Shown here one piece after another: positions 1 to 64,000 of a DNA stretch of 64,000 nt. The notes beneath the pieces were generated by a model. That model had not been told where the DNA came from, ran no database searches, and saw nothing but the letters and a program-made list of their open reading frames with translations. How positions within the stretch are numbered: the first letter of the stretch is position 1; the number at the start of each line of letters is the position of its first letter. The stretch comes from Basidiobolus meristosporus CBS 931.73 (Eukaryota > Fungi > Basidiobolomycota). The stretch spans positions 15,839 to 79,838 of the forward strand of contig MCFE01000410.1 of NCBI GenBank assembly GCA_002104905.1, read 5' to 3'. Made by a program: the position numbers and the translations under genes.

Positions 1-199
1 TACTAAGATCCAACGGTTGCATTTTCTGGTGGTTGGCAGTCTTCCAATAAAGTCAATTCCCCATCTCTCAAATGGTCTTACAGGCTCCAAAGGGAAGAGT
101 TTGCAATTCTTTGTGGCAGGCCTTGATTGATTTGGCAGTTTGGGCATGTTTTCACTAGCTTCTCAAAATCTTGTTTCATTCTGGGCCACCATGCTCTGG

Positions 200-1003
200 T
201 GTGGTAGGGTAAACATACCTCCCACAGACAAGTTTATTCATATAGTCCTTATGATATACTTATCCATATTTTATCTTATCAGTATTATCCCATTCTTCTT
301 TTGCCCATATTATCAGTATTATCCCCATATGATGTTTACCCTGATTAGTTATTAGCATTAGTTATCCCAGATGTTATTCAGCTTTGTGATCAGTAGATGT
401 ATCTATATAAGGCAAGTACCCGCGTCAGTACCCGTGACACATGACCTAGGTCTGTGTTACCATCCCTACCATTTCAATACCATATATGGTATTTCTATGT
501 TGCACAGGTTTCAGACTACTGATTCCTGATTGGTTGAGAGTGCTGTGCCTTTTAGAACCTTCCAGGACATTCTTGGCATATTTTTAGCTCATAGTGATGT
601 CATCAAGAATTCCACTGATACCTAGAATCTTCTAGAACCTTGTCATTAGTAATCACTTGGCAATCAGGAAAAGTATTTAAGGGAAAGCAATCCCTCATCA
701 ATAAATCATCCCTTCTATCAGTAACACTTCTACCTTATTGATTAGCAGTTGATCACTGCACCTGCCTTCAACAGCACATCTCAGACCTGCAATCAAGGAG
801 CTTTTCAGGGTAGTGCACAAGACACACAGAGGCCTTTGGAGACACTTGGGGCACCTAGGAAGCTAAAGAAGCAGGAGCATTTACCATAGTGACATATTGA
901 CAAAGGCACCAGCAGTTTAGACACAGAGGTTATTGCACCCATCAGACACCTCACACACCTTGAATTGTGTAGCTTCTCCCAAGAGTACCTCTACACCACC
1001 ACA
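200..1003 (+). mobile_element. Solo LTR (TGT(A/G)GT...CACCACA family) inserted in the gypsy integrase
   Basis: Termini TGTGGTAGGG / CACCACCACA; flanks CTGG (196-199) and CCGG (1004-1007). Removal restores the reading KAGAWWPRMKQDFEKLVKTCPNCQ. Confidence 0.85.
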
Positions 1004-4000
1004 CCGGCTTTCACAAGGCTATAGGTTCCTTCAATCCCAAGATGTCCATATCCATTGTGTAGCTTATGTATTAAATCCAGGCAAGAAACATAAGGGTAAT
1101 AGGCAATAGGGCTTCCATCAACAATTTGGTAGAGTGTTTCATCCTGTACTACAAATTTGCTGGCTTCATCATGGATTATCTTCTTGATATCTTCATCCAC
1201 CTCATTAGGAACAGCTTGGTCCTTGAAGTACTTTGGTAATTGGCTAGGCCAATCTGATTCATGCACCAAGCTGAGTTGTGCAACTTGATCTAATCTTGAT
1301 AAGGCATCAGCAACCATGTTGTTTTTTCCAGGGCAGTAGACAATCTCCAGGTCAAATTGCTGAATGTATTCACTCCATCTTGTCATTCTTCTAGAGAGTA
1401 CCTTCTGAGTAAATATATACTTGAAGGAGGCATGATCAGTCTTCACAGTGCATTTGACTCCTTCAATTTAGCATCTCCATGTCTTCAAACAGTGCATTAT
1501 AGCCAGCATCTTCTTCTCATGGACTGGATAGTTTTGTTCTGCTGAGTTCAGTTTCTTGGATTCAAAGGCAACTGGGTAGTCCTTTCCCTGGCGTTCTTGG
1601 CTCAGCACTCCACCATTTGCATAATCTGAAGCATCTGTGCACAGAGTGAACCCTTTTCTGAAGTCTGGTATTCTTAAGCTTGGCAGCTTGGCAAGTTCAT
1701 TCTTGAGCGTCTGGAAGGCAGTCTCACAAGCTATGTCCACTTATAGGTATTGTCTTTCTTGAGGATATCAGTTAAAGGAGTGCAATACTTGCAAAGAACT
1801 TGACAAGTCTCCAATAATAGGAAGCCATTCTAAGGAGTGATCTGAGCTCTGATATGCTATGGGGCTGCTTCAGATTCTTGATAACTTCAACCTTCTTAGG
1901 GTCTAAGGCCACTCCTGTGCTAGTCACTATGTGTCCCAGGTATTCAATGTGCTCCTTGAAGAATTCACACTTGGCTAGCTGCCATATTGCTTGTTCTCTC
2001 TTAGTTTCTTCAAGACCTTTTCAATGTGCACCATGTGATCCTCTTCTGTCTTGCTGTATAAATATGTCATCCAGGTAGATTATCACAAACTTGTCTAAGT
2101 ACTCCTGAAAGACAGTCTGCATCAGTGTCATGAATGTTGCAGGGGCATTAGTGAGGCCAAAACTCATGACAAAGTACTCATAATGTCCATATCTGGTCCT
2201 GAATGCTGTCTTAGGGATATCTTCTGACTTCACCCTAATCTGGTTGTATCCTGACATGAGGTCAATCTTGCTGAAAATAGTGGCTCCATTAAGTTTGTCC
2301 AAAAGCTCATCAATCCAAGGTATGGGGTTCTTATTCTTGATGGTAACTGAGTTCAGGGCTCTGTAGTCAATGCACATCCTAAGTGTTCCATCCTTCTTTT
2401 TCACAAGCACTGGTGCTCCCCAAGGTGACTTGCTGGGCCTGATATATCCTTGCTCCAATAGCTGATCAAATTGTCTCTTCATTTCCTCCAATTCCAATGG
2501 ACTCATTCTATAAGGTGTCTTGCTCACTGGAGGGCTATTGCCTGTGTCAATGGCATGAGCCACATCTCTGACTGGTGGTAGGCTTACAAGCTCATCTGGA
2601 AACACATCTGAATATTTCTTCAAGAGATTCTGGACCTGCTGGGGTGCTGGGGTAGCGGAATCCTCCTGTAATACTGCCATGAGGAACATCTGGGTACCTT
2701 TTCTAAGTGCTCTATAGAACTGGGTCTTGCTAAGTTCACTTGTCTCACACATACTGGAATTGACCAAGTTAAAATCCAGCCTGGCAGGTAAGAGCTCATA
2801 GGTCTTGTTGTCTTTTTGGATCTGAGTAGCATGGGTTCTCCAGTTGATTGATGGATTACAACAAAATAGCCAGGTTTTTCCAAGTTCAAGGTCAAACTTG
2901 CAGTTCCCAAATATATAAGCCTGTAGGTCTTCTTCATAGTCATTGATCTTCATTCTTACTGGCTGAGTAATACGGTTGATTATGTGAGAGTTCCCATCAG
3001 CTGTTAAGACTGAAGTTAATTTGGTAGGTTCTGTGTTGATTCCAGCTTTCAGAGCAAATTGCTCTGACATGTACTCATGCAATGCTCCTGAGTCAATCAT
3101 GATCTTGGCAGGTACTCCATTGATTACTCCATTCAAGTATAATAGCTTTCCTGAGCTTAAGGTCATCTGGGATAGGTGTTCTTCTGTCATGTGGAAGGTG
3201 AGTTCTGAGTCTTCTTCAAGTTCATCCTTCATGTTACTATGCTCCATGGCCTCAATAAGGTTAAAGGTTCTTGATGACTGATGTCCATTTCTTCTCTGAG
3301 GGCAGTACTTTGCAATATGTCCTTGCTGGTGGCAATTGAAGCAAAGTCCTTTCTTCTTACATTCTTCCAAGGCAGGACTCTTCTGCATAGCATCTATTCC
3401 CATTGGTACTGCTTCTGACTGTCTTCTTTCATAATGATTGTAACCTTTCTGATTAGTCACTGTAGGCTTCCCAACTCCAAACATAGCTGAGTCATAGTCA
3501 ATGGCAATCTTGATAGCTTCTTCAATAGTTTGAGGTCTTCAATAATTCACTTCCTTGCAAGTTCTTTCTTTTAACCCATCAATAAAGTATTCAACTTGAT
3601 CCAGGGGGTTCATTCTTTCAATTTGTCCAAGTAGACATCTGTACTCATAGATGTATTCTTGAACCATTCCTTTCTGTCTGAGTGTCTTTAACTTCCTTCT
3701 TGGTAGTGTCTGCTGGTGTGGAGGTTCAAAAGCATCCTGAATTTCCAACACAAACCCATCCCAGGTAGAGATTGTAGAGCATCCCATCATAGTGGCTGAC
3801 CTGATCTTGCTGTGGTACCACTTTAAAGCTGCATCTGCCAGGTAAGAAGCTGCACCATGCAACTTGCTTTCTGGAGCAATTCCTTTAGCTTTAAAAGCTT
3901 CTTCAATCTGAAAGAGCCAAGTCCCCAGGTTTTCATTGACTCTGCCATGGTACCGGTTGACCTTCACACTAAAGTTGCTCTTGACAGGGCTTTGCTGGCT

Positions 4001-4111
4001 CTGAGCCATGGTAGTCATTCCTTGTTGCTGTTGGCTGAGGATCTGGAGTAACAGTTGTTGTTGGGCCAGGATTTGCTGCATGGCATTCTTCCATTCTTGA
4101 TTGTCTGACAT
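1004..4111 (-). pseudogene. gag-pol of the gypsy element, broken by stops and frameshifts
   Basis: ORFs 3539-4111 and 2021-3484 are in the same frame, separated by one TGA (3539-3541) followed by [19 protein letters not shown]. Later pieces are 1468-1740 and 991-1446. Confidence 0.9.
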
Positions 4112-4159
4112 TTTGAGGGTAGTTTCTTCTTTCTTCAGGAGGGAGGTTTCTGGTATTTG

Positions 4160-4168
4160 CTGCTACCA
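4160..4168 (-). promoter_or_regulatory. Primer-binding site (tRNA-iMet-like)
   Basis: Minus strand reads TGTAACA-T-TGGTAGCAG: LTR end CA, 1 nt, then a TGG-starting PBS. Confidence 0.7.
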
Positions 4169-4169
4169 A

Positions 4170-4526
4170 TGTTACAAGTCTTGGTATAAGAGTTGTAGAG
4201 GAATAGGGAGTTTAGCTAGTATTGTATTCACTAAAACTTGAACTGATTTTTATTGAGGTTCCAGCAGCTCCTTATATACATTTTGCCAGATCAATTGCTG
4301 ACTAATTGTATTTCCTAATGTAGGTTGTGGCTGATGACTCATTTGATTGCATCATCATCACCCAATAAGATCCTACTTAATATATCTATTTTCTGTCTGA
4401 TAAGGATCTGCTGCTTCATTTGCTGACTAATGTTACTGATATGATAGATAATACTGATATACTGATAACCTAAACCTATAACTAATTCATTTGACTAAAG
4501 CTGATCTAACTTAAACATTCAAGCAG
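4170..4526 (-). repeat. 5' LTR of the gypsy element (last 12 bp displaced to 5612-5623 by a nested insertion)
   Basis: Starts TGTTAC next to the PBS. After removing the 4527-5607 insert plus one TSD, it ends ...GATCATAACA (TGTTA/TAACA inverted termini). Confidence 0.65.
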
Positions 4527-5607
4527 TGTAGTGGGGTCACAGTGACACCCACAGGCAGATGTGCTCATTCTCATACGTTCACTTCCCTAAAAAGGATTAC
4601 CCCCCCCTATATTAGTATCATCCCAAATTGCAATATTTTCTATTCTGTCTATGTGATTATTACTATGCAACCTGAGAAACTATTTGTCACTATTATTCCA
4701 TTGCACAAGCTATTCCTATTCCTTGCCAAGATGCCAAGATAAGATAGTTACCATATAAGGCAAGTACCCCCTACAGTGCCCATGTCATGTGACCATCTTG
4801 GCTTCATAACCCTCCTATCCTACTACCATAAGAGGCAACCACATGACACCGGGGTTTCATATTACCACTACCTGATTGGCTAGGTGCTACTATGTCTCAT
4901 GGAACAATCCGCCAAGAATTTGCGCTATTTTTAGTACGCAATGACTTGATTGGCTGTCTACTACCTTCTGGAAACTTCCGGAAAGTATTTTCTAGCAAGA
5001 AGTTGAGCAGCAAAAAAGTATATAAGGGAGGCTATCCCTTAAAATAAATCATCCCTCTTCCAATATTCCAACTTATTGGTTAGTGAGATCACCGCTACCT
5101 ATTACCACTATTTTCTGACTCAGACCTGACAACACTCCCAGGAAACCATGCTGACAGCCAACTGACCTTGGAGGCACTACTTGTGAGGAATACTCAGAGT
5201 AGGTATATTTTATTGTATTTGTTTGTTTTCCCAAGTTTGTTCTTGTACAGACAAAGATACTTTTTAGTCATTGTAACTATTGGTCAAAGCTGCATTCTTA
5301 TCAAGTCCCTGTTGGTGGAGTTTACAGTTGCTTTGGCTTTGGAAGCTTTAGTACATTGTCATCTCAAAGCACATCAAAGCCATTATAAACTTTTGTTAAG
5401 ACGCCAACTAAGTTGGGGATTGTAGCTCAATAGTTTTCCCTTGACAAGCTTGAGGCTTTGTCCCCCATCACATTAGATTAGACAAAAAGACCCAGTATTC
5501 CTGGCAAGCATTTGCCAGAGGTTATTGCACCCAGTGAACACCCCACACACATTCACACTTGAGAAGTGTTGGCCATATTTTGCCCTTTGGACTTATACAC
5601 CACCACA
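4527..5607 (+). mobile_element. Solo LTR, about 1.08 kb, same terminal family
   Basis: TGTAGTGGGG...CACCACCACA; internal TATAAGGG followed by AATAAA; flanks GCAG/GCGG; homologous to 11767-12837 and 20669-21739. Confidence 0.85.
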
Positions 5608-6121
5608 GCGGCAGATCATAACACAACTACAGGACACTCCAGGAAACTGTGCTGACAGCCAACTGATCTTAGAGGAACTACTTATGAGGAGTACCCAGAG
5701 TAGGTATCTTTTATTATATTTGATTCTTTCCCTAGTTTTTTCTTGTACAGGAAAAGATGCTTTTCTGTCTTTGTAACTATTGACCACAGCTGCATTCTTA
5801 TCAAGTCCCTGCTGGTGGAGTTTACAGTTACTTTGACTTTGGAAGCTTTAGTACATTGTCATCTCAATGGACGCTGAACCCAGCACATACTTTTGTTAAA
5901 ATGCCAACTACGTTGGGGATTGTAGCTCAACAATTCTCCCTTGACAAGCTTGTGGCTTTATTCCCCATCACATTAGATTATAGATAGAACCCAAGTATCC
6001 CTAGCAAGCTTTTGCCAGAGGTTACCACACTCAGTGAACACCCTGCACACAAAACACTTGAGAAGTGTTGGACATATCTCTCCTGTGGACTTATACACCA
6101 CCACAGCAGTAGATCATAACA
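5133..6121 (+). repeat. Tandem duplication (about 490 bp unit) of the LTR 3' half plus its right flank
   Basis: CAGGAAAC...GCTGACAGCCAACTGA...GGACTTATACACCACCACAGC(G/A)G(C/T)AGATCATAACA occurs at about 5133-5623 and again at about 5630-6121. Confidence 0.85.
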
Positions 6122-6129
6122 CACAAATA

Positions 6130-7163
6130 TTCTGCTGAGTTGTATTATGATAAGTTTGGAGCTTGTTCTTCAAGACAGAGTCTAATAAATAATATACATT
6201 GCTTACAGTATGCTAGTACTGAAATAGCCTTTTGGGAGTTTTATATACCAATAGAAGATACAACTTTTACTAATATCCTCAATCTTGGCCTGACAATATA
6301 CTATAAGCAGTGTTTCCCATTTCTACAGCAGCATCCTGACCTTTTCTTGAATATTGGGTTGATATACCTCTATACTGACTTTTGCTTATTTGGAAGTCAC
6401 TTCTCTTTCTCAAAAGCCCTTTCCTTATTTTGAAATTCTGAGCTCCCCTTTAACCTTAGTTAGTGTGTGCTGGGTGTCTCAGAGGGGTCTTTAGGGTAAA
6501 GGTTTTCTTAGAGAGGACTTTTCCTGCAGTAAAGTGGTAGTTTTCTTGTAGAACATACAATGAATTCTTGTGAGCTTTGCAGTATCTTTACTGATATAGT
6601 ACCACTCAAAGTCAGAATGCTCAACAGGGCAAGTGATGCAGGGGAAGCCATATAGATCTTAGACTTGTGATTGTATTGTGGAGATTCTTGAAAGAGATGC
6701 TCCCCGTTTATTTTTCAGCTGAGGAAATCATATATATGAGAATCTTGAAGGTTCAAAGTTTTTGGGCAATTGAGCAAGCAATACACACGATACAAAGTCA
6801 ATATTTTTAGTAATGTGGATAAAACATGGGTGCAGCTTCTGTTAATATTTTATGTACACAAGCAAAGTCATTATAGTAATCCTAGCAATAGAGGCCTAGT
6901 ATATATGGTTATTATACTCCTTTGATCAAAACTCCTTAAGCCCTGCTTCAAGTGAGCTACAATTTAAACATTTGTTGCCTACTGAGTGCTCTTCATGACA
7001 TACAATTCTTGGATGGATTGCTTGTCAGGGCTCAGAGCTTTTGTCCTTCAAAGTTGCAAGTTTGTGATCTATTATTTGTGTGTGACAGTTGCAAAATGCA
7101 AAATTAAGAAATGATTGCAATATTGATTTTTGTGATAATGAAATAATTTTCAATACCACAGTT
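6130..7163 (-). repeat. Unclassified non-coding repeat block X (copy 1)
   Basis: Reverse complement aligns by eye with about 16455-17635 (e.g. CCCTGACAAGCAATCCA, TTGCTAGGATTACTAT, TCATAATACAAC). Confidence 0.7.
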
Positions 7164-7299
7164 TTGGGACCTACTAAGCCTATTCTAGGTGCTTGAGATG
7201 CCAACACTATGTAAAAGTTTAACTACTACATTCACATTTAATAAATCATTGAGTGAAACCCACATAATCTACTTGCAAGACTTACTGACAATACTGAAC

Positions 7300-10200
7300 T
7301 AAAAAGATACTAGTGTTACCAGAAATGAGATTCAGGAAAATCCCTCTTAACTTTAGTAACAGAGGATGTTATAATCAATTGCTTGAATAGTTATGTTAGA
7401 TCAGTTATTGGTCAAATTAATTGGCTTTACATTTAGCCTAACCATAAATCACTTTATGATAATAACTTGGTCCTGTGGGTGGATCCAATCTGGATCAGCC
7501 ATCAGGATCCCATCAAGAGACTATCATTATACTTGCAGCTTGGAGTTACTGACCCTCTTAATGATTTTATGGTAGGATCACAACAGTGTTTTGCTAATTT
7601 TACTACCAAATAAAGTGACAAACCTTAATGAGATTTGGTTGGTGCTGTAACAATAATTGCATGGTATTGTTGTGGTCTTATTGCGCTCTACAGCTATTGT
7701 AAATGGATTCAACCCGCCAGGAAATCTAATTATCTTATATGGCAAGAAACCTGATGGAGTTTCAACAAGCTCACAGCAAGACTCAGATGGCATTTTATTG
7801 GCAGTATGGTGGCCTATAGCTGGTCCTGTATAATGCTACCTTACCAATTTACCAAATGGTATTTCCTTTTTCTACCTCCCCTTGTGCAAATCACATATTC
7901 CACTGTAGAATCACCCCTCTATATTTGCTTACCCATTACTACCTTGGGTCTTCCACATATAGTTCAAATCAAAAAAACTTTGGCCTCCTGCTTACTAACC
8001 TTTACAAATGTGCACACCTGCTGCAATTGACATACTTTATCACCTCAACCTTACAGCTTTTCAGTGTGATACTTGCAAAGCTGCCATATACCTTGTACAA
8101 CTGGTAACATAAGCATCTTGCAAACATATTCTTGGTTGTTATCACTTCTGCCATGAATACCTCCTGAGTATCTGCAAATAACTTCTTGGTATTTAGCCAA
8201 TATATTCCTTCTCCCTGCTGGACTCAAGTCACACTCATAGGTATGCTCTGGCTCTTGTTTGTGTGAATTCTGTATGGAATGATGTAGAAGTTAGCTAGTG
8301 ACCTAGAGAAATCTGGCATACCTTGGTAGAGCTTTCCTAATAAAAATTAGTTGCTTGTTGCACCCAACCCAATTTTGCAATACTTAACTGATTACCCAAG
8401 TATTGGGGTGCTTAGCTTCTTAATGCCATATGCATAGGTGTCTCCATGCTTACATTTGTCCTCAGTATTTTCCAACTCTTCCTGGCTGTCCACTATGTGC
8501 CAACTCATTGCATCCATGCCAGCCTTGAAGGTAATATTCTTGATGGGATTAGAATATGGTAGTACCTGCAAGTTGACTTGTCTTCCTATCCTCCTACATA
8601 TCTGCTCCATAGGAAACTATCAAAAGGTGGAGTAAGGCCCAATATTCTCCACATACCATACAAGATGGAGTAGAAAATGGATACAGTAGCAGCTGAGATC
8701 TACGTGTTCAGCTTTATGTGTGTTGTATAGCCCCTCAAATCTCATTACAGACTCCTTGCACAACAGCTGTAGATGTGTCAAGCTGGCAGTGGTGATCAGC
8801 TTCTAGATCAGTATTCATACAATGTCCATATATGACTCCCAATGCTTCCAATGTACTCTTGGTAGGAATGGCTTCAGAACGCCACTTGAATAAATGCATA
8901 TCCAATTTATCCATTCTTTGCGTTGTATTGTTGCATATATGTAGGAATATTGAGTGGAGCCTGTGGGAAGTACTTAGGTTAATGGATACTCTGTAATATC
9001 TTGGCAATTTTTTCAAATTTCTCTGGAATCTTGAAGGGCTCATTTAGCTTGAAATGCACCATGTACAACTTGGTCATCAGTATAGGGATATTGTTGAGAA
9101 GCAAATGCATTGCTCCCAGTGGAATGCTTTTGCTCCAACAGATACCCTCTACCTAAAATATCTCTGGTCTCCAATTGCTACCATATTGTGGCCAATGGCT
9201 TATAGCTTGCCAACTTTACCGCAATTGCATGCTGACTTCTGCACATTTTCTCTGTGGAAAGATGATATTCTCAGTGCTGGTGTTGGGGTAATAATAATGT
9301 GCGTGAGTTATGGACTAAATCCCCTGGATATCACACATTAGACAGTAACACTGTCCATTGTGCCCAGAGAAACCTGCTATCTTGCTGATGGCTGGGGTAT
9401 CTCCAATGTAGATACTAATATGTGCTTTGACATGATGGCCATTTACTGTTATCCTGCTCAAAGGCATACAAAATTAATCCAGCAATGGATACAGGTAGCT
9501 ACACTCTTATACCATAAGATGGGTGGCAGATTCAGATTGATGAGAATCAGTGGCCAGCAGGATTTGCTGGTGGAGTACTTGTAGAATGAGAATCTATCAA
9601 GTGCCAAGGCAAAGGAATAGTCATACAAACCTTCAATGTTGCCCTTGCTTCTTAGCTGTCTGTAATATTTGCCATCAAATATATTGGATATGTTTGCACT
9701 TGATTGATACTGAGTGCAGTACTCTATAGCTTTGCAATATTTATTGGACTGTATTAGCTTCCACAGACAGGAAATTACCAGAATTTATCCAGAGTGTGAA
9801 CATTGTTTTCCCTTGATGGTTGTGGATTCTTGGCAATTTGGACACATTGCTATGGTAGCATTCTTGGATATGAGTACCATGCAACTGTTAACATATGCTG
9901 GAATCAGGACAGTCTTTGGATCTTATGTTGCCAGCCACATGATGGTTGTCCACTTGTACCATATACATGGTAAGTTGCATCCTGGAATGAATTTGGCAAT
10001 AAGTAATAATAACTCCTCAAAGCCCCATTACTGATATTAGTGAAAATGCACCACTGCTCTAGCCACAACATTACATCATTCACTAGTAAATGGATTGCTG
10101 GGCTCACTTGGCTCCCTAAAGTATCCTTGGCATTAGTTTCAACAGATGTAGTCTTGTTGCATATTGGGACTTAACCAGGCTCATAGGTGGTACTGTGGTT

Positions 10201-13200
10201 AGGGATATAGGCTCACAATCCAGCAGTGAACCTTCTTTGTCAGAGCTATCACTCTGCATGCCATATTTAGATGGCTGAGGTTAGCCTAAAGGCATCACAA
10301 ACTCACCTGACTCAGTTTGCCCAAGGTGACAAAGATGGCCAGGTGCTAATATAGAAGTATCAACTGGCTGGCAAGATAATGTTGGTAGAGTAGTAACTAA
10401 TGAATGGTCAAATATGACTTGTGCGGCAAAACACTGGCTGTGATCCTTGTTATACTTCCTATGCTGTCTGCATGCTTCATGGCTGAGAGGCTTGCTACAA
10501 TAGCCACATGGTCTTTTTCTCTTCTCTTACAGCATTGAGTCAAAGTAGTCTTGTCCATGGGGCAAACAGTTTGACCTTCAACACTGTAATGCTATTTTAC
10601 CACTTTTTGGTCAATACTCATGTGACTATAAGACAGTCTTCTATCTGAGACACTGCACTTACATGAGTGTAGGATCCAATGATGACCCACCATAGTAGAC
10701 ATTATAAATAAAGTTGTGGCACCACATAGTCCAGATTCCGTATGAGAGGATAATATGTGTAGAGCACTCAATATCCCAGGTAGAGAAAGCAGTACCTTTG
10801 CTGCTAAGAAAGAACTCAAGTAGCTCAATGTCATAGCTAAGAATTGAAGTATTTCCCAATGTAACTGCAGAGGAACACCATACAGTCTTTGAAGCTCAGC
10901 AACAGTGCCCAAAGATAAAGCCCATAGAAAAATCTATCACAGCATGGGAGGGTGGCAATGTGGTGTTTATACCAAAGCCTAATTATTAAGAGACATTGAA
11001 GATCTGTGAAGCTATTGAGTGCAATAATGAAGAATAGGCAAGTATTTAAGAGGCCGTCAGAAGTCTGGCACACCATCACCTCAAGGCTGGCATACCATGA
11101 AAACATCAAGAACTCAAGGCCAAACAGAATGCACTTGACTTGATCAATGAGCATTATCCTGAATTCAAGCAGGCAAACAGATTTTGGGCCAGTATTGGTA
11201 TGTTAAGAAAGTATCTTAAGAATAGCAGAAACTATCAAAGGCAGTAGAACAAGGGTGCCATAGCTAAAACCAGGGGCTTTCCCCAGAGCCTGCTACAAGC
11301 AGGGCCAAAAGCTCCAGACAAGTGTCAAAGAGATGTCAGTTATCTGGAAGAGTAACATTTAGGGACAAGCAGGCAGATATGTATGGACCAGCATAGCATT
11401 TATCAAGGAAAAAGCGTAGTACCACTCAAGAAGCACTCAGTCAAAGTAGCAGTAAAGGACCTGGCAGTGATAAAAACCTGCAGCTTTTACAGGAGCCTGT
11501 CACAACTGCAATTGAGTGCTTGAAACAAGTGGAAAAGAAGTGTCAGGTTGCCAGAAGAGTGCCAGCAAGGGACAAGCAGACCAAAATAGATGTGTCAGAG
11601 CAATATTTCTCAAGCAGAAAATGTTACTCATCATAAGATGCACTCATAAAAAGCAGCAGTGAAGGCCTGGTTGTGATAAAGAAACAGGTAAGGGAAAAAC
11701 GTCTGCCCAAGCCTGAGACAGGGGGGCATGCAAAAAAAAACTGCAGCTCTCACCAATTGATGCTGCTGTGGTGGTGTATAGGTCCAAGGGAGAGATACAT
11801 CCAACACTTCTCAAGTGTTTTGTGTGTGGGGTGTTCACTGGGTGCAATAACCTCTGGCAAAAGCTTGCTAGGAATACTTGGGTTCTGTCTCTAATCTAAT
11901 GTGAAGGGGAATAAAGCCACAAGCTTGTCAAGGGAAAACTATTGAGCTACAATCCCCAGCTTAGTAGGTGTCTTAACAAAAGTATGTGCTGGGTTCAGCA
12001 TCCTTTGAGATGACAATGTACTAAAGCTTCCAAAGTCAAAACAACTGTAAACTCCACCAGCAGGGACTTGATAAGAATGCAGCTGTGGTCAATAGTTACA
12101 AAGACAGAAAAGTATCTCTGCCTGTACAAGAACAAACTTGGGAAAGAATCAAATATAATAAAAGATACCTACTCTGAGTATTCCTCACAAGTAGTGCCTC
12201 CAAGGTCAGTTGGCTGTCAGCGCAGTTTCCTGGGAGTGTCCTGTAGTCTGGGGTTGGAAGTTCAGGTAGCAGCAGGTAGCAGTGATCACACTAATCAACA
12301 AGTTGGTATATTGATAAAAGGGATGATGATTTATTGTTGAGGGATAGCCTCCCTTATATACTTTTCTTACTGGCTAAATGGTTACTAATCATGGTGTACC
12401 AGAAGGTTCCAGATATAAATAGAAGTCTTAATGACATCAGAACAACCTAAGATTGTTATAAGTAGGTGCCGGAAGGTTCTAAGAGGCACAGCATATCCAA
12501 CCAATTGGGAATCAGTATTCTGAAACCTGTGTAACATAGGGATACCATATACAGTATGGAAATGGTAGGGATGGTGGCACGGGTTGATCACGTTTCATGG
12601 GTTCTAGCATGGGTACTTGCCTAACATAGAAGCACTTATGGCTAGTAATCTTACATGAAGTGAGGGGTAACTTATGCAATAAGGTAAGCAAGTGTGATTG
12701 TCAACCAGCTTATGGGATAGTACTGATTAGATAAGACAAATGGGATAAAACTAAAATAAGTGCAGCAGAGATATAGGAAAGTAGAAAATAAGGGAATGAG
12801 CACATTTGTCAGTGGATGACTCTGTCACCCCACTACACCGCAAGCCCAGATCAAGCCAAATCCCATCATAGCCAAGAGGGATTACCAGCAAGAAAACAGC
12901 TGTGCCCACAAGAGTTGGAAGCACAGCCAGTTGATCTACACTCCAGCAAGGTAGATGAGTTTGCAGAAAAAGACAATTTGTCTACCTCAGCCTCCATATC
13001 CTCCATTGCTGACAAAGTGGAGATCACACTGACAGACAAAGCTACAACATCAAGAGCTTAAAAGACAATCACAATGCCTTCAGTGGAATTTTGGAAAATG
13101 AATAGGCACATCAAGATGTTGCAGCACTTCTTCAAGTGCAGTGCTCAAGAAAACGCACTTAAATATTGCAAAGATTTATTGCAAAGACTGGCGGATGAAG

Positions 13201-13820
13201 AGCTGGACCTTGCAGTGCTAGCTAAAGACCAGGATGTGTAGGAACCAGTGAATGAACCGTGGCATAATGACATTGGGTTCCCACCAAAGTTGTGGAGCCA
13301 GAGCATTACAGCAGAAATTCTTATTCAGTGGTGAATATTAATGGAGTTACTTATTGAGTGTGAAGTTGGGCTTGATGTTAGTGTAGGATATAGGGGCTTA
13401 TATAGAGGCTTATATAGGTCAATACAATTGGTAACTGAGGTAAAACTGAAGTTTCAACAGAAATAAATTAATTTGTATGCATAAAAAGTAAGAGAAACAG
13501 TTTAGTCAGGAACTAAGGAGTGTGAAAAGAGGCAATAGCCAATCAAAGCACACAAACATAGGAGATGATAGAGTGTCTGGAATAGAGAGTGAGCAAACTA
13601 GCACGGAACCAATCAAAAGTCACTTATACATTGTTGTAATGAAAAATTTTGACCAAGTTTTTTGTGATATCTGGGGTGCAATTATTTTTCAACAATCTCT
13701 GGATGGTGTCCTGACAGGATCAGTACCTCTTAGTCACAGGACTTTAACTTTGTGATGGCCTTTAGATGGGATCCTTACAATAACTTTTCAAAGGTATCAG
13801 TGTTATCTATCAAACCAGTT
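7300..13820 (-). mobile_element. Degenerate CACTA/EnSpm-like (tnp2) DNA transposon, copy 1; boundaries approximate
   Basis: About 7440-11150 is the reverse-complement homologue of 14200-19385, which carries tnp2 motifs. About 11400-13820 is homologous to 19400-20580. No intact ORF. Confidence 0.7.
11767..12837 (-). mobile_element. Solo LTR, about 1.07 kb, TGTAGTGG family
   Basis: Reverse complement of the 4527 and 20669 copies; flanks CTGC (11763-11766) / CCGC (12838-12841). An empty homologous site exists at about 19630-19690. Confidence 0.88.
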
Positions 13821-13914
13821 TTATTAGTCAGCAGATGAATTGGCAGATTCCTATCATGCAGAAGTAGATATACTGAGTAATATACAATTGGGTGATGATA
13901 ATGCATTTGTTATG

Positions 13915-14133
13915 ATGTGTAGTTGCCTTACTAATGCCCCTGCAAATTACATGACCTTGATGCAAACAGTCTTCCAGGAGTACTTTGACATGTTTGTTGT
14001 AATCTATCTAGACAACATATTGATATACAGCAAGACAGAAGAGGAACACTTGGTGCACATTGAGAAGGTCTTGCAGAAGCTAAGAGAGAGCAAGCTCTAT
14101 GGCAAGCTAGCAAAATGTGAATTCTTGAAGGAA
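13915..14133 (+). pseudogene. Isolated gypsy RT fragment
   Basis: [66 protein letters not shown], closely similar to 1960-2170 in the opposite orientation. Confidence 0.85.
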
Positions 14134-16454
14134 TAGGTGATGATATGCTAGACTTCAGACAGCCTCTTGAATATTAGCCTACTCTTTACTATTGCACACA
14201 ATAGCTTCAAGGATCTTCACTGTCTTTTGATATTTAGGCTTTGGTATGAATGCATGTTGTCTCCCTCCCATTCTGTGATTGGTTTTTCTGTGGATTTTAT
14301 CTTTGGGCACTGTTGTTGAGCTTCAAAGATTGTATGTTGTTCCTCTGCTGTTACATTGGGAAATACTTTAATTCTTATCTGTGACATTAAGCTACATGAG
14401 TTCCTTCTTTGCAGCAAAGATACTGCTTTCTCTACCTTGAATATTGATAGCTCTACATGTATCATCCATTCATGCTATTTCTTAACTATTTCCTGATTTC
14501 TCTGGGCCATTGCATCTATCCTATCAGCCACTGCACCTAATTACTTCATTACACCTTTGGTAAGTGCTGACAACATACTTGCTAATATCAGTGGTGGTAA
14601 TGTTATGATGGCCACTTGCTGGTCCTCAACTGAATATACTGCAATTGCAACACTCTCTTCTGCCTGAGCATAATAGTCAGCTTGCGGATCTGCAGAGGTT
14701 CTCAATTGCCTACTTGACTGAGAGCCTGAGATCTGCCTTATTACCTTCAGTGGGCACACTGTTAAAATGGCCTTTTTTGGATGTAACCCTGCTTGTTGCA
14801 CTAAATATCAAGGCAAGCTGTTGTCCAACTGTTCTTCTGCTGCTGTCAGCAGAGGGGTTTGGTTGAGAACCAGACAACTTTGCTCTATTTTCTGGCCACA
14901 TATATATGAAAGTGAGTCAAGCCAAAGAGGAAAGAGTGGTATAAATATGTGGGTATGTGGAGCTGCAACTTTATTTATAGTGCTTACTATGGCAGGTCAC
15001 CATTGATTCTTACATTCATGTAGGCGCAATGTCTCAAATATAAGACTGTCTTAAATTCACCTGAGTATTGGCCAAAAAGTGATATCATAGTGTTACATTG
15101 CTGAAGGTCAAGCTGCTTGCCTCATGGACAAGACTACTGTGATTCAATGCCATAACAGAAGAGATAAAAGACCATGTGGTTATTGTATCAAGACTCTCAG
15201 CCATAAAACATGCAAACAGCATAGAAAGTACTAAAAGATCACAGCTAGTGCATTGCCACTCAAGTCATATTAACCATTCATCAGTCATTAATGTACAAAC
15301 ATTATCCTGCCTGCCAGTTGATACTGCTATAGTAGCACCTGGCCATCTTTGTATCCTTGATCAAACTGAGTGTGGTGAAGTTGTGGTTCCTTTTGGCTCA
15401 CCTCAGCCTTTGGAATATGGCATGCAGATTGATAGCTCTAACAGAGAAGGCTCACTGATGGATTGTGAGCCCATCCCCTCTAACAGCAGTGCTATGCATG
15501 AGCCCAGTCAAATCTCATTATGCAATGAGATAGCACCCATTGAAACAAATGCCAAGGATACTTTATGCAGCTAAGTGAGCCCAATAATTCATCTTCTGGT
15601 GTATGATGTAATGTTGTGGCTAGAGAAGTGGCGTGTTTCCACTAATATCAGTAATTGGGGCTTTGAGGATTTACTACTACTTTCTGCCAAGCTTATTCTG
15701 GGATGCAACTTACCATGTACAATGTACAACTGGACACCTATCATGCAGCTGGTAACATATGACCCAGAGACTATTCACATCCAAAAATGCCACCATTGCC
15801 ATCCATTCAAGTTGTCAGGATTCAACCACCATTGAGGGAAAACACAGCTAACACTCCAAATATATTCCAGTTATACCTTGCTTAAAGAAGCTCATGCAGT
15901 CCAATGGATATTGCAAAACTATAAAATACCTCACTCAGTATCAATCAAGTGCAAACATATCCAATGTATTTGATGACAAACATCACAAACAGCCAAGAAG
16001 CAAGGGCTACTTTGAAGGAATGCAAGGTCATGACTTTGCTTTAGCGCCGGATGGATTCTTATTAAACAAGTACTCTACCAGCAAATCCTGCTGGCTACTG
16101 ATTCTTATCAACCTCAATCTGGCACCCATCTTAAGGTATCAGGGCCAAGATCTGATGGTAGTCTCACTGGTATCTGGGCCAAAATCACTGTCCAACCCAG
16201 ATACCTACCTGTATCCATTGCTGGATGGATTTTGTATGCTTTCCAGCAGGATAACAGTAAAGGGCCATCATGCCAAAGTGCATATTATCATCTGCATTGG
16301 AGATACCCCAGCCATCAGCAAGATAGCAGGTTTTTCTGAGCATAATGAACATTATTGCTGTTGAATGCATGACATCCAGGGGATTTACTCCATAACTCAC
16401 ACACATTATTATTACCCAAACACCAACACTAAGAACATCATCTTCCCACAGAGA

Positions 16455-17635
16455 GAACTGTGGTAATGGAAAGTACTCCATTACTACAATATCTCTAAAC
16501 CAATATCGCACTCATTTCTTTATTTTGCTTTTTGCTATTGTAACACACAAGTGAAAGATCAAGAATTTCCATCTTGGAAGAACAAATGCTCCAGACCCTG
16601 ACAAGCAATCCACCCAAGAATATTATGTCATACAGAACACGTAGTAGCCAACACATGTTTCAAATTACAGCTCATTTGAAGCAGTACTTGAGGAGTTATA
16701 ACCAAAATAGTCCAATTATTATATATACTATGCCTTATTGCTAGGATTACTATGGTGACTTTGAACACGTGTTACTTTTGAACCAGCCAACCAAATCACA
16801 TGATACTTTAACAGGTGCTGCCCCTATGTCCAATCTGCGCCACTGCAAAGTTTTAGCTTTATATCATGTGTATTGCTTGCGCAATCGCCCAAAAACTTTG
16901 ACCCTTCAAAATTTTCATATATATGACTTCCCCAGCTGAAAAATAAAGAGAGAGCCTCTCTTTCCAGAATCTCCACACTACAATTAAAAGTTTAAAAGTT
17001 ATGAGACTTCCCCTGCATCACTTGCACTGTTGAGTATTATGACTTTGATCAGTACTACATCAGTAAAGAGACTGCAAAGCTCACAAGAATCCAATCTAAG
17101 TTCTACAAGAAACTACCCCTTTTCTGTCAGAAAAGCCCCCTCAAGGAAACCCCTTTACTCTAAAGACACCCCTTTAGACACCCCTTTAGTCTAAAGACCC
17201 CTTTAGAGACCCCTTTATGAAACCCCTTTACTCTAAAGAAGCCCCTTTAGACACCCCTTTAGGTCTAAAGACCCCTTTAGAGACTTCTACAACACACCCC
17301 TTCAGGTTAAAGGGGAGTTCAGAATTTCCATATTAGGAAATATCTTCTCAGAAAGGAAAGTGACTTCCAAATAAGGAAAAGTTACAATAAAAGTAAATAA
17401 GCCCATCAGTCAACAGAAGGTCAGAACACTGCTGTAGAAGTGATAAACACTGCCTACAGTATATTTTGAGCCTAAGATTGAGGAAATTAGTGAAAGTAAT
17501 ATCTTCTATTGGTATATCAAACTCCCAATAAACTAGTTCAGTATTAGCATACTGGAATTTGTTGTATATTGTTGATTAGCCTCTACATTGTAGAACAAGC
17601 CCCAAACTAATCATAATACAACATAACAGAACATA
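16455..17635 (+). repeat. Block X (copy 2), inserted inside the tnp2 coding region
   Basis: Copy 1 is contiguous across this point (CCACAGAGAAAATGTGCAGAAGTCAGCATGCAATTGCGG), whereas copy 2 has about 1.17 kb extra. Confidence 0.7.
17147..17285. repeat. Imperfect CCCCTTTA/CTAAAG minisatellite
   Basis: About 9 CCCCTTTA units interspersed with CTAAAG. Confidence 0.8.
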
Positions 17636-20600
17636 GAGAAGTTAACATGCAATTGCGGGAAATTGGACAAGCTATAAGTCATCAGCCTGAATATGGAATC
17701 AATTGGAAACCGGAGATACTTAAGACAGAGGGTATTTGTTGGAGCAAAAGCTTTCCACTGGAAGCAAGCATTTGCTTTTTAATAATATCTCTATACTGAT
17801 GACTAAGTTGTACATGGGGCATTTCAAGCTAAATGAGCCCTTTGAGACACCAGAGAAATTTGAAAGAACTGGCAAGATATTACAGTGTATTTGCTACTTT
17901 AAGTACTTCTCATGGGCTCCAATCAATATTCATATGAATATGCAACAACTCAAACGCAAAGACAGGATAAACTGGATAAGTATTTATTCTAGTGGCATTC
18001 TGATGCCATTCCTACCAAGAGTACATAGGAAACATTTGGAGTCATATATGAACATTGTAGGAATATTTATCCAGAAGCAGATCACCAATACCAACTTGGC
18101 ACATCTACAGCTGTTGTGCAAGGAGTTTGTAATGGGATTTGAGCAGCTATTCTACAAACATAAAGCTGAATGTGTAGGTCTCTGTTGCTACTGTATCCAT
18201 CTCTACTCCATCTTGCTTGGTGTGTGAAGAATATTGGGCTTTGCTTCACCTTTTGGGAGTTTCCTATGGAGCAGATGCGCAGAGAAATAGGAATTCAAGT
18301 CAAGTTGCAGGTATTACCATATCCCAATATCACCAAGAATATTACCTTCAGGGCCATCATTGATGTGATGAGCTGGCACACGAAGGACAGCACATGGAGA
18401 CACATATGCCTATGAAATTATGAAGCTAAGCAGCCCCAATGAATGGGCAATCAGTTAAGTAATGCAAAGTTGGGTTGGGAGCAACAAGCAACTAATTTTT
18501 GTTAAGACAGCTCTACCAAAGTATGCCAGGCTTCTCTTGGTCTCAAGCCAACTTCTACATCATTCAATATGGGATTCACACCAACAAGTGCCAGAGCACA
18601 TATATAAGGGGGACTTGAATCCAGCAGGGAGAAGGAACATATTGGCTAAATACCAAGAAGTTATTTGCAGATATTTAGGAGGTATTCATGGCTGAGGTTG
18701 TGGCAACCAAGGATATATTTGCAAGATGTATGTGTTACCAGTAGTACAAGGTATTTGGCACCTTTGCAAGTAGCACAATAAAATGCTGTAAGGTTGAGGT
18801 GATAGCAGTATGTCAATAGTGGTAGGTGTGCCCATTTGTAGTGGTTAGTAAGCAGGAGGCCATAGTACTTTTTGATTTGAGCTGCATGTGGAATACCCAA
18901 GGTAGTAGTGGGCAAGCAAACAAAGTGATCTGATTCTACAGTGGAATATATGAATTGCACAAGGGGAGGTAGAAAAGGAAATACCATTTGGTAAATTGAT
19001 GCAGTAGCATTGTACAGGACTAGCTGTAGGCTGCAATACTGCCATAATGATGCCAATAAAGACTCACTATGAGGCCATCAGACACTACCAAGTTTCTTGC
19101 CATTTAAAGCAACTGGATGTACTGGCTGGTTTGATCCATTCAAAATAGTTGTGGAGTGCATTAAGACTATAACATTACCATGCAATTATTGCTACAGCAC
19201 TAATCAAACCCTGTCAGGTTTTTCAACTTTATTTGGCAGCAAATTACCCTAACACCATCATGGTCCTGTTATGAGATTGTCAAGAGAGTCACTAATTCTA
19301 AGCTGCTGCTATTATGATGGTCTCTAAGCAGGATTCTGGTAGTGGATCTGGATTGGATCCACCTGCAGGACCAAATTATTTTTCATATGGTAGGCAGGGC
19401 TGAGTGTCCCAAACAAGTAGCAAAGAAATGTCAGTTTGCTAGGAGAGTGCCTGCAAGGGAGAGGCAGGCAAAAACAGATGCACTAGTGCAACATTTAGCA
19501 AGGAGAAAATGTATTACAATGTAAGAAGCACTCAGTTAAAGCATTGGTGAAAGACTTGGCAGTGATAAATGTTAAGTCAAAGACTGAAAAGCTTACCCAA
19601 TTCACAGACAGGAGGGTATGAGAAAAAAGCTGTAGTATTCATCAATGGATGCCATCAGCTCAGAACAGGCCAAAACCAATAATGGCCAAGAAGACATAAT
19701 AAAAAGAAAATGTCTGTTTTCTCAAGTGTTGGAAGCGCAGTCAGTCAAGCAGCACTCCAATGAGGTACATCAGCTTGCAGAAAAAAGCACTTTGTCTACC
19801 ACTGCCTCCCCATCCTGTATTTTTGAACCAGTGGAGCTCCCACTGACAGAAAAAGCAACAAATATCAGGAGCTCAAAAGACTATCACTATGCCTACAATG
19901 GAATTTTTGAGCATTAATTGGCACATCAAGAGGTTGCAGCACTTCTTCAGGAGCAGTGCCCAAGAAAATGCACTTGAATAATGCAAGGTTTCATTGCAAA
20001 GACTGGTAGTTGAGGGTCAAACCTTGTAGTACCAGCTGAAGGCCAGGCCATATTGGAACAAGTGAATGAGCAGTAGCATAAAGCCACATGGCTACTCCCA
20101 GAGGCATAGAAAAAGGACATAACAGTAGGAATACCTATTGAATAGTGAATTATATTGGAGTTACCTCCACAGTATGGGGTTAGGCTTAATGTTAGTGTTA
20201 GGTATAGGGACTTGCTAAAGTCAATGCAATTGGCAATTGAGGTACAACCAAAATGTCAACAGAAATAAATCAACCTGTCTGCATGAAAGTTCAGAGAATT
20301 GGTTGAGTCAGGAAGTAATGGGTATGAAAAAGAGGCAAAAGCCAAGCAATGTACACAAACACTGGAGGTGATTGAGTGTTCAGCCTCAAATAGTGAGAGA
20401 ATTGGAGGAGAACTATCCAATAGTCACTTCTCAATTGTTGTGATGAAAGATTATGATAAAGTTTTTGGTGATATCTGGGTTCAATTACTTTACTGCAGTC
20501 TGATCATGGTGTCCTAATGGGATCAATACCTCTTAGTCATAGGATGCTAACATTTGACACCCTTTTATGGGCTCTTCACAATTATTTCTCATAGGGCTTT

Positions 20601-20668
20601 AGACTTGTTCTATTGTACCATGCCAGGGTGCACAGCACAATCTGTGGTCTTTAAGAACAATTGGGTGC

Positions 20669-21739
20669 TATAGTGGGGTGACAGTGACACCCACTGACAG
20701 ATGTGATCATTCCCTTATTTTCTACTTTGCTATATCTCTACTACACTTATTTTAGTTTTATCCCATTTGTCTTACCTGATCAGTACTATCCCATAAGCCG
20801 GTTGTCTATCACACCTGCTTACCTTATTGCATAAGTTACCCCTCACTTTATGTAAGATTACTAGCTATAAGTGCTTCTATATTAGGCAAGTACCCGCACC
20901 AATACCCGTGACACATGGTCAACCTGTCTCACCATCCCTATCATTTCCATACCATATATGGTATCACTATGTTACACAGGTTTCAAAATACTGATTCCTG
21001 ATTGGTTGGTTGTGCTGTGCCTCTTAGAACCTTCTGGCACCTACTTAGAACATTCTTAGGTTGTTCTGATGTCATTAAGACTTCTATTGACATCTGGAAC
21101 CTTCTGGAACACCATGATTAGTAACCACTTAGCCAGTAAGAAAAGTATATAAGGGAGGCTATCCCTCAACAATAAATCATCATCCCTTTTATCAATATAC
21201 CAACTTGTTGATTAGTGTGATCACTGCTACCTGCTGCTACCTGAACTTCCAACCCCAGACCACAGGACACTCCCAGGAAACCATGCAGACAAGCCAACTG
21301 ACCTTGGAGGCACTACTTGTGAGGAATACTCAGAGTAGGTATCTTTTATTATATTTGATTCTTTCCCAAGTTTGTTCTTGTACAGGCAGAGATACTTTTC
21401 TGTCTTTGTAACTATTGACCACAGCTGCATTCTTATCAAGTCCCTGCTGGTGGAGTTTACAGTTGTTTTGACTTTGGAAGCTTTAGTACATTGTCATCTC
21501 AAAGGATGCTGAACCAAGCACATACTTTTGTTAAGATGCCAACCAAGTTGGGGATTGTAGATCAATAGTTTCCCTTGACAAGCTTGTGGTTTTATTCCCA
21601 TTCACATTAGATTAGAGACAGAACCCAAGTATTCCTAGCAAGCTTTTGCTAGAGGTTATTGCACCCAGTGAACACCCTGCACACAAAACACTTGAGAAAT
21701 GTTGGACATATTTCTCCTTTGGACTTATACACCATCACA
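20669..21739 (+). mobile_element. Solo LTR, TGTAGTGG family, non-matching flanks
   Basis: TATAGTGGGGTGACAG...CACCATCACA; near-colinear with 11767-12837; flanks GTGC / ACAG. Confidence 0.85.
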
Positions 21740-21759
21740 ACAGTAGATTCAGAGCTAAC

Positions 21760-22258
21760 ATCCCTACCATTTCAGTATCATGTATGGTGTTTCTGTGTTA
21801 CACAGGTTTCAGACTACTGCTGTGCCTTTTAGAACCTTCCAGGACCTTCTTGGTGTATTTTTAGCTCATAGTGATGTTGTTATGAATTTAGCTGATGCAT
21901 GGAATCTTTTTGATCCTTGTTATTAATAATCGCTTGGCAATCAGGAAAAGTATCCATGAGAAGTCAGTCCCTCATCAATCAATCATCCCTTTTATCAGTC
22001 ACACATTCCCCTTATTGACTTGCAGTTGATTACTGCACCCACCTTCAATAGTTACACCTCAGACCTGCCATTGAGTAGCTTTTCAGGGTAGTGCACAAGA
22101 AGCACAGATGCCTTTGGAGACACTTGGAGCATCTAGAAATCTAGAGATGCAGGAGCTTTTACCATAGTGACATATTGGCCAAGATACTAGCAGTTTAGGC
22201 CCAGAGGTTATTGCACTCATCAGACACCTCACACATCTTGAGTTGTGTAGCTTCTTAG
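21760..22258 (+). repeat. Partial LTR related to 200-1003
   Basis: Shares CACAGGTTTCAGACTACTG, TTTTTAGCTCATAGTGATGT and TTTCAGGGTAGTGCACAAG with about 470-980. Confidence 0.75.
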
Positions 22259-22259
22259 G

Positions 22260-24500
22260 AGTCAGAGTCTTTTGAGCTTGGATATATACAAGGGCTTGGT
22301 AGGCAGTGTACAATGTAAAAAGGCTATGGCATAGGTACTGATGAAACTTCTTCAAGGCAAAGACTATGGCAAGTAGCTCCTTCTTGGTGGCAGAGTGGTT
22401 TCTCTTAGCAAGTTGTAGAGACCTGGCTTGAAAATAAGTCCAATGAGGCAGACTTTGGTCTTTATCCTGATAGTGGGCTGCTCCTAATACAACATTAGAT
22501 GTATCTGTAGCAACAACAAAGGGCTTGGTAAAGTCTGTGTAGGATAAGATGGGTGCTTGTGGGAGTAGTTTGCACAGCAACTCAAAGGCTTGGTCATGAG
22601 TCTTATTCCAGGCTGAGGGGAGATCAGGGCTATGGTGTAATGCATCCAAAGGGGCACTCAATGAGGACATGAATGGTATGTGCTCAGTGAAATAGTTGAA
22701 AACCTCATGGAAATGATGAGGCTGCTGTTGTAAAAATTTGTAATTCCACCTAAACATTCACCTGACTTAGTCACTTAGATCATTATCTTCAAATCCTAGG
22801 GAATACTGACCAAATTCCTTGTTGGGATTTACTTAGAATACTTTTACCAAAATACCAGGTATCCAGAACATGAAAACTCTCAAAGTTGTCCAAACAGCCC
22901 CACACTGTGCACACATGTTCTTGGGACCTTCCTTAACCTATTCTACGTGTTTGTAATGCCAAGACCATGTAAATGTATAAATACTACTTTTACATTCACT
23001 AAATCAGTAAGTGAAAGCCACATAATCCACTTGTCCTCCCAATCACTTCCAATATCTCCAAGACTCCTACAACAGCTGCATGGTGCTAGTGGATTTTGAC
23101 CATTCACAATGTTAACCAGTTTGGAAGGGTCTAGTTGGTGGCCAGCTGTTCTGACTATAAATCCAAAGAGATTGATTTAAAGGCAAGCAAAACTGCACTG
23201 TTCAGCATTGAGAATCAGTCCAATGGCAGTCAGTCTGTTGATTACATCAGTGACATGAGTTGCATGATCATCATGGTTTGTGGAAAATATGATGACATCA
23301 TTTAAAGACACTAATGTGTATGGAGCATTCTTGAGTGCTACATTCATGACTCTCTGGGACTTGCTGGTCAGTGTCATTAGGCCATATGGAGCCCCCTGAA
23401 ACATTCATTGCATATTATTTCAAGTAAAGGCTGTCTTATGCAGATGATCAAGGTGGATCTGGAATTGGTGGTATGCATCCTTTAAGTCCAACTTTGAGAA
23501 TACTTTTGCTCCTGATAGTGAGGAAAAGATATCCTGGATTCTTGATGTTGGAAATTTGTCATCTTGGAGAGGTTTGTTCATAGGTCTGGGGACCAAGCAG
23601 GGTCTCCTCAAAGTTGGATTCCCAGTAACATCCTTCTTAGGTGCAAGCAAGTAATTTTTGCTAATGGTGTAGAATTCTTCTCAGGACAGGCAGGTCATCT
23701 ATATTCCATCTTTCCACATTTAAAGCAGTTGTCATCAACATATAAGTTATCAACTCTGGTTTTTTGCTGCAACTCTAAGGTGTTTCCTAACTTGTTTGAC
23801 TGCTTAGTGATATGTTTGCACTCACTAGTAGAATGATAGCATCTTCTGTGAGGTTGAGAGTGCTTGGTAGCAGTTGATTTCTTCTTGGTTACATGAATAG
23901 TCTCTTTTCTGGTTGTTGCAGGATCTTGTGTTGAGTTGCCTGAGATCTGGCTTACAGCTGCAGTCATGGTTATTGCAAGTGTACATTTCTCAGCAATTTT
24001 GTCATAAGTACCTGCCAGGTTGCATGCTTTGACAATAATAATATTGCTCTGCAGCCAGTATGAGAAGTATGAAAGAAAATGAGCAGTAAGTGATGGATTA
24101 TCAGCACTAACTCCAGCTAATCTCTTTTGTCTCTGGAATATAGCACAGAAGTGTTGCACAGATTCAACTTTTTGCATTTAAGCTTTCCATGAGTTGCAGC
24201 TTAGTCCTGCTTTCTTGAGGGGATCTTTAAAATGGCTGCAAAAGAGTTCTGGGGCAGTTTTTCATGTACTATTGGACGGAATGTTCACTTGAACCCAGTT
24301 GGAATCATTTATGGTAAGACAGATAGTTGGAACTCTAGCCCAATGGGTGCCAGGGTCTAGCTGGTGTGCAGCTATCAATTACTATGGCAACGTTCTCCAG
24401 AGCTTCTTTGATTATTATTATTTATGGGCTTTGAGTGTTGTAATTATTCTGCAGTCACTTAAATATTCATGCTAACATAGTTGCACAGATCTTATTCTGT
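22260..24500 (-). mobile_element. Second, distinct degenerate Ty3/gypsy relic (RT, RNase H, gag-like remnant); right boundary approximate
   Basis: FSKLDLKDAYHQ (23420-23650), YGLMT...NDVIIFS (23177-23404), FVVATDTSNVVLGAAHYQ...KELLAIVFALKKFHQYL (22083-22757). Confidence 0.8.
22726..23074 (+). mobile_element. Copia solo LTR (349 bp)
   Basis: TGTTGTA...TACAACA with perfect 5-bp TSD GCTGC; homologous to the 3' LTR at 57580-57912. Confidence 0.9.
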
Positions 24501-25509
24501 AATTAGCTCTCTGTCCTGACTAAACTTTTTGTCAGAAATTACTTTGAATATTTGCATCATATTATCAGGCACCCAGATTATGATCTTTCTCACAGTTGTC
24601 CAAAAGACCCAAACTTTGCTCAAATATTCTTAGGATCTTTCTTAGCAAACTCTACAAATTTGTTTGCCTTACTTATTCAAGGCATAAATAACCTACCAAT
24701 GATCAATAAATGCAAGTGAGTAACATGTGAATCCTCTACTTCTCCATATCATATCCAATACTTCTCAGAGTACTGCAACATTGAGTACCTCCTTAGATTA
24801 TTTTCAGTGCTGACTTAAGCTTCTTTCTTCCTTCTACTTGTCACTTCATTGTATTGATTCCTCATCTAGGAACCTGAGATATATTCAATATAAGATTAAA
24901 TCCACAGTTCTAGACTATAGCATGGGTACCAAGCCCTAAAATCTGTCTTTCAGGCTACTCAGGAAGGTTTATTATCTGATCTGCATCAGTAGTGTGTGTA
25001 CCCACAGATTCTATCTGACAACTAACAGGACAGTTGTGTTGATTAGATTTTTCATCTCTCTTCCTTGGAGCATCTTTGTAGTAGAGAGTTTTGTCTAACA
25101 GACAATTTCTTAGTAGCTGAACAAGCATGGTTGGTGACTTTGCCCCTGAGCATGGAACTAGTCACTTGAACGTAACATTAAAGCAAATGCAATGGAAGGT
25201 ACTTGGTTCATTCTTCAGGTATATTAGGGATTCTTCTCATAAAGCTTTAAGTGGGCTTTCTTCTTCCTTATCACTATCATGTAGGCATCTTTTCTGTAGC
25301 AGCAGCATGGGATTTAGCATTTAGATTCATCAAGCTTGTTGGCTGAGATAAGATGCCAGTAATAGCAGTAGTAGACATTCCAGAGAGTGACAGCATGGGA
25401 CTCATAACCTGTTGCATTTGTACTGAACTTATTGGAAGTAATTGGGGGAATAAGTAGAATTGGTGGCTTCACCTGATGGTTTAACAATTACAGACGTAGC
25501 ACTATATAC

Positions 25510-25970
25510 TAACATGCACTTAGCAGAACAAGCAAGTAGCATATGTTCTGGAGGGTCTCAAGAGCATGTGTGCAAAGTATGTAACTGTTTGGACAACTAT
25601 GAGAAAATTCATATTTTGAGTACCTGATGATTTGGCCAAAGTAATCCAAGTAAATCCCAACAAGTACTCTGATCAAAGTTCTGTAATATCTGTAGGTAAT
25701 GATCAAAGTGGCTAAGTAAGGCAACTATGTAGGTGCTACCAAATACTTTTACAACAAAGTCCATACACTCATGATACATAAAAATCTTAAGCTGTTCCAA
25801 CAGCCCCAAATGATGAACACATGTTGATGGGACTTTACTCATAATACTCTATCCAATTCTTTTGCCATGACTATCTACAAGTATAGATATTACTTTTGCA
25901 ATCAGAAGTCAATAAGTAGTAATCACATAACCTACATGTTCTCCCAACCACTTGCAATCTATACAGCTCT
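25510..25970. repeat. Diverged, rearranged Copia-LTR remnants
   Basis: Minus-strand LTR-like segment (AAGTAAATCCCAACAAG) abutting a plus-strand segment (GTTCCAAACAGCCCCAAA...CACATAACCTACATGTTCTCCCAACCAC). Confidence 0.55.
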
Positions 25971-26548
25971 GACAGCAGCTGTCGAGTGCTAAGCTTTCAT
26001 TTCATGGAATGTCTACCACTGCCATTAGTTGATTTCTCCCCTCTGCTGGAAAGCTCAATGGATCTAACAACTAAGTCTGAAAGGCAAAGGCAGCAATGAT
26101 TCTATGCAACAGAGGCCTGTGGGGTAATGTGATGTAAATAGATTGTACTTGCTATGGTGTAAGAGAAGCAGCCCTAAGGTATCACAAGAAAGAACAAGGT
26201 ATATGTAACTGCATTTACCTTAATGTCAAAGACATCCTGCTAGCTCAGTGCTCAAGAGACAAAACAGCCAGGAATGGCTATAAGTGATCAGAAGACACCT
26301 ATAAGTCATGTTCAGCTGCAGAGAGAATGAATCAATTATAGAAAGGCTCCATAAAAAGATGCTCCCAGGAAGTAAAATGAAAACCTACTTATCAGAAACA
26401 GCCCATTAGGTTGAAGAGATTGAATCAGTGAGAGTGCTAACTACCAATGAAGGAGTTACCCACCTGAAAAGCCTGACTGGTAGGCTTCAGGGCCTTGTGT
26501 CATCCCAAAATTTATGAACTGTGGATCTAACTGTCAAAATAAGTATGG

Positions 26549-26897
26549 TGTTGTAAAAATTTGTGATTGCATCTAAATACTCACCTAATTTAGTCACTTA
26601 GATTGTTACCTACATATCTTTCTGAGCTCTGACCATATTCCTTGTTGGGATCTACTTGACAAAATTTCATGTTCCAGGAACCTGATAATTTGGTGAAAAT
26701 ATTTCAAGTTGTTCAAATGGCCCCAAACTGTGTATACATGTTCTTGGGACCTTCCTACACAGATTCTATGTATATGTTATGCCAAGACCATATAGAAGTA
26801 TAAGTACTACTTTTACATTCAAAAAATCATCAAGTGAAAGCCACATAATCTACCTGCTCTCCCAATCACTTACAATATCTCCAAAACTCCTACAACA
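26549..26897 (+). mobile_element. Copia solo LTR (349 bp)
   Basis: TGTTGTA...TACAACA with perfect TSD TATGG. Confidence 0.9.
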
Positions 26898-27129
26898 TAT
26901 GGAGGGCACCTGGATGAGGAGCTATGAGTATCAAGCCTTAATAAGAAGGAAGAAGATAATGCTTTGATAGCCAGCAATAACCAGCAATGAAGGCACTCAA
27001 GACCCTTGAAAAGAAATAAGAGTCTAGCTTGCAGCCAGCACAAAGGTAGGAACCCTTGACATATTGGTGCTTCCAAAACAGAGATGATCAATCAAAAAAG
27101 CATGAATGTGAGAATGCTGTGACCACTGA

Positions 27130-27590
27130 AGATAGACCATTTGTATCTGCACTCAGTATGACAACAAGCAAGGATTCTCAGATATGGTATTTGAACTCTG
27201 GAGCATCTCAGCACTTTACACACCAAAAGGACATCTTACCCAGTATCAAGAGGTTCCAATCAAGAAGGTTTTCACAGGAGACAACAGACCACATCATGCA
27301 ATTAGATTGGTAACCGTGTAAGTAAGCCTTAGAAGTAATGAAGGGAACCATTCACTTGCCTTCAGAGAAATACTCTGTGTATCTGAAGTTGCCAAGAACC
27401 TATTATCTCTGACCAAGGCCACATCAGAAGGACTTGGTTTCAGTTTTGACAATTCCAGATACCAGATCACTGATCAAAGGCAATACTCTCAGAAATGCTG
27501 CAGCAAAAACCACGTAACCTACTTGTTCTCCCAATTGGTGCCAATCACTCCAAAACACTTATGACTGATCCAAAGTATCCATTAGCCAAA
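27130..27590 (+). pseudogene. Copia protease-region fragment
   Basis: WYLNSGASQHFT (Copia-type WxxDSGAxxH). About 27330-27480 aligns with the reverse complement of 60700-60870. Confidence 0.75.
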
Positions 27591-27766
27591 TATTGGGACT
27601 TTACCTCTCTCTCTCTCCCCCCCTTCACTTGAGCATTTACGATCAGTCAGAATATGCTGGTTCATGACTGGTTTGCTTAGGATAGAAGACACCCAATGAA
27701 ACAGCCATCAGATGTTTATTAGCAGGTCGCCAATTGAGTGGGGTAAGGTGGTGTGGCCAATGACCA

Positions 27767-30099
27767 TCAGGGTTTAAGGGAAGTCAACATTTCCAACAGG
27801 TTTTCGTGGTTCTGCTGGACCTTCTGGATCAGATCGGCCAGCTCCAGGCCGGAGATCTCCTTCCCCTTGAGGGAGTTGATGGGGTGATGGAGGGTGGAGA
27901 ATCGGGAGAGGTTCTGACGCTTCTGGTACTCCAGGTAGGTCTCCAGCTTCGTCTCCCCGTTCTCGAGTTCCACGTTCAAGGGGAGGAAACCGCGGGTGAT
28001 TTGATGGGCCATGACGTCGTTCGCATCCGATTTCAGCTGCTCGTGGAGTATGGTGTCCAGCGCCTCGAAGGAGGGGCCGACCAGGTGTCGGGATTCGTGC
28101 CAGGCTATCAACATCAGGGGGGCCCACAGTAGCACACTGAGCACCGCGTGGTTCAGCCTCGCGTAGCCCTTCTCAGACATCACGAGCGAGGTGGGGATGA
28201 TGAAGAGCACCTCGATAAGGTTCAGCGGGGCAGGGAAGGGGAACTGGTCCGGAGACTTCAGGTAGGAAAACACCTTGAACGTGAATAGGGCTAGGTACTC
28301 GCTCTCCGACTGCTCGGTGATCCGAGAGTAGGACGAGTTGAAGAGCGCCACCAAGATGTTCAGAAGCAGCACCACGGTGAAAAACAGGTAGAGGCCGAAC
28401 AGGAACGCCCCGTACACGTTGTGATACTCTTCGGCCTGGGCGAAATTCGCATCCCTAAAGAAGGATGGTCATGGTTAGTACGAGCGGTTGGTGGGAACGT
28501 ATCTCGGAACGGGGATCGCTTACGCAAGAAACGCCCTGCTCAATAGGCTGAACGTCGACAACAGCCCCAGCTCGTCGTCCTTGTCGTTGCCCCCGCCGAG
28601 CGCGTAGAAGCTTTGAAGAAACCCGATAAATCCCCAAGGCAGGAGGGAGAAGAACATGAAACTGTCCTTGATCATGGCTTGCAGTATGATGATCATGTTC
28701 CCGATGAATTTGAACCCGTCCAGCAGCGAGACCGTCTTCACCCACAGAAAGATCGCCATGATGGAGAGCAAATCGTAGGCTATGTCGTTGTACGCGTCTT
28801 TCTTGTGGGCGTGATGGACGGTCAGGGCGAGGATCCTAAACGCGAACGAGACGAAAAACACCAGGTACATCCCGATGTTGATCCAATGCCAAATGCTGTA
28901 AAGATAGAACACCCCACCCTCGTAGATCTGCGAAGAGGGAATTGGTTGGTGAGCAGCTGGCCACACAAGGGGTTCCCACACATCCTCTTACCAGTCGAAT
29001 CTCCTCGAAGATGTATCCCATGACGAAAGTGTACATCATCCACTCTAGAGGCTCGGGCCGGGTCGTTCGGTTGTTCACCACGTACGTGTACAATGCCAGG
29101 AAGCCCAAAAAGTAGACGATTCGAAGGGCATCTTGATACCTAGAAGGGCCGGTTAGTGTCCCACGCAACCCACCCGAAATTGACCGAACGGATTACTTGG
29201 GCACTTGAAGTCTCTCGGGGTTGAAGTACTGCCAAATGGATCCGGATGTGCTTTGCTCGTATGCGACAAAGTAGGTGTTTCCGTTGGAATCTTCGTTCTG
29301 TAGGATCCCTCCTTCCCATATCGTCTGGAGATGGAATAGGCTTGGTTAGTGTTCCTTCGGGGATGCCAACCGGATGCCCTTACGTTGATGCATTTCTGGA
29401 CTTCATAGTCGCTTAAGAACATGGTGGCATGGATTTCGATGGCGATTTCGATGACTATGTGAGCGTAGCATCTTCAGTCACAAGGGTTGTGCCAGCAACA
29501 AGAGAAACACTTACCACAGCTAGCACTGGAAACCTCCTCTCCTTCCGCATGGTATTTTTGAAGGAGAACATTGAAATTCAAGGTGAGTCGGTTTTGGAAG
29601 GAATGCAACCTATATTCATGGGGAGTCATGTTTGATCAAAAGGGGCGATTTTGTCCGATCGAAACCACGTCTAAACCACTTACAAATTCTTCGCCAACAC
29701 CTGGGCGGCCAGAGCTCTCTGTTGCATCAGAGAAGTCCAGGAGGCGTCTTTTTCCGCCTCGTGCTGGTATGCAGCAACACAGCGGAGAGCGCAGTAGATA
29801 ACGTGGTAAGGTTCGACTACTTCTCCGTTCTGGCCGCCAGCTAGACGGGCCAGCTGGAGGGCATATTGGACGGTGTCTTTGGTGATGATGGTGGAGTCAC
29901 ATCGGGTGATATCCTCCGGTTCGACCAGAGACGGTAGAACGCAGTTGATGAGGGAGAACAGGCCGGTGATGGTTTTACGAACTCTCTTGGCCTGACCTTG
30001 CGCGTCGTTCTCCGACAGGAACGCTGTGGTGGACTTTGCTGGCAAAAGGGGCTGTTGCTCGTCCGTCACCGAACCGGTACGGCTGTGAACATTAGACAT
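27767..30099 (-). CDS. YVC1: Yvc1/TRPY-like vacuolar TRP cation channel, 7 exons, 649 aa
   Basis: Exons 30099-29684, 29609-29515, 29454-29384, 29324-29197, 29139-28992, 28927-28524, 28454-27767, all GT-AG, totalling 1950 nt in frame. Motifs RLQVPKYQ, six hydrophobic segments, LLNILVALFNSSYSRI, FPAPLNLIE. Confidence 0.85.
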
Positions 30100-30454
30100 G
30101 TTGCTTGATTTCTTCCTCCCTTGTCTTTGCTGGAAAATGGGGGACCGCTTAAAAGTGCAGTTGACTACAAGTTTGGTTTGGGTTCAGGCCCATAACATCC
30201 TAATCGTCCTAGTCATCCAAACTTCACCCTCGACCTTGATTTCTCACCCTGCTTCACCCCACCCAGGTCTCAAAGTACGAATGTCATGGAACCTGTTTGG
30301 ATGGAGTGTTGGTCGAACATGTGTTACCTCAGTTAATTTCTGGCTTACATCACGGGCACATCACGGGCGGATATCGCGAATCAGAAGAAATCCAAATTTA
30401 TTCACAAATCAACACTATATTACAAGGAGGTAGTTGAGGCGGTGGTGGCGAGCA

Positions 30455-31593
30455 CTAGGCCCAGATCCCGATCACTGCCATCACCGCCGCACCGCACCAC
30501 AGCGCCAGGAAGCAAGCGCCCTTGAGTGTCACCGAGGATCGCATGAATACCGGGTTGTTGTGATAGTCGGTGCTCATCAGCTCCACAAACGCCATGTAGA
30601 AGAGGATCCCGGCCGACACCGAGTCGAACACTCCGTTCACCAGCAAGGCGGTGGCACCGTGTGGGTTGTAGGTGCTGTGAATCCCAACCCCGATGGCCAC
30701 TCCGGTGGGAGTGATAAGGGTGTACAACAGGGAGGACGCATACGCGAACGCACGGCTCTTTATATTCAAGTCCTCCACGCGAGCACCCAGGGCGAGCCCT
30801 TCGAAGAATTGATGGAACACGACGGCGATGAGGAGGGAGGAGAACTCGCTTCCCGAAGCCACTCCCACTGCGACCCCGATCAGCACCGAATGAAGGGCTA
30901 TTCCAAACTCCAACAGGCAGGTGGAGATCGTACGATCGATCGTTTCTCCCTCCAGCAACCCACCGTGGTGGTGATGACAACCGGACATCTCGGGGGACTT
31001 GTTCTTCTCCAGATCGGCCGAAGACTCGTCCGAGAAGTGAAACTCGGCTGAATCAGCGCCCCTCCTGGCTTGATACTTCTCGTAAATCACGCTTGCACCG
31101 TACTCGATCATCAGCAATGCCAGCGCAGACAGCATGGCAAACAATCCAGCCCACGCCTCGTAAACCTCACCGAACTCGCCGATACATGGGTTCGAGAGAC
31201 TCTCCATAGCCCCAGGGAACATATGGATGAACCCGGTGGCCAGGATGACTCCGGTGCCGAAATGTTTACCCACGGCGATGATATCCTTGCCAAGCTTGAA
31301 GTTTGGAAACGATCTGATCAGCATCGAGAAGAACGAGCCCAAAGCGCTCGTGCCCATGATGATGAAAATTGCGCCGATGTGCAGGCCTTGCTTGTAGTCG
31401 GTAAGAGGCCCGCTCAAACAGGAGTCCTCCTCTGCGTCGAGCTCTACACAAGAGATTCAGGTAAGTTCGAGTCGGAGGGAAATAGTTGTCACTGGCGCAT
31501 ACCTTGCTTCAGCAAACGCTCGGCTCTAACGGATGGGATGGTGCACCCCAGGAAGACAATAACAACAAGAGACGATAGAAAAAAATCACGCAT
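30455..31593 (-). CDS. ZIP-family zinc/iron permease (Zrt1/2-like), 2 exons, 359 aa, N-terminal signal peptide
   Basis: Exon 31593-31503 (MRDFFLSSLVVIVFLGCTIPSVRA), 59-nt GT-AG intron, exon 31443-30455. Motifs KHFGTGVILATGFIHM, His-rich loop CHHHHG, LEFGIALHSVLIG, FHQFFEGLALG. Confidence 0.93.
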
Positions 31594-32348
31594 CGTTTCC
31601 GCAAGGTGGATATCAGCAGGGCGAGGGTCTCTTTATATCGGAGCTGATTTGATGGACTTCCATATTAGGCGGTGACCACTCCTCTTGATTGGAAGCCAAC
31701 CTGATTGCTCACTTGGGACGCATGTCATGAGTGGAAAAGGACCAAAATGACAGGCGTTCATGGCATTGCACGGCTGGCTTTACATGGTCATCCACACATT
31801 GACTCTGGCACTTGTGCGAATCAGGATCTAGAGCGCAGGGTACCCCATCGGTCATGACCGGCCAATCGCCTACAAGATGGAAACAATCCCCATGTGCCAT
31901 TTTAAGCCAACATTGGCTTGGATTGTAATGGGATTTTTCGCGTGCTCGCCATTTCAGGCGGTCCAGAGAAAATTCCGCACTCGAATGGAAGAATGAATGC
32001 TTAGTTAGGATTGAGTTAATCCCTATTAGCGACCCAATGGTACGAGGCCGAGACCGGGTTCATCTTGGGAATGGTACCTTATCGGCCCCATCCACCACCA
32101 CCACATCCTTGTTCTCTATATGCGCACTCGATCTCTTAACCCAAGCGATTATAGCCAATCGCAATTTGCCCTGCATCCCGACGATTATACTGACGGGCAA
32201 TCCGTAGAATGTCGGCAGCCTTGGCCATTGTGTGCATTGACTCACTGTAGCGAGATGAATTCTCCGTAATGGAGCCAACCTTGTACCGCGCTCTATAAAT
32301 ACCCCAATCCACTCATCATGCAGAGCATCAACCCCAAGTTCTATCAAC

Positions 32349-32888
32349 ATGCGCTTCATTTCTCCTGCCATCCTTCTTTCCCTGGTCGCTGTAGCCTGGG
32401 TGGCTGCTCTTCCAACACCACAGGCACCCGATTACGACGACGAAGTGGTATACCGGCCAGGCAAAACGATCCCTTCCGAGCCATATCAGAACCTGAAGGG
32501 GTATGTTCCACCCTATCCACCAGTGAATGAACCGTCGGAAACTGAGCACACCTCAGGAGATGCAGGCATTTCTCCAAATCCGGTGCCGACCTCCGGCCAA
32601 AGTTCTGGCAGGTGCTCAGACATTAAGGCGAATCTGATTGCTGAAGGACTGCGCGCTAAAGCCATTGTTTGTATTGAAGAACTCCTGGTGATTTATCCAT
32701 TCAAGGCCATCGATGAGACCAAGCAACAGGGACCTTTCCCTGGCTTACTATCCACCCTTGGTGGTGCTGGCTCCAATAATGTGCAAGCCCATATGACCTG
32801 TGGGGCCATCCGAACTCGTCTCGAGGCCCTGGGAATCCAGTTGGAAGCGGAGATTTGTCTATCTGGATTGATCCAGATCAGGCTCTGA
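32349..32888 (+). CDS. Secreted protein, Pro-rich N-half with two C-x18-C repeats, 179 aa
   Basis: Hydrophobic signal MRFISPAILLSLVAVAWVAA; TATAAATA at 32294; AATAAA downstream (about 33022). Confidence 0.8.
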   Translation: MRFISPAILLSLVAVAWVAALPTPQAPDYDDEVVYRPGKTIPSEPYQNLKGYVPPYPPVNEPSETEHTSGDAGISPNPVPTSGQSSGRCSDIKANLIAEGLRAKAIVCIEELLVIYPFKAIDETKQQGPFPGLLSTLGGAGSNNVQAHMTCGAIRTRLEALGIQLEAEICLSGLIQIRL

Positions 32889-33412
32889 CGTGACTATTCC
32901 GGATCCACGACTCAGATTAATCGTTGATCGATTGATATACCCCTGAATTCTTTATCTATGCTTCACTATTTGAGTATGTATACCGGAACCTCATCCCAGA
33001 TCAATCAACTCACGATGGTCTAATAAAATCGCTTGTTTGAACCATTGAGCATAAAATCCAAACAACCAAGATGCGTAACATCGCTAATCCTTGTGGAAAA
33101 AAGTCTACTGGCTGACTAACCAAGCGCATCATCATTAGATGTCTTTTCGATAGACTTCTAGTATTTGTTGATACACTGGATTGTATTTGAAGCAGCTTTT
33201 TGGCACCTAGCTACTCGTATTTCTTAGCTATGTCATTAATGACCATTTACTAGGAAGTTATCTAGCCAGAGATTTGCTAATGCTGACATCAGATCTTTCA
33301 AAGTTACCCAAAAGACCACTGATATAGCACAAGGCTTTCAGGGGCTGTTCCCAAAACGTCACCATCAATATTCTTACAGACACACTCAATGTCAATTCAA
33401 AATGGTAAAATG

Positions 33413-33590
33413 GGTTGTAAGAGTTTTGGAGATATTAGAAGTGATTGGGAGGACAAGTAGATTAAGTAGTTCTCACTCAATGATTTACTGGATGTAAAAC
33501 TAGTATTTATACTTTGACATGGTCATGGCAAAACAAACACGTAGAATATGTTTAGGAAGGTCCCAAGAACACGTGTGCAAAGCTCTGGTA
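33413..33590 (-). repeat. Partial Copia LTR
   Basis: GTTGTAAGAGTTTTGGAGATATTAGAAGTGATTGGGAG...GGAAGGTCCCAAGAACACGTGTGCAAAG matches the 57580 LTR. Confidence 0.8.
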
Positions 33591-35187
33591 GGGAAACTTG
33601 GTATATATATACAGAGCTCCATTTCAGCCCAGCACCATAGGTGAATAGCATTCAATTCGTGGAGTTCCCCAAACCACTTCCAGTATTCTGTAAAGCCATG
33701 CTAAAAATAGTGGAAACTGGTGCAAATAGCGACCAAATATTGCGAGCTTCCCGTGTCCTTTTAACCGGCCAGAGAGCCATCCTTAGTAAGCTTTCCACCA
33801 GTTTACAGGAAAGGGGGGGAGGTTCAAGATGACATTTCACCCTACTTACAACCACGAGTATTTATTTGTCAATTACTGTGGATAATGCACGTAGCTAGAC
33901 TTCACAATTGAAAATGAAGGGCGTTTTATATTTTGCTTAGTTCCTGACAGAAATTTCGCCAAAATCCAAGGCCGGTTCAACAAGCCAGAGTTAGGGGTCA
34001 TATTAGAGTCCAATACCGCATGAAATTCATTGACACAGGTATGGAAAAGCCAAGCCTGGCCCGCAAGTTATGAGAAGATTCGTGTTCATGACTCATGACT
34101 CATACTCGTGGATGGGATGGAGGTCTCCAGATGAGGAAGGTAGGAGGAGTACCAGCAAAAAAATCCAAGTCAGACAATTTTACTAGCTCCAATAATGTCT
34201 CGAAGCCAAAGTGGACCAATCAGGGAGCTGACTGAAAGCATTTCTTGGGCCGCTCTTGGGTGAAGAGTTGCCAACCAAAGCTAACGCGACTGCTCAAGGT
34301 CGATCCATTGGACAGCACCATCCGGAATACACCATAGTCTCTATCGAGGCAATGGGGCTACAGTGGGAACGAATGATGCTCCAAAGTGAACCCGTCAATT
34401 GGCCAATCGACGGTGCCTTGTGGTACGGCAAGTAGTGGAGAGGATGGGTCTCTTCTTCCTTGTCGGTTGGTTACTTTACCCATTTAGCAGCAAATCAGCG
34501 ATCTTATTTGGCGTTGGAGAACGTTAGAATCGAGCCAAATATGGATGAAAATAGCATTCAGAAAACGCATCTGGCACAATGACGCATAATACTGCTGGCC
34601 CATGCAACAAACCTGGCTGCCAACAGTCTCATGAACGCCGGTTGTTATATATGGCCATCATGCAAGTCGCGTGCACCCGGGAATCTCCACCAATGCCACG
34701 CAGGGTCTCGACGAGGTCCACATCTGTAATTCAAGATCGCAATGGACGGTGCCATCGAGCCATACATCGAGGATTCGATGTGACTCATGCACGCGATCCT
34801 TCCAACGATCGTTGTGAATCAAAAAGAGGAAATCTTTCACGCCACCGAAAACAACATTCTAAACGGAATGCTCTGGTATTAGGCCATGCAGCGGTAATCC
34901 TTCGACTGGGAATAGTTACCCATATTCAGAGACAAGTGGCCAATGGTTGACATATTAACAACAACAGGCGCTTTTGGATGACGCTGATACGACTCATGTA
35001 GATCTTGCCTAAAGTCATTGGCACATCGAGATGCCAGATGACCAGAACCGCGCTGGGTCGGTGCTATTACGAAGTGAGCACTCGTCCCGGGATATGGTAT
35101 AGGTCAGTCTTTGCTCTCCACACAGATATAAATACCTGCCATCGAGCTTCAACGAGGTCTATCAAGTGCAAGCTTCTTGCAAACGAG

Positions 35188-35985
35188 ATGAAGTTTCCAT
35201 CTATTGTCGCCGCATTGACCGCCCTGGTACCCTTGAGTACTCACGCGGTCTCCATATATAATTCGCCCTTTCTTGGGGACCTTCCCCTTCCGTTCATGAG
35301 TTTCGAGAGTAATATCGAGGTCTCTGTCGGCCATGACCCAGTGAACACTTACTGGTGTACCAATGGGTTCAACCGTGGCTACATGGGTATTCAAGTTAAC
35401 TCACCAACCGAGCGTCGTGTATTGTTCTCCCTATGGAACAAGGATGCCGAGAATCTGGCCACCATTGTTGAGGTCGGAAAGAATGTGCAAACAAGTAAGT
35501 TTGGCCACGAGGGCACCGGAAGCCATGCTTGGCTGGTGCATGACTGGAAGGCTGGAGAGACGCAACGCCTCAAGGTAACCGCCGAATTCAAGGGAAATGA
35601 CACCATTTATGGTGGGTACTACTGGCTTGACAACGAATGGTACTTGATCGCCAAGATCCTGGGCCCCAATTACGGCAATGAAGGATTAGGCTATTTCTAC
35701 CAGTTCTTGGAGAACTTTGGAAAAGACACTAGTCAAACCCGTAGAGCGGTTTACAGCGGACAATGTTACCGCTTGTTGGACAATGACTTCTGTTTCCCAG
35801 CCCTCGGAACCACCATTACTCACACATGGCCCATTGACACCAGCTACGGGGCAGGACTTAATCCAAAAATGAACGGGGTCTACATGGCCATTGATGGAGA
35901 AGGAGATGGACCCGACTACAATCGTCCACCAGCCTACACCAAGTTGCAATACGACAACTGGAATCTCATCTGGCAGCCAAACTAG
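35188..35985 (+). CDS. Secreted DUF3472/DUF5077-like protein, 265 aa, intronless
   Basis: TATAAATA at 35127; signal MKFPSIVAALTALVPLSTHA; motifs GYMGIQVNSPTERRVLFSLW, FGHEGTGSH, FLENFG (family recognised from memory). Confidence 0.75.
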   Translation: MKFPSIVAALTALVPLSTHAVSIYNSPFLGDLPLPFMSFESNIEVSVGHDPVNTYWCTNGFNRGYMGIQVNSPTERRVLFSLWNKDAENLATIVEVGKNVQTSKFGHEGTGSHAWLVHDWKAGETQRLKVTAEFKGNDTIYGGYYWLDNEWYLIAKILGPNYGNEGLGYFYQFLENFGKDTSQTRRAVYSGQCYRLLDNDFCFPALGTTITHTWPIDTSYGAGLNPKMNGVYMAIDGEGDGPDYNRPPAYTKLQYDNWNLIWQPN

Positions 35986-36846
35986 ATCTATGACATGAGT
36001 AGAAGCCGAGCTGAAGTTTTGTAGAATAAAAAGAAGTACTTTAACGTTTACTGAAATCACTCCTATCGATGAAGTCAATGGTTGGTAGTTTAGCAACACA
36101 TGAATGAGGGCTTAGGCAACCACTGACATCTGGAACAACTTCTTGGCATAGAAGTGGGTCGAGAAAAGCCTAAACTGAGATACAGCTTCTGCTCAGCTCT
36201 AGTGTGCTGAATGCTAATTAATGGAGTAACTATTGAACCGATTTCAGGTATGAAAGTTTGCCTTTAGCGAAACATAATGCGTTTTGTATATGGGGCCGGG
36301 GGATGCTCATACTACCCCATGTAACGCTGTGTGACTACCAACCAACCATGGCTCATTCTTGCATGGCTAAAAATGGCCCGCTACCAAGGTTAGGCTTAGG
36401 CTGGTTAGACCCAATCCAATCATTCTCATTTCCCAAATTCTGAGGAATCGACCCACCTCAAGCGCCGGTACCGACGGGTAACCAACCTCAACTTGATTTG
36501 CGTCTATTTAACCACTTTAGCTTATCAGTTGGACCCACACGGATCGCTGATTGTGGGCTCAGGTCAGACGAAAGTGAAAAAAATCCTTAAAATGGAAGCA
36601 GAGTTGGTATATCACATCACCCTTGTCCAACCAATTTCAATTCCGAGATTCTTCGTCTCATGGATCCTGGTTATACTACTGAATAGCAACCTTCAATCAC
36701 TCAGAGCAAAATTGTAAATCGTCAATGCAATTGGGCTTCAGGTTCAAGCTTCTTTCGATCGGGAAGCAACCCAAATCCGTTGTCGCCTCAATAACCGCTT
36801 TTCTGTCTTGAGCACTCGTGCGGTTTCCGAGTTGGATTATCACCAC

Positions 36847-36934
36847 CTCCTCACAGACATTCCTAATTCTCCTCACAGACATTCCTAATTCTCCTCACAG
36901 ACATTCCTAATTCTCCTCACAGACATTCCTAATT
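36847..36934. repeat. Perfect 22-bp tandem repeat x4
   Basis: CTCCTCACAGACATTCCTAATT repeated four times with no spacers. Confidence 0.95.
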
Positions 36935-37484
36935 CACTTCAAGGTCACTCTCAACTCTGAGCCATGATATGGTATCATTTCGGGAAATTCAGCCATGTGC
37001 CTTACGTGTGCAACCAATAAAGCAATTTCCATTGATTTGCGATTCCGGGATTATGCAGCACGTGACTCATGCTCGTCCCAAACCAAATATGGGTTGGGGA
37101 GTGTGTTGACTGATGCTGGCAGATCTTGGCCGGAAGTGGTGAGCATTGCTGACTTGGATGGAATGCTTCGTGAAAGGACAATTAGCGCCATAATCATTGC
37201 CAAGACAGTATTCTAGATACACCGTTCATCAAGTATAAACTAATTCGTCGACAATTGATCACGTTTTCTTGGCTATAAGGCTAGATCTCTTTTATTACCA
37301 AACTCGCTATTCTGCCGGTCTCTAGTAAACAGTGGAGCCTTCAGCAATTTCTTGGTTTAATCTGGAGACATGAAACTCAGAAAACTAAGGCATTATGAAT
37401 ACAGATCACCTTGTCGCCGCAGCTAATAACGCTATAAATATAGACTATTGCTCACCTCAGTCCACTATCTAAACTCGCAACGCA

Positions 37485-37826
37485 ATGAAGTATCTCGCCG
37501 CCAAATCTCTCGCTGGTCTTGCCATCGTCTTAGCCGTCTCCGCCTCTGAGTACTTCCCCTTCAAGTATCCCACTCCGTGCATCACCGAGTGCTCCGTAAA
37601 GGCTGGTCAGGAGCTCATGGCCCACTACACCCAGGACTCTAGCAGCCCATACTTCATGGAGTCTCTCGGATTGCTTTGTGACTCGGAGAACCCCGACCAG
37701 GTCTCGTTCATGGTGAAGAGTGCCGAGTGTATCTTTGGTCAGTGCAATGGCTTTTCAGACATCTCAAAGTTGACGGCCCTTGAGGGGCAGATTTGTCAAT
37801 GGTATGCCGAACATCAAGAGCGTTGA
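37485..37826 (+). CDS. Small secreted 6-Cys protein, copy 1 (113 aa)
   Basis: Signal peptide; Cys 32/36/65/82/87/104; TATA upstream; AATAAA downstream. Confidence 0.92.
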   Translation: MKYLAAKSLAGLAIVLAVSASEYFPFKYPTPCITECSVKAGQELMAHYTQDSSSPYFMESLGLLCDSENPDQVSFMVKSAECIFGQCNGFSDISKLTALEGQICQWYAEHQER

Positions 37827-38740
37827 GGCTACCCACAGCCTAATTCAATGAAATAAATGCAGAAAAAGTGAACTATTGTTAATATCCGTGGTCATTTGTT
37901 GCTGCCCCACAGTTAGTGTAATATTCTACCTGCTATCTGACTGAATACTCGTTCCACGTTTTATCAATGTTGGGTGATCTTCCAGAAAAGAAGCAGACCT
38001 TCGACTTGCACTCCTTGAAGTTAAAGAGCTTTAGGACCATCTAAATTAATTCAAACCTGCAATACCTGGGCGACAAGCGCGGCATGTGTCATTGAAAAAA
38101 GTTGGGTCAGCTTTGGAAAATTGGTAATGATTCGATTTTATCAATAAATGTCAGATGCCAATGCAGTGGACATCCTGGAATGTTTTGTACATATGAAGTA
38201 GCCACTGTTCTACGAAATAGCATTAGTGATGAAGATCGCCATTTTCCAGACTATGGCTAGTTAACAAGCAACTATGCAAATCGCCTTGAAGGGACCGGCA
38301 GCACTTAACCCATTCGTGAACACTAGCCATACCGAGTCTCCAAGTCGATCAAAATTTGTATTCACTGACCATTTCATTTCAAATACATATAGTAGGCGAG
38401 CCATGAGTCAGAGTGCTCAGAAGAACTTGTGGCTTGGATAATAGGACCACTGGCATCATGGCGATTCTAGAACCCGGTTCATTGCCAAGACAATCATCTG
38501 GATGGATCTCCCATCAAACAGGGAGATTCGTCTTCAAATCACCACGTATACATAGACCCCGTGATTACCAAACATGCAGCTCTATCCGTTTCTGACTGCC
38601 AGATGAGTTCTACTCCAGCAAGCTGACTTTCGGTACTTGTCCATGGCAATGTTCCTCAGATTATAGGCCCATAAGATGTTACAACCGCTATAAATATGGG
38701 CGATCCCTCACCTCAGCTCACTATCTAAACTCGCAACGCA

Positions 38741-39082
38741 ATGAAGTACTTCGCCGCCAAATCTCTCGTTGGTCTTGCCATCGCCTTGGCCGTTTCTGCT
38801 TCTGAGTACTTCCCCTTCAAGTATCCCACTCCGTGCATCACTGAGTGCTCCGTAAAGGCTGGTCAGGAGCTCATGGCCCACTATACCCAGGACTCTAGCA
38901 GTCCATACTTCATGGAGTCTCTCGGATTGCTTTGTGACTCGGAGAACCCCGACCAGGTCTCGTTCATGGTGAAGAGTGCCGAGTGCATCTTCGATCAGTG
39001 CGATGGAATTGCAGACATCTCCAAGCTAATGGCCCTTGAGGGTCAAATTTGTCAATGGTATAGTGAGCATAAATCTATCTAA
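38741..39082 (+). CDS. Small secreted 6-Cys protein, copy 2
   Basis: Residues 21-84 identical to the other four copies; TATAAATA upstream. Confidence 0.92.
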   Translation: MKYFAAKSLVGLAIALAVSASEYFPFKYPTPCITECSVKAGQELMAHYTQDSSSPYFMESLGLLCDSENPDQVSFMVKSAECIFDQCDGIADISKLMALEGQICQWYSEHKSI

Positions 39083-39858
39083 GTCCCTTTATACCCACGT
39101 GCAATAAACAAACTAAATTAGTAATGATGCAAAGGAGTGAACTACTGCTCAGCGTATTGTTCAATTCAGGAGGATGTGAGAGGAAACAATGATTATTCTG
39201 CCATCGAAGCTACCTGTTACTAGGGATGACACGACTAGCTTGATAGTTGAGGCAAATACTAAGCGGGGAATCGAATTCGGTTTCCCTGTTAACCCTGTCC
39301 ATGTAGCCATGATTGCACATCGTAATAGATTAGTCATAAAGTAGCATGCAAAATCCAAAAGTGGATCTATCAAGAACGAGAAAATAACATATGTATATCT
39401 TATATCACCATCGAAGTCCCTAAGAAAGTAACCTCACCGATGACTGAATCAGAGATTAGTAATCTTGATATTAGTTTACTGAGCCAGATCCAAGCGGAAT
39501 TGGAACGATTTGGATAGCCGAAAACAACCCAACACCTCGGGGATAGCTTCGTACATACTAATGTGACTCTAAAAGGCCAGCGTTGCCAAGTTAATTTTCT
39601 GGACGGTTCCCTCGGCAAACAATCACGAGTTGGTTCACCGCTGATCACTAATACATGGTCTAAGGGCTAGAACCCCGAGACTACCAGTCTGGCTATTCAA
39701 TCCGTTTCTGGCCAAGGGAAGTATTCTACACCAGCATTATACTTGAAGATATACCTCATGAAGAATGGGAAATGGAAAGCTAAGCTTCGGAAGGAACTCA
39801 AAGTACTATATATATGGGCTATTACTCACCTCAGCTCACTATCTAAACTCGCAACGCA

Positions 39859-40200
39859 ATGAAGTACTTCGCCGCCAAATCTCTTGCTAGTCTTGCCGTC
39901 GCCTTGGCCGTTTCTGCTTCTGAGTACTTCCCCTTCAAGTATCCCACTCCGTGCATCACCGAGTGCTCCGTAAAGGCTGGTCAGGAGCTCATGGCCCACT
40001 ACACCCAGGACTCTAGCAGTCCATACTTCATGGAGTCTCTCGGATTGCTTTGTGACTCGGAGAACCCCGACCAGGTCTCGTTCATGGTGAAGAGTGCCGA
40101 GTGTATCTTTGATCAGTGCGATGGAATTGCAGACATCTCCAAGCTAATGGCCCTTGAGGGGCAAATCTGCCAATGGTATGCCAAGCATAAATCTGACTAG
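39859..40200 (+). CDS. Small secreted 6-Cys protein, copy 3
   Basis: Same conserved core; TATATATA upstream. Confidence 0.92.
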   Translation: MKYFAAKSLASLAVALAVSASEYFPFKYPTPCITECSVKAGQELMAHYTQDSSSPYFMESLGLLCDSENPDQVSFMVKSAECIFDQCDGIADISKLMALEGQICQWYAKHKSD

Positions 40201-41142
40201 GATCTTTCACAACTATATTCAATAAATCCAATGAATAATGATACGACCCAAGCGAGTTGTTTATCATATTGAAGTTTTAGTCACTAGTCTGCTATCACAC
40301 ATTGCCACTACCCAGATGTCAGCAACCAGCTGGAGTTTATCTGTTTTCATTCGCTTGACAGTTAACTGGCCTAAACGGTAGCACATGCCCCAAGCCAGCA
40401 CCGCTAAAGCGGGTAAGTGCCCTCGCGAGTCTATATTTCTGATAAACCCTTCGCATGCACTTTGATGCTCCTCGTTATGATGAAATTCGCTGATTAGCGT
40501 AATAGGCAACCAAGTAACGCTGATTCTCTTCTCTTTATCCGCGGGATAACGATCGTCCTTTTATATCGATGGCATTTCGTACCCGTCGCATGTCCTTGAC
40601 ACCTGGTACTACCAAACATATCTGCACTGTAATGAATCGTGGGGTGGGGGGGGGGAATTGGTAGAACTGCTATGGTCCGGGCTCAATCGCGCTCAGGATT
40701 CGATGAAAGTGGACTAGAGTCATGGTGTAATGTGTGAGATCAAATATTAATGTATCGAACGCCATTGCCATTCAACCAATTTGTAGTGGCATTCATGATG
40801 CCATTTGCCACTATCCGGAGTAGCGGTTATAGGTTCGCCATCAGGAAATCGCAACGAGTTGCTCTTCACCCAAGTTATAATTCTAGATTCAACACATTGC
40901 CAAGACAATATTCTGGATCGATCTCGCATCAAACAAACGTGGATTTGTCGTCAATTGACCACGTATACGTGGCTTTAGGGCTAGAACCACAAGGTTGCTT
41001 GCTCGCATGACTATCTGTGTACGGCAGGCAAACGAGTCTTGCTCTAGTAATTGCTCATGTTCCCTTTGCCTTATAAGAGGCTTAAAGCACTATAAATAAG
41101 AACCACTCTTCAACTTAGATAGTTATCTAAACTTGAAACACA

Positions 41143-41484
41143 ATGAAGTACTTCGCCGCCAAATCTCTTGCTGGTCTTGCCGTCGCCTTGGCCGTTTCTG
41201 CTTCTGAGTACTTCCCCTTCAAGTATCCCACTCCGTGCATCACCGAGTGCTCCGTAAAGGCTGGTCAGGAGCTCATGGCCCACTACACCCAGGACTCTAG
41301 CAGTCCATACTTCATGGAGTCTCTCGGATTGCTTTGTGACTCGGAGAACCCCGACCAGGTCTCGTTCATGGTGAAGAGTGCCGAGTGTATCTTTGATCAG
41401 TGCGATGGAATTGCAGACATCTCCAAGCTAATGGCCCTTGAGGGGCAAATTTGTCAGTGGTATGCTCAGCATAAAGAAAATTAA
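41143..41484 (+). CDS. Small secreted 6-Cys protein, copy 4
   Basis: Same conserved core; most divergent 5' UTR; TATAAATA upstream. Confidence 0.92.
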   Translation: MKYFAAKSLAGLAVALAVSASEYFPFKYPTPCITECSVKAGQELMAHYTQDSSSPYFMESLGLLCDSENPDQVSFMVKSAECIFDQCDGIADISKLMALEGQICQWYAQHKEN

Positions 41485-42128
41485 GGCTGTTTACAGTACT
41501 TCATAATAAAGCAGCGGAATTAAAACCCGACCCTAAATGATGTAGAAAAAAGAGAGGTATTTTTCAGAGTGCTGGTAAAGATGAGTGAGAGAGAAAGCCA
41601 ATTCATTATTCCTCGGAATAGTTCTGGTAAGAATGTTGTGACCAGTGCATGTAGCTATGGTTGTTGATAGTATTTGGGTGGTTTAGCCAGGCCTATCTAG
41701 TATCGGAGATTAGCAATCTTGATATTAGTTTACCGAGCCAGATCCAAGTGGAATCGGAATGAATTGGATAGCCAAAAACGACCCAACACCTCGGGGATAG
41801 CTTCGTAGACACCAATAAGGCTCTAGAATGCTCGCATTGCCAAGTCAATTTTCTGGACGGTTCCCTTATCAAGCAAGTGCGAATTGGTCCACAATCGACC
41901 GCTCATTTATAGCCCAAGGGCTAGAACCCCAATATTACCAGGCTCGCGATTCCATCCGTTTCTGGCCAACGAAAGTATGCTACTCCAGTAATTTGTCTTG
42001 CTGCCGTTGTACCTGAAGATAACCCTCTTGAGAAATAGGAAATGGAAAGGCAAGCCTCATGAGGAGCTCATAACGCTATATATATGGGCTACTCCTCACC
42101 TAAGTTCTCTATCTAAACTCGCAACGCA

Positions 42129-42470
42129 ATGAAGTACTTCGCCGCCAAATCTCTCGCTGGTCTTGCCATCGTCTTAGCCGTCTCCGCCTCTGAGTACTTC
42201 CCCTTCAAGTATCCCACTCCGTGCATCACCGAGTGCTCCGTAAAGGCTGGTCAGGAGCTCATGGCCCACTACACCCAGGACTCTAGCAGTCCATACTTCA
42301 TGGAGTCTCTCGGATTGCTTTGTGACTCGGAGAACCCCGACCAGGTCTCGTTCATGGTGAAGAGTGCCGAGTGTATCTTTGGTCAGTGCAATGGCTTTTC
42401 AGACATCTCAAAGTTGACTGCTCTTGAAGGGCAAATCTGCCAATGGTATAGCGAGCATAAATCCAACTGA
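42129..42470 (+). CDS. Small secreted 6-Cys protein, copy 5
   Basis: Same conserved core; coding variant like copy 1, promoter like copy 3. Confidence 0.92.
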   Translation: MKYFAAKSLAGLAIVLAVSASEYFPFKYPTPCITECSVKAGQELMAHYTQDSSSPYFMESLGLLCDSENPDQVSFMVKSAECIFGQCNGFSDISKLTALEGQICQWYSEHKSN

Positions 42471-43594
42471 GGTTTTCTGCAACAAAATACAATAAACCCA
42501 ATGAAAAATGGCATGGAAATAGTGGATTCATTATTGTTTTTCTGGGATACTTCTCATAACGTTAATTGACTGAGACCAATCAAATTGTAATATTGGCATT
42601 GTCTAGTCGAAACAGGCGTTAATGCTTATGCTGGAGTTTTTGATATTTAAAGTGCATTCGAAAACCCCCATGATAATCTATTGGAACTCTCTGGGAAAGG
42701 TGGTTGCAATACTTGAGGCCTGAAATCATCGAACTCTGTATACTTACCGGTTATCCAAGAAATAGACATGCCCACGAAATTCACCTGTGAACCTAAGCTT
42801 TTGTCAGGTCAATAAAATTTATCTTCAGCAAAGAATAACATCAATGGTGTAAGAAATCAAGGTACCAGTATCAGTTGACCCACTGATCTCACAACATAAG
42901 GGACAATCAAATGTAAGTGTCCATTGGAATCTTGCTTGTGCACTGAAAAGTATCCAAAATTACTTGACATATAGGGGGTCAAATGAATCTGAATATTCCC
43001 GCTGAAACTGGTAGCCTAGTATTGCTTTACATCAATTAAACCAGATAGCACGACATGCTTTATAATTTTTGGTTTAAGGCACGTATGCGAATTGTCTTCT
43101 GATGTATTGGATTTCCGCCTTGCTAATGTCAACTGTAGAGGTATTTAATGTACACGATAGAAATACCACATGAGAATCAGCCAAAATCCGAATCTTAATC
43201 TCATCACTTTCAATAATTCAGGCTTGGAGGCTATGTTAGAGTATGTCGCTGTATGAAATGCACACGCGTTCACGTGGAATATAATACATGGCCAGAAGTC
43301 ATGAGTAATACACCATTTTTGGAGCACACAGCAAATATTGGGGAAGCAGAGAAATATTTGCTAAAATCGAATTGCACACTCATTTTACGATTATCGCAAA
43401 CAGAATTTGGTGCAGTGAATGTTCAAAAACCATAGAGTTGACTAAACAGCCACATATGAATGCATAACCCCTTGATTTTCCTTAATCCCTGCAAACACCA
43501 CACTCCATTCTTACCCGTTTCACAATTTCTGTTCACGCCAATAATAAACCCTCTTTAGCAACGAGAGTTGGCCAATTTTATTGAGAATTCTCTT

Positions 43595-44113
43595 TTAACT
43601 GTAATCGCCAGGAATGACGGTCCTGCATCCTTCGGTACTGAGCCCCATGTTGCAGTCATTCTTCTCATTACAACAGCGGATGCAGTACTCTCCAACATCA
43701 GGCTCGATCAAACTGACGAAGTAGGTGTAACCATCACATCCTGACTCCGGTGGGGCGCCTCGGTTGTCGAACTGGCCGCCACCATCGCTGCGTGACATGT
43801 TGTATGTTTCGGGGTTCATTTTACCAGTCACTTGGACGTAGGTGCCTGTCTGATTGAAGTGCGCAGTTTCAATGAATCCCTGTGGAAGTGGCAGCGCCTT
43901 GGGCGCCACCGAAGTTGGCTTCGTGCAGAATACCACTGCATCATGCTCATGCTGACCAATGATCATTGCCGGCTTTGGAGGTAGGAAGAGGCAGAAATCG
44001 GTAGCATTGTTCACGACTGTGAGGTGGTTGATGCTGGGGTCGCCGACGGTAATGGGCTTACCAACAACTGAATAGACAGATAGTATTGTGCAAACCAGGT
44101 TTCGGATGAACAT
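43595..44113 (-). CDS. Secreted Cys-rich protein (FCLFLPP...GGGQFD...YCIRCC type), 172 aa
   Basis: Signal peptide; several Cys; motifs DFCLFLPP, VQVTG, DGGGQFD, EYCIRCC recalled from an uncharacterised fungal secreted family; TATAAATA about 55 bp upstream. Confidence 0.8.
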   Translation of the reverse strand: MFIRNLVCTILSVYSVVGKPITVGDPSINHLTVVNNATDFCLFLPPKPAMIIGQHEHDAVVFCTKPTSVAPKALPLPQGFIETAHFNQTGTYVQVTGKMNPETYNMSRSDGGGQFDNRGAPPESGCDGYTYFVSLIEPDVGEYCIRCCNEKNDCNMGLSTEGCRTVIPGDYS

Positions 44114-47100
44114 CTCGAGTAAAGCTACTTGTTTGTTGAATGATCATTCTTCCCAGACCTGGTCTCATATTTATAATCCGTTTGTCAAGACCGATATATC
44201 TACCGAAATGCGTGGGCTCGGGTTTACGGCGGTAAACTGAGAATCACCAACGGCTCTAGTTGATGCTCGGATCATAATGTGGCTTATCGGTGTCTTCTAG
44301 AGGGCGCCAACGCCAAAGAACGTCAACCTTATTAAACCGACCCTCACCACTCTACGAAATCGTGCCTGTTTTGGAAATACACTGAGTGAGTAATTTCTCA
44401 ACATCCATCTGTCAACCGAGTACAAAATGACAGCGAGTAAATAGGAGTACAGCTGGCAATCAAAAATCAGTGGTCACGTCATGATGATGGCTATAGGATC
44501 CGTCCAAAGGAATGCGCCTGGTTAGTATTTGTCACTGCCGCCCTCGATAGAACTACTACGTATTAGCAAAGCAGAGTTGTTCCATCAGATGTGTATATAT
44601 GGATTTGGCAAGACTTTATATAGTCAAGTATTTGAATGTGACGAGTTTTACTAAACGGAAATGGTAAATGTGATTCTCGGAAATTATCGAATTAGAAAAT
44701 AGGATGTTTCTAAATCCCAAGAAATCACTGGGGATTGCGTTTCATTTTTCGATCAAGTCAACAAAAATATCAGCAACTTCGCAAAGCTTTACGGAAGGTA
44801 AGAACCGTAACACATTCGATTCACCCACAATTTTACAAATCTCCAGAATTTCGAGTTGGTAAATTCCTACTTACCGTTGTTGGGAAGATTAGTGTAGCTT
44901 TGATTCTTACCGATTTCTTATGGCCTGATCAAGGAGCTCACAATTCTCACCTGAGCAACGATTGTAAGACTGCTCTGTAGCAGGCTCTTGACTCCAATTA
45001 TTCATGGGATTTTTAAGCCTGATCGGTCACCAGTATTTGATTGATTATTAATAGATGACGTGCTGATAATGACATATTCGATTAGCTTAGCATCTATGTT
45101 AAAAATATTAGTTATTGACTCAGTTTTCAGCTTGTATGATTATGCAAAATTCACAGTTAAGTGGAAGCCTTGTAAATACAAAATCTCCGGCATATCCAAA
45201 CTGCTAAGATTTTATCCTCTAGCACTTGGATATATCATTTGACTAATTGCCAGATTTTCAATTATTAACTACATAAAACCACCATATAAAATCAGCTAAG
45301 ATCAGTTACTTGATGAAATTCCTCAAATTTATCCAAAAGACCTATATGTATTTCCTTAACTTTCTGGGGCCATTCCTGCTACATTGTAAGATCTTACAAT
45401 ACAGATCACCTTCCTCCTGGTTGTTGTGAATTGTGTATTTACACCTAGATATTTACATTAGCTTATCTCAGTGTATAAGCTTTGCTATTTCCTGTCCAGA
45501 TTATTTTCACTACAACATCAAGTACCCGAAATATGAGAATTACCAAAGCTGTGTACCAAATGCCTCAAACTGTGCACCCATAATCTTGTGAGCTTTCTAA
45601 ACATAATCCTTGAGTTTGTAATGTGAAAGTATAAGTACCGCTTATATATTCGATTAAGTGGAAACCACGCAATCTGCTAGTTGATCCAATCACAAGGAAT
45701 ATTTCCTAAGCTCTTAGAACAATAATTTCCTCATTATCATTGCAAAAATATTTAGTCTAGTACTTCTATTTTGGAAGTACTCTGTAGAATCAGCCGATTA
45801 AATCGATACCCATATATTGGACGACTCAAATATCAAGATGATAATAAGAGTAGAGTACAAGATTATCCTCGGAAGTTATGTATAGTATAGCATGGGATCA
45901 TTTGGGCAAGCTTCAAAATATCGATAGCTTCCGGAACTTGACTAATTCCATATTCCGTGGTCCAACAATTAGTGAAATGGAAACTTCAATGTATCATTCG
46001 GACGCTAAACTAAAGAACATATATAGAATTGCCCAGTCACTGGAAGCCTTGAGTTTGGCGGAAGGTATTCGGAGATTTCTGGTGGCACTAATGCTGCATC
46101 AGAGTTTGGTGGTTTTCAAGCGCCTATACCGAGGTTCGGTTGGGTAAACAATTTACCAAGCGATGAAACTATCCTGAACACCAGGGAATCCCAATATTTG
46201 CTTGTATCACCCAGTTTGGTCGAAATTACCAAGATCATCGTTCAGGTTAACCTTAAAAAGGCTTCGGAATCTATCAAGCCACTAAAGGCTTGGGATACGC
46301 GGAAGTCCGAGGAAGTAGGGCCAATGAATATCGCTTAAACTGGAGCCGTGTGAGGGAATCGACATCAGTTGCAGTAGTAAACTAACAGGGCCAATCACAC
46401 TCATTTGATTCGTGATCCAAGCGGATTTTATAGGTAAAGACTAAACATCACATAACTTAGCACGCATACCGACATTCCTTATGTTCCAATTCCCTGATAT
46501 TGACTAGTCAATCCACAGAAGCCCTTCATGACGCATAGTTGAGGCATTCTGGGCTAGCGCCATTAGGAAAGGGTGCAAATTACTCGGGCAGTACATTAAT
46601 TTGTGAGACAAACATAAGAAATCTTTGTCCATTACATGTCCTAAACACCGATGGAAGAATACAATCCAAGATGTTTCGCACTTCTTCAAAGGTCAAATTT
46701 GACTACCGGGTATCAAATCGGCTTACGTACCAACCATCAAGACCTTTGTCGCATGTACGTAGTTCTTTGCTAGTTAAAATAACCAAGTAACTGAGTTGGC
46801 GGATGGGACTATAAGAATTCGTAGGATTACCGGCCACTTCAGAACTCCATATAATTCTAGAAAAAAGGTCTGTGAGGATATATCTCTAGGGGCACATCCA
46901 GCTGTTGATAATTGGTACGGCAGAATGAAGTCCACATATCCAGGTCCAGTTTAGGACTTAGTTCTCGGCTAGATCAAATCAATCCAAAATTGGATAAAGC
47001 CCCGGCTTCCTTGTCGTGTCCAATTGCAACCAATCTAGTATGGGCCCATTCTGCACCTCTCTCTTCACTCTCTACTCCATTGTGACATACGACGATGTAT

Positions 47101-47653
47101 TTCACCCTCACTGCCTCTCTCTACATCCATCTCCGAAGTCCACCACATCATCCAAGGTATAACTTACTTATCATACCTAGCCGTCTTGGGAGTCAAAAAG
47201 ATTTTTCGGATTCACCAAATGATTGGAAGTATTAAGGGAACCATATACCACTTATAGAATCAGTGTTAATCAGGAGCATCACTACCTATCTGGGTATATG
47301 AAGTTTTCATTTTTAGATTTTTGATTTAGTGCCAAATCGGGTAAGTTACGATTAAGGTACCACCAAAAATAGAATATTTCCAGGTTTGCCAAGTTTACCT
47401 ATTTAGGCCTGAGACATAAAGAGGAACTCGGGTTGACATGAGAGACAAATGTGGTAAAAGTTAAGAAACTGTATACCATAATGGAGAGTTACCTTGATTA
47501 GGTAAAGATGTCATTGATGTCCATTTGGTAAACATGGTAGCGGATATTGTCGGATCGTGATTATAAATACCAAGTGTTTCAGCAGGCTGTCAACCAAAAA
47601 TCTTTTTCACACCACCAATCTTCCTATCCTTCCACGGCAGATCTTAATCCAAA

Positions 47654-50161
47654 ATGAGACTCGTCCCCAGAGAAATGGATAAGCTTATGCTTCACCAAGT
47701 CGGCTACTTGGCCCAGATGCGTCTTGCCAGAGGTATCCAGCTCAACCACAGTGAAGCCAGCGCCCTCATCGCCTCCCAAGCCTTGGAATTCATGAGAGAT
47801 GGTAAGCACTCTGTTGCCGAAATCATGGACCTCGGTCGTCAGTTCTTGGGTAGAAGACATGTCCGTCCTGCTGTTATGGCTACTCTTCACGAGGTGCAAA
47901 TCGAGGGTACCTTTACCGAGGGTACTTTCTTGGTTACCATTCACGATCCCATCTGTACCGATGATGGTAACCTTGAGCTTGCTCTTTATGGATCCTTCTT
48001 GCCTATCCCATCCATGGATATCTTCCCCGCTGTCGCCCCCGTTGATAAGAAGGCTCTTCCTGGATCTTTGGAGCTTCGTACCGAAAAGATCGTTCTTGTC
48101 CCCAACAGAGAGCGTGTCGCTGTCGTTGTTACTAACAATGGTGACAGACCCATCCAAGTTGGCTCCCACTATCACTTTGTCGAGACCAATGCCGAGTTGT
48201 GCTTCGACCGTGGACTTGCTTACGGTCGTCGCTTAGACATCGCTGCCGGTACCGCCGTCCGTTTCGAACCCGGAGAGTCCAAGACTGTCTCTTTGGTCGA
48301 TATCGGTGGTGACCAGGTCATCACCGGTGGTAACAACATTGCCACTGGACCTGTTGATCGTTCCAGAGTTCCCGAGATCATCGAGCGTTGCAAGGAACTT
48401 AACTTCCAACACCGCGAGCAAGAGTCTCTTCCTGCCCCCGCTCCTTTCAGCTTGGAGCACTCTACCTATGTTGACATGTACGGACCCACCGTTGGTGACA
48501 AGGTACGTCTTGGAGACACCGACCTCATGATTGAAATCGAGAAGGACTTCACCGTGTATGGTGATGAGTGCAAGTTCGGTGGTGGCAAGGTTCTCCGTGA
48601 AGGTATGGGCCAAAAGACCGCTGTTTCCGATGATGATTGCCTCGATTTGGTCATCACCAACTGTGTCATCTTGGATCACTCTGGTATCGTCAAGGCTGAT
48701 ATCGGTATCAAGGATTCCATGATTGTTGGTATTGGTAAGGCCGGTAACCCCGATGTCATGGACAACGTTACTCCAGGCATGGTGGTCGGTGCCTCTACCG
48801 AGGCTTTGGCTGGTGAAGGTCACATCTTCACTGCTGGTGCCATCGATACCCACGTTCACTTCATCTGTCCTCAACTCGCTGAAGAAGCCCTCAGCAGTGG
48901 TATTACCACCATGATCGGTGGTGGAACTGGCCCCAACACCGGTACCAACGCCACTACTTGTACTCCTGGCGCCAACCACATCGAGTTCATGCTCCAAGCC
49001 ACTGATAATGTTCCCATGAACATGGGCTTCACCGGTAAGGGTAACTGCTCTGATGCCGAGGCCCTTCGTGAACAAGTCAGAGCCGGTGCTCTTGGTCTTA
49101 AGCTTCATGAGGATTGGGGATCCACTCCTGCTGCCATTGACAACTGCTTGAGTGTCTGCGAGGAATTCGATGTCCAGGCCACCATCCACACTGATACCTT
49201 GAACGAGTCTGGTTACGTCGAAGCCTCCATTGCTGCCTTCAAGCAACGTACCATCCACACCTATCACTCTGAGGGTGCCGGTGGTGGTCACGCTCCCGAT
49301 ATCATCCGTGTCTGTGGTGAGGAATCCGTTCTTCCTTCCTCCACCAACCCCACCCGTCCTTACTGCAACAACACTTTGGATGAGCACGTTGATATGTTGA
49401 TGGTCTGCCATCATCTTGACAAGCGTATTCCTGAGGATGTTGCTTTCGCCGAATCCAGAATCCGTGCCGAGACTATCGCCGCTGAGGATGTCCTCCACGA
49501 TATTGGTGCCATCTCTGTCATCTCTTCCGATTCTCAAGCTATGGGACGTATCGGTGAGGTTATCTCCAGAACCTGGAAGACCGCCCACAAGAACAAGGTC
49601 CAACGTGGTCACTTGGCTGGTCCTGAGGAGAAGGGTACCCCTAACAACGACAACTTCCGCGCCAAGCGTTATGTTTCCAAGTACACCATCAACCCTGCCA
49701 TTGCCCACGGTTGCTCCCATATTATCGGATCCATCGAAGTTGGCAAGTACGCTGATCTCGTCATGTACAACCCCGCCTTCTTCGGAACCAAGCCTGAGCT
49801 TATCATCAAGGGTGGTGTCATTGCTTGGGCCAACATGGGTGATGCTAACGCCTCTATTCCTACTACTCAACCAGTTGTTGGTCGTGGAATGTACGGAGCT
49901 ACTGGTAGAGGTGTTCGCGCCCTTGCTCTTGTCAGTCAAGACTCAGTCGACTCTGGCGTCATTGCCAAGTACAACCTTCATAAGCAGGCTGTTCCTGTCA
50001 AGAAGTGCCGTGGCCTCAAGAAGTCTGACATGAAGCACAACGGTGTTACCCCCGAGATCAAGGTTGACCCCGAGACCTACGAAGTTTACGCCGACGGTGT
50101 CCACATGATCTGTCCTCCTGCCACCGAATTGCCCATGGCTCAAAACTACTTCATCTTCTAA
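47654..50161 (+). CDS. URE1: Urease, single-chain eukaryotic type, 835 aa, intronless
   Basis: gamma-beta-alpha fusion; [58 protein letters not shown]; TATAAATA at 47562. Confidence 0.98.
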
Positions 50162-50482
50162 GCAACCAACTTAGCTTATGTAAATTTTCAAGAATAAATA
50201 TAGAATTGACGATTGTTAACCTAGCCAGCGCATTGAATATTTATGAGTCTCCATAAAGACTTGGAGCCAAAAATGCGGGAAACTAATGCCATGCATAGAC
50301 CATATTCCCTATGAATATTCAGAATATCCGTAAACCTACTTTTCTTATACTATTCCAATACCGATTACGAAATTCCGCCCGAACAATTCTGTTCTCTTAG
50401 TCTGAGACCCGACATGTATATATATAAGATCAAATCCTGTTTCTGATGTTACAAGATGGCTCAGGTTTGATATTATCAGCTC

Positions 50483-50554
50483 GGCTCAATGGTCTAGTAG
50501 TATGATTCCTCGTTCGGGTCGAGGAGGTCCCGGGTTCAATTCCCGGTTGAGCCC
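50483..50554 (+). tRNA. tRNA-Pro(CGG), 72 nt, intronless
   Basis: Acceptor GGCTCAA/TTGAGCC; anticodon arm CCTCG-TT-CGG-GT-CGAGG; T arm CCGGG-TTCAATT-CCCGG. Confidence 0.95.
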
Positions 50555-51730
50555 ACAATTTTGTTAAATATTGGTTGGAGTCGTAACCGTTGCAAGTCAA
50601 TAGTCTAGCATCCAACTATTACAGTGAAGCTTGTATGATAACCAATTTTAAAACCTAACAAGTTACATAGAAATGCGGTCATATCTACCCGCGATTTAGC
50701 GCAAGTCAAGGTATTTGCAGGTTTGCATAATCAAGAATGTACTTAGCAAAGAGGTTGATTGGTTGAATGGCCCGGAAGCATCCAGTACTGCGAACATTGG
50801 GTGGCCGTCTTGGACTTTTAAGAGCGCAGGGAAGGCTGCACGGACATCTGTGATAATTTCTTCTAACACAGTTTGTTTTCTGACAGTCACCTTGATCACC
50901 TTGACCACATTGGCATTGATTTATAGATAGAGTTATTGAAGAGGTTCTTCACCTCGGAAAGCAGGGGCCCATTAGGACCATCTTCAACGCTGGAGGTATG
51001 CTCAGTAGAGCAGATGCTTTGGTCATCCCTAAAACGTTAGCTTTGAGCTCACTTTACTACTAGCCATTCACCAAAGAGAATAGACCGACTTGATGGTCAA
51101 GCATCAGTGTTGTTGATGTTTGATTGCCCATACAGACTTGCTTGCTCCGAGATTGGCAAATAAACCAAGAGTGCAGTTTGGCGGACGAAGTGGAATTTCA
51201 TGGCTGCTAGGAAGTAATGAGAAAGAAGCTGGTCATTAAGGCTTATTACATAGACAATATTCAACAGGTGTCAATACCCTTGAAGAAATAGTCATGTTGG
51301 TAATTATACCCAAGCGGAAAAAAAGTACGCAAACGGATTAATGGACAGATTTAGTAATTCATTGCCAAGATTTATTAATCCTAGCTAACATACAGAGCTT
51401 TGTGATAATTTTGGGCGATCAAACGCCCGATTTGGAAATGGTAATGGGTATTTATTGTCACTTCAACCTAAAATGAATTTCAATGACTTCTTTGAATCTG
51501 GGCTGCTTGATGGGTCCAACATCGTTCTCAAATGCTCTGGTCATGGCCTTCACATAATGTCCATCAAACAGGTTTCGATACACTCACTCGAGGATCATTT
51601 GAATGCTACTTTTGCGATGAAAAAATCCAACACTAGGCAGTTGCTGGAGATGTCAAGTATCCTTCAGGCCATTCATTCAAATACGAGTGTACCGGTGCTG
51701 CCTTAACTGCATAAACAGACTAGCCATAGC

Positions 51731-52078
51731 TGTTGTAAAAATTCGGGATTCCACCTAAATATTCACCTAACTCGGTCACTTAGATCATTACCTACATATC
51801 CTAGAGAATACTGACCAAATTCCTTGTCGGGATTTACTTGGAATATTCTCACCAAAATACCAGGTACCCAGGACATGAAAATTCGTTAAGTTGTCCAAAC
51901 AGCCCCAACTTTGCACACATGTTCTTGAGACCTTCCTAAACATATTCTACGTGTTTGTTATGCCAATACCATGTGAAAGTATAAGTACTACTTTTACATT
52001 TAATAAATCATTAAGTGAAAACCACATAATCTACTTGTTCGCTCAATCACTTCCAATATCTCCAAAACTCTTACAACA
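51731..52078 (+). mobile_element. Copia solo LTR (348 bp), CpG-retaining copy
   Basis: TGTTGTA...TTACAACA with perfect TSD ATAGC; 6 CG dinucleotides. Confidence 0.92.
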
Positions 52079-52229
52079 ATAGCGAGATCGTGGGATATAT
52101 ACATAACATTCCACAAGTGAGCGCATGAAAAGTGTTCATAAATTTTACTCTCTGTTATGGTCTTTCATATCTGTACACGCACCGTACCAAACTACCGCCT
52201 AACCCACAATTTTGGCTAACTTCGATGAT

Positions 52230-52950
52230 TTTAATGTTCTGAGTACCTGGCATTTTGGTGGAAGATTTTCAAGTAAATCCCGGCATAGAATTTGTGGAGG
52301 AAAAGTGAAGTTCGTAAGATATGATCTAAGTGACTAAGTTAATGTAAATACTTGGGTTTAGATATGGAAGTGAATGATTCATTGCTTTGTAATGTGGAAG
52401 CACCAAACTTGATACATACAATTAGTTCTGGTGACAAACCTAATTGTTGTATCATATCAACTTGAATGACTAAGCTATCAACCAATCAAAGCTCATTGCT
52501 TTCATAGAGCATACTAATATAAGCAAGGATACTTGCTAAATGTGAAAACATAACATTTGCAATTAGGGGTGCCATTAGGCAAGTCCTATAACAAAACGAC
52601 TATTATAAATCCTGTAAGTGTACCTAAATATTCCATTAACTTAGTCATTCAGATCATAGTTTACAGATTTGTGAGTATTTTGCCTAAATTCCTGGTCGGG
52701 ATTTACTTGGAATATTTTACCAAAGTATCAGATACGCAGGACATGAAAAATCTCAAAGTTGCCCAAAGCTCCACAATCTTTGCACACATGTTCCTGGGAC
52801 CTTCACAAACATATTTTGCGTGTTTGTCTTGCCAAGACCATGTCAAAGTATAAATACCACTTTTATATTCAATTAATCATTAAGTAGCAACCACATAATC
52901 TACCTGTTATCCCAATCACGTTCAATATCTCCCTAACTATTACCACAACA
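52230..52950. repeat. Two diverged Copia-LTR remnants (about 52230-52360 minus, about 52600-52950 plus)
   Basis: GATCTAAGTGACTAAGTT, GGGATTTACTTGGAATATTTT, GCACACATGTTCCTGGGACCTTC motifs. Confidence 0.7.
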
Positions 52951-53640
52951 AGCCCTTACAAATAGCAAATATCAGGTATAATCACTCATAAACTCTGCCC
53001 TTCCATCTCCGATACATCCCAAGGTTTAAATACATATTCACTATTGTTATCATGTAAATGCGATCAATACCATCTTGCTATATATTTTACTTAAAGCTGA
53101 CCACAGATTAGGCAAAAAATTGGAATAGCATAAAAGTTAATACTCCTAAAATGGGTGGATGATAACCCAACATGCCATGTGTTGAAATCATACAATTATC
53201 AGTCATCTGTTAGGAATCAGCCCTAATATTTATACAAAGCCAGATGGGATGCTAATTACTAAGTGAAATATGCTGCATGGTAGAAAGATAATTGACAGTA
53301 CTACTGTGGATGGGGAGAGAATGCTCTGACCAACATATTTTATTTTAAATTATACACATCGAGATTTTACAGCAAGCGTCATCAAAATAATAGAGAATAC
53401 AAAACCATCTAGACAAGTGCTCCTATAGTATTACCACGGAAATGATACTGTTGGCTACCTAGGTAACACAGATGAAATGAACAGGACTCATGACACCTAA
53501 TCGGACTCCATATCTGGTGGTGAGCTGTTATCGGTGAGCATATCGGGAAGCCATCCACTCCAACCGCAGTGCTGCAAGTTCAATGGGAGTTTTTCAGCTT
53601 TAATATAAGGTTTCGGCGCCAGAGCAATATTCAGAACACT

Positions 53641-54102
53641 ATGGTGATGGAACAGCAATACCAACTAGCCCAGCTGAATGTCGGCAACATGCTTGCGCCG
53701 CTCGAGGATCCGATCATGGCTGGATTTGTTCAGCAGCTCGATGTCATCAATGGAGTTGCCGATGCCTCGCCAGGATTTGTCTGGAGACTGCAAACTGAGG
53801 ACGGAGATGCGACTACCATTCGCATATACGAGAACGAACTGATCTTGGTGAACCTCTCTGTGTGGGAGTCCAAGGATGATCTGTTCAGCTTTGTCTACCG
53901 CTCGGATCACAAGCATGTCCTGAAGCAACGCCGACAGTGGTTTGAACGCTGGAAGGGCCCTTACACAGTGCTGTGGTGGGTCAAACAGGGGCACACTCCT
54001 ACCCCGCAGGAGGCGAAGGAGCGCCTGGAGTACCTAGCTCAGCATGGGGACTCCCCTCACGCGTTTTCCTTTCGCAAGTCCTTTCCTCCTCCATCTGAAT
54101 GA
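53641..54102 (+). CDS. DUF3291-like protein (bacterial-type), copy 1, 153 aa, intronless
   Basis: QLAQLNVG...APLEDPIMAGFV...SPGFVWRLQ...VNLSVWES...RRQWF...VLWWV...GHTPT...AFSF pattern recalled for DUF3291. ATG at 53641 is preferred over the upstream GTG. Confidence 0.8.
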   Translation: MVMEQQYQLAQLNVGNMLAPLEDPIMAGFVQQLDVINGVADASPGFVWRLQTEDGDATTIRIYENELILVNLSVWESKDDLFSFVYRSDHKHVLKQRRQWFERWKGPYTVLWWVKQGHTPTPQEAKERLEYLAQHGDSPHAFSFRKSFPPPSE

Positions 54103-54805
54103 CCAATGCTTCTGTAAGATCCAATTGTAGTGCATAAAATAAATATGGGCAGGCATACTCGGCAAGTTTATTTGACTGGAGGTATCTCGATATAGTCAAA
54201 CCCAGATGATGTTTGGATTTAGTACCTGTGTTACTGACAATGCCTCAAGCGGATCGACATCCTTTTGTGGAAAAAAGGCCAACATTGTTCACGTGGTAGC
54301 CAAATTATGGGTATGTGTAGTGGCATTGAAGGAGGTAGCGCGACTGAGGGACAGAGTAGATCAATTCAATCCAGCGTATTCCTCCAACGGTTAGCTAATA
54401 CGAGCCTTTTTTTCATGCAATAAGGTACAATTCATTCTGGAATCATTAACTATAAGAATTGTGCGGTATTGCAGTCTACATATCTATTTATCCAATCTCA
54501 AAGCCAAATGGAAAAGCCGATCAACGGGTTTCGAGCTCTATTCGTAAGAGCCGACTTGATGATTAATACTAGGAGTGTTGTTGGGGGCTAGGCCTACTTG
54601 AATGATATTGCACCGACTTGGAATTTTACTAATTCAGGTCTATTTGCGGTATTAGAAAGGCCAAAGTTAGTTTTATAGCTTATTATCGCCCTCGATACAC
54701 TCTGACATGGATTCTGTCAATCATTTAAAACTTGTTGCTCCATATTATCGTGTATGTAAACACATCCTGAATGGGTGTAGTACTATCATCGCATAGCTTG
54801 TAAGC

Positions 54806-54878
54806 GGCCTCGTAGCTCAGTGGATAGAGCGTCCGCCTCCTAAGCGGAAGGTCCCAGGTTCGACCCCTGGCTTGGTTG
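54806..54878 (+). tRNA. tRNA-Arg(CCT), weak acceptor stem (possible pseudogene)
   Basis: D arm GCTC/GAGC; anticodon arm TCCGC-CT-CCT-AA-GCGGA; T arm CCAGG-TTCGACC-CCTGG; acceptor GGCCTCG/CTTGGTT has two mismatches. Confidence 0.8.
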
Positions 54879-55271
54879 ATTTTGATTCTCTTACATTCAC
54901 TGATGTATGCTTCAGAGACCTAACATACTCAACATCAAGCGAGTGTCAGTGATGCAAAGAATTTTATAAAATTTATGAACCTTGACAGCCACTGATATGA
55001 TAGGGTGCTGGCATGCTGTAGGTGATCCCGTTTACTGTGAAAATACATTTTAAATTGAAACAATACAAGTATGCCCACCTGACCCAGTTGTAGCGCATTC
55101 CGCACGTAAACTGCAAATTAGTCATCTTATTCCTGGCAGTTGGCTATATTCAAGATTTACACGTTTGATTTCTGTTAATAAAACTGCATATTGCTCTAAT
55201 TTACTGCAGATCCCACAACCTACTGACACTATATGCAACTACAATACTTATTGAAATTTGTAATTACAGTA

Positions 55272-55304
55272 GTGTCACGTCCTTCGGGACCTCTGACACT
55301 TGAA

Positions 55305-55335
<31 letters not shown>

Positions 55336-55397
55336 GGCCCCTGCACAAGGATGACACGTAAATCTTGAGTGGACACCTCTTCGGAGGATATTTTTTT
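55272..55397 (+). ncRNA. U6: U6 spliceosomal snRNA (extended variant); 5' end uncertain (55272 or 55279)
   Basis: AAATTGGAACGATACAGAGAAGATTAGCATGGCCCCTGCACAAGGATGACACG core with ACAGAGA box (55319-55325), AGC triad and ISL; ends in T7. Confidence 0.93.
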
Positions 55398-56046
55398 AGC
55401 ATTTTGATCTTTGTCTTCACCAAGTTACTATATTGTTTTCGATATTGCTACGTAAGCGCGTTTAGTATGTTTCAATGTTAACACGCGGCAATATAATCCG
55501 GGAAAGTACCGTTTGGTATGAATCATCAACCAAAACTTGTTCATTGATAGGCAAAGCATGAGGCAATTAGGGAAAAAAACCATTGGGCAACAAAGTCATG
55601 AATCAAATCATCCTACAGTTTGCAACAAATGCCTTGTTTCATGTTTAAAATATCAACTGCGACGTAAACCCTTCACATCAAGATATCTACGTTGTGTGAG
55701 ATTGCCAAAAATTAGAGACTGATTAACTAGTTTTCAAGGTAAGATAAGTGGTGCTCCTGCATCAATGAAGATGAAAGTTTGAGGCATTCGAGAAAAGAAA
55801 AACCATCTGGACTTGGCCATGAGAATACCTATAGTACTACAACGGAAGGGGTGCTGTTGGATGTTCGGGTGACACTACTGAAATGGGCAAGACTTATGAC
55901 ACCTAATCGCACTCCATATCTGGTGGTGAGCTGTTATCGGTGAGCATATCGGGAAGCCATCCACTCCAACCGCAGTGCTGCAAGTTCAATGGGAGTTTTT
56001 CAGCTTTAATATAAGGTTTCGGCGCCAGAGCAATATTCAGAACACT

Positions 56047-56523
56047 ATGGTGATGGAACAGCAATACCAACTAGCCCAGCTGAATGTCGGCAACATGCTT
56101 GCGCCGCTCGAGGATCCGATCATGGCTGGATTTGTTCAGCAGCTCGATGTCATCAATGGAGTTGCCGATGCCTCGCCAGGATTTGTCTGGAGACTGCAAA
56201 CTGAGGACGGAGATGCGACTACCATTCGCATATACGAGAACGAACTGATCTTGGTGAACCTCTCTGTGTGGGAGTCCAAGGATGATCTGTTCAGCTTTGT
56301 CTACCGCTCGGATCACAAGCATGTCCTGAAGCAACGCCGACAGTGGTTTGAACGCTGGAAGGGCCCTTACACAGTGCTGTGGTGGGTCAAACAGGGGCAC
56401 ACTCCTACCCCGCAGGAGGCGAAGGAGCGCCTGGAGTACCTAGCTCAGCATGGGGACTCCCCTCACGCGTTTTCCTTTCGCAAGTCTTTCCCTCCTCCAT
56501 CTGAATGTCCAATGCTTCTGTAA
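56047..56523 (+). CDS. DUF3291-like protein, copy 2, 158 aa
   Basis: Near-identical to copy 1 (offset 2406 bp); TGT in place of TGA adds CPMLL. Confidence 0.8.
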   Translation: MVMEQQYQLAQLNVGNMLAPLEDPIMAGFVQQLDVINGVADASPGFVWRLQTEDGDATTIRIYENELILVNLSVWESKDDLFSFVYRSDHKHVLKQRRQWFERWKGPYTVLWWVKQGHTPTPQEAKERLEYLAQHGDSPHAFSFRKSFPPPSECPMLL

Positions 56524-57579
56524 GATCCAATTGTAGTGCATAAAATAAATATGGGCTGTGCATACTCGGCAAGTTTATTTCCATGAAGGTATCCCGATAT
56601 AGTTACATTCACAAGATTTGTGCCACTGGCAACGAGGAACGGATTTACATCATGTCAATTATTATAAAGGAGTGACAAAGGCCTTAAGAGTATCTACAAA
56701 TTGGTAACTATTGAACTGGCAATAAACCCGCTGTCGGAGGGAAAATGCTTCTATGCGAGTAAACAGACCTGCATGTCTGAATTTCCAAACTAGTAGATAG
56801 GACACTTCATACTGGAATCCTGAGAAGTTGCTTATTCCAGAATTATGCCGGGCCTGTGCGATCTCAATATGATAATAGCCAACCTATTTCCAACAAGATA
56901 TTTCTTCCCGTAACCCGTATTGCTAGGCAACTGAAGCTTGCACATTTGATGAACAGTAGCCTTGAGAACAATATGGCCACTGATGCAAGCGGAGCTTTTT
57001 TGAAGCCTAGTTGAAAACCACGGCTTGTGGAGGCTGTTACGATGCATGTTATTAGGCTGAGCAATAATTGGGAGTATGCCATAGCCAACGGTGCACCTTT
57101 GGTTAAGGATTCCCTACATGTGAGCCTTGCAGAGAATTGTAGAAGCCAATCATCCACCTACCAGTTGAACATCACAGTTACGTGTGTGCATGGGTTTACT
57201 ACTAGTGACATTAATGGATAGGATTAAGCGATAATCCCAACACGGGGTTTTCCTGAATAAGAAAAAATATCAGCGGTGTTTATAGCACACATATACTTGT
57301 AATATTGCTTGCAGGCTTATTGAATCAAGCAAGGTGTGTCAGCGTTATGATTTTGTACATTAGACTGAAATTGTTACTCGTTGACCATCAGACTGATATT
57401 CTTACTCATGCAAAAGGCCAATTTATTCAATGCGTAAGTTTGTGGTTTTGTTTGGTGGGATTTAGTACAATAAATGAGTATGTGGTGTGTGCCTTATTGC
57501 TGACGCACAATGGTAGCTGTGATATAGCCAGAGGGATCGCTGATGGGTTGGAAGATGTTCATATCCTTACCTTCATTTG

Positions 57580-60500
57580 TGTTGTAAGAGTCTTGGAGAT
57601 ATTGGAAGTGATTGGGAGAACAAGTAGATTATGTGGTTTTCACTTAATGATTTATTGAATGTAAAAGTAATATTTATACTTTTACCTGGTCTTGGCATTA
57701 CAAACACGTAAAATAGGCTAAGGAAGGTCCCAAGAACATGTGTGCAAAGTTTGGGGCTGTTTGGACAACTTTAAGAATTTTCATGTTCTGGGTAAATATT
57801 CTAAGTAAATCCCAACAAGGAATTTTGGTCAGTATTCTCTAGGATTTGAAGGTGATGATCTAAGTGACTAAGTTAGGTGAATATTTAGGTGGAAGTACAA
57901 GTTTTTACAACACTCCCACTCAGCTAAATGTTCATACTGACTAGTCCTAATTTTGATCTAAGATATTCAAACTTGTCTCTAGCTAATGGTTTGGTAAATA
58001 TGTCTGCAATCATTTCATCTGTAGGACAGTAAACTAAGCTAACTATGAAATGATGTCCAATATCTATGTGCTTGGTTCTAGCATGAAAAGTTGGATTTCT
58101 ACCTAATTATATACACCCTTGATTATCTTGAAATAAAGTAATAGGCATTTTTTGACATAGGCCTAAGTTTGTAAAACGTTTTCTTAACCACATTGCTTCT
58201 TTTGTAGCTTCACAGGCAGCCATGTACTCTGCCTCTGTGGTAGAAAGTGCTACGGTTGGTTGCTTTCTTGAATTCCATGAAATTGCTCCTTTACAGTAAA
58301 GAAAGGTGTATCCTGTGGTGGATCTTCTGTCTTCTGAATTTTGTCCCCAATCAGCATCAGAATATCCCACAAGATCCTGTTCTGAATCCTTATAAGTGTA
58401 TCTTGAGCAGATATCAGCAGTTCCTTTCAGGTATCTAAAAATCCGCTTAACTGCTGCAATATGATCAGATCCATAGTTCTGATTATGTTGGCTGACAACT
58501 CCCACTGAATATGAGATATCTGGACGTGTTCCAAGCATGATATACATCAGACTGCTGACCATGGATTGATAAGGAAAGTCAGGGCTTTCAGATGGCACCA
58601 AGCTCTCTTAATTTGGTTGAGTTTTCACCAATTTAAGGTTTGTCTTCATTGGGGTAGCTGCCGGTTTACAGTCTTCCATTTGGTACTTCTTTAGTATATC
58701 TTGAATATACTTGGATTGGCTTGGGGTGATAGTCTGGGTACTTCTGTCTATGGAGAACTTAATCCCTAAGTGGTAACTAAGTTCTCCTAGATCGGACATC
58801 TTGAACTCCTTAGATAGGCTGGACTTAGTCTCTTCCAGTGTTTCTAGGTTATTAGTGGCTATAATAAGATCATCCACATATAGAGCTAATAGAACTGGAC
58901 TTGCTCTATCTGGCTTATAGTATATACTATAGTCAGCATTACTTCTTTTGAAACTCAAAGATTCCAAATAAGAATCTATCTTGCAACTCCAGGCTCTTGG
59001 TGATCGTTTGAGACTATATAGTGACTTTTTAAGCTTGCAGACCAAATAGGGGTTATCTTGGTCAACAAACCCATCAGGCTGGTCCATATGCATGTCCTCA
59101 TCAGGTTCTCCATTCAAAAATGCTGTTTTACATCCATTTGATAAATAAAAAACTTATATTTGGCTGCAATAGCCAATATTAATCTGATGGAATTAAACTT
59201 GGCTACCAGTGCAAAGGTCTCAGTATAGTCATGTCCTTTTGTTTGAGAGTATCCTTTGGCTACAAGTCTTGCTTTGTATCTTTCAACTGTACCATCAGCC
59301 TTGTATTTTGTCTTGAAGACCCATCTGCATCCAATGGTTTTTTGGTTAATTGGTAATTTGACTAAGTCCCAAGTTTGATTTTCCATCAGGGCCTGATATT
59401 CCTCAGTCATTGCAGATCTCCAAAACTTTGTCTGAGGGCTATTTAGGGCCTCTTTTATAGTCTGGGGCTCATCAATATGGACTGAATAGGCATAGGCTAA
59501 GTTTATACCCTCATTGATGTAGTAATTTGGGCTATTTCTTGTCCAATTGGATCTCCAGGCATTTGATACTGGAATGATCACTTCTGGGATATTTCTGGGT
59601 ACTGATTTTGGCTGAACCATGGTTGTAGAGTCCTCTGGAGTGAATAACTTTCATTGTTTTGCTCAGATTCAATCCTGACAATTGGTAGACTTGAGATCAA
59701 ACTTTTGTCATCATCTGATGTCATTTTTTGTGAAAATTTTGAATTTTCATCAAACAACACATTCCTGGACTTGATCAGCTTCTTTGCTTTAGTATTGTAG
59801 AGTCTGTATGCCTTACTCTCATTGCAGTGGCCTTAAAATATGCATTTTACACTTTTTGGTTCAAATTTTGACTGATTTCTGGCCAGTTTTTTGGCATACG
59901 CTGTACACCCTAATATTCTTAGATGTTCTGCACTTGGTCTGTATCCATACTATGCTTCAAATGGAGTAGATTCACGAAGTATTCTGTTATAACTCCTATT
60001 TTTCAGGTATACAGCAGTGGCAACTGATTCTGCCCAAAAATCATAGGATAATTTTTGATCATGGATCATAGATCTTGCCATATCAAATATTGATCTGTTA
60101 GCATGTTCTGCTACTCCATTTTGCGGTGGGGAGTATGGTACAGTAGTCTCTTGCTTTATCCCATGAATTTTGCAGAAGTGGATGAAGAGTTTTAAGGTAT
60201 TTTCTCCACCATTGTCAGAGCGTATTTTCTTGATTTTTTCACCAGTTTCTCTCTCCACCATGGCTTTACACTCCCTGAGCTTAGACAGAGCTTCTTCCTT
60301 TCTCTCCATGAAGTAGACCCATGTGAATCTTATATAATCATCAATAAAAGTGATTAAATACTTCATCCAGCCTAAGGATAAATTTTGCATAGGTCCACAC
60401 AGATCTGAGTGAATTGGATCTAATTTTTTCTTAGTTTTGATTACCCAGAGCTCTGGAACAGTTGTCTGGCTTGTTTCCCATATATGAAGGCTTCACAGTG

Positions 60501-60873
60501 CTCCAAATTAGCTGGGGGATCAATTTTTACTCCAGAAATTAGCTGATCTTTTATCATTTTGCACAAATAATCAAAATTGATGTGCTCAAATCTCCTGTGC
60601 CAAAGCGTTAGTGTTTCTTCATTTAAGTTACTTATATTGGCTTCCAAATATGATGGAATATAAGTCAACTTGTATAGATTCTGATCTCTGATACCCAAAG
60701 CAATATGGGCACCGTTTTGATCAGTGATCTTGCATCCAGAATTGTCAAAGCTGAAACTGAGTCCTGCTGCTGTGGCCTTGCTTACAGATAGTAGGTTCTT
60801 GGCTATTTCTGGTACATAAAGTACTTCTTTAAAGGTTAGTGTATGGCTTCCTTAGAGTTTAGGGATGATAATC
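57580..60873 (-). mobile_element. Degenerate Ty1/Copia retrotransposon lacking gag and the 5' LTR
   Basis: 3' LTR 57580-57912; PPT GAGTGGGAG at 57913-57921; RNase H YSDADW...STTEAEY; RT LYVDDL, GCRWVFK...YKARLVAKG; integrase IRSDNGGE...QNGVAE; LWHRRFEH. Domain order IN-RT-RH. Confidence 0.93.
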
Positions 60874-60917
60874 TTAGGGTTAGGGGGGGAGGAAAGTCAC
60901 CAAGTTGTGAAATCTTT

Positions 60918-61128
60918 AGACTTGTTCCATCATTCCAGCTGATCATAGTGCCCAATAGTGCCATAGCATGCTAGATTGTGCCTGATTATGCCACAGAGTG
61001 CCAGATGGTGCCATACATTACCAATTTGGGATCAAAATTGACATGCATATGACCCTAAAATATCAAATTAATAACAAAATATACAGCACTCTCTGGCACT
61101 ATGATCAATGGCACAATGGAACAAGTCT
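60918..61128. mobile_element. MITE-like element, 211 bp
   Basis: Inverted ends AGACTTGTTCCAT..TGATCATAGTGCC / GGCACTATGATCA..ATGGAACAAGTCT; internal GTGCC repeats; TSD unclear. Confidence 0.65.
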
Positions 61129-62166
61129 TTTATATAGGGGAGGGAAAGTCACCAAGTTGGTGAAATCTTTATTTGAGTTAAGAACTAATCTAAGTACAAA
61201 TAAAGAAGCCAATTAGGAGGTCTAGAACCTCTCTAATAAGTAATCAAATTTACGTTTTGTTTCATCTCTAATGTTTGTTTCAATAAAGTAAAGCTCATTG
61301 TTGTATCCAAGAGAAAGTGTAATAAAAACTCTTGAATGGTTTAACTGAACCAAAGGGACAATTAAGTGCAGAATCTTAGAATTGTCAGAGAGTGGCAGAA
61401 ATATTAGCAGAAAGATTCTGATCTAATATTGGTCTTGGATATAGCTGGGTTGGCTATAAAGACAATGATATTTGTTTGCTAGGCAGGCTAGGCTTGGTGT
61501 TCTTTGGAGTGCTAGATATACTAGGCTTGGATAGAAACTAGAACGGAATTGTTGGATTCTTATTTTTGCTGAGACAGAATCTTAATTTCGTTGAGACACA
61601 CACTAAACCAAAAGGTTCAGTAAACTTTATTTATACTTTTCTGATCAAGTTGACTTAGTAAGCGCCAAGGGACTGGATTGATTGAGATAAACTTGGGTGT
61701 TCATAGGTGCATATGATAAATGAAAATTACATCATCAATCAACTGATGTCTTGGCAACTGCACCGTGGTTGGATAGATCTCAGATGACTAATCACCTGGG
61801 AAGGCTTGGCAGATAGGTTGATAACGTAATGACCATTTGAAAATAGATCAGGTGTGATAGCTAAAAATAGATTCTGAGGTGGGATAAAATAAACTGTAAC
61901 TGGGATTTGTTATGTTTGGGTTAGGGAAAATCAGTTAGGGTACTAGATTTTCAAACGGAGTAAAATTGGCTAAGTTTTAAATGTTGATGCACAACACTCA
62001 TCAGGGGTAAATATAAAATTCAAGGGTTTTGGGGGAAGTACAAGTTATAGATGTTTCTGATCAATATAATCCAAGACTGGAACCCAGCCTGGGATTAGGT
62101 GTAGTAGGAAAGGTGTGTGGACTTGTAAGTAGCTCTGCCACATAGATCTTAGATGGTCCTGAGCCA

Positions 62167-63001
62167 GGGTTAGGGGGAGGAAAGTCACCAAGTGGTGAAA
62201 TCTTTATTTATTTATGACAAGTATCTAAAGAAGCCAAGTTAATCTGAAGTTATTCCTAGGAAGCTAGGTCTGAGAGATATCTTCCTGGTAAGCCAGGTCT
62301 GAGAGTTGAGAAGCTGAGTGGTACTATAATTCCTAGTTAGCAAGGTCTCAGAGAGGTTTCCTGAAAAGCCAGGCCTGAGAAGTGAGAATCTGAATATATC
62401 TGAGCTAAGTTATACTGGTTTGCGGTAGCTGAATTGTGGCCGGAATGGCCAGTAGACTGGGGGAACTGAGATGAATTTCTGGGCGATCACTGGCCAGATT
62501 TACTAGACAAATCTGGCCAATTAGCATTTTAAGGATTTCAGCCAATCAGAGCCTTTACTTTGCCCGATGGTTGATCAAGCCTTAGGGTTAGGGGGAGGAA
62601 AGTCACCAAGTGGTGAAATCTTTATTTACTTATGACAAGTATCTAAAGAAGCCAAGTTAATCTGAAGTTTTTCCTGGAAAGCTAGGTCTGAGAGATATCT
62701 TCCTGGTAAGCCAGGTCTGAGAGTTGAGAAGCTGAGTGGTACTATATATCTCCTAGTTAGCTAGGTCTGAGAGTGGTTTCCTGGAAAGCCAGGCCTGAGA
62801 AGTGAGAATCTGAATATATCTGAGCTAAGTTATACTGGTTTGCGGTAGCTGAATTGTGGCCGGAATGGCCAGTAGACTGGGGGAACTGAGATATATTTCT
62901 GGGCAATCACTGGCCAAATTTACTAGGCAAATCTGGCCAAGTAGCATTTCAAGGATTTCAGCCAATCAGAGCCTTTACTTTGCCCGATGGTTGATCAAGC
63001 C
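62167..63001 (-). repeat. Two tandem about 415-bp non-coding units, each starting at a telomeric seed
   Basis: 62167-62581 and 62582-63001 are near-identical, with internal (C/T)AGG(T/C)CTGAGA subrepeats. Confidence 0.9.
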
Positions 63002-63191
63002 ATCTCCCAATGAGCACACATCAATTTATTAATCAAATCTTGCTGGATCCAGGATTTGAACCCACAACCATGGGTATGGAAGGGTTAGGGATAACCACAA
63101 GGCTAAGTGTTCTTGGTTAGGGTTAGGGTAGGGGGGGAGACAGTCACTAATAGGTGAAATCTTTATTTCAGTTGAAACAAAGAAGCCAGCG

Positions 63192-63770
63192 CTACTGTTG
63201 TAGCTTTGATACAAGAGTGTGTAGCTGAGGGGAATTTGTAGGTAAGTTAATAAGAAGTGATGATAGTTCTTCAGTGCTCAAGACACTGTTCAGTGGGAAG
63301 GGGGGTAGCAAGAGAGGTAAGAATGACTTGTGAACAACATTAATGAGGGGAATGTGATAAGGATTGATATTCATCATAAAAGGAGTGTGCTGCTGCAGAT
63401 ATTGCTGCCAAAGGTCTGTCAAGTACTTCAGGTAGGCCAGCTTGGGTTTTTCTGACTGCAGAATAAATTCAGCAAACATCTTGACTTCAGGATCTCCAAG
63501 TATAGTTCTCCAGCAGGAGTCAGGTGTAGTGTGGTGTGTTCTCTTCCAGGCCTTAATCAGTGGGTTGTTGCAGTTGTGAAGTCTGAGGTATAATCTGGTT
63601 CTAAGGTAGAGAAGTCTGATCTTATAGGGCATAAACCCAAAAACACCAAGAATAGCATGTCTGTAGGGGCATTCAGGCAAATGAGGCACCAAGGAGGTAA
63701 TGCACCATACTGCAAACTTGTCAAGCTTAGTGCAGTCTCTAGAAGTAAGAGAGAGAAGTGGTAAGCCAAA
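63192..63770 (-). CDS. 5'-truncated C-terminal ORF fragment resembling a LINE reverse-transcriptase thumb region (about 192 aa plus stop)
   Basis: Open from the telomere junction: FGLPLLSLTSRDCTKLDKFAVWCITSL...AILGVFGFMPYKIRLLYLRTRLYLRL; stop TAG at 63192-63194, then AATAAA. Confidence 0.6.
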   Translation of the reverse strand, partial: FGLPLLSLTSRDCTKLDKFAVWCITSLVPHLPECPYRHAILGVFGFMPYKIRLLYLRTRLYLRLHNCNNPLIKAWKRTHHTTPDSCWRTILGDPEVKMFAEFILQSEKPKLAYLKYLTDLWQQYLQQHTPFMMNINPYHIPLINVVHKSFLPLLLPPFPLNSVLSTEELSSLLINLPTNSPQLHTLVSKLQQ

Positions 63771-63771
63771 T

Positions 63772-64000
63772 TTAGGGTTAGGGTTAGGGTTAGGGTTAGG
63801 GTTAGGGTTAGGGTTAGGGTTAGGGTTAGGGTTAGGGTTAGGGTTAGGGTTAGGGTTAGGGTTAGGGTTAGGGTTAGGGTTAGGGTTAGGGTTAGGGTTA
63901 GGGTTAGGGTTAGGGTTAGGGTTAGGGTTAGGGTTAGGGTTAGGGTTAGGGTTAGGGTTAGGGTTAGGGTTAGGGTTAGGGTTAGGGTTAGGGTTAGGGT
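63772..64000 (+). repeat. Telomere (TTAGGG)n, 38 full repeats
   Basis: Perfect TTAGGG array to the window end. Confidence 0.99.

Follow-up and report, generated by a model that had tools for sequence, protein, structure and literature searches.

A likely consortium of APE-type LINEs and a SINE-like passenger in terminal arrays at Basidiobolus meristosporus chromosome tips

The last ~3 kb of the window, by which we mean the whole 64,000-nt stretch analysed, can be read with good confidence as a terminal retroelement array belonging to a group of APE-type non-LTR elements specialised for chromosome tips, for which we propose a mechanism. The consortium consists of LINE-A and LINE-B (ORF1 and ORF2), ORF1-only relatives located elsewhere in the genome, and a SINE-like passenger of ~530 nt. 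The end of the window coincides with the end of its contig, and the array comprises, from base to tip, a stub, the 3' end of a LINE-B with a MITE inside it, two SINEs, of which the first is truncated and the second full-length, and a LINE-A 3' end, laid out as follows.

58,608–60,860, minus strand: remnant of a Ty1/copia-type LTR retrotransposon with integrase and reverse transcriptase (Pfam rve 1.9e-12; RVT_2 3.5e-39 and 4e-28; ORF list)
60,874–60,882, plus strand: telomeric seed at the proximal base of the array, 1.5 TTAGGG repeats long (read directly)
60,883–60,917, minus strand: unit A, a stub of ~35–38 nt with the shared 3' module only (G-run and hairpin box), assignable to no single family
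60,918–61,128, no strand: MITE 1, ~210 bp with nested inverted ends, inside unit A (inverted repeats)
61,137–61,298, minus strand: unit B part 1, the LINE-B (family F4) 3' UTR and last codons
61,299–61,996, no strand: MITE 2 ('F6'), 698 bp with ends TGTTGT.../...ACAACA, inside unit B (BLAST boundaries, target duplications)
61,997–62,166, minus strand: unit B part 2, coding sequence for the C-terminal end of LINE-B ORF2 (joined to part 1 without a gap in C491, C82 and C45)
62,167–62,172, plus strand: GGGTTA junction ahead of the unit C G-run (read directly)
62,173–62,581, minus strand: unit C, a 5'-truncated SINE of which the 3' 409 nt remain (95–98% identical to unit D)
62,582–62,590, plus strand: TTAGGGTTA junction ahead of the unit D G-run (read directly)
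62,591–63,116, minus strand: unit D, SINE-like and full-length at ~526–531 nt
63,117–63,130, plus strand: TTAGGGTTAGGGTA junction ahead of the unit E G-run (read directly)
63,131–63,191, minus strand: unit E, the LINE-A 3' UTR including the shared module
63,192–63,771, minus strand: unit E, the final 192 codons and stop of LINE-A ORF2, 5'-truncated (ORF list)
63,772–64,000, plus strand: terminal telomere (TTAGGG)38, its G strand pointing 5' to 3' toward the contig end (TRF)

Five copies of a ~45-nt terminus (repeat family D4) lie between 60,880 and 63,170 in a single orientation, at positions 60,876, 61,128, 62,164, 62,582 and 63,123, which confirms the five same-polarity termini of the initial annotation. 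Direct reading also bore out its claim that four of the five are joined to telomeric sequence: these four are directly preceded by TTAGGG, and the exception, the 61,137 copy, has a G-run only, following 'TATATA' with no TTA, next to a MITE whose inverted ends lie at 60,918–60,937 and 61,109–61,128. None of the five copies carries an A-tract, in agreement with the absence of poly(A) noted earlier. The inner 60.8 kb of the window contains no copy of the terminus. At the base of the array, the copia remnant lacks its 5' part, the element being cut where the array starts; at the tip, the contig finishes in 38 perfect TTAGGG repeats (TRF: 38.2 copies, 100% matches). Units B, C and E are truncated on their 5' side, as the initial annotation proposed, but unit D is a full-length SINE.

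The body of unit B required a new interpretation. The 61,137 terminus is real, but what follows it is a LINE-B 3' end interrupted by the 698-bp MITE, and GGGTTAGGG at ~61,918 falls inside that MITE and marks no junction. MITE 2 is flanked by a 5-bp target duplication, CTCAT, and its empty site is present as a 61,293>61,997 joint in six read contigs of the source sample. The 162 nt of part 1 recur in five other arrays. Part 2 has decayed, contains a single internal stop and is cut short on its 5' side; it is homologous to the LINE-A tail and to P0005-type ORF2; the earlier suggestion of two homologous LINE-like ORF tails thus stands (35% identity, E 2e-8), with the tails now assigned to LINE-B and LINE-A. 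MITE 1 has no copy in the window interior and is a later insertion from outside the retroelement system. Unit E, 640 nt of the LINE-A 3' end, abuts the terminal telomere directly. Its coding tail is 95–99% identical to the 150 scored copies (the best LINE-A hits), 148 of which have a stop-free tail, and its hairpin carries two substitutions, at 63,148 and 63,151, both appearing as T>C in read contigs.

A structured 3' module, lacking poly(A) and ending in C5-7 UAACCC, is common to all families. In this module, two helices precede a single-stranded tail, ...CCUCC-CCCUAA(CCC); the tail is the complement of the telomeric G strand and stands in for poly(A). The module is conserved over 11 lineages, with pairing in 96% of cells and double changes in five pairs; the covariation score of 0.235 was equalled by 0 of 500 shuffles. 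Some 30 nt before the tail there is an AAUAAA, through which transcripts might undergo cleavage and polyadenylation; genomic copies nevertheless have no A-tract.

LINE-A encodes ORF2 with ORF1 upstream. The ORF2 reverse transcriptase matches Pfam RVT_1 at 1e-24 and its best solved relative is L1 ORF2p (4e-12, versus 0.48 for R2); by sequence, it is a LINE-type, L1-like enzyme. A search of PDB sequences with the N-terminal 240 aa gave no match; the question of an endonuclease was decided by fold prediction instead. The AF2 model of this region has an APE/EEP fold (pLDDT 81, pTM 0.78), for which Foldseek returned APE1, ExoIII and the TRAS1 endonuclease (~1e-7 to 1e-6, probability 1.00); by sequence the domain is poorly supported (PF14529 at 8e-5, short of its cutoff). 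Of the APE motifs, N, Y, GDxN and SDH persist, and 'ETK' has D in place of its conserved metal-binding E. On this model, the ORF2 nuclease is a divergent APE-fold enzyme that looks intact. Pfam found only EEP and RVT_1 in ORF2, with no domain C-terminal to the reverse transcriptase and no REL-type nuclease, and only sub-threshold coiled-coil and zinc-ribbon hits in ORF1. As for placement in a named clade, the database relatives are unnamed APE+RT proteins.

Open frames of LINE copies range from 170 to 922 codons and all end at the common 3' terminus, a pattern in which the 5' end is cut at varying points and the 3' end stays intact, and the truncation points of both SINE and LINE copies are widely spread. 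Among 19 LINE-A copies, which differ pairwise by 1.1%, pN/pS was 0.31 for private and 0.09 for shared variants; judged by these ratios, ORF2 is under purifying selection. Two ORF1-only families elsewhere in the genome, F3 and F5, end 100–136 nt after an ORF1-type ORF. Relatives in other samples, at 48–80% amino acid identity, likewise carry the 3' module, a CCCTAA junction and neighbours arranged head to tail. We also considered CCCTAACCCTAA in the LINE-A 5' UTR as a conserved functional motif and rejected it; it is a 20-nt insert with no counterpart at that position in relatives L068 and L072.

The SINE-like element is 531 nt long and non-coding (ORFs of at most 58 aa), and it shares only its last ~45–80 nt with the LINEs. 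Its 5' end is sharp and is reached by 33 of 58 sampled copies (57–64%). Unit D has an exact B-box, GGTTCAAATCC, at +55 and an A-box-like motif (10/11) at +12, and it lacks a T4 run. ARAGORN called no tRNA anywhere in the array; Rfam, run on the SINE head alone (166 nt), made no call with the tRNA model and gave nothing above threshold, and on 58,000–64,000 it found no hammerhead, no tRNA and nothing else above threshold. The possibility that the element is an internally deleted LINE was discarded, its body matching only itself (an internal ~65-nt duplication) apart from the shared 3' module. Short, non-coding and with a common 5' end and a LINE-shared 3' tail, it matches a SINE in these respects, and it appears confined to chromosome tips.

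We searched the genome for a 30-nt core of the terminus, allowing up to three mismatches, and obtained 492 + 43 matches versus 0 + 0 for a reversed control, so the recurrence of the terminus, at least 535 times in all, is not due to chance. Of 147 copies inspected, 146 have the same orientation, with the 3' end inward. The best 150 LINE-A hits are spread over 134 contigs: with contig sizes for most hits interpolated from size rank, 144 have a median distance of ~3.5 kb to the contig 3' end, and the six on the opposite strand lie 0.4–13 kb from contig starts, five of them within 4.7 kb. All nine contig ends examined, the window's included, finish in TTAGGG tracts, and a perfect tract caps every visible end.

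At the junctions, at least 133 of 147 copies have TAG followed by the G-run, and at least three telomeric nucleotides precede the G-run in 119 of 144. The number of telomeric nucleotides ranges from 0 to 9 with no single peak; the junction register is not fixed. Internal telomere tracts are short (median ~10 nt, maximum ~47 nt; terminal tracts, 48–240 nt), and many consist only of TTA or TA beside unique or element sequence. Arrays begin inside truncated genes or TEs with at most ~2 repeats, examples being the copia remnant of the window and, on C1, an ABC transporter. Joints between truncation points and termini are numerous and varied in the read contigs of the source sample. When differences from the majority were compared with distance to the end, no significant age gradient was seen (rho 0.10 and 0.19), the SINE figures being noisy owing to alignment gaps.

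These results support the initial annotation in its reading of the region as telomere-associated, although the single element family that it envisaged is, within the window, a consortium of two LINE lineages and a SINE. It had held that a terminus dispersed without telomeric repeats, a terminus unique to this end, or extended copies encoding no reverse transcriptase would speak against it. None of these was found: the junction survey ties the terminus to telomeric sequence, at least 134 contigs carry copies, and extended copies encode a reverse transcriptase together with an endonuclease, which the classification it had asked for places as APE-type.

We propose that the LINE reverse transcriptase binds the 3' module, in cis on its own RNA or in trans on SINE and ORF1-only RNAs, so that the SINE would be mobilised in trans. 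Sense transcripts of LINE-A, LINE-B and the SINE would end in ...CCCCCUAA(CCC)n, and the 3' OH of the G strand would pair with the CCCUAA tail and prime cDNA synthesis, a step we infer from sequence complementarity. The chromosome would thereby be extended by an element copy with its 3' end inward. The primer would usually be an end nearly stripped of telomere repeats, namely one left by breakage or erosion or the 5' end at which a prior unit was truncated; the distal 5' end would be trimmed by incomplete copying or erosion, and telomerase or the next element would then cap it. The APE-type endonuclease looks intact, so pure end-priming in the style of Athena and Coprina is not forced, and a nick made by this functional-looking domain may supply the primer instead of a free end. 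The variable junction register fits priming by microhomology, and also telomerase healing before each addition. Since units showed no significant trend of age along the arrays, growth in steps over time is a supposition; template jumping in series within single events, or recombination, may play a part.

The alternative closest to this mechanism is insertion of the kind seen in TRAS1 and SART1 of Bombyx mori (R1 clade), in which an APE nickase cuts the G strand in duplex TTAGGG and target-primed reverse transcription proceeds into intact telomeres. Like the Basidiobolus elements, TRAS1 and SART1 are APE-type LINEs with ORF1 and ORF2 that occur only in telomeric repeats, always in one orientation, and live alongside repeats of the telomerase type. 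The APE fold with most catalytic motifs, the TRAS1 endonuclease among the structural matches, the telomeric repeats on both sides of many units and the uniform orientation, as strand-specific nicking predicts, all point this way. However, nicks anywhere in tracts of 48–240 nt should often leave long inner repeats, and those observed are very short; array bases adjoin truncated genes and TEs; and in the LINE-A family the metal-binding E is replaced. TRAS and SART have poly(A) ends, and their insertion point is one set nucleotide within long (TTAGG)n. In Basidiobolus, the tail is CCCUAA without poly(A) and the register varies. We regard nicking of intact telomeres as possible but somewhat unlikely. 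Recombination, by BIR, unequal exchange or segmental duplication, might instead shuffle a few old insertions, with retrotransposition at tips rare or extinct. It would account for junctions that recur within a contig, three times on C531 at 1,430-bp spacing and twice on C529, for near-identical gene copies on several contigs and for the lack of an age gradient. It sits poorly with the very many distinct joints, with an intact ORF2 under purifying selection at so little divergence, with the sharp 5' end common to most SINE copies and with an architecture retained in distant relatives, and as the main explanation we find it improbable.

That the elements are Penelope-like (Athena/Coprina), or REL LINEs of the MoTeR/FoTeR/Cnl1 (CRE) clade, is very improbable. 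Both groups are known for 3' ends that face inward at CCCTAA without poly(A) (see also PMC12857005), but the reverse transcriptase matches RVT_1 and L1 ORF2p, the APE fold is N-terminal, no further domain was found C-terminal to the reverse transcriptase and Rfam found no hammerhead ribozyme in 58,000–64,000. We give equally little credence to an assembly artefact in which repeats were chimerically joined at contig ends. The contigs are one-ended, with 92% of arrays at contig 3' ends, which points to an assembler convention; against this, short-read contigs of the source sample hold the same joint types, other samples and species repeat the module, the CCCTAA junction and the stacked neighbours, and the MITE target duplication and empty site agree.

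The preferred reading, a tip-specialised APE-type consortium, shares features with several known systems. MoTeR of Pyricularia, FoTeR of Fusarium and Cnl1 of Cryptococcus have a 3' end followed by TAACCC repeats without poly(A) and form head-to-tail terminal arrays with 5'-truncated copies; FoTeR 3' junctions have 3–7 repeats (PMC12857005). The Basidiobolus elements resemble them in fungal host, TTAGGG telomere, missing poly(A) and 5'-truncated head-to-tail arrays, but MoTeR, FoTeR and Cnl1, of the CRE/SLACS clade, have a C-terminal REL endonuclease, a single ORF and Dikarya hosts, whereas here we find an N-terminal APE-like nuclease, a separate ORF1 and an early-diverging host, and a median of ~1.5 junction repeats compared with 3–7 in FoTeR. 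With HeT-A, TART and TAHRE of Drosophila they have in common one-way terminal arrays with the 3' end inward, variable 5' truncation and autonomous as well as ORF1(gag)-only members, with F3 and F5 in the role of HeT-A; we draw this parallel as a functional analogy only. Drosophila telomeres have no telomerase repeats, and HeT-A and TART junctions are oligo(A). In Basidiobolus, in contrast, the junctions are CCCTAA and telomerase-type repeats cap every visible end; the elements do not replace telomerase.

Athena and Coprina have a Penelope-like reverse transcriptase, no endonuclease, hammerhead ribozyme motifs and reverse-complement telomere repeats at their 3' ends. The initial annotation had likened the array to HeT-A/TART and to these elements; the likeness holds for polarity, and extends to the reverse-complement repeats and missing poly(A) of Athena and Coprina, but not to the enzymes, which in Basidiobolus are of LINE type with an APE fold. 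The SINE recalls the 'stringent' LINE–SINE pairs (eel UnaL2/UnaSINE1, and CR1 and L2 partners), in which the SINE shares only the 3' stem-loop module of the LINE, and the Basidiobolus module is likewise conserved, covarying and without poly(A). Stringent pairs insert genome-wide, whereas the Basidiobolus pair appears confined to chromosome tips. The reviews of telomeric retroelements that we consulted report no SINE partner of TRAS or SART, and we know of none in Drosophila telomeres.

Tip-seeking retroelements are known from silkworm, fruit fly and the rice-blast fungus. To our knowledge, the fungal telomeric LINEs (MoTeR, FoTeR and Cnl1) are all REL-type and from Dikarya, and the APE-type cases are from animals and have poly(A). 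Our literature searches returned no description of the Basidiobolus system, no fungal report of such an enzyme type and partner set, and no tip-confined SINE, and they agree with the initial annotation that no such family has been described from early-diverging fungi. What sets the system apart is the combination of an APE-type LINE with a structured, telomere-complementary tail in place of poly(A); also distinctive are the ORF1-only and SINE partners and the occupation of at least 134 contigs in one genome.

Telomere-specialised retrotransposons are central to ideas about the relationship between telomerase and retroelements and about the loss of telomerase in Drosophila. The short internal tracts and the arrays that start inside truncated genes suggest action on telomere-less ends; if so, end-healing by retrotransposition would be testable in a culturable fungus. 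More tentatively, and against what we think the likelier outcome, the consortium may maintain the very many chromosome ends of Basidiobolus alongside telomerase by healing ends that lack repeats. Were this true, Basidiobolus would represent an intermediate between telomerase telomeres and those of the HeT-A/TART type, evolved independently in an early-diverging fungus.

Beyond the five same-polarity copies of a ~45-nt terminus at the end of the window lies the terminal telomere, which is in a genuine orientation because its G strand runs 5' to 3' toward the contig end. On the minus (RNA-sense) strand the terminus reads AAAUAAAGAUUUCACC, a 4–6 nt loop, GGUGACUUUCC..CCCCC and then UAACCC. Units A to E are the five copies, numbered from the inner side to the telomere.

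Features of the terminal array
Broken off at ~60860: truncated Ty1/copia remnant (rve and RVT_2 domains)
Between the copia remnant and unit A: telomeric seed of 1.5 repeats
Unit A: 35-nt terminus stub bearing a ~210-bp MITE (60918-61128)
61137-61298 and 61997-62166: unit B, 3' end of LINE-B, interrupted by a 698-bp MITE (61299-61996)
Unit C: 3' 409 nt of a SINE-like element
Unit D, ending at 63116: full-length copy of the same SINE-like element
Unit E: last 640 nt of LINE-A (3' UTR and 192 codons of ORF2), then the telomere
63772-64000: terminal telomere, 38 perfect TTAGGG repeats; window position 64000 is the contig end

Telomeric sequence, either 6–14 nt of repeat or the terminal telomere, follows each of units B to E, and an A-tract is absent from all five units. 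The initial annotation of five uniformly oriented units lacking poly(A) thus describes the array well, as does its pairing of two LINE-like ORF tails, which are homologous between LINE-B and LINE-A (35% identity, E 2e-8). Its claim of distal (5') truncation fails for unit D, which is complete. Two further corrections are that unit B, a LINE-B 3' end, contains the inserted 698-bp MITE and that GGGTTAGGG near 61918 lies within this insertion. The MITE is flanked by a target duplication, CTCAT, and six read contigs show the empty site in the form of a 61293>61997 joint.

The 698-bp element has TGTTGT.../...ACAACA ends and 5-bp target duplications (GTATG on contig C77). The six copies observed (in the window and on contigs C77, C2, C43, C491 and C391) are all within terminal arrays and all point the same way. 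Some are distally truncated and capped by a SINE or by telomere repeats, and these copies record end erosion followed by re-capping.

The 30-nt terminus core, allowing up to 3 mismatches, had 492 + 43 matches in the 89.5-Mb assembly (reversed control, 0 + 0), and the LINE-A ORF2 tail had at least 1408 candidate copies, the best 150 of which were 95–99% identical, with 148 of the 150 free of stops. These best 150 hits were spread over 134 distinct contigs, so that the array is not a local duplication confined to one end. Contig numbers are size ranks in lexical order, and all 16 contigs of known length fell on a monotonic curve; the lengths of other contigs were therefore interpolated, and distances to contig ends rest mostly on these interpolated lengths. 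By this measure 144 of the best 150 hits had the window's orientation, with a median distance to the contig 3' end of ~3.5 kb (median position/length 0.96), and the six on the opposite strand were 0.4–13 kb away from contig starts (within 4.7 kb for five).

In 47 non-overlapping pieces (246 kb), which were picked by element matches and so inform on orientation and junctions but not on the frequency of interstitial copies, 146 of 147 termini shared one orientation. At least 133 of the 147 had TAG and a G-run at the junction, against the alternative of interstitial dispersal free of telomere repeats. The unbiased control for interstitial copies is the window's inner 60.8 kb, in which no copy of the element families, MITEs included, was found. 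Nine contig ends, the window's among them, terminate in TTAGGG tracts of 48–240 nt. Contig 3' ends hold 92% of the arrays (492 versus 43), and contigs such as C309 open in unique sequence with no telomere, which makes the contigs one-ended fragments in a fixed orientation, perhaps an assembler convention. Terminal arrays on at least 134 contigs imply very many chromosome ends or uncollapsed copies. Four further sequences in this genome, spread over as many other contigs, are ≥90% identical to an intronless urease gene (window 47654-50161, plus strand; 835 aa), which falls in a 90%-identity cluster with B. meristosporus CBS 931.73 and B. ranarum proteins. Such near-identical copies suggest polyploidy or uncollapsed haplotypes.

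LINE-A, whose layout was pieced together from overlapping pieces rather than one contiguous copy, has a 5' UTR of ~110-nt tandem repeats, an ORF1 of ~500 aa (N-terminal zinc ribbon, coiled coil and C-terminal domain; no Pfam family above cutoff) and an ORF2 of 922 open codons. As the initial annotation anticipated for extended copies, ORF2 encodes a reverse transcriptase (RVT_1 at 1e-24), which is of LINE type, with human L1 ORF2p as best solved relative (4e-12 versus 0.48 for R2). EEP hits to the N-terminal 240 aa were sub-threshold and a PDB sequence search gave no match. An AlphaFold2 model of this region (20 aligned sequences, pLDDT 81, pTM 0.78) adopts an APE/EEP fold, with APE1, ExoIII and the TRAS1 endonuclease recovered by Foldseek at probability 1.00. 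LINE-A retains the N, Y, GDxN and SDH motifs, and D replaces the metal-binding E of 'ETK' in this family. On the modelled fold the endonuclease is APE-type, and we reject both a REL-type and an absent endonuclease; a Penelope-like identity is rejected given the LINE-type reverse transcriptase and the lack of a hammerhead ribozyme in window 58000-64000 (Rfam).

Among 19 LINE-A copies that keep 600 or more codons open, pairwise divergence was 1.1%, and ORF2 pN/pS was 0.31 for private and 0.09 for shared variants, the choice of open copies biasing the stop class only. These values point to recent activity under purifying selection. ORF2 lacks an ATG; ORF1 is closed by a TGA, and the ORF2 frame, in +1, begins as LPEVLLLNCNS (minus strand, L064:6660-6700 and L063:8150-8180), while the related sequence L065 has ATG-GAT at the equivalent site. 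Candidate translation modes for this ATG-less but selectively constrained frame would be reinitiation, a non-AUG start or a frameshift. In the 5' UTR, GCGCGC + AACCCTAACCCTAA precedes the ORF1 ATG by ~90 nt (L006, L022 and L032); we rejected it as a conserved feature, the 20-nt insert being missing at the homologous place in relatives (L068 and L072).

The SINE-like element spans 531 nt, and its ORFs do not exceed 58 aa. An exact B-box lies at +55 and a 10/11 A-box at +12, T4 runs are absent, and only the last 45–80 nt are common to this element and the LINEs. Of 58 sampled copies, about 33 extend to a common 5' end. A tRNA origin is a lead rather than a result, because neither ARAGORN nor the Rfam tRNA model recognised a tRNA in its head. 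The head contains CCCTAACCC at +26, and the body an internal duplication of ~65–76 nt at ~80% identity (TRF period 76; window 62252-62393 and 62670-62813).

Two further families on other contigs, F3 and F5, carry the same 3' module, with the terminus 100–136 nt past the stop of an ORF1-type ORF and no space for ORF2. That ORF combines a coiled coil and C-terminal domain with 25–31% identity to the LINE ORF1s. This makes F3 and F5 ORF1-only partners, comparable in role to HeT-A.

F3 and F5 loci in this genome (G000)
C362:1248-2103 (L039)
C69:166948-167513 (L018)
C573:99715-101040 (L059)
C463:133863-134997 (L054)

We aligned the 3' module across 11 lineages, five of this genome and six relatives from other public samples. 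Its order is a conserved box UGGCUUCUUUAU, a variable spacer of ~10–35 nt, AAAUAAAGAUU(U/A)CACC, a loop, GGUG, short pyrimidines, C5-7 and UAACCC. RNAalifold pairs the first box with AAAUAAAGA in an 11-bp helix 1 and predicts a UCACC/GGUGA hairpin. Paired cells amounted to 96% (88% in shuffles), five pairs showed double changes (matched by 1 of 500 shuffles), and the covariation score was 0.235, a value that none of 500 shuffles attained (0.083 shuffled; no more than 0.055 with partners slid). For 11 related sequences this is moderate support, short of proof, for the predicted structure. The module ends in a single-stranded tail, CCUCC-CCCUAACCC, with complementarity to the G strand of the telomere. 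In all families a canonical AAUAAA lies inside helix 1, ~30 nt upstream of the C-run/UAA end, the expected cleavage/polyadenylation distance; genomic copies nonetheless have no A-tract.

ENA and Logan assemblies from other samples contain ORF2 relatives at 48–80% protein identity, on contigs with ORF1, ORF2, the same 3' module and a CCCTAA junction; L067, L068 and L073 each show one more unit stacked head-to-tail. The architecture is therefore kept far beyond this assembly and is not a product of misassembly. Dozens of distinct truncation-point-to-terminus joints are present in short-read contigs of the source sample.

Read on the plus strand, every unit runs (TTAGGG-like seed)-GG-AGG-..., and each may be a G strand extended by element cDNA. 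In the simplest reading of these sequences, the G-strand 3' OH would pair with the CCCUAA tail and prime reverse transcription. If synthesis were primed at the end of a normal telomere, or from an APE nick in a random repeat, long inner repeat tracts would be expected; both variants fit poorly with internal tracts of median ~10 nt (the element's own G-run counted) and maximum ~47 nt, compared with 48–240 nt at terminal tracts. Many junctions are just TTA or TA beside unique or element sequence. Array bases lie in truncated genes or TEs with at most ~2 repeats, including the window's copia remnant and a truncated ABC-transporter gene on contig C1 (L062:3701-3874; PF00005, 4.9e-9), with 1.5–2 repeats at the boundaries there and at window ~60860. 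Arrays that start in truncated coding sequence are a signature of terminal deletion and healing. Given the short tracts, the TTA/TA junctions and the truncated-gene bases, we favour addition of elements onto ends stripped of nearly all repeats.

The receiving ends could be broken or eroded, or could be the truncated 5' end of the previous cDNA, reached by a template jump. Nicking near the base of a tract is possible, as the modelled APE domain looks functional, and recombination contributes, some junctions being duplicated within one contig. No age gradient was found along the arrays. On L022 (G000 C83:14102-17131; ~1277-1495, minus strand) a piece resembling a cellular mRNA 5' end, MAKKKRKTIRPWCWYCERDFDNEK, similar to the ZNF207/BuGZ N-terminus, lies upstream of the 5' UTR of a full-length LINE-A copy. 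The fusion probably arose when the reverse transcriptase switched templates, and it suggests that the LINE enzyme is capable of such jumps.

Lists of known telomeric retrotransposons comprise SART/TRAS, GilM/GilT, Zepp, MoTeR, Tx1-1_ACar, Athena and HeT-A/TART. The fungal telomeric elements MoTeR, FoTeR and Cnl1 belong to the REL-endonuclease CRE clade, whereas the modelled endonuclease of Basidiobolus LINE-A is APE-type. A full-text literature search returned no telomere-specific SINE and no paper linking Basidiobolus with telomeric or non-LTR elements, in line with the initial annotation's supposition that such a family is undescribed in early-diverging fungi. We regard the Basidiobolus system as a variant of known telomeric retrotransposons. 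It is new in combining an APE-type LINE, the lack of poly(A), a telomere-complementary tail and an early-diverging fungal host, and its ORF1-only and SINE partners are also part of what is new.
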